A stretch of DNA of 34,977 nt from an uncultured Gammaproteobacteria bacterium (lineage in GTDB: Bacteria > Pseudomonadota > Gammaproteobacteria > UBA9214), in contig CAWHCQ010000018.1 of NCBI GenBank assembly GCA_963827755.1, positions 1 through 34,977 of the forward strand, in the 5' to 3' direction. The stretch's first letter is position 1, and each line of letters starts with the position of its first letter. Both the position numbers and the translations under genes were made by a program. The notes below the pieces were generated by a model. The model ran no database searches. It saw only the letters and a program-made list of their open reading frames with translations, and was not told where the DNA came from. Of the stretch, positions 1 through 34,977 are shown piece by piece.

Positions 1-547
1 GTCGCTCTGCCCATAGTAGGACGGGTAAAGCGCAGCGTACCCGTCAGGGGCAGGCTGTTGAACCCGGAGTTAGGGCGCATTTTTTGATGGGTACGTCGCT
101 TTGCTCCTTTACCCATCCTACGTGTTGCTCCTGCTCATAGTAGGACGGGTAAAGCGCAGCGTACCCGTCAGGGGCAGGCTGCTGAACCCGGAGTTAGGGC
201 GCACTTTTTGATGGGTACGTCGCTTTGCTCCTTTACCCATCCTACGTGTCGCTCTGCTCATAGTAGGACGGGTAAAGCGCAGCGTACCCGTCAGGGGCAG
301 GCTGTTGAACCCGGAGTTAGGGCGCACTTTTTGATGGGTACGTCGCTTTGCTCCTTTACCCATCCTACGTGTCGCTCCTCGCTCATAGTAGGACGGGTAA
401 AGCGCAGCGTACCCGTCAGGGGCAGGCTGCTGAACCCGGAGTTAGGGCGCACTTTTTGATGGGTACGTCGCTTTGCTCCTTTACCCATCCTACGTGTCGC
501 TCTGCTCATAGTAGGACGGGTAAAGCGCAGCGTACCCGTCAGGGGCA
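1..547. repeat. Tandem BIME/REPIN-like array of ~123-125 bp units, each with two inverted GTAG-type REPs (probably continues beyond the window start)
   Basis: GTAGGACGGGTAAAGCGCAGCGTACCCGTCA starts at 16, 140, 263, 388 and 511. The first four are followed by the inverted partner TGATGGGTACGTCGCTTTGCTCCTTTACCCATCCTAC. Linkers are near-identical between units. Confidence 0.9.
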
Positions 548-557
548 TATGCATGCC

Positions 558-1577
558 TCAGAGCATCCCCTGCAATTGTGACCAGACCTTCTTCGGACCG
601 ATGGTCTCGTAACAGGCGGGATAGACCGGGGCATCGCCTGCAAAGCTGCATTGCTTGCCGAGACAGGGTGCGCACGGGAACTGCGCCTGCAGGCTGTACC
701 TGTGACTCGCCGATCGTCCCGGTCAGGCCGGGATCGGTCGAGCCATACAGGGTAATACACGGAGTCGCCAGCGCTGCGGCCAGGTGTACCAGGCCGGTGT
801 CCACGCCGACGACACCGCTTGCCGCTGGCAATCACGCCGGCAAGTTCACCCAGGCCCATGCGCGGCAAGACCTCGATGGCCGCGTCGAGGGCGGCAATCT
901 CGCTGGCGCGCTGCTGTTCAGCGGCATTGCCCCACGGCAGCTTCACCTGCAGACCCTGCCGGACCGCCATGGCCGCCAGCTCGGCGCCAGTAGGTATCCG
1001 GCCAGTGCTTGCTTGGCCAGGTCGTGCCATGCAGGAATACCAGGTAGGGCTGGCGTTCGCCAGCCTGGAATTTCCCCCTGATGCCGTAGTCCGGTCCGCT
1101 TGCGGGCACGGTGTAGCCCAGTGCCGCTGCAAACAACTGGCGCACCCGCAGCACGGCATGCTGATCACGCGCGACTGAAATGGTACGGTTATAGGCGCGG
1201 GCCGCCAGTGGTTCGCGGGCACTGTCGCGGTCGAGACCGGTGCGCGGGCCACGGGCAAAGCGGGAGATCACGGCACTCTTGACCAGGCCCTGGGCATCGA
1301 TGATCTGCTCATAGTGCTGCCTGCGCAGATGCTTCACCGCCGCCTGCGGCTCGCCGACACGCAAGACGTGAAACGGCCGGTGTTTCCAGCGCCGCAACGC
1401 CACCGGAATAACCTCGTCGACGGCCGCGTGCCATGCCGGCACCTCGGCGAAGGGCTCCTCCACGACCCAGTCAAAGCGGATGCCCGGGAGTTGTTGCGCG
1501 GCATCCGTCACGGCCGGCAGGGTGTGCAGCACATCGCCCAGGGAAGACGTTTTGATGATCAGTACGCGACGGGGCAT
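558..1577 (-). CDS. waaC: LPS heptosyltransferase I (frameshifted at ~985, ~825, ~695)
   Basis: N-terminus RVLIIKTSSLGDVLHTLPA..FDWVVEE. Motifs continue across frames: HGTTWPSKHWP / LPWGNAAEQQRA / GVDTGLVHLAAAL / VWSQLQGML* (TGA at 558-560). Adjacent to waaF. Confidence 0.85.
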
Positions 1578-1589
1578 GGCCGGCCTGTC

Positions 1590-2606
1590 TCAGCGAGACA
1601 TGACCTCCTGCATGGCCGTGTTGATCCGCTCCGGTGAAAGCCGCTTCAGACAATGCAAATGCCCCAGCGGACATTCGCGCTTGAAACAGGGACTGCAATC
1701 AAGGTCAAGGCGCTCGATCTGTGCAGTCTCGGACAGCGGCGGCGTGAAGGCCGGGTCTGAAGAGCCGTAGATGGCCACCATCGGACGCTGCAGTGCGGCC
1801 GCGATATGCATCAACCCGGAGTCGTTGGTGAGCACGAACGAAGCCAGCGCCAGCAGGTCAATCGCGTCCCCCAGGCGGGTAAGGCCGGCAAGGTTTTCGC
1901 AGAGACTCCCGGTGATGTTATTGATGTTTTCGCACACCGCCCGGTCATTGGCCGAGCCAAACAACCAGACGTCCCAGCCTTTCTCCAGCCATACTTTTGC
2001 GACCTTTGCATAATGTTCTTCCGGCCATTTCTTTGCCGGGCCGAATTCCGCCCCGGGGCAAAGCGCCAGTACCGGTGTGCCGTCATAACGAATATCGAGA
2101 GCCTGCAGCGCCATACGCGATTGCGCCTCGCTGGTCACCAGCCCCGGCCTGGGCGCCGGCCCTGACAGTTTCGCCCCCTCGGGCAGGCCGAGCGCAACAA
2201 AACGGTCCACCATCATCGGCAAGCGCCGGCGGTCGAGTTTTCTGCAGTCGTTGATAAACCAGTGCCGCAGCTCCCCGATATAACCGGTGCGCAGTGGAAT
2301 ACGCGCCCAGAAGGGCAGCAGGGCGGACTTCAGCGAGTTCGGCAGGATGATGGCCTGTGCATAGCCCCTGTCACGCAGCTGCATACCGAGGCGGCGACGC
2401 ACCCGCAGCTTTAGTTCGCCGTGACCCAGCGGCATGTCGATGGCATCGCGCACCTCCGGCATGCGCTCCAGCAACGGCAGGGTCCAGCCAGGCGCCAGCA
2501 CGTCGATCGCGCGGTCCGGTTTCTGCGCCTTGAGCACCTTGAACAGGCTCTGGGCCATCACCATGTCACCGACCCAGGCCGGGGCGATGATGAGGACGCT
2601 AGTCAC
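1590..2606 (-). CDS. waaF: LPS heptosyltransferase II
   Basis: APAWVGDMVMAQSL, CPGAEFGPAKKWP, NDSGLMHIAAAL, CSPCFKRECPLGH. Confidence 0.95.
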   Translation of the reverse strand: MTSVLIIAPAWVGDMVMAQSLFKVLKAQKPDRAIDVLAPGWTLPLLERMPEVRDAIDMPLGHGELKLRVRRRLGMQLRDRGYAQAIILPNSLKSALLPFWARIPLRTGYIGELRHWFINDCRKLDRRRLPMMVDRFVALGLPEGAKLSGPAPRPGLVTSEAQSRMALQALDIRYDGTPVLALCPGAEFGPAKKWPEEHYAKVAKVWLEKGWDVWLFGSANDRAVCENINNITGSLCENLAGLTRLGDAIDLLALASFVLTNDSGLMHIAAALQRPMVAIYGSSDPAFTPPLSETAQIERLDLDCSPCFKRECPLGHLHCLKRLSPERINTAMQEVMSR

Positions 2607-2679
2607 AGGCCGGTTCGGTAATGATGGAATATCCAGATTGCGTCACTAGAGTTCCTTAAGTTGAATTCAAATCCGCTAA

Positions 2680-2913
2680 TGCTCCTAAAAAACGCATCAC
2701 CACCTGTAGGAGCGGATCGCATCCGCGATGCCCCTGCATGAACCCCAATCGCGCTTGAGAAGCGCTCCTACAGGGGACGGTCAGACTGTAGGAGCGGATC
2801 TCATCCGCGATTATGCCCCTGCTCCTAAAAAACGCATCACCACCTGCAGGAGCGGATCTCATCCGCGATGCCCCTGCATGAACCCCGATCGCGCTTGAGA
2901 AGCGCTCCTACAG
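2680..2913. repeat. REP cluster (GTAGGAGCGGATC..ATCCGCGA family) with a ~94-bp direct duplication at 140-bp period
   Basis: 2680-2773 is nearly identical to 2820-2913. Each has GYAGGAGCGGATC..ATCCGCGAT ... TCGCGCTTGAGAAGCGCTCCTACA, and an extra single REP lies at ~2788. Confidence 0.85.
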
Positions 2914-2934
2914 TGCAAGAAATACCGCGGCGGC

Positions 2935-3855
2935 CTAAACCACCGTCAGCCAGTCCTTATGGGCCGTCTCGCGGCCGTGGACAATGTCAAAATACAGGGA
3001 CTGCAGGCGTTCGGTCACCGGTCCGCGTCCGCCGTTGCCGATGGTGCGGTCATCCAGTTCGCGGATGGGGGTTACCTCGGCGGCGGTGCCGGTAAAGAAG
3101 GCCTCGTCCGCCAGGTAGACCTCGTCGCGGGTAATGCGCTTCTCGCGCACCGTCAGCCCTTCACTCCCGGCCAGCTGCACGATCGTGTCACGGGTGATGC
3201 CTTCCAGCGCCGAGGTCAGCTCCGGCGTGTAGATCACGTTGTCGCGCACGATAAAAATATTCTCGCCACTGCCTTCGGCGACAAAGCCGTCCACATCGAG
3301 CAACAGGGCCTCGTCATAGCCGGACGTCAATGCCTCGTTAAGCGCCAGCATGGAATTGATGTAATTGCCATTGGCCTTGGCCTTGCACATGGTGATATTC
3401 ACATGATGCCGCGTGTAGGAGGAGGTCTTGATGCGGATACCCTTCTCCATGTTATCGGCACCCAGGTAGGCGCCCCATTCCCAGGCAGCGACTATACCGT
3501 GCACCTTCAGATTATCCGCGCGCAGGCCCATGCCTTCCGAGCCGTAGAAAAACATGGGCCGGATATAGGCGGATTCAAGACCGTTTTCGCGCACCACTGT
3601 TTTATGCGCTTCACTGATCGTCTCCCGGTCCCAGGGCACCGGCATCTTCATAATATGCGCCGAGCCGAACAGGCGCTTCGTATGCTCCTGCAGGCGAAAA
3701 ATTGCCGTGCCCTGTTCGGCCTTGTAGGCACGCACGCCTTCGAACACGCCCATGCCGTAATGCAGGGTGTGGGTGAGCACATGGACCTGCGCCTCACGCC
3801 AGGGAACCAGTTTGCCATCCATCCAGATGACACCATCACGATCAGCCATAGACAT
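2935..3855 (-). CDS. ilvE: Branched-chain amino acid aminotransferase
   Basis: THTLHYGMGVFEGVRAY, KAKANGNYINS, EGSGENIF, LEGITRDT, FFTGTAAEVTPI. Start placed at MSMADRDG because GGAGA lies upstream (ORF track starts at 3882). Confidence 0.95.
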   Translation of the reverse strand: MSMADRDGVIWMDGKLVPWREAQVHVLTHTLHYGMGVFEGVRAYKAEQGTAIFRLQEHTKRLFGSAHIMKMPVPWDRETISEAHKTVVRENGLESAYIRPMFFYGSEGMGLRADNLKVHGIVAAWEWGAYLGADNMEKGIRIKTSSYTRHHVNITMCKAKANGNYINSMLALNEALTSGYDEALLLDVDGFVAEGSGENIFIVRDNVIYTPELTSALEGITRDTIVQLAGSEGLTVREKRITRDEVYLADEAFFTGTAAEVTPIRELDDRTIGNGGRGPVTERLQSLYFDIVHGRETAHKDWLTVV

Positions 3856-3920
3856 ACTGTTGTTCTCCAGAACCATTTCCAAAATTTTTCATCGCCGGCC
3901 CGTTAACCCCGGTGGTATTT

Positions 3921-4036
3921 GCAGGAGCGAGCGTCGGCTGGCGATTTTTTTGCGAGATGTTCGCCGATGTTCGCCAGCTGTTCGCCAGCTGGCGCTGGCT
4001 CCTACAATAATTAATAATTGATAATTAATAATCAAT
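3921..4036. repeat. REPIN-like element (GTAGGAGCCAGCGCCAGCTGGCGAA family) plus an AT-rich 7-mer microrepeat
   Basis: GCAGGAGCGAGCGTCGGCTGGCGA ... TTCGCCAGCTGGCGCTGGCTCCTAC, followed by AATAATT AATAATT GATAATT AATAATC. Confidence 0.75.
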
Positions 4037-4047
4037 TTACCCGCCGG

Positions 4048-6973
4048 TTAATCACTGCCCATGTGTTTATCCCAGATGCGTGCCACGGCACCCCGGTGTT
4101 CGGACAGTTCATCATGCCCCACCAGTGGCGGCTCATCCTGCAACGCAAGGTGATTAACGCGGTGCCGAAGGGCGCTATAGGCCGCCGTCAACGCCGCGAC
4201 ATCGTCATCCGCCATCAGGCCGCACCGGGCAAAGGCCTGCAGCAGGCCATTATTGTGGGTATAGCCGAGTAATTCAGTATGGCTTGCGGACCAGGACAGA
4301 ACGCCCCATTGAACCATAAATTCCATATCCACGATACCGCCCCTGCCATGCTTCAAATCGATCATATCCCCGCTCGACTTGTCGAGCTCCTGTCGCATAC
4401 GCTCGCGCATTTCCACGACGTCCCTGCGCAATTTCCCTGCATCGCGCGGCCGGGCCAGCACGCCGGCACGTACACGCTCGAATTGCCGTGCCAGTTCCGC
4501 ATCGCCCGCAACCACACGCGCCCTCACCATGGCCTGGTTTTCCCAGGTCCAGGCACTGCGCCGCTGGTACTCGGCGAAGGCCTCGAGACTGCTGACCAGC
4601 AGGCCGGATGAACCGTTCGGCCGCAAACGGGTGTCCACTTCATAGAGGATGCCGGAGGAGGTATAGGTATTCAGGATATGGATGATTCGCTGGCCGAGCC
4701 GGGTAAAGAATTCGTGATTATCAATCGCCTTCGGGCCGCTGGTCAGCTGGTTCTCACCCTGGCTGTCATGCAGGAAAACGATATCCAGATCCGAGCCGTA
4801 GCCCATCTCGGCACCGCCGAGCTTGCCATACGCGGCAATGGCGAAACCGGCCTCACGCTTCTTTCCCAGTGCAACATAGCAGGGCCGTCCATGTCGTGAC
4901 ACCAGTATTTTCCAGGCAAGCGCCAGTGCATGCTCAAGCGCCACTTCGGCAATACAGGTCAAATAATCAGCAACGCGCTCCACCGCAAAGCCGGTAACAA
5001 TATCGCTTGCCGCCACGTGCAGCACATTCGCCTGCTTGAACTGCCGCAGGCAATCCATTTGCTGTTCCAGGTCATCGCCCTCGATGGCCGACAGCTGGGC
5101 CGTCAATACCGATTGCAAGACCCGCCTTGTCGAGCGGGGCGTAAAGGGAACGCGGATCAAGCAGCTCATCAAGCAGCAGCGGGTACTGTGCAAGCAAGTC
5201 GGCAATCCAGGCGCTGGCCGCACACAACTGTATCAGTTGCGACAACGCCATCGGATGCTCGACCAGCAGGGAAAGATAGGTGGTACGCCCGGCAATCGCT
5301 TCCAGCAGCTCGCCGAGGCGGGGCAGTATTTGCAAGGCATCTTTTTCCGCGGCAACCGCGGTCAGCAGCAGGGGCACCAGTTCGTCCAGCCGTTGCTGCC
5401 CCTGGTCACCGAGAAAGCGTGTTACCGGGCCATCGCGAAAGCTGTCCAGCCACTGCAGCACCTCATCCGCCTGCTGGAAACCGGCCTGCTTGAGCACCTT
5501 GATGGCCGCATCACCGCCAAGCGTACCCTGCCAGACCGCCTTCAGATCCGATGCCTTGCGCGAGCGCCTGTCCTGCACATCTTCCTCCGAGGATGCAAAC
5601 ACCTGTTCAAAATGTTCCTGCACCAGGCGGCGATGCCGGGCAAGGGTTTTCTCGAACTGGTCCCGGTCCGGGAAACCCATGGCGAAGGCGAGGCGGATCC
5701 TGCCGATATCATCGTCGGGAAGTTCGTGCACCTGCTGGTCTTCCCAGGCCTGCAGGCGGTTTTCCGTGCGGCGCAGGAACACGTAGGCCTCGGCCAGCTG
5801 CAGGGTCACGTGTGCCGGCAAATAACCGAGCACCGCCAGTGCATCCAGCACCTGCAGGACGCCGCGCTGTCGCAGGGACGACTGGCGGCCGCCGCGCACC
5901 AGCTGGAAGGCCTGCGCGATAAACTCGATTTCGCGAATGCCGCCGGGGCCGAGCTTGATATTGTCCTGCATACCCTTGCGCTCGACCTCGCGCACGATTT
6001 GTTCCTTGAGATTGCGCAGCGACTCGAAGGCCCCGAAATCGAGGTAGCGGCGATAGACAAACGGCCGCAACATGGTTATCAGCCGAGTGGCCGGCCCCTG
6101 CGGTCCGGCCACCGGCCGCGCCTTGATCATGGCGTAACGCTCCCACTCCCGGCCCTGCGACTGGTAGTACTCGGCCATGGCATCAAAATCAGCGACCAGC
6201 GGCCCGCTGTCGCCATAGGGACGCAGACGCATATCGACGCGAAACACAAAGCCGTGTTCGGTGTGGTCATCCAGCACCTGGATCAACTGCTGGCCCAGCT
6301 GCGAATAAAATTCTTCCGCGCTTTGGCGGGCACGCCGCCAGCCGGTCGGGTTATCAGGGTAGGCAAAAATCAGGTCGATATCGGATGAAAAATTCAGCTC
6401 GTGCGCGCCCAGCTTGCCCATGCCCAGCACCACCAGTTCAGGTGATATTTTCTTCGGCACCCCCGGTTGCCTCAAAGCCCATTTGCCAAGCAGCCCGAGC
6501 GCCCCGCCGATACTTGCATCGGCCAGCGCGGTAAGGTCACCAAGCACTTCGCCCAGCGGCGCCCAGCCGGCCAGGTCGCGCCAGGCGATGCGCAGCATCT
6601 CCCGCAAACGGTTCTCGCGCAGCACCCGTTTGAGGGTTTCTTCATCGCTGACACCATTGAGACGCTGCTCGAGTTTCTGCCGCTGCTCATCGGCGCGGTA
6701 ATCCGTCAGCAGGTCACCGCTCTCCAGCAGGCCGGACAACAGGGATGGGTCACGGATACAGGCCTGTGCCACAAATTCGCTGCAGGCCCAGACGCGCAGC
6801 ATACTGGTGGTGAAATCCGGCCGGCGGGGTATCGGCAAATTCTCCGCGTGGGCCGCCTCGGTATAGGCCTCCCAGGACTTGCCCAGCTGGTCGTTCAGCG
6901 CCTCCGGCAGCACATCCGACAGCTGCCGGTTGATGGCCATCGACCTGTGTACCTGGTTCAGGATAGAGGTCAT
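4048..6973 (-). CDS. glnE: Bifunctional glutamine synthetase adenylyltransferase/adenylyl-removing enzyme (frameshift ~5120)
   Basis: Two nucleotidyltransferase domains (GMGKLGAHELNFSSDIDLIF; YGKLGGAEMGYGSDLDIVF) plus RVDMRLRPYG and EVDTRLRPNG, split between ORFs 5072-6973 and 4048-5223. Confidence 0.93.
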
Positions 6974-7040
6974 CTAAGGTTAATAATCCGCCTGCCGACA
7001 GTATGTGAGGTGCAATTATATACAAGGTGGAACAAAAAAC

Positions 7041-8279
7041 ATGGACTTCACGACATACCTCAGGATCATGGTCGAAAAAGATGCCTCGGATATCTATCTA
7101 AGCAGTGGCGCTCCCGTGAGCGCGAAAATCCAGGGCCATCTGATAGCGCTGGATGAACAAATACTCGACAGTCAACAGGTCAAGGCCGTTGCCTACTCGA
7201 TCATGGACGATGAGCAGATCAGTGAGTTCGAGAAGAAACCGGAAATGAACCTGGCCATTTCGGAAAAAGGCGTCGGCCGTTTTCGGGTCAATATTTTCCG
7301 TCAACGAAACAGCATTTCCATGGTCATCCGCAATATCAAGACAGAGATCCCGAACTGGAAAAATCTCGGCCTGCCGGAGATCCTCACCGATGTGGTTATG
7401 GCGAAACGCGGGCTGGTGCTGTTTGTCGGCGCAACCGGCTCCGGTAAATCCACATCGCTTGCATCGTTGATCGATTATCGCAACAGCAATGATGCCGGGC
7501 ATATCATTACGATCGAGGATCCCGTCGAATTCGTTCACCGTCACAAGAAATCCATCGTCAACCAGCGCGAGGTCGGCGTTGATACCGACAGCTATGAAGA
7601 TGCCCTGAAGAATACCCTGCGCCAGGCACCGGACGTCATCCTGATCGGCGAAATACGCGACCGCGACACCATGGAACATGCCATTGCATTTGCCGAAACG
7701 GGCCACCTCTCCATCTCGACCCTGCATGCCAACAATGCCAACCAGGCGCTGGACCGGATTATCAACTTCTTTCCGGAAGACCGCCGCAACCAGCTGTTGC
7801 TCGATCTCTCGCTCAACCTGCGCGCATTTGTCTCGCAACGGCTGGTGAAGTCCGTCGACGGCAAGCGTGCCGCCGCCATCGAGATCCTGCTGGGCACGCC
7901 GCTGGTACAGGACATGATCCGCCGGGGTGATGTCCACGAGATCAAGGAAGTCATGACGAAATCGGAAAACATCGGCATGCAGACCTTTGACAGGGCGCTG
8001 TTCAAACTCGTGGAAGCCGGCAAAATCAGCCTCGACGAGGCCCTGAAGAATGCCGACTCGCCGAACAACCTGCGCCTCACGCTCAGTCTCAGCGCCAGCG
8101 AGGGTGCGACTGCCGCCGTGGCAGAGACCGCGAAAAAACCCGCCAACCTCAGCCTGATGTCTACGGATGAAGAAGATCCCGGGGAAGAATTTCCCAGCAG
8201 GGAGTACAGCCACGGAGCGGGCCGGGTCCTGAGCCGGCACCCGCTGGCCGGGTCCATGTGCTATCCGGGCACCAGCTGA
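7041..8279 (+). CDS. pilU: PilT/PilU-family type IV pilus retraction ATPase (PilU-like)
   Basis: GATGSGKSTS, TIEDPVEF, LRQAPDVILIGEIRD, TLHANNANQALDRIINFFPE, GMQTFD. The exact C-terminal end is uncertain. Confidence 0.85.
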   Translation: MDFTTYLRIMVEKDASDIYLSSGAPVSAKIQGHLIALDEQILDSQQVKAVAYSIMDDEQISEFEKKPEMNLAISEKGVGRFRVNIFRQRNSISMVIRNIKTEIPNWKNLGLPEILTDVVMAKRGLVLFVGATGSGKSTSLASLIDYRNSNDAGHIITIEDPVEFVHRHKKSIVNQREVGVDTDSYEDALKNTLRQAPDVILIGEIRDRDTMEHAIAFAETGHLSISTLHANNANQALDRIINFFPEDRRNQLLLDLSLNLRAFVSQRLVKSVDGKRAAAIEILLGTPLVQDMIRRGDVHEIKEVMTKSENIGMQTFDRALFKLVEAGKISLDEALKNADSPNNLRLTLSLSASEGATAAVAETAKKPANLSLMSTDEEDPGEEFPSREYSHGAGRVLSRHPLAGSMCYPGTS

Positions 8280-8360
8280 TATGATGCAACCCCCGTGCCG
8301 GCTGCTCCCGGGTTTTATGTCCCCATGCAGCACATCACGCTCATGGAGCACTGTTGATCA

Positions 8361-9276
8361 ATGATGTCACTAGTCACAGGTGGTGCAGGCTTTATCGGCT
8401 CACATATCGTGGACCGCCTGCTCGCCGACGGACAGCAGGTTCGCGTCCTCGATAATTTCTCCACCGGCAAGCGCGAAAATCTGCCGGCCGATGGCAGGCT
8501 GGAAATCATCGAGGGTGATATCAGTGACCTCAAAACGGTAGAGCAGGCCATGCAGGGTGTAACGACCGTGTTTCACCAGGCCGCCATCGCCTCCGTGCCG
8601 GAAACCATCAAGGACCCGCTGGCAAGCGCGCGCGTCAACTATGTGGGCACGGTCAATGTCCTCGAGGCCGCACGCCAGGCCGGGGCGCGGCGCGTAATGT
8701 TTGCCTGTTCCGCCGCCGTCTACGGCGACCTCCCGGAGCTGCCCAAGCGGGAGGACATGCCGGTCAAGCCGTTATCGCCCTATGCCCTCGACAAGCTGGC
8801 ATCGGAAGAGGCCTGCCGCATCTACCATCACCTTTACGGACTGGAGACGGTCAGCCTGCGTTACTTCAATATTTTCGGTCCCCGCCAGGACCCGTCTTCA
8901 CCCTATTCCGGTGTCATCTCGATTTTCTCCGCAAGCCTTGCAGCCGGCAGGCAACCGGTCATTTACGGCGATGGCGGGCAAACACGGGATTTCGTCTTTG
9001 TGTCCGATGTCGTCGAGGCAAACATCCTCGCAGCCACTTCGAAAACAGCACCCGGCAAGGCCATCAATATCGGCACCGACAGCGCCCTCTCGATCAATGA
9101 CCTGCTGGGGACAATCTGCAAAATACACGGGACAGCCGTTTGACCCCGAATACAAACCCGGCAGGCAGGGTGATATTCGGCACTCGTCCGCGGATATCAG
9201 CCGGGCGCGTGAATACCTGGGCTGGGAACCGGTCGTCGGGCTTGAAGACGGCTTGCGGGAATTGTTCAGGGACTAA
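8361..9276 (+). CDS. NAD-dependent nucleotide-sugar epimerase/dehydratase (frameshift ~9130)
   Basis: LVTGGAGFIGSH, YxxxK (PYALDK), LRYFNIFGPRQDP. The C-terminus RQGDIRHSSADISRAREYLGWEP is in the shifted frame. Confidence 0.88.
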
Positions 9277-9407
9277 TCGATTAATTAATCGATTAACTAA
9301 TCAATTAACCGTAGGAGCCAGCGCCAGCTGGCGAAAGGTTCGCGCACCGTTCGCGAATTGTTCACGCATTGTTCGCGCGCTGTTCGCCAGCTGGCGCTGG
9401 CTCCTAC
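9274..9407. repeat. 12-bp microrepeat x3 followed by a REPIN (GTAGGAGCCAGCGCCAGCTGGCGAA inverted pair)
   Basis: TAATCGATTAAT TAATCGATTAAC TAATCAATTAAC, then GTAGGAGCCAGCGCCAGCTGGCGAA ... TTCGCCAGCTGGCGCTGGCTCCTAC. Confidence 0.85.
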
Positions 9408-9438
9408 AAGGTTTTTGAATATTTTTTCGTTGTTGCCG

Positions 9439-9471
9439 AAAAAAAAGCCCCGCTGCAATAGCGGGGCTTTT
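9439..9471 (-). terminator. Rho-independent terminator of groESL (possibly bidirectional)
   Basis: Hairpin AAAAGCCCCGCT-GCAAT-AGCGGGGCTTTT with a T8 tail on the minus strand, between convergent genes. Confidence 0.85.
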
Positions 9472-9498
9472 GGTTAACGCCAGGGTTAACGGGCAGGC

Positions 9499-11175
<1,677 letters not shown>

Positions 11176-11211
11176 TTATTGATCAATACCCGAAATAGCG
11201 TGTCTTCAGGC

Positions 11212-11502
11212 TCAGGCCTCGATGACACCCATGATGTCTTCTTCACGCATCACGAGCAGGTCACTGCCGTCGACCTTGACCTCGGTGCCTGAATACTTGC
11301 CAAACAGAACCGTGTCGCCAATTTTGACGTCGAGAGGGATTATCTCCCCACTTTCAAGCCGCTTTCCGGTTCCTGCTGCAACGATCTCGCCACGCTGTGG
11401 CTTTTCTGCGGCCGAATCAGGTATAACAATGCCACCGGCTGAGGTGGTTTCTTCTTCCATGCGCTTCAGGATCACGCGATCATGCAACGGACGAATCTTC
11501 AT
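11212..11502 (-). CDS. groES: Co-chaperonin GroES
   Basis: [32 protein letters not shown]. Confidence 0.99.
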
Positions 11503-11565
11503 TTGCTTATCTCCTTCAAGATTGCTTTTATATACAGATACCTAACAAACACTCGAGCACTATTG

Positions 11566-11592
11566 TTAGCACTCGACCCTAGTGAGTGCTAA
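11566..11592. promoter_or_regulatory. CIRCE operator (HrcA binding site)
   Basis: Perfect TTAGCACTC-N9-GAGTGCTAA upstream of groES. Confidence 0.95.
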
Positions 11593-11619
11593 TCATAGCG
11601 TGGTAATTTGAACTGTCAA
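11592..11619 (-). promoter_or_regulatory. sigma70-type promoter for groESL
   Basis: Minus strand TTGACA-N16-TATGAT, with the -10 box abutting the CIRCE. Confidence 0.7.
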
Positions 11620-11674
11620 GGATGAATACGGCCGGGATCTGCTGCCCGGGCGCACGGCAACAGGCAGGTTCAGG

Positions 11675-12133
11675 TCAGGATTTGTCCTCGTCGTCCTCGC
11701 GGTGAAATTCACCTTCGATGGTGCGCGACTGCTGCCCGCCGGCCGGACCTGGCGGGACGTTCCCGGCGGGCGGCACCAGCATCCGTTTCACCACCCGCAG
11801 CGCCAGCCAGCGCCGCGACAACGGGAACAGGCAGGCAAAACCTGCCAGGTCGGTGAAAAATCCCGGCGTCAGCAGCAGCAGCGCGCCAACCAGCAGCAGC
11901 ACCCCCTCGATCATCTCCAGCGCCGGCGCCTCGCCCCGCCCGAGGGTCTGCTGCAGGCGCTGCAGGGTCGCCAGCCCCTGCTGGCGTGCCAGGGCGGCGC
12001 CGAGCACCGCCGTCAACACGACCAGGGCAACCGTCGGCAAGGCGCCGATCCAGCCGCCCACCTTGATCAGAAAATAGATTTCAACCAGGGGAACAAGCAG
12101 AAATACCAGCAGGAACACGGGAAACGGGGCCAT
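11675..12133 (-). CDS. fxsA: FxsA family membrane protein
   Basis: PLVEIYFLIKVG, LLLTPGFFTD, TIEGEF; conserved position next to groES. Confidence 0.92.
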   Translation of the reverse strand: MAPFPVFLLVFLLVPLVEIYFLIKVGGWIGALPTVALVVLTAVLGAALARQQGLATLQRLQQTLGRGEAPALEMIEGVLLLVGALLLLTPGFFTDLAGFACLFPLSRRWLALRVVKRMLVPPAGNVPPGPAGGQQSRTIEGEFHREDDEDKS

Positions 12134-12256
12134 GGCCGCAACATAACCGAATCAACCCGAAATGACCACGGCAAGCCCGGCAACGGCAACGGAGCGTCTC
12201 GAGGTTACTCACCCCCATGCATCCTGGACTTACGTAGGCTCTAATACTGTTTATTT

Positions 12257-12339
12257 GCCACGGAAGCACACGGAAATACACGGAAGAAAACCTGAATAAT
12301 GAATGGTTATTCTGTGATTATGAGGGGTGTTTCCGTGGC
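12257..12339. repeat. Triple-CACGGAA motif with a partial inverted partner
   Basis: GCCACGGAAGCACACGGAAATACACGGAAGAAAA (12257-12290) is the exact reverse complement of 26018-26051; TTTCCGTGGC at ~12330. Confidence 0.8.
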
Positions 12340-12380
12340 GATAGTCTTTTTATTCAGACGACACATCCCAACTGCGCGCC

Positions 12381-12531
12381 ATTCACCTCCCACCTCTCAC
12401 TTCTCACTTCTCACTCCTCACTTCTCACTTCTCACCTCTCACTTCTCACCTCTCACTTCTCACTTCTCACTTCTCACTTCTCACCTCTCACTTCTCACCT
12501 CTCACTTCTCTCACTTCTCTCACTTTCCACC
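12381..12531. repeat. Heptamer tandem repeat (TCTCACY), ~20 units
   Basis: 16 in-phase units at 12395-12506 plus degenerate flanking units. Confidence 0.95.
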
Positions 12532-12553
12532 CGATCTCCGGTATATTCAGACC

Positions 12554-12883
12554 ATGCAAAACCCCCTGCAACTCGTGCTGTGCACCGTCCCGGACAGGGA
12601 CAGCGCGGAGCGAATTGCAGAGACGCTGGTTGCAGAGCAACTGGCGGCCTGTATCAATATCATTCCGGGGATAAGCTCGGTCTATCGCTGGAAAGGAAAG
12701 CTGGAGAAAGACGAGGAACTGCTGCTGTTCATCAAGACCAGCCAGGGCGCGTATCACGCGCTGGAACAACGGATTCGCGCCCTGCATCCCTACGAACTTC
12801 CCGAAATCATTGCAGTCCCAATACAGACCGGACAGGAAGACTATACAAGATGGATAGAAAGCAACATTACCACGCCTTCATGA
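12554..12883 (+). CDS. cutA: Divalent-cation tolerance protein CutA
   Basis: [29 protein letters not shown]; ATGA overlap with dsbD. Confidence 0.93.
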
Positions 12884-15177
12884 CTTCCTGGAAAATCCTC
12901 GCCGCAGTGCTGGCCTTGCTCGCGCTGCCGGCCCATGCGCTGGATTCGATTGGCGCTGCGGAACAGGAACTGCTGGAGCCGAACAAGGCATTTGTATTCA
13001 ATGCCACGGTCCGGGATGCGACAACCCTGCAGGCCAGCTGGAAAATCGCTGACGGTTATTACATGTACCGCGAGCGCATCCGTTTCCGCAGCGACACGCC
13101 GGGTATTGAACTCGGCAAGCCGGTGCTGCCTGCCGGCAAAATCAAGAACGATGAATTCTTCGGTGAGATCGCCGTATTCCGCAACCAGGTAACGGCCACC
13201 ATCCCGTACACCCGCTCGGCTGACGGCCCGGACACCCTGCAACTCAGCGCTGTATCACAGGGCTGTGCCGATATCGGGGTGTGCTACCCCCCGCATACGC
13301 AACTGGCACAACTGGAACTGCCGGCAACACTCGCAGCCGCTGCAACGCCCGCTTCCAGCCTGCAGTCGCTGAATACGCTGGCCGATAAGCTGGGCCTGGA
13401 CAGCGGCGCAGACGAATTTCTTGACCCGGACATCGCCTTTCAGGCCAGTGTCATTGAAACCCGGCCCGGCCTGCTGCTGGTGCGCTGGGACATTGCCGAT
13501 GGCTATTATCTCTACCGGGACAAGCTCAAGGTGCAGCTGGTCGAAGGCCCGGGTGTCACCCTGGGTGCTGTCGAGCTGCCCCCCGGCAAGATCAAGCATG
13601 ATGAATTCTTCGGCGACGTGCAGGTCTTTCACCACGAGGTAGAGGCCCGGGTACCGGTGCAGGGCACAACCGGCGCCGGTGAAATCACCCTGCAAATTGC
13701 CCACCAGGGCTGTGCCGAGGCCGGCATCTGCTACCCGCCCATGAAGAAGCTGGTCAACGTGGCCCTCACTGCGCCCGGCGCCGGCACAGTCCCCGTGGAC
13801 AGCGTCACACCCGGCAAGAAACGGCCGGGCGTTGCGGTGACCACCACCCGCCAGGATGATGTCGTGCAGGTCCTGCAGGAAAGCAGCCTGACATGGGTCG
13901 TGCTGTTCTTTTTCGGCGCCGGTATTTTGCTTGCCTTCACCGCCTGCATGTACCCGATGATTCCCATCATCTCCAGCATCATTGTCGGACAGGGCGAGAA
14001 CATCACGGCCGCCAGGGCCTTCGGCCTGACGCTCATCTATGTCGAGGCGCTTGCACTCACCTATGCGGTGATCGGGCTGATCTCCGCAAATATCGGCGCC
14101 GGTGTACAGGCCTTTTTCCAGAACCCGTGGATACTGGGTTTCTTTGCGCTGGTGTTTGTTGCACTGGCCTTGTCCATGTTCGGTTTTTTCCATATGCAGC
14201 TGCCTGCTTCCTGGCAGTCGAAGCTGCACAACACCAGTCACAAAATGAAAGGCGGCACCCTGCTGGGGGTCGTCGTCATGGGCGTGCTGTCGGCACTGAT
14301 TGTCGGCCCCTGTGCCGGGCCGGTCCTGATCGGCGCGCTCATCTACACCAGCCAGAGCAGCGATTATCTCACCGGGGCACTGGCCATGTTTGCGCTCGGC
14401 AACGGCATGGGCCTGCCCCTGCTGGTGCTCGCGACCACCGAGGGCAAGCTGCTGCCCAAAGCCGGCGGCTGGATGGACAGCGTCAAGGCGGTATTCGGCG
14501 TCATCCTGCTGGGTGTCGCGATACTGATGCTGGAACGCATCCTGCCGGGACCGGTCACCCTGGCACTGTGGGCGCTGCTGCTGATCATCCCGGCAATCTA
14601 CATGCGCGCCCTGGATCCATTACCCGAGGGCGTATCCGGCTGGCGGCGGCTCTGGAAGGGCCTGGGTGTTGCCATGATCATCTACGGCATCATCCTCATC
14701 ATCGGCGCCGCAACCGGCGCGCGTGATCCCTTCAACCCGCTGCGCAACCTGGGCGGCACCCTGACCACGACCGCCGGCGGCAGCTATAATTCGCAACACC
14801 TGCAATTCCAGCGCATCAAAAGCACGGACGACTTCAGTGCCGCCCTGGCCGAGAGCAGCGCCCGGGGCAAACCGGTCATGCTGGATTTCTACGCGGACTG
14901 GTGCACCTATTGCCTGAAGATGGAGGACTACACCTTCTCCGATCCGGCCGTGCAACAGGCACTTGCCAACGTCACCCTGTTACAGGCGGATGTCACCGCC
15001 AACGACGCCACGGACCTGGCCTTGCTGAATCACTTCGGCTTGTTTGCCCCGCCGGCGATCCTGTTTTTCGATGCGCAAGGAGAAGAACGGCGTGACCAGC
15101 GGCTGGTCGGGTTTATGGATGCCGGGGATTTCCTGGAATACCTGGCGGGGGCGCTGGGTGGAGCTAGCAGGAAGTGA
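12880..15177 (+). CDS. dsbD: Protein-disulfide reductase DsbD with duplicated N-terminal (alpha) domain
   Basis: Signal peptide, two QGCA.{3}.CYPP domains, TM domain with two Cys (FTACMYP, GPCAGP), C-terminal thioredoxin domain [10 protein letters not shown]. Confidence 0.93.
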
Positions 15178-15573
15178 AGTGAGAAGTGAAACCAAAAGCA
15201 TGAAGTGACCACGAAAGTCACACGGAAAAGTTCAGTCAAATGAAAAAACTACCTGTAGGAGCGGATCTAATCCGCGAATGTCGCAGCACGAACAAACGCC
15301 CATCGCAGCTTGAGAAGCGCTTCTACAGGTATGTTTATGGCGTATCAGCAGCTCCGTTCACCCCGGATTCCGGCTCCGATAGATCCTGCATCCGGGCTGC
15401 GGGATTAGTGGCCACGAAATCACACGGAAAATTCGTCAAAGTAAAAAACCCCTGTAGGAGCGGATCTAATCCGCGATGACTGCGCTCATCGACGAAACCC
15501 CATCGCGGATCTAGCATCCGCTCCTACGGCTGACTTCTCACTTCTCACTCTCACTTCTCACTTCTATTTCTCA
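15170..15573. repeat. Composite intergenic repeat region: heptamers, degenerate CACGGAA motifs and GTAG REPs
   Basis: AGTGAGA heptamers at the left end and TCTCACT at the right end. ~70-bp duplication (15205-15277 vs 15408-15476). GTAGGAGCGGATCTAATCCGCGA at 15255 and 15454. Confidence 0.8.
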
Positions 15574-16932
15574 CTTAGGCTTCAGGCCGAATTTCCGCAA
15601 CAGGTCATACATCGTCGGGCGACTGACGCCGAGCAACTCGGCGGCCTGCGATATCTTGCCGCCGACATGATTGAGGGCGCGCGTGATCGCCTGGCGGTCG
15701 GCGCGGTCGCGGATATCGCGCAGGTTGAAAGTTGCCAGTTCGTCGCTTGAGGTGCCGCCCAATTCCAGGTCGCTGGCCGTGATCTGCTTGTGCTCGGCCA
15801 TAATCACGGCGCGCTTGACGCGGTTTTCAAGTTCGCGGACATTGCCCGGCCAGCCATAGGATTCAATCGCCGCCATGGCGTCCTTGCTGAAACGGTGTCC
15901 TTTCTTGCCCTGTTGCTTGTCGATGCGCTCGAGAAAAACACGTGCCAGCAGCAAGGCATCGCCCTCGCGATCCTTCAAGGAAGGGATGCTGATAGAGACC
16001 TCACCGATGCGATAGTACAAATCCTCGCGGAAGGTCTGCGCGCGAATCAATTCATGCAAATCCTTGTGGGTTGCACAGATCACGCGCAGATCCACCGGGA
16101 TTTCCTTGCGGCCACCGACCCGCTCGATCACCCGCTCCTGCAGAAAGCGCAACAGCTTGGCCTGCAGCGGCAGCGGCATGTCACCCACTTCATCCAGGAA
16201 CAGGGTGCCGCCGGATGCCGTTTCTATTTTTCCCGGCGTCTGCTTTGCAGCACCGGTAAAGGCGCCTTTCTCGTAACCGAACAACTCGCTCTCGAGCAGG
16301 TTTTCCGGTATGGCCGCACAGTTTATGGCAACAAACCGGCCCTCATTGCGGGCGCTGAGTTCATGCAGGGACCTGGCGAGCAATTCCTTGCCGGTGCCGG
16401 ACTCACCCAGCACGAGCACCGAGGCATCCGTCGGCGCGACCTTCTCGACCGTGCGGCAGACCTGCAGCATGCTGTCGCTCCCGGTGATGACACCTGCCAG
16501 GGGAGACTCGGTCTGCTGAGTGCTGAGGCGCCGGTTTTCTTCTTCCAGTTCGTAAACGCGGTAGGCGCGGTTCACGATCAGCTCGAGCATGTCGGCATCG
16601 ATCGGCTTGTAGAAAAAATCATAGGCCCCCATGGCAACCGATCGGGTGGCATGTTTACGGTCATTGTTACCCGTGACGACAATCACCTTGGTATGCGGGG
16701 CCTGCAGCAGGATATCCTCGAGCACGGCAAAACCTTCACTGGTGCCCTCCGCATCCGGCGGGAGACCGAGATCGAGCGTAACAACCGGTGTTTCGTGTTC
16801 CTTGAGCGCGGCAAGTGCATCCTGCCTTTCGCCGGCGATGACTACTTCATAGTTTTCAAAACACCAGCGAAGCTGCGTCTGCAACCCCGGGTCATCTTCA
16901 ACCACGAGCAATTTTCTGGCAGGTTTATCCAT
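15571..16932 (-). CDS. prsR: PEP-CTERM-box sigma54-dependent response regulator
   Basis: REC domain (VTLDLGLPPD), AAA+ GESGTGKE and GAFTGA, Fis-type HTH; adjacent to prsK. Confidence 0.88.
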   Translation of the reverse strand: MDKPARKLLVVEDDPGLQTQLRWCFENYEVVIAGERQDALAALKEHETPVVTLDLGLPPDAEGTSEGFAVLEDILLQAPHTKVIVVTGNNDRKHATRSVAMGAYDFFYKPIDADMLELIVNRAYRVYELEEENRRLSTQQTESPLAGVITGSDSMLQVCRTVEKVAPTDASVLVLGESGTGKELLARSLHELSARNEGRFVAINCAAIPENLLESELFGYEKGAFTGAAKQTPGKIETASGGTLFLDEVGDMPLPLQAKLLRFLQERVIERVGGRKEIPVDLRVICATHKDLHELIRAQTFREDLYYRIGEVSISIPSLKDREGDALLLARVFLERIDKQQGKKGHRFSKDAMAAIESYGWPGNVRELENRVKRAVIMAEHKQITASDLELGGTSSDELATFNLRDIRDRADRQAITRALNHVGGKISQAAELLGVSRPTMYDLLRKFGLKPK

Positions 16933-16960
16933 CGGTTCAAATATCGACTCTCAACATTAT

Positions 16961-19036
16961 TTACTTTACGTCATTTTCGGCGGCATCGCTAATCTGCAGG
17001 CGCACCCTGAAGGTTGTCCCCTCGCCAACCCGGCTGATAACTTCCAGGTCGCCGCCCAGCTTGTGCACGTAATCCTGCGCCTCGTATACACCGATGCCCA
17101 TGCCCGACTTGCCCTTGGTGCTGTCAAAGGGCCTGAACAGGCGGTCCTTGATGAATGCCGCATCCATCCCGCAGCCGTTATCCTGCACCTCGATAGTGGC
17201 GTGGTCAGCACGCTTGAACAGGCGCACGATGATCCGGCCGTCATCTTTGGTCGCATCCTGGGCATTACGTACCAGGTGGCCGATTATGGCGCCAAGGCGA
17301 TCTGCATCGGCCTGGATATGGATGTCAGCGGCCTGGCAGTCAAGACTGGGGACAGGCTTGCTGTTCGACATGGTTTTAACAACCTCCATAAGGGTTGCGC
17401 ACAACTCGATTGAACCGGTCGCTTTTTCCAGGATGGCGTCGCTGCGCAAATGGGACAACAGGCTGTTCATTTTATGCACGGAATTATCGACGGTGGTGAT
17501 GGCATCTTCCATGAAGGCAGGGTTGGCACTGTGTTTCGCGGCATTGGTGACCACCAGCGAGAGTTGCGCAATCAGGTTTTTCAGGTCATGCATGACATAG
17601 GATGACAGCCGGTTACAGGCCTCGAACTGTTTTGCCTCGGCAAGCGCCTGCGAGGCCTCCAGCTGCGCGAGGTGTACCGCCACCTGTCGACCGGCCGTTT
17701 TGAGCAGGTCGGAGTCCTCCCAGTTGAAATGCTGCTGGGCCGGCGAGCGCGCCAGCACCATAAAACCGATCATGTGGTCATGCACGATCAGGGGTATTAC
17801 CAGCCAGGCACGCGGCATGTTTTCAAGCCACTGTGGCAATTCAAGATTGTTATAGAGTTCCGGGTCGCGATCATACTCATCAATATCAATCAGCCATTCA
17901 CGCGCCGCCATGAACTTGATCAGCGAGTGATCGCTGCCCAGCACATCATTATCCGCGACCTCCATTTGCCAGCTGGACACCGGCACATAACGGTTCATAC
18001 GCCGTATCCAGAGGATACCGCCCGGGCTGTCGATGATCTCGGCAATCGAATGGATCGCACGTTCACGCAGGCGGTCATCCGGCTGACCGGACGACAGGGT
18101 GCGAATAAAACGCAGCCATTCATCACGATAGTCATACTTGTAATGGAAAAAATGCTTGTTGATGAAAACACGCAGGCTGGCGCGCACGCGGCCGGAAAAG
18201 AGCACCACCATCAGAACAAGGACGGCCCCGGAAATAAAAATAATCTGTATAACCGTCGCCCATTCGCCGCCGTAATACTTGATGTAATAACCACCAAGCC
18301 CCATCGCCAGCAAGTACAGGCCCGTACCCAGTAATGCCGTGGTGTGAAAAACCATGCGGCGCGAGACGAATATATCCAGCGAAAGCCTGGGGTCCCGCGC
18401 GATCGCAATTGCCAGCACGGGTACGATCAGGCCATTCACAAACCCGCGCACCTCCCAGACAGTGACATCGAGTTTCTGAAACAGCAGCGCAGTGGAGTAC
18501 AGGTATAAATCGTAGGCAAACATGATACCGAGCGCGATACACAGGTATTTGACCGCCCGACGGGACTCCACGTGGGCGTTACGCATGATCTGCTCGACCA
18601 GCACAATGCCTGCAACTGCCAGCAGCAGGAAACCGGAATAGAGGACATCCACACCCCCCAGGTTCATGGCTTCCGCCCCCTTGAAGAGACGCAACAGCAC
18701 AATGGCGACAAGCAACACCGTGAACCCGCCTGCGAACAGGGTTGCCTTGCGAAAGCGCCGGAAGGCAAGGTGGGTATCGGTTACCGAAGAAACCAGCACA
18801 TAACCCAGGAACAGAAGCCACGAAAAACTGCGCACCGGCTCGAGCAGGTAGGCCAGAAAAGGCGCATCAAACTAAATTGCAAATGCAGTGAAGCACAGCC
18901 ACACGGTGCTGACGACCGAGGCAAACTTCAATGCATTCTTGCGTGACCGGCCCTGCTCGCCGGTGAGCAGGACCAGGGACAGGAACAGGAACAGGACGGC
19001 ACCCGATGCGTAGCTGATGACGCCTGTGTTAATCAT
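16961..19036 (-). CDS. prsK: PEP-CTERM system histidine kinase (in-frame TAG at codon 55)
   Basis: Multi-TM N-terminus, KHFFHYKYDYRDEWLRF, GAF region, HDLKNL H-box, NAQDA, GMGIG. The upstream frame MINTGVISY...AFAI* is in frame with ORF 16961-18835. Confidence 0.88.
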
Positions 19037-19065
19037 TCGAGGTTACCTGAAAGCCTTTTGATTTT

Positions 19066-19380
19066 ATGGCCACGGAAGCACAACGGCATAGACCACGGAA
19101 GAGCAAGGAATCACATACGGTTCGCGCACGGTTCGCGAGCTCGCGCTCGCTCCTACGGTGAATGCACAGTGCCTTTCATCTCAGGATTCAGCCCCACCGC
19201 GACATCAGCGACCTGCAGGAGCCAGCACCAGCTGGCGAATTGATCGTGCACTGTTCGCGAGCTGACGCCGCTCTGCAGTTATCACAAAGCCCGGTTCATT
19301 ACCATCGATCAGCTTTATACATGCAGCATGGGCAGCAATCTTTATTTTTCCGTGTTCTTCCGTGGCTTCCGTGGCCATTA
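19066..19380. repeat. Inverted pair of CACGGAA motifs enclosing degenerate GTAG REPs
   Basis: ATGGCCACGGAAGC.. at 19066 and TTTATTTTTCCGTGTTCTTCCGTGGCTTCCGTGGCCATTA at 19341-19380. Internal TCGCGCTCGCTCCTAC and GCAGGAGCCAGCACCAGCTGGCGAA. Confidence 0.75.
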
Positions 19381-19391
19381 ATTAACCCTTA

Positions 19392-21889
19392 CTACCCGCC
19401 AATCTTTTTGTAGACGGCACGCGCCTCTTCGACCCCGTCGTAGGTGTATTCCTTTGCGACGGCCTTTGAAAGGATCTCCTTCGCGGCCCGGTTATCGCCC
19501 TGCTTGTAGTAGGCCATGCCCAGGTGATAACGGAAGACCGGGACATCGGGTGCCTGCTCCACCACGCCCGACAAGACCTCGGCCGCCTGCTCATATTCAC
19601 CCAGCCGGTAATGAACCCAGCCGAGCGTATCCAGCAGGACCGGCTGATCGGTAGTTGCCAGCTTCAAGGCAAGTTCCTTGGCCCTGGCCAGGCTTTGCTC
19701 ATCGTCCCGGTGCTCCGAAAGCAGTACGGCAAGATTATTAACAATAATCACATTGTCCGGCTGCCTTTCATAGGCCTTTTCATAGATCTCGATGGCCGCC
19801 TCATAGCGCTTCTCGCGCTCCCGAATCCCCGCCAGCCCCAGTGCAAATCGGGCATTCTCGGGTGCGGCAATGAGACCCCGGTAATACGTACTGGCCGCAT
19901 TCTCGAGGTCACCCTGTGATAGATACAAGCCGGCAAGTCCCACCAGCAAACGCTGGTCATCAAGCATCACGGCAAGTCCGTCCTTAAAGGCCTTTATCGC
20001 ACCTTCCATGTCGCCCTGCCTGATACGAGCGCCGGCCATCTGGATATAGACAACATTGCTCTTGTCATTCACCTCAAGCTGCTTGTAGAATTCCTGCTCG
20101 GCGCGGGCGAACTCCTGCTTTGCCATGTAGGCTACGCCCAACAGGAGATGCGCTACACGGTGTTCCGGATTTTTCTCGAGGACGGTCTTCAGGCGTGCTA
20201 CCGCGGCATCGGCCTTGCCCATGGCAATCTCGGTATTGACCAGTTCTGTCAACGCAAGCACCGAGTCCGGCTCACGCACAAGCGCCTCCTCAAACGCAGC
20301 CACAGCCTCGTCATACTTCTTCTGTGACTTGTACAGGCGCCCCTTGCCAAACGACCCCAGCCCGGTAGGCGAAGCCTGCTCAAGCTTTTCCAGGACGTCC
20401 TCCAGCACCTCGGGATCACCCTGCTTGGCCAGGATCTCGGCCTTGGAACGCAGCGCATTGGCATTGGCCGGCTCGGACTTCAAGCGCGGCGTTGACCTGG
20501 TCAAGCGCACCCTCCAGATCACCAGCTCTGGGCGAGCAGGGACGCCAGGCGCAATCGCGCCATCACATCATCCGGCTTCATCTCAACCGCACGAAAGAAG
20601 TTTTCCCTGGCCAGTTCCGTTTCGCCATTTACCAGGTGGGCCTGGGCCAGCAACGTCAACACCTCCACTGAATCCGGCTGATCCTTCAGCACCGAGCGGA
20701 ACATTGCAACCGCCTCGGTATAGTCCTTCTCCTGCATGGCAATCCGGCCCTTCAGCATCAGCGCATTGTCGTCCTTCGGGTTTTCCTTCAGCACCTCATC
20801 GAGCAGCACCTTTGCTTCATCAAACTTTTCTTGCTGGGCACGCAATGTGGCAATTCCCGTTTTGGCAGCCAGGCCATCGGGTTCAAAACCCAGTTCATCA
20901 ATGACTCCCTGAAATATGGCTTCCGCCTTTTCCGGCTGTTCGGACTGCATGTACAAATTTGCCAGCGCAAACTGCAGTTTGGTCAAGTCAGGCTTCTGCT
21001 CTATAAAAGCCTCCAGTTCACTGATCGCCTTTTCTTTGCCCGTTTTTTTATCAATAAAATCCACCAACAGCAGGTAGCGCTGCTCATCCTCCGGGTCTGC
21101 GGCTATGGACTCACGCAAGACTTTCATGGCCTTGTCATTCTGGTCCGTCGTCGAGTAGAAAGAAGCCAGTGTCACCCGGTGCTGCAAAACGTCCGGATGA
21201 CTGCCGACGAGCCCTGACAGAACGGCCTCCGCCTTGTCATTGTCCTTGCGATCGAGATAGGCCTGGGCAAGCCGCACCTGCAAGACCACGCTTTGTGCAT
21301 TTGCGGCAACTGCACGTTCAAGCACCTGCAGCGCATCATCGGGTTTTTCCTGTTTCGCATAGATGGCTGACAGCAACTGGGCCGCACCCTCGTGCCCGGC
21401 ATCTGCAGCAAGCACTTGCTGAAGGATCTCTACGGACTCACTGTCCTTTTCCTGTCTTACCAGTATCGTGGCCTTCAGGACAAGGGCATCCGCATTTGAC
21501 GGCTCTCTCGAGAGCGCCTCATCGACCTGTTCAGCCGCCTTGTCCATTTCGCCCGCGAGCACGTTGAAACGCCCGAGGTGAATACGCGCTTCCACGTACT
21601 CGGGATCCAGCTCAACCGCCTTGTTGTAGTTTCCATAGGCCAGGCGCCATTCCTGCTCCTTCTCGGCCACCTTGCCCAGGTAAAAGTAGGGGGCTGCTGA
21701 TTTGGGATCGATCTGCAGCACATTTTTAAACTCGATCTTGGCCTTTTCGTAGTTTTCTTCTTCAAAATAGGCCTTGCCGCGCTCCAGGTACTTGACCTTG
21801 CGCTCCTCGGCGCCACCGCAGCCGGCGAGCAGAAATACGAAAAGCAGCGCTGCTGCAACCAATTTGCTGTTCTTATCAAACAAAAACAT
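19392..21889 (-). CDS. TPR-repeat lipoprotein, PrsT-like (frameshift ~20520)
   Basis: Lipobox LLAGC, many TPR repeats, C-terminal NNLA..LDTLGWVHY..YHLGMAY; next to prsK/prsR. Confidence 0.8.
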
Positions 21890-21991
21890 GAGTGCCTCCA
21901 GGGGGCATGTGCTTCGTATGAAGCATTGACGTTCATTTAATCTGTTGATTATAAAGTGGTTGTGTATCGAGTGCGTGCCATGGAATTATTC

Positions 21992-22164
21992 AATGGCCAC
22001 GGAATCCACGGAAGAACACGGAAAAATAAAACCCTTTCCTTTCAAAAACAAATTTCCTTTGACGATACAACGCGCCATCAAACAATCACTGTATCGCGCC
22101 TTAAGCTCCACCTACAAGATTTTTTTATATTTTTCCGTGTTCTTCCGTGGATTCCGTGGCCATT
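21992..22164. repeat. Gene-less MITE/REPIN-like element with perfect 37-bp inverted CACGGAA arms
   Basis: AATGGCCACGGAATCCACGGAAGAACACGGAAAAATA (21992-22028) and its exact reverse complement (22128-22164), 99-bp spacer. Confidence 0.9.
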
Positions 22165-22199
22165 AAGTTGTTTTTTTACCTCTCACTTCTCACTATGCA

Positions 22200-23130
22200 T
22201 TACGCCTCATTATCAAGAAACCACCGATACGTGCTCCTGATCCCCTCCTCCAGGGAAATCCCGGCCCGCCAGCCCAGGCCATTGATCCTCGAGGTATCCA
22301 CCAGTTTACGCGGCGTGCCGTCCGGCTTGCTGGCATCGTAGACAATTTCCCCTTGATAACCAATGGCTTGCCCTACAAGCGCGGCAAGGTCAGCGATGGA
22401 GATATCCTCCCCGACCCCGATATTCACAATGCCCTCACCGTCATAATGCTCCATCAGGTAACAACAGGCCGCCGCACAGTCATCGACATGCAGAAACTCC
22501 CGCAGCGGCTTGCCGGTCCCCCACACCGTCACCGTCGGCGCATTCGCCGCCTTTGCCTCATGAAACTTGCGGATCAGTGCCGGCATGACATGGGAGGATC
22601 TCCAGGTCAAAATTATCTTCAGGCCCGTAGAGATTGGTCGGCATGGCCGAGATGAACTTGCAGCCGTACTGCCGCTGGTAGGCCTGGCACAGCTTGATGC
22701 CGGCAATCTTGGCCACCGCATACCACTCGTTGGTCGGCTCCAGCGGCCCGGTCAGCAGGTAGTCCTCCTGCAGCGGCTGCGGCGCCAGCTTCGGGTAGAT
22801 GCAGGTACTGCCCAGAAACAGCAACTTCTCCACACCCGAGAGCCGCGCACTCTCGATCACATTCGCCTCGATGATCAGGTTCTGGTAAATGAAATCAGCC
22901 GGGAACTCGTTATTGGCCAGGATCCCGCCGACCTTGGCGGCTGCCAGAAATACATAATCCGGACGCTCACGCTCAAAGAACGCCCGTACCGCCGCCTGGT
23001 TCCTGAGATCCAGTTCCTTGCTGGTCGCGGTCAGGAGGTTGTCATAGCCTTCGGCCTGCAACCGCCTGACAATCGCCGAACCCACCAGGCCGCGGTGCCC
23101 GGCTACGTAGATTTTTGCTTTTTTGTTCAT
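22200..23130 (-). CDS. fcl: GDP-L-fucose synthase (frameshift ~22600)
   Basis: [50 protein letters not shown]; [26 protein letters not shown] in the second frame. Confidence 0.93.
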
Positions 23131-23136
23131 TTTATT

Positions 23137-23730
23137 TAATGGCCACGGAATCCACGGAAGGACACGGAAAAATAAAAACAATTCAATTCTGTCATAGAAC
23201 AACTCGTTTTACGCTGGCCTTGGGAAAGGCGAAATTAACAAGCATGCCCAGATGCAGACCGGTGGCTTTCAGATAATTCAACAACTGTGCCTTGCTGGCT
23301 TGGGGTAAATTCTGCTGTGCCTTCAACTCAAGAATTATGCATCTCTCCACAACAATATCCGCAAAGTACTCACCAACCACTACGTTCTTGTATTGAACAG
23401 TTACCGGAACCTGGGCCTCTGCCCGCAACCCCTGCAACTCCAGCTCCGCCAACAAGGCCTTCTCATAAACCTTCTCGAGAAAACCACACCCCAACTGCCT
23501 GTAAACCTCAAAAACACAGCCCTGTATAACATAACTAATCTGCTCTTCCTGTAGCATCAAAAATCCCTCCATGGACTAAATTAAATTCTGAACAACCTCC
23601 TTACACTTATCCAGTAGCAAAATATCAATCTATACCCAGAAAACCAGATTAATAGATTTATTTTTTAGATTTACTTGATGATTTATTGATTTTATTTTTC
23701 CGTGTCCTTCCGTGGATTCCGTGGCCATTA
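23137..23730. mobile_element. Putative element: GxxExxY gene bounded by perfect 41-bp inverted repeats
   Basis: TAATGGCCACGGAATCCACGGAAGGACACGGAAAAATAAAA at 23137-23177 and its exact reverse complement at 23690-23730. Mobility is inferred, not shown. Confidence 0.55.
23192..23557 (-). CDS. GxxExxY family protein (PD-(D/E)xK-like nuclease fold)
   Basis: [14 protein letters not shown] (GxxExxY), ADIVV..IILELK, QLLNYL; ~121 aa; GGAGG upstream of ATG 23557. Confidence 0.9.
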
Positions 23731-23801
23731 TATATTTTCCTTGTTCGGATAAAAACGTTACGCCTATAGTTGGCACATCAAGCAGTTATATGGCCTTGTA
23801 C

Positions 23802-24170
23802 CTACGGATAGTATTTAACATCAGGCAAGCCCTTAAAGTCTGCATCCTGTGTCCATATCACAGCACTAAATTTTCTTGCCGTAGCATAAATAATGCTATC
23901 TGCCAGTGGTAACTTGTTATCCAAACCATAGACAGCCGCATCAATAGCCAGGGCACTATCAAGCGGCACAACCTTTCCTTGCTCCATATGAGCAATTGCC
24001 TCCAGCGCTACGTCTTCGCCCCTTTGGCGCATGATGCATTTGAATACTTCTGTGAGCGTAATACTCGGAACCAGCAATTCGTCAATGGCCTCTATTGGCC
24101 TGGCAAATGTGCCGGCATTCTTGTCACCTGCAAAATAAGACAGCCATGCTGACGAATCAACAACATTCAT
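23802..24170 (-). CDS. Type II TA toxin, VapC/PIN domain
   Basis: VVDSSAWL, ITLTEV, LPLADSIIYATA, WTQDADF acidic PIN motifs; ATGA overlap with the antitoxin. Confidence 0.9.
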   Translation of the reverse strand: MNVVDSSAWLSYFAGDKNAGTFARPIEAIDELLVPSITLTEVFKCIMRQRGEDVALEAIAHMEQGKVVPLDSALAIDAAVYGLDNKLPLADSIIYATARKFSAVIWTQDADFKGLPDVKYYP

Positions 24171-24373
24171 ACCCTGTCCTTATCCCTCTTTACACGGGTA
24201 TCTATCCCCTTCAGGAAACCCCTCATCTTTTTCATAGGCTGGATAGGTATCAATTCAATTCGATTGTGATAAGTCAGGATCTGTATTTTCTGACCCGAAA
24301 CGATCCCCATCGACTCCCGGACTGCTTTAGGGATAACGACCTGAAATTTTGGCGAAACTGTTACAGATGTCAT
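24167..24373 (-). CDS. AbrB/MazE/SpoVT-family antitoxin
   Basis: VTVSPKFQVVIPKAVRESMGI; 68 aa; GGAG RBS; directly upstream of the PIN toxin. Confidence 0.88.
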   Translation of the reverse strand: MTSVTVSPKFQVVIPKAVRESMGIVSGQKIQILTYHNRIELIPIQPMKKMRGFLKGIDTRVKRDKDRV

Positions 24374-24405
24374 TGATATAACTCCATCGATACAGGTTAC
24401 GTACA

Positions 24406-24434
24406 ACGCTATACCTATCGATAGGAAGCGTCAA
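24406..24434 (-). promoter_or_regulatory. Putative TA promoter with palindromic operator
   Basis: Minus strand TTGACG-N17-TAGCGT, with the perfect palindrome CCTATCGATAGG (24414-24425) in the spacer. Confidence 0.55.
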
Positions 24435-24509
24435 GCCACAGCACCGCATTTCGGCTGGAAACGATCGTCTTCAAAAAGATTACCGTCCCTGCTCCAACAT
24501 ATATTTATA

Positions 24510-24590
24510 GATTTTATTTTTCCGTGTCCTTCCGTGGATTCCGTGGCCATTAGTTTTTTACATTTTTATTCTTCCGTGTGCTTCCGTGGC
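24510..24590. repeat. CACGGAA-motif copy identical to 23688-23730, plus a partial second copy
   Basis: GATTTTATTTTTCCGTGTCCTTCCGTGGATTCCGTGGCCATTA (24510-24552); CTTCCGTGTGCTTCCGTGGC (24571-24590). Confidence 0.9.
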
Positions 24591-24621
24591 AAAAAAATCT
24601 TCTAAGATGCCCCACCCCACC

Positions 24622-25730
24622 TCACTCATTATAATCAAACGTCCGAAACCCCTCCCGCTTGCACAACTCATCCCGCTCCGCAATCTTCAGATCCTCCCTG
24701 ACCATCTCCGCCACCATCTCATCCAGGGTAATCTCCGGCACCCACCCCAGCTTCTCCCTGGCCTTGCTCGAATCACCCAGCAGCGTCTCCACCTCGGTCG
24801 GCCGGAAATAGCGCGGATCGACTTCCACCCGCACCTTGCCGCTATCCTCCTCGATACCCTTCTCTTCAATCCCTTCGCCTTCCCAGCGCAGCGTAATACC
24901 CACTTCCTTGCAGGCCGCATTGACAAAGTCACGCACCGAGTACTGCACGCCCGTGGATATACAGAAATCCTCCGGCTCATCCTGCTGCAGCATCAGCCAC
25001 TGCATCTTCACGTAATCCTTCGCATGCCCCCAGTCACGCTTGGAATCCAGGTTGCCGAGATAGAGCTTGTCCTGCAGCCCCAGCTTGATACGGGCCACTG
25101 CACGGGTAATCTTTCGTGTAACAAAGGTCTCGCCACGCACCGGTGATTCATGGTTGAACAAAATCCCGTTACAGGCATAGATGCCATAGGCCTCGCGGTA
25201 ATTGACGCAGATCCAGTAGGAATACATCTTGGCAACCGCATAAGGACTGCGCGGATAGAAAGGCGTCGTCTCCTTTTGCGGAGTCTCCTGGACCTTGCCG
25301 AACAACTCACTGGTGGATGCCTGGTAGAACTTTGTCTTCTTCTCCAGACCCAGAATCCGGATCGCCTCGAGCAAGCCGCAGCGTCCCCAGCGCATCGCAG
25401 TTTGCCGTGTATTCCGGCGTCTCGAAGGAGACCGCCACGTGACTCTGCGCCGCCAGGTTATAGATCTCATCCGGCTGCACCTCCTGAATAATCCGGATCA
25501 GGTTGGTCGAATCGGTCAGGTCGCCATAATGCAAAAAGAAGTGGACATCCTCCTCGTGCTGGTCGTGGTACAAATGATCAATACGATCGGTATTAAACGA
25601 TGACGCCCGGCGCTTGATGCCATGAACGATGTAGCCCTTGCTCAAGCAGCAGCGCCGCAAGATAGGCCCCGTCCTGCCCGGTAACCCCGGTTATCAGCGC
25701 CACCTTCCTGTTTTCTGTTTGATTACTCAT
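24622..25730 (-). CDS. gmd: GDP-mannose 4,6-dehydratase (frameshifts ~25650, ~25380)
   Basis: [74 protein letters not shown]. Confidence 0.95.
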
Positions 25731-25816
25731 ATAATCTTTTCCCGTTAGTACTAATAATTAAGCCTCGTCATCGCGAGCATCTCACCCCGCTACGCGGTCA
25801 CAAATCAACGAAAAAC

Positions 25817-25872
25817 TGTAGGGTCGAATTCATTCGACCGATCTCGATTGGTCGAATGAATTCGACCCTACA
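25817..25872. repeat. REPIN: perfect 23-bp inverted GTAG REP pair
   Basis: TGTAGGGTCGAATTCATTCGACC-N10-GGTCGAATGAATTCGACCCTACA. Confidence 0.88.
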
Positions 25873-25963
25873 AGTATAAGCTGTTGCCCAGATTGCCTCC
25901 AAAAATCAACATTTCAGGGTTAAGTTCTTCAAGAGCGACGTGCGACCATCGACGCAATAGATC

Positions 25964-26052
25964 TTATTTTTCCGTGTCCTTCCGTGGATTCCGTGGCCAT
26001 AACTATCTTGTAAATTTTTTTCTTCCGTGTATTTCCGTGTGCTTCCGTGGCC
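25964..26052. repeat. Two tandem CACGGAA-motif copies (reverse orientation)
   Basis: TTATTTTTCCGTGTCCTTCCGTGGATTCCGTGGCCAT (25964-26000) and TTTTCTTCCGTGTATTTCCGTGTGCTTCCGTGGCC (26018-26052). Confidence 0.88.
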
Positions 26053-26077
26053 AAAAAAATATAACCGTCCAACCCAA

Positions 26078-27805
26078 TCAAACCCCTAAAAATAATTCCC
26101 CATCACCCCGCGCACCCCCACAACCAGCAGCGCCAGCAGGACAGACACAGTAAACATATTCCAGCGACTCCCTCATCCTGTTCAGTATCAGTTCACACCC
26201 GTAAAACAGGATAATGGCCTTCAATATCATCGCAGTCATCCCTGAATCCACAACCTGATTGTTGGCCAACGCAACAAGAACCGGCACCGCAATAAGTACC
26301 AGGTAATCTGTAGGTGTAACAACGAAGCTTTGTTCGCCGGAAAATCGAATAGACAGGCCGATCGCAGCAACAAGCACCCCGAAAAATATATAGGTATACA
26401 GATCCGCCCCTGAAAGATAGGCGGGCTGATAGGCATTTATCAGATAGACCACAAGAATGATGGCCATGTAGACCACCAGCCTGAGTGGCACATACCACAA
26501 ACGATAACCGGCCATCAGACGCATCAGCAATAGTGAAAAAAGCGCTACCGCTATGAGGGTAAACTCGGCAGGAATCTCTGTTGGAATAAATGCACCGGCA
26601 ACCAGAAAGAACGAAAGGCCATAGAAAATCACAGCGTAGGGGATATCCAGCAGCCATGGTTTATGCCTTAGAGCATCAACGGCTCCTTCAGAGACCGCAC
26701 CCGCCTTCCTGCGCACCTGCCAGCCTGCCCGCTCTGCCATGTAGAGTGAAATAAACACCGCGGCGACGACGACAAGATAGACCCCGATGATCAGCCCGTC
26801 AGATTCATACGACATCGCGATAGCACACAAAACCAGCAGCGCCTGGACCGAGTAGACAATGATCACCGATTCGTAATGATGAAACCCGAGATCCAGCAGG
26901 CGGTGATGGATGTGGTTGCGGGAGGCACGAAACCAGTTCATTTTGTGGTAAATCCGCTGGGCAAGAACCGCGATGATATCGGCGATGGGCAAACCCAGCA
27001 TCAGCAACGGCAGGGCCGGACTCAAGGCCGGGTTGACCTGCTGGGTAAGCACGACCGCAAGAAATCCAAGTGTATAGCCGAGGAACTGGCTTCCGCCATC
27101 GCCCATGAAGATCCGCGCAGGATGGGTATTGAACCTCAGGAAGCCGAATAAACCGCCAATGGTTGCAAGTGCAATAATAGCGGCTGTTGCCCCCCCGGCA
27201 AGCCAGGCAAGCCAGGCAATACAGGCCAGGCTCATTAACGACTCACCCCCGGCCAGACCGTCCAGGCCATCGGAGTGATTGATGGCATTGATCATGCCGA
27301 TCATCGCCACTACGGTAAACAGCTTGCCGGCTGTTTCCGAAATCGGCTCGCCATCCATCAGCGGCAGGTAACTGACATAGACGTCGCCGTAATAAACCAC
27401 GGCAAGCACCGCGATAAACTGGCCGATGAATTTTACGTAATGACCCAGCTCATGGCTGTCGTCCCAGGCACCAAAGCCAAGCAACACCAGCCCGCCAAAC
27501 AGAAAGGCGATCAGGGATGGATCAAGCGGCAGCAGGAAAAGAATGGGCAGCAGGGCACCGATGACAATCCCGACCCCACCCACCCGCGGAATGGGCACCT
27601 GATGCACCTTCCTGGGATCCGGCTTGTCGATCATTCCCAATGCCGGCGCCATGCGCACCATCAGCGGAATAATGACCATACTGATCACCACGGCGGCAAT
27701 CAGCGGCAGCAGGTAGGCCAGCGCATTCTCGGCGGTTGCGGCCGCAGCCTCAGGCAGTTCACCTGTATAAAGGTCGATAATCGGGGCTGTTAGATACTCT
27801 GACAC
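26078..27805 (-). CDS. WecA/MraY-family undecaprenyl-phosphate sugar-1-phosphate transferase with C-terminal membrane extension
   Basis: DKPDPRKVHQVPIPRVGG, GAWDD, NAINHSDGLDGLAGG, IFMGDGGS, HIHHRL. A likely frameshift at ~26170 would give ..SRWNMFTVSVLLALL..YF* ending at 26086. Start codon uncertain. Confidence 0.85.
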   Translation of the reverse strand: MSEYLTAPIIDLYTGELPEAAAATAENALAYLLPLIAAVVISMVIIPLMVRMAPALGMIDKPDPRKVHQVPIPRVGGVGIVIGALLPILFLLPLDPSLIAFLFGGLVLLGFGAWDDSHELGHYVKFIGQFIAVLAVVYYGDVYVSYLPLMDGEPISETAGKLFTVVAMIGMINAINHSDGLDGLAGGESLMSLACIAWLAWLAGGATAAIIALATIGGLFGFLRFNTHPARIFMGDGGSQFLGYTLGFLAVVLTQQVNPALSPALPLLMLGLPIADIIAVLAQRIYHKMNWFRASRNHIHHRLLDLGFHHYESVIIVYSVQALLVLCAIAMSYESDGLIIGVYLVVVAAVFISLYMAERAGWQVRRKAGAVSEGAVDALRHKPWLLDIPYAVIFYGLSFFLVAGAFIPTEIPAEFTLIAVALFSLLLMRLMAGYRLWYVPLRLVVYMAIILVVYLINAYQPAYLSGADLYTYIFFGVLVAAIGLSIRFSGEQSFVVTPTDYLVLIAVPVLVALANNQVVDSGMTAMILKAIILFYGCELILNRMRESLEYVYCVCPAGAAGCGGARGDGELFLGV

Positions 27806-27899
27806 AGAAAGACCGCCAGGCTGGAAAAGTTAAACATCAATTACCCTGGAAACATCTGATTATTTCGCAAAATCATGGCAATCAGATCTCGCACCACCT

Positions 27900-27920
27900 G
27901 TAGGGTGCATTCCATGCACC
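27900..27920 (+). repeat. Single GTAG-type REP
   Basis: GTAG followed by the hairpin GGTGCAT-TCC-ATGCACC; a degenerate partner may lie at ~27970-27990. Confidence 0.6.
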
Positions 27921-28048
27921 ATGCGGTTTTTCCAAATACATAGATGCATGTTCTATGCACGATGATCAGTGCAGAAAATGCACCCATACAAACAGGAAGT
28001 TACTGTTGCGTAGCGAGACATTTCATCCAGAGACCATCAGACAAACCA

Positions 28049-29629
28049 TCAATCCGGAATATACTCCGACAAATACGGATAAACCGCCTGCAAGTATTCC
28101 ACCACCCTGTCATCCGCCGCCGAAAGGTCTTCCCCCGGCCGAACAAACGCCGTCAACCGCACCAGCGCCCCGTCCGTACGATTGCGGGTCATTCCATCCA
28201 GAAACAGGTACCACTTGACCAGCCACTCATTGGTTACATTCCGGTCCCGTTGCTTGAACCAGTAATACACGACCTGTGTGTAGTCACCCTTCTTGATTAG
28301 CAGGCGATTGACCTGAAGCGGCCCGCCACCTGTTTGTATGCCGTCAATAGTGCGCAGACTGAGATCCTTGATCAACCAGCCACCACCCGGGATACAGGAA
28401 CGCGGTGAATGCGCTGCAGACCCGGCCGCCTGGTCTGCGTAGTAGGCAACCCACAGATTGACCACCTTTCCATCCGGATTAACATAGTCAGAGATTAAAT
28501 AATCTTCTGTCTTAAGCGCCTCAAGGATATTTTCCTCTATCGTACCGGTCTTCCCTTTCCATTCCGCTATCGTCAAGGGGAACTCTGCGAATACCCGACG
28601 CTCAGGCATATAGTTCTCCCGCCCCTGCACATAGAGACTCGATGCCGCAATCCCGACAAGCAGAACCGGCACGACCCACGAAAGCGGCTTAACCTGCCGC
28701 GGCCTGCGCTCAACCTCGGCCGGAATCGGCTCGGGAAAATCAATCGCAAAGGCATCCGCCAGGGATCGCTTGTCTTTTCCGATCTTGGCCAGCACCGCCA
28801 TCTCCAGCACCAGTATCGAGATGCAGGCCATAAAGATAATCCAGCCTTCGAAATCGTGCAGAAAGCCCTCGGCCTGACCCGGCCCGCCATACTCGACCAG
28901 CACACCAATCACACCTATGCGGAAACTGTTCATCAATACGGTAATCGGGATACTGGACAGAAAAATAATCGCCTTCTTCCAGAGAGCCCCGTGATAGATA
29001 TAGGCCGCCATAAACGACAGGGAAACCAGCGGAAACAGGTAGCGCAGACCACTACAGGCCTCAACGACCTGAAGCTTGAACGAACCCAGATCGATCACAT
29101 TACCTTCAAGATACACACTGATACCAAACAAACGAATGACAGCAACACCAATCTCGGATGAAATAAGCTGGAGCTTGGTTGAAAGCGTGTTATAGATAAA
29201 TGGCGGTAAAGGCACCATGAAAAACAACAGCGCCAACGGAATTGCCACAATCTTGAATGCCCGCCATCCAAGCAGGGAAAGGGCAACCCCCATAATGGTA
29301 ACAACCAGCCCGTACTGAGACAGGGTATGTGTGGTGGCAGCAGCGCCAAGAAAAAACACCGCTCCACCGAAAACAACCAGCAGCAAGCCAGCCAGTGAAG
29401 GATGAAATTCTATTTCTGCCAGCTGGTTCTTACGCTGCCAGATCAGGAAAAGAGTAATGACAGGTATGAGATACCCATAGCCATATTCCTCCTGCGTGTC
29501 CCAGCGATACATCATGTCCTGAATCGTATCCAGGAATGCATACCCGGCCAGAACCGCTGTTACACCAACGATGACCCACCAGACTAAAGGGTTCTTCCAT
29601 ACAAACGATGAAGAATTGTCAGTAACCAT
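28049..29629 (-). CDS. Exosortase with fused C-terminal EpsI domain (XrtD-like)
   Basis: VVEACSGLRYLFPL (catalytic Cys), MNSFRIG, AEGFLHDFEGW; EpsI motifs HSPRSCIPGGGW, YYWFKQR, RTDGALVRL. Confidence 0.88.
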   Translation of the reverse strand: MVTDNSSSFVWKNPLVWWVIVGVTAVLAGYAFLDTIQDMMYRWDTQEEYGYGYLIPVITLFLIWQRKNQLAEIEFHPSLAGLLLVVFGGAVFFLGAAATTHTLSQYGLVVTIMGVALSLLGWRAFKIVAIPLALLFFMVPLPPFIYNTLSTKLQLISSEIGVAVIRLFGISVYLEGNVIDLGSFKLQVVEACSGLRYLFPLVSLSFMAAYIYHGALWKKAIIFLSSIPITVLMNSFRIGVIGVLVEYGGPGQAEGFLHDFEGWIIFMACISILVLEMAVLAKIGKDKRSLADAFAIDFPEPIPAEVERRPRQVKPLSWVVPVLLVGIAASSLYVQGRENYMPERRVFAEFPLTIAEWKGKTGTIEENILEALKTEDYLISDYVNPDGKVVNLWVAYYADQAAGSAAHSPRSCIPGGGWLIKDLSLRTIDGIQTGGGPLQVNRLLIKKGDYTQVVYYWFKQRDRNVTNEWLVKWYLFLDGMTRNRTDGALVRLTAFVRPGEDLSAADDRVVEYLQAVYPYLSEYIPD

Positions 29630-29638
29630 AAATACTAC

Positions 29639-30850
29639 CTATTTAACAGGTCCGCCAAAAAGCATATCGTATGCCGCCAATAATTTCGGTTCTTCATGCC
29701 GCCATTCAAGCTCATCTTCCACACGCCGTTTACCGAATTCTCCCATCTTTACACGTTCTTCCGGTCTATCCAAGAGATAGAGTATCTTTTCTGCCAGATC
29801 AGCAACATCATTCTTGCGCGCATAAAGCGACGCCTCCTGAGCAGAGAAACGCCCCTCGGTCAGATCAAACTGGACAATTGGCTTGCCGAGCGCCATGTAC
29901 TCCATGATCTTGTTCATGGTGGATTTATCATTCATCTCATTGGCAACATCCGGATTCACACAAACATCCGCCGTATTCAGCATTTCCAGCATTTCCTGGT
30001 CGGGCACACGATCGGTAAATGTCACATAGTCGGCAACACCCAGTTCATCTGCATAGGCCTTCATTTCTTCCAGCGAGGTACCGCCACCCACCAATCCGAA
30101 ATGCACATCAGTGCGCTCCTTTTCATAAACAATGTACTTGCATGCCTGCAGCAATAAATCGATACCCTCCTGCTTGCCCATGACCCCGACATAACCAACC
30201 AGGTATTTCCTCCCATGCTTCAGGGATTCCACCGGCGGAAGGATCTTGAGGCGGTCGAGTTTTGGACCACTGCGCACAACAAATACTCTTTTCGGATCCA
30301 TGCCACCACGTTCAATGGCGATTTTCTTGTAAGACTCATTGGTTGCAATTGACACACCGGCCAGACGGAAGGTCCAGCGCTCCCAGGCAAGCATCACCTT
30401 GTAGAAAAAATCCCGCTTGCCAAACTTTGCTTCGTACAGCTCGGGGTTGATATCGTGGTGGTCAAACAGAAACTTCTTTCCCAGCAAGCGGAAAAACCCG
30501 CCGATGATGAAAATATTATCCGGCGGATTGCAGGCATGAATGACATCAAATCCACGTGTAAGCAGTACCTTCCATGCCAGCACAAACTCCCAGAACAGGG
30601 CGGTCGAATATTCCAGCAGGTAACCCAGCGCACCTTCTGCTTCCAGCGGCAGGTTATGACGGTAGATATGTATACCGTCGATTTCTTCATATTTTTTCTC
30701 GTAACCCTTGCCTGTCGGACAGATAATCGAGACTTCATAGCCATTCTGCTGCAGGGTTGTCGCTTCCTGCCAGACGCGGCGGTCAAACGGAGAAGGCAGG
30801 TTCTCGACAATGATCAGGACGCGCCTTGCCTTGTGCTTCGCATTGCCCAT
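29639..30850 (-). CDS. Glycosyltransferase family 4
   Basis: IVENLPSPFDRRVWQEA, HACNPPD, KIMEYMALGKPIV (E-x-M-A-x-G-x-P motif). Confidence 0.9.
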   Translation of the reverse strand: MGNAKHKARRVLIIVENLPSPFDRRVWQEATTLQQNGYEVSIICPTGKGYEKKYEEIDGIHIYRHNLPLEAEGALGYLLEYSTALFWEFVLAWKVLLTRGFDVIHACNPPDNIFIIGGFFRLLGKKFLFDHHDINPELYEAKFGKRDFFYKVMLAWERWTFRLAGVSIATNESYKKIAIERGGMDPKRVFVVRSGPKLDRLKILPPVESLKHGRKYLVGYVGVMGKQEGIDLLLQACKYIVYEKERTDVHFGLVGGGTSLEEMKAYADELGVADYVTFTDRVPDQEMLEMLNTADVCVNPDVANEMNDKSTMNKIMEYMALGKPIVQFDLTEGRFSAQEASLYARKNDVADLAEKILYLLDRPEERVKMGEFGKRRVEDELEWRHEEPKLLAAYDMLFGGPVK

Positions 30851-30862
30851 GCCCCTGGATGC

Positions 30863-32179
30863 CTACCAACAGATCCCATCGTAGCCATCCTCAGCCGAGG
30901 AGCGCCGGTCGATAATCCTGACCAGATCCACAACACACTTGCCGGCCGGAATATCGGCTGCAACCGTGCGGAATTCCTCGGCACCATTACCGATGACAAT
31001 GGTATCCGCATGTTCCAGCACCTCGTCGATGCTATCGACCATCAGCTTCGAAATATGCGGAATATGATTCAGGATATAGTCCTTGTTGGCGCCCACCAGG
31101 CTGGCGATCTTCACGTTCTTGTCATACAGGCGAATGTCATAGCCCTTGCCGATCAGTCGCTCGATCACCTCGACCAGCGGACTCTCGCGCAGATCATCGG
31201 TACCGGCCTTGAAACTGAACCCCAGAATGCCAACTTTCTTGCTGCCCTTTTCGGTAATCATTGCCAGGCCCTTTTCGATCTGCCGGTTGTTGCTCGGAAT
31301 GATGGCATTGATTATCGGCACATCGATATCGCTGGAGCGGGCCTTGTACGTCAGGGCACGCACATCCTTGGGCAGACAGGAGCCACCAAAGGCAAAACCG
31401 GGTTTCATGTAATAGGCAGACAGGTTCAGCTTGGTATCCTTGCAGAAAATATCCATCACTTCGTGGCCATCGATCCCGATGGCCTTGCAGATATTGCCGA
31501 TTTCGTTGGCGAAGCCGACTTTCAGCGCATGCCAGACGTTATCGGTGTACTTCACCATTTCGGCCGTTTCCACGCTGGTGCGCACCAGCGGCGCATCGAG
31601 ATGGGCATAGAGACTCGCCAGCATGTCACCGGCAGCCGAATCGGTTTCACCGATCACGGTCTTGGGCGGATTGTAGTAATCGTAAACCGCGGTACTTTCG
31701 CGCAGGAACTCGGGGTTGTTGCAGACACCGAAATCAACACCGGCCTTCTTGCCGGAAAATTCTTCCAGCACCGGGATGACAACTGAACGCATGCTGCCGG
31801 GCAACATGGTGCTGCGTGCCACAACCACGTGAAAGGCCTCTTTTACCTTCAGTGCCGCACCGATTTCCTCACACACCTTGCGCACATATTTCAGGTCAAG
31901 GCTGCCGTTGGGCTGGCTGGGTGTGCCGACACAGATCAGGGAAATATCGGAACCCTGCACGGCCTCCTGCACATCCTGCGTCGCACTCAACAGGCCATCA
32001 GCAACCGCCTGTTGTACGATCTCGCCGATATCCTTTTCGATGACGGGCGTCTGGCCGGCATTGATCAGGTCCACCTTGGGCTGATAGGGATCCACACCAA
32101 TGACGGTATGCCCGTCCTTCGCCAGGCAGCCTGCCGAGACCGCCCCGACATAGCCCAGTCCAAAGATACTGATTTTCAT
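30863..32179 (-). CDS. algD: Nucleotide-sugar 6-dehydrogenase, GDP-mannose 6-dehydrogenase (AlgD)-like
   Basis: MKISIFGLGYVGAV, GKKAGVDFG, NPEFLRESTA, PGFAFGGSCLPKDVRAL, FKAGTDDLRESP and the C-terminal GICW characteristic of AlgD. Confidence 0.8.
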   Translation of the reverse strand: MKISIFGLGYVGAVSAGCLAKDGHTVIGVDPYQPKVDLINAGQTPVIEKDIGEIVQQAVADGLLSATQDVQEAVQGSDISLICVGTPSQPNGSLDLKYVRKVCEEIGAALKVKEAFHVVVARSTMLPGSMRSVVIPVLEEFSGKKAGVDFGVCNNPEFLRESTAVYDYYNPPKTVIGETDSAAGDMLASLYAHLDAPLVRTSVETAEMVKYTDNVWHALKVGFANEIGNICKAIGIDGHEVMDIFCKDTKLNLSAYYMKPGFAFGGSCLPKDVRALTYKARSSDIDVPIINAIIPSNNRQIEKGLAMITEKGSKKVGILGFSFKAGTDDLRESPLVEVIERLIGKGYDIRLYDKNVKIASLVGANKDYILNHIPHISKLMVDSIDEVLEHADTIVIGNGAEEFRTVAADIPAGKCVVDLVRIIDRRSSAEDGYDGICW

Positions 32180-32619
32180 AACTTTTCCTTTCTGATTTTT
32201 TATGCGCACCGCAAATCACACATGATTGTCATCATCCCGTTCGCTGATGACCGACCGGTCATGCAGCGGCCTGCGAGAATACCATGCGCCGTACCCCAAA
32301 GGGTTGGCGCAGTTTTTCTCTAGAGTCCGGAGAATACCATCCCAGCACGGAATCCGTATTACCTTAGGAATCCAAATAATTACCCGCGGTAATACCTCAT
32401 TAACAATGGTTTTCAAAAGTAGGTATTACCCGGTCACTCCCCAGTATGCAGTGTGAAACTGACCTTTGCCCTGCAGGTATCCCAGTTCAAGTGAGACTGT
32501 TTCCATAGTATCAAGCCGCCTATGCTTCGTACACTGCACTGATTTAAACTCTGTAAGCTGTGTGGCCATACAGCATAATAGTGGTAGCGCCAGCCATCAA
32601 GACGCTCTGAGGTTTGCTT

Positions 32620-32958
32620 GGCGGCCTGGGTTTCCTGGCTATCTGCACTTGTTCAGTTGAGACAGGTAGTGTGCAATGCTTTCCTCGATCTGTTACAGAC
32701 AACGCTTGATTCTCGACTTGGTGAACTTACGGTCCCGGTTGTTCACTGCCTTGAATATGCTGCCACCATCGCTACGAATACTTCAGTAAATAGCTCAAGC
32801 TTGCGACAGATCAATACGAACTCGCGGCAGGCCTTCTGGATGGTTTTCTCATTGTCCTTCCAGAAATGGTACCGGGTCCCCCCAATTTAACCTGTCATCT
32901 CATGGCTTTCCTGAATGAAAGCAACATTATATTTATTTCTGGGTTTTCACACAGTCTG
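32620..32958 (-). pseudogene. Degenerate IS1182-family transposase fragment with a probable terminal repeat
   Basis: Minus-strand translation FWKDNEKTIQKACREFVLICRKLELF../GSIFKAVNNRDRKFT..CL*QIEESIAHYL, with a frameshift and a stop. GTTTTCACACAGTCTG at 32943-32958 resembles IS1182 ends (from recall). Confidence 0.7.
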
Positions 32959-33784
32959 AACCCTTTTCGGTCATTCCACATACTGGCATCAGACCTTGAC
33001 TAAAATCAATTCTCATTCTTTACTGATGGAGTACCACCGGAATAGCCAGCTAGCAAGAACAATCGGTAATACTGGAATATAAGTATTTGCGGAGGAAATC
33101 ATTATTAAGAAGTTACATTTGTCGGGTGCCGTGAGCTTGTTGATCAGTAGTTTTTCAGCGCCTGGCCCGGGACAAAGTCATTCATATGGGATGACATGTA
33201 CGGGATGCCGTGATTCAGTGACCTTCCTGGTGATAACTTCTTGAGCAATACTTACGGATTCTCCGTCGAGAGCTTGACTATCGTGGGATCTGGAATAGTA
33301 AGTACTGTACCAATCCACCAAGCCCACTGGCTCTTAGCTAATGGCCTAATTAGGTCTAATAAATATAACTAGGAGAAGGTCATGAAGGAGTCACGTCTAT
33401 TGGTTGCTGTGTATGGTGCTATACTGCATAGCCCATCAATGCAGTAAAAAGAAACAGTTCATAAAGATTCTTGCCTTTATCTCGTTGATAACAGGGTTTT
33501 GCTACCAAAGCTTTGGATTATGCTTATCCCAACAACTTTTGATCTTGATCCTGTATACCTCGGTGCAGTGGGTCAATATAAGCCACTAAAAGTAAGCGGT
33601 TAGCGAACGCCGGCTGAAGTACTGAGACAGCATGATGTTAAAAACCGACTCTCACTGGAAATACTCGAGCGGGTTCAACTGGTGAGCGCAGCACTTTATC
33701 TTGCACAAAAAGATGGAGTGTGAGCCATAGTTTACCGGCCGTATTACAGGACGACACCTGCATCAAGATGATGCGCTCGTTTAT

Positions 33785-34754
33785 CTACACACGACCCGAA
33801 TATTGGAATGATACATCGGCGTCTGATAACGGCCGGTCTTTCACCCATTGGGACGCGTAATCAGACTCAATGAGCCACGATGCTCTGCCGTGATTTAGAT
33901 AAACCAGCGGCATGTCGTTCGTGCGAAGAGGAATTTCCAGCCACGCCTTCGCTTTAATATGTCGTAACATCATGCCAACTGCACGCCGGCTGGGCCGTTC
34001 TATCAGTCCTTCATGTGCCGCCATCCGAATGTCGAAGGGCTCCTCCCACACCACCTGAATCAGAGAGTTATCGGATGGATATACCTGGGTGTCAAGCAAG
34101 ACGATGTCGCGCGAAACGGCTGCCACACGCTCGAGGACTGACAATGAACTGGGCAAGTGGTACATGATTCCGAGCATACCATTTCTTCACTGATCTCCAA
34201 CGCTTTCCGGTGTCATATCCCAGAAATCCATCACGCTGAAGGTAATGTTCCCGATACCGGTCGTATCCTTGAGCAGTTCTGCCTGCTCGATAAGCTCCGG
34301 TCGCGCGTCGAATCCCAACCACCTCCGCACCGAGCAGTGCACACTGGAGTGACCAGAAGCCAGAATTGCAGGCAATGTCCAGCACACGCTTGCCCTCCAG
34401 ACTGCCACCGCAAGCCGCAACCAGATAGGGCATGAAATGCTGAAAGCGCTGCAGGGGTCGCCGGATGTTCGTGTACTCCACGCCGGGGCGGTTGTTTTTG
34501 CTTCGCAGTGCCAGTCCACCTTCGAATTCATAGGCGTACTGCCAAAATTCGTGTTCGGCGAAGGCGGCTTTAATCTTCGCGTCGGTATGCAAACCTTGAT
34601 CGCGCGGCAAGGGCCAGACCGGCTTCATTTCACCAGGATTTAGTACGCCGTGTGGCAAGTCACCATAGCGTGAATAATCATCTGTCTCTCGATTAGTCGG
34701 TAACAATTCGTAGCCGAACTTGCGGAGCGTGTTCTTTATCGTTTTTTTTAGCAT
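33785..34754 (-). CDS. Class I SAM-dependent methyltransferase (frameshifts ~34315, ~34180)
   Basis: GKRVLDIACNSGFWS (motif I), GFDARPELIEQA and LGIMYHL in three consecutive frames. Confidence 0.75.
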
Positions 34755-34977
34755 GTACGTCCTTCCAGTTTAATTAAGTATAGAAAGCATAACCCATACA
34801 TCACGATGTAATCCAGCCGAATAATGGCTGTGCGCCCCGCTGGCCGCAGGGTAGACAATAAGAGAACAGCGTCCGGTTCGCGAAGGCGTCCGGCTTCTCG
34901 CACCATGCTGGAGTGGCCGCCAAAGCCCTATCAGTGGCAAAAGCTCGAGCGGATGTGCCGTACAGTCCGTCCATAGC

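What the first reader, a model, noticed from the sequence alone, without database searches (positions are those of the whole stretch)
23137..23730. Candidate new mobile/repeat system: GxxExxY nuclease gene inside perfect 41-bp inverted repeats
Seen: a lone 121-aa GxxExxY gene bounded by exact 41-bp inverted repeats (TA at both outer ends), AT-richer than its surroundings, lying between gmd and fcl. Gene-less versions of the same inverted pair occur nearby (21992-22164, 19066-19380, 12257-12339). Known: GxxExxY proteins are widespread PD-(D/E)xK-fold proteins of unknown function, and gmd-fcl are usually adjacent. No DDE, HUH, tyrosine or serine recombinase is present at the locus. Inference: an autonomous element plus non-autonomous copies, paralleling RAYT/REPIN or IS/MITE, but with a restriction-like nuclease that recognises the CACGGAA iterons.
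Basis: partly seen in the sequence, partly recalled or inferred. Interest (0 to 1): 0.85.

Follow-up and report, generated by a model that had tools for sequence, protein, structure and literature searches.

The report
Hairpin-boxed GxxExxY nuclease gene cassette
A small nuclease gene of unknown function sits between two perfect inverted repeats built of a repeated 7-base word, inserted between two sugar-synthesis genes, and belongs to a widespread family of gene-plus-hairpin units, apparently undescribed in print, that behave like mobile DNA.

Summary
A GxxExxY gene (PF13366/TIGR04256) lies between exact 41-nt inverted arms, each made of three phased CACGGAA heptads. This scan has noted the same kind of unit before on other DNA (550 notes in at least 470 genomes).

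Within this one genus I found:
- The fcl-gmd gap is empty, gene-filled or hairpin-only, depending on the species.
- Four or five protein clades each carry their own heptad: CACGGAA, CACAGAG, CGCAGAG, CGCAAAG.
- 45 of 74 homologues from many phyla have heptad-built flanking inverted repeats.
- 41 of those 45 show no target duplication.
- The gene usually points the same way as its neighbours.

- 14 of the 22 genomes rich in CACGGAA hairpins have no GxxExxY gene.
- In one such genome, some hairpins ride inside an ordinary MITE with 8-bp duplications.
- An unrelated gene family (PF05635) shows the same architecture.
- The locus also holds a VapBC pair and two further arms.

My best reading (0.4) is a REP/RAYT-like pairing of a nuclease with its cognate hairpins. 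Nothing on binding, cutting or movement has been shown. I found no description in print.

The parts
23133..23182 (+). Left arm. Exact 41-mer at 23137-23177: three CACGGAA heptads spaced 9 and 10 nt. It lies 8 nt from the fcl start codon.
23192..23572 (-). GxxExxY gene, a PD-(D/E)xK fold, 126 aa. Catalytic D72, E82 and K84 are intact.
   Evidence: AlphaFold2 model pLDDT 95.4. Nearest solved fold is Cas4 SSO0001, Z 10.2.
23573..23684 (-). AT-rich 112-nt leader between the right arm and the start codon. No sigma-70-like promoter was found in it.
23685..23734 (-). Right arm. Exact 41-mer at 23690-23730.
23802..24406 (-). VapC (PIN, 23802-24170) and a MazE/AbrB-type antitoxin (24167-24406). This is a second cassette, lying between two same-oriented copies of the arm.
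   Evidence: The same pair lies in G003 at this site.
24512..24588 (-). Third exact copy of the 41-mer (24512-24552), followed by a two-heptad arm of the second subtype (24572-24588). The same composite recurs at 25956-26049, on the other side of gmd.
21998..22158 (.). Gene-less hairpin element downstream of fcl: two arms and a 109-nt loop.
19066..19380 (.). Gene-less element with a decayed left arm and an intact right arm (19348-19373).
12259..12339 (.). Second-subtype arm with 10,10 spacing. Only a single heptad lies opposite it.
22200..23121 (-). fcl (GDP-fucose synthase type epimerase), flank of the insertion. It is split by one frameshift near 22600.
24622..25690 (-). gmd (GDP-mannose 4,6-dehydratase), the other flank. 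It is split by two frameshifts.

Best explanation
The 594-bp unit is one member of a large class of hairpin-bounded cassettes. In this class a stand-alone PD-(D/E)xK nuclease gene (GxxExxY) sits in the loop between two inverted arrays of phased heptads.

Inferred mechanism: the protein recognises its own heptad word, with three sites per arm about one helical turn apart. It cuts at or near the folded or paired arms. The host's replication or repair machinery then copies or moves the arm-bounded unit, leaving no target duplication. Gene-less hairpins with the same arms use the enzyme in trans. In its logic this is like REP/REPIN elements and their single-copy RAYT gene, but the enzyme fold is unrelated. 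The gene has no evident promoter of its own and is read as part of the gmd-vapBC-GxxExxY-fcl transcript.

Shown: the anatomy, the insertion polymorphism, the heptad-clade matching, the spread across phyla, the lack of a target duplication, and the orientation bias.

Inferred: binding, cutting, and any role of the protein in movement.
For: - Exact 41-nt arms and an intact D-E-K catalytic triad.
- The same intergenic site is empty, gene-filled or hairpin-only in sister species.
- 16 of 22 GxxExxY places in the genus have heptad-built flanking inverted repeats.
- Clade I genes (5 genomes) all carry CACGGAA. Other clades carry CACAGAG, CGCAGAG or CGCAAAG/CGCCAAG. This genome's second copy (43% identical) carries CGCAAAG-type arms.
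- On a 56-protein tree, 19 heptad states need 25 changes, against 42-45 in the ten shuffles printed.
- The two arm subtypes share the heptads and differ in the spacers.
- Cross-phylum clusters keep their word: this genome's C10 gene groups with loci from Verrucomicrobiota, Desulfococcus and a delta-proteobacterium.
- 45 of 74 homologues from many phyla have a flanking inverted repeat that beats all 30 shuffles.
- 41 of those 45 have no direct repeat outside the arms, the same as the control.
- For three of the four heptad words, the cognate gene is enriched in arm-rich genomes. CACAGAG: 4 of 9 against 1 of 28. CGCMAAG: 5 intact plus 2 broken of 12, against 1 of 25. CGCAGAG: 2-3 of 5, against 1 of 32.
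- In REPIN/RAYT systems, populations also outlive loss of the gene and decay slowly (passages of 10.1101/2021.07.10.451892).
Against: - CACGGAA hairpins do not track the gene. The clade I gene is in 4 of 22 arm-rich genomes. 14 of those 22 have no GxxExxY hit at all, and 6 of the 14 are at least 90% complete.
- G023 is 95% complete in 20 contigs and has no GxxExxY gene. It carries 93 triple-heptad arms in near-identical compact hairpins.
- 6 of 20 sampled G023 hairpins ride inside a roughly 205-nt element with its own terminal repeats. Five of those six have 8-bp duplications, which points to ordinary transposase-driven spread.
- PF05635 four-helix-bundle genes in two genus genomes are boxed by inverted arrays of a 9-nt unit. 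The architecture therefore does not need a nuclease.
- There is only one gene copy per clade per genome, and several copies are broken or degenerate: G008_C14, G017_C2, G044 and G002.
- A nuclease alone has no known way to complete transposition (established knowledge).
- There are no data on binding or cutting.
Confidence: 0.4

Rival explanations
1. An RNA-level cassette, like a 23S rRNA intervening sequence. The arms pair in the operon transcript into a stem of about 45 bp. RNase III, or the encoded nuclease, cuts that stem. This frees the GxxExxY message and spares the flanking genes from polarity. Spread at the DNA level happens by other means.
For: - The arms close the minimum-energy fold of the sense-strand RNA (-220 kcal/mol, z -8.7, 20 shuffles).
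- No promoter-like site lies inside the element.
- Where both neighbours point the same way, the gene points with them in 42 loci and against them in 6.
- PF05635, the protein family of IVS ORFs, has the same boxed architecture in this genus.
- The Coxiella IVS has a 28-bp terminal stem cut by RNase III around a small ORF (passages of PMC4990558).
Against: - An RNase III stem needs no phased, clade-specific heptads.
- Of 20 gene-less G023 hairpins, 7 lie between convergent genes and 5 between divergent genes.
- The strand that could form G-U pairs was the sense strand in 3 and the antisense strand in 4 of 8 co-directional cases (low power).
- There is no RNA end mapping.
Confidence: 0.2
2. The hairpins are an independent repeat family, REP-like, moved by other enzymes or kept for a host function. 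The GxxExxY gene is merely a passenger that tolerates, or prefers, hairpin loops. The protein does not recognise the arms.
For: - Arms are abundant and uniform in genomes without the gene.
- Some hairpins are nested in a MITE with terminal repeats and 8-bp duplications.
- Y1_Tnp genes are present in 33 of 37 genus genomes.
- Intergenic gaps show a mosaic of different arm types side by side.
- A TA cassette also lies between arms.
Against: - Four or five heptad words match four or five protein clades inside one genus and across phyla.
- The heptads are kept while the spacers differ.
- G002 has a gene with its own arms but only 3 doublets genome-wide, so the arms travel with the gene.
- This genome's four Y1_Tnp genes are not near any CACGGAA doublet.
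- Linkage alone could give the clade match. It would not keep six heptad copies per element identical.
Confidence: 0.15
3. A homing-like element. Gene-less hairpins are the target. The nuclease cuts an unoccupied hairpin, and repair from the occupied copy, using the 41-50 nt arms as homology, copies the gene into the loop.
For: - The gene always lies in the loop.
- There is no target duplication.
- The gene's distribution is sporadic, with broken copies, as in a homing-gene life cycle.
- Hairpins are commoner and more widespread than the gene.
Against: - Only 1 of 16 hairpin pairs in this genome is occupied, and there is never more than one intact gene per clade per genome.
- The model does not explain how the hairpins themselves multiply.
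Confidence: 0.12
4. A cassette array with hairpins as recombination sites, integron-like. The arms are crossover points at which small accessory genes (GxxExxY, VapBC, MazEF) are gained, lost and shuffled.
For: - Between fcl and gmd, different species hold different small cassettes separated by arms. G000 and G003 hold GxxExxY plus VapBC (G003 also MazEF). G013 holds two small ORFs plus MazEF.
- VapBC and gmd are each flanked by same-oriented arm copies.
Against: - No integrase was looked for or seen at the locus.
- Most hairpins elsewhere are solitary and compact.
- The arms match the GxxExxY clade, not the other cassettes.
Confidence: 0.08

Closest known systems
REP/REPIN elements with their RAYT (TnpA-REP, HUH Y1) gene. 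PMC3116915 and PMC3337134 seen as search listing and abstracts only. Passages of 10.1101/2021.07.10.451892 read.
   Same: - The gene is at most one copy per clade per genome and is flanked by its own repeats in inverted orientation.
- Many gene-less inverted doublets are dispersed in intergenic DNA.
- Each gene clade has its own repeat word.
- There is no target duplication.
- Repeat populations can outlive the gene.
   Different: - The enzyme is a PD-(D/E)xK nuclease, not an HUH tyrosine transposase.
- The arms are arrays of 2-4 phased heptads, not a single palindrome.
- The gene-plus-arms unit moves between phyla, whereas RAYTs are described as mainly vertical.
- Repeat abundance does not track the gene for the CACGGAA word.
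23S rRNA intervening sequences carrying an S23p / PF05635 ORF (Coxiella; passages of PMC4990558 read)
   Same: A small ORF is boxed by terminal inverted repeats that form a long stem in the host transcript. The unit is AT-richer than its host, sporadic in distribution, and its ORF is prone to decay.
   Different: It is not in rRNA. The ORF is a nuclease. The arms are phased heptads. Many gene-less copies exist. RNase III cutting has not been tested here.
IS/MITE pairs of DDE transposons, such as the IS66 family (IR starting GTAAGCG, 8-bp direct repeats; passage of PMC11946415)
   Same: Terminal inverted repeats bound both a gene-carrying form and short gene-less forms.
   Different: - There is no transposase.
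- There is no target duplication (41 of 45).
- Gene-less loops are unrelated to the interior of the gene element.
- A true MITE with terminal repeats and duplications occurs in G023, but it carries the hairpin as cargo.
Small PD-(D/E)xK nucleases: Cas4 SSO0001 (4ic1) and archaeal Hjc resolvases (1gef, 2wcw)
   Same: The core fold is shared. Z is 10.2 over 98 residues with 4ic1 and 7.9 over 84 residues with 1gef. Foldseek gives E 1.9e-4 and 1.3e-3.
   Different: There is no sequence-level match to any solved chain (0 at E<=1). The N-terminal GxxExxY helix pair is specific to the family. The match is a shared fold only; it assigns no function.

Membership tests
GxxExxY protein family (TIGR04256 / PF13366 PDDEXK_3) | Profile match above the curated cut-off | tested here: met
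   137.6 bits against a cut-off of 35. 137.1 bits against a cut-off of 22.
GxxExxY protein family (TIGR04256 / PF13366 PDDEXK_3) | G-x-x-E-x-x-Y motif and the D...E-x-K catalytic core | tested here: met
   G30, E33, Y36, D72, E82 and K84 are invariant in 78 aligned sequences.
REPIN/RAYT system | The enzyme is an HUH Y1 transposase (PF01797) | tested here: not met
   The only Pfam hit of the boxed gene is PF13366. The genome's four PF01797 genes lie at least 62 kb from any CACGGAA doublet or on contigs without one.
REPIN/RAYT system | A single-copy gene flanked by its own repeats in inverted orientation, with dispersed gene-less doublets | tested here: met
   16 pairs, 1 with the gene.
REPIN/RAYT system | Repeat population depends on presence of the cognate gene | tested here: inconclusive
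   The gene is enriched in arm-rich genomes for three heptad words but not for CACGGAA (4 of 22 against 1 of 15). 14 of 22 arm-rich genomes lack any GxxExxY gene. The genomes are related and many are incomplete.
DDE-type IS / MITE | Target-site duplication flanking the terminal inverted repeats | tested here: not met
   41 of 45 arm-bounded gene elements have no direct repeat of 2 nt or more; the control fraction is 0.897. The 'TA' here belongs to the repeat consensus.
DDE-type IS / MITE | A transposase encoded in the autonomous copy | tested here: not met
   The only ORF with a family hit inside the arms is the GxxExxY gene.
23S rRNA intervening sequence (IVS) | Located in a 23S rRNA helix | tested here: not met
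   It lies between fcl and gmd. The window has no Rfam match at gathering score.
23S rRNA intervening sequence (IVS) | Terminal inverted repeats form a stem in the transcript around a small ORF | tested here: met
   The arms close the predicted RNA fold, z -8.7. This is a prediction only.
23S rRNA intervening sequence (IVS) | Excision by RNase III | not testable with these tools
   No run holds this locus (best share of words 0.15). There are no RNA ends.
Integron gene cassette | attC site recognised by an IntI integrase, with an attI/intI platform | not tested
   I ran no integrase search. Only the cassette-like layout was seen.

The most novel reading that the evidence does not exclude
GxxExxY proteins are the enzymes of a previously unrecognised class of mobile DNA that spans many phyla. 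In this class a roughly 120-aa stand-alone PD-(D/E)xK nuclease reads a short word repeated once per helical turn in two inverted arms. Its specificity can be changed by evolving the word. With host repair it mobilises hairpin cassettes without a transposase or recombinase and without a target duplication. The four-helix-bundle IVS proteins would be a second, parallel driver of the same kind of element.
Probability: 0.3. Interest if true: 0.9.

Novelty: new variant of a known kind. Interest (0 to 1): 0.7.

Why it matters
GxxExxY / PF13366 is a very common protein family with no known function; it is listed as 'Unknown' in the 2012 survey of PD-(D/E)xK proteins (PMC3424549, table passage).

Suppose each clade recognises its own heptad word in the arms that box it. 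That would give the family a substrate and explain a large class of intergenic hairpin repeats in environmental bacteria. It would also add a third enzyme type, beside DDE and HUH transposases, to the short list of proteins tied to miniature repeat elements. A set of small nucleases with naturally varied 7-base specificities would be of practical interest as well.

This genus is a good test bed. It holds four or five cognate gene-word pairs, a polymorphic insertion site, and genomes with hairpins but no gene.

Tried and rejected
- **Excision junctions in reads.** No public run holds more than 0.15 of the locus's sampled words. I laid four runs. The 'joints' across 23156-23697 have only 18-40 nt on a side and carry other short loops between them. 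They are other hairpin copies in other organisms, not excision of this element. Depth on the arms was about 100-4800 across the four runs, against about 0-40 on the gene.
- **G-U strand test for an RNA function.** Among 20 G023 hairpins, 8 lay between co-directional ORFs. The wobble-capable strand was the sense strand in 3, the antisense strand in 4, and undecided in 1. Copies of one subfamily share their mismatches and the ORF calls are crude, so the test is uninformative.
- **Empty site for a gene-less hairpin** (C13:128142-128206). G012 lacks about 180 nt including the hairpin. The junction is too diverged to define ends.
- **Homodimer prediction.** No verdict.
- **Sequence search of solved structures.** No hit at E<=1.
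- **Rfam at gathering score on the window.** No match.
- **Are gene-less elements deletion derivatives?** They share only the arms with the gene element, so this was rejected.
- **IS66 as driver of the G023 MITE.** The TIR starts GTAA and the duplications are 8 bp. But the one IS66 transposase locus in G023 has no copy of that TIR at up to 3 mismatches. Left open.
- **RAYT as driver of CACGGAA hairpins.** Y1_Tnp genes are common (33 of 37 genomes), but none of this genome's four is near an arm. Action in trans is not excluded.
- **PF05635 in this genome.** None found in a 92%-complete assembly.

Full report
**1. The observation**

The window is a whole 34,977-bp contig (C18) of a 2.85-Mb, 52-contig assembly that is 92% complete, with GC 57%.

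At 23133-23182 and 23685-23734 lie 50-nt inverted arms, 96% complementary. By reading, the exact core is 41 nt: 23137-23177 and 23690-23730. Each arm reads GCC CACGGAA TC CACGGAA GGA CACGGAA AAAAT.

The double-heptad pattern occurs 14 times in the window against 0.21 expected; 0 of 100 shuffles reached that.

Between the arms lies one real gene, 23192-23572 on the minus strand. It matches TIGR04256 at 2.3e-40 and PF13366 at 4.4e-40. The interior is AT-richer than fcl and gmd, 0.30-0.50 against about 0.6.

The one at 21998-22158 is clean; those at 19066-19380 and 12259-12339 are partly decayed.

- The fcl-gmd gap also holds a VapC/antitoxin pair.
- It holds a third exact copy of the 41-mer at 24512-24552.
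- It holds an arm of a second subtype at 24572-24588. The same two-arm composite recurs on the far side of gmd, at 25956-26049.

**2. This genome**

There are 49 arms with at least two exact heptads. They form 16 convergent pairs, and 17 arms are unpaired. Loops run from 11 to 528 nt, and only the C18 pair holds a gene with a family match.

Two arm subtypes share the heptads, the GCC prefix and the A-rich suffix, but differ in spacers and spacing: 9,10 nt against 10,10 nt.

Loops of gene-less elements share nothing with the gene element beyond the arms.

A second GxxExxY gene lies on contig C10. It is 43% identical and is boxed by arms of a different word, CGCAAAG/CGCCAAG. Beside it sits a tandem run of hairpin units of that word.

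**3. The genus (37 genomes, including this one)**

The fcl-gmd site is polymorphic:

| Genome(s) | State of the gap |
|---|---|
| G017 | about 36 nt, empty |
| G002 | 125 nt, unrelated GC-rich hairpin |
| G006 | arms + gene |
| G008 | second-subtype arms + gene |
| G007 | arms around unrelated filler, no gene |
| G000, G003 | arms + gene + VapBC (G003 also MazEF) |
| G013 | other small ORFs + MazEF with an arm |

GxxExxY genes occur in 17 of 37 genomes. Of 22 places examined, 16 have heptad-built flanking inverted repeats. The other six are at contig ends, broken or divergent.

Protein clades and words match:

| Clade | Members | Word |
|---|---|---|
| I | G000_C18, G003, G006, G008, G051 | CACGGAA |
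| IV | G004, G016, G021 | CACAGAG |
| III | G050, G002, G044 | CGCAGAG |
| II/IIb | G012, G046, G018, G000_C10 | CGCAAAG/CGCCAAG |

G006_C43 and G007 look like clade IV by eye. Their flanks were short or unclear and they were not in the tree.

**4. Does hairpin number track the gene?**

| Word | Arm-rich genomes with the cognate gene | Arm-poor genomes with the cognate gene |
|---|---|---|
| CACAGAG (>30 doublets) | 4 of 9 | 1 of 28 |
| CGCMAAG (>40 doublets) | 5 intact + 2 broken of 12 | 1 of 25 |
| CGCAGAG (>20 doublets) | 2-3 of 5 | 1 of 32 |
| CACGGAA (>40 doublets) | 4 of 22 | 1 of 15 |

For CACGGAA, 14 of the 22 arm-rich genomes have no GxxExxY hit at all. Six of those 14 are at least 90% complete: G010, G013, G015, G023, G045, G048. 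The genomes are kin and mostly MAGs, so these are descriptions, not tests.

G023 is 95% complete in 20 contigs, and has no GxxExxY gene and no PF05635 gene. It has 93 triple-heptad arms, mostly compact hairpins with a 50-nt arm offset. Of 20 sampled, 6 lie in a roughly 205-nt element with its own terminal repeats (GTAACTATTCAGC...). Five of those six have 8-bp direct repeats. A further outer inverted repeat surrounds some second-subtype copies.

So part of the gene-free abundance is hitch-hiking in other repeats. The same outer repeat, with a direct repeat of about 7 nt, encloses a GxxExxY gene and its CACAGAG arms in a Leptospirales contig (L095).

**5. Beyond the genus**

Of 80 loci from many phyla, 74 had both flanks. 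In 45 of these the flanks form an inverted repeat that beats all 30 shuffles. Nearly all are arrays of a 6-8-nt word at 8-10-nt spacing: CACAGAT, ACAGGAT, CACGAAT, CGCAGAT, AACGATA and others.

On a quick maximum-likelihood tree of 56 proteins, 19 words need 25 changes, against 42-45 in the ten shuffles printed out of 200 run. Gene and arms are linked, so this alone is not proof of recognition. The stronger point is that the six or so word copies of one element stay alike while the spacers drift.

No direct repeat flanks the arms in 41 of 45 elements; the control fraction with none is 0.897.

Where both neighbours point the same way, the gene agrees with them in 42 loci and opposes them in 6. 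These are crude ORF calls.

**6. The protein**

The AlphaFold2 model from 78 sequences has pLDDT 95.4.

- Foldseek's best match is Cas4 SSO0001 (4ic1; E 1.9e-4, TMq 0.58), then Hjc resolvases.
- VIA-align gives Z 10.2 (3.1 Å, 98 residues) for 4ic1, 8.5 for R.SwaI and 7.9 for Hjc 1gef.

This is a generic minimal nuclease core. No function follows from it.

**7. Other enzymes**

PF05635 genes occur in 3 of 37 genomes. Two of them are boxed by inverted arrays of a 9-nt GAAGTGA-type unit. Y1_Tnp genes occur in 33 of 37 genomes, but the four in this genome are far from any arm.

**8. Reading**

The clade-specific, internally repeated words are the key observation. Together with the intact catalytic residues, the single gene copy with many gene-less doublets, and the missing target duplication, they make a REP/RAYT-like pairing with a different enzyme the best single account. 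I put it at 0.4.

The gene-free hairpin populations, the PF05635 parallel and the orientation bias keep three rivals alive: an RNA-level (IVS-like) role, a passenger role and a homing role.

**9. Prior knowledge**

Full-text searches gave the following:
- 'GxxExxY': 3 papers, 2 listed; I read the passage in one and it is not about repeats.
- 'PDDEXK_3': 1 paper, which lists the function as 'Unknown'.
- 'PF13366 / TIGR04256': 2 papers.

I found no description of the gene-hairpin pairing. Subscription journals are not covered.

This scan has noted the same pairing before: 550 notes in at least 470 genomes. I used those notes as leads only.

Noticed in passing
window 22600; 25375-25386; about 25635-25690: fcl has one frameshift and gmd has two, relative to intact orthologues of sister species (87-93% protein identity on either side of the breaks). 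These may be real pseudogenes or assembly indels. Several other long ORFs in the window also overlap in pairs.
   Followed up: partly
window 23802-24406; L005 (G003), L007 (G013): The fcl-gmd gap is a hotspot for toxin-antitoxin cassettes: VapBC here and in G003, MazEF-like pairs in G003 and G013. They are separated by arms.
   Followed up: partly
window 25820-25873: A perfect palindrome, GTAGGGTCGAATTCATTCGACC...GGTCGAATGAATTCGACCCTAC, belongs to a separate REP-like family. About 141 core matches occur in the genome, and some are nested inside a CACGGAA hairpin loop on C33:5044-5598.
   Followed up: partly
L001 (G000:C10) 1880-2860: Beside the second GxxExxY gene lies a tandem run of about 7-8 hairpin units of the CGCAAAG/CGCCAAG word, with a period of about 105 nt.
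   Followed up: no
L118, L123, L125-L128 (G023); L095 729-1290: A roughly 205-nt MITE with terminal repeats GTAACTATTCAGC and 8-bp target duplications carries a CACGGAA hairpin in its middle. A near-identical outer repeat (GTAACTACTCAGCT) encloses a GxxExxY gene plus its heptad arms in a Leptospirales contig.
   Followed up: partly
L138 (G012:C7), L139 (G052:C13): PF05635 (23S rRNA IVS protein family) genes are boxed by long inverted arrays of a 9-nt GAAGTGA/GAAGTTA unit. This is the same architecture as around GxxExxY genes, with an unrelated protein.
   Followed up: partly
genus-wide: Y1_Tnp (PF01797) genes, mostly in open frames of 230-270 aa, occur in 33 of 37 genomes. I did not look for their own repeats.
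   Followed up: no
window 23135-23201 and 23671-23737: In three sediment metagenomes and one metatranscriptome library, summed contig depth on the arms is about 100-4800, against about 0-40 on the gene. The hairpin is very common in such communities.
   Followed up: no
L029 (G002:C3): The CGCAGAG-clade gene of G002 has lost the catalytic D and has Q in place of K. Its genome holds only 3 cognate doublets.
   Followed up: no
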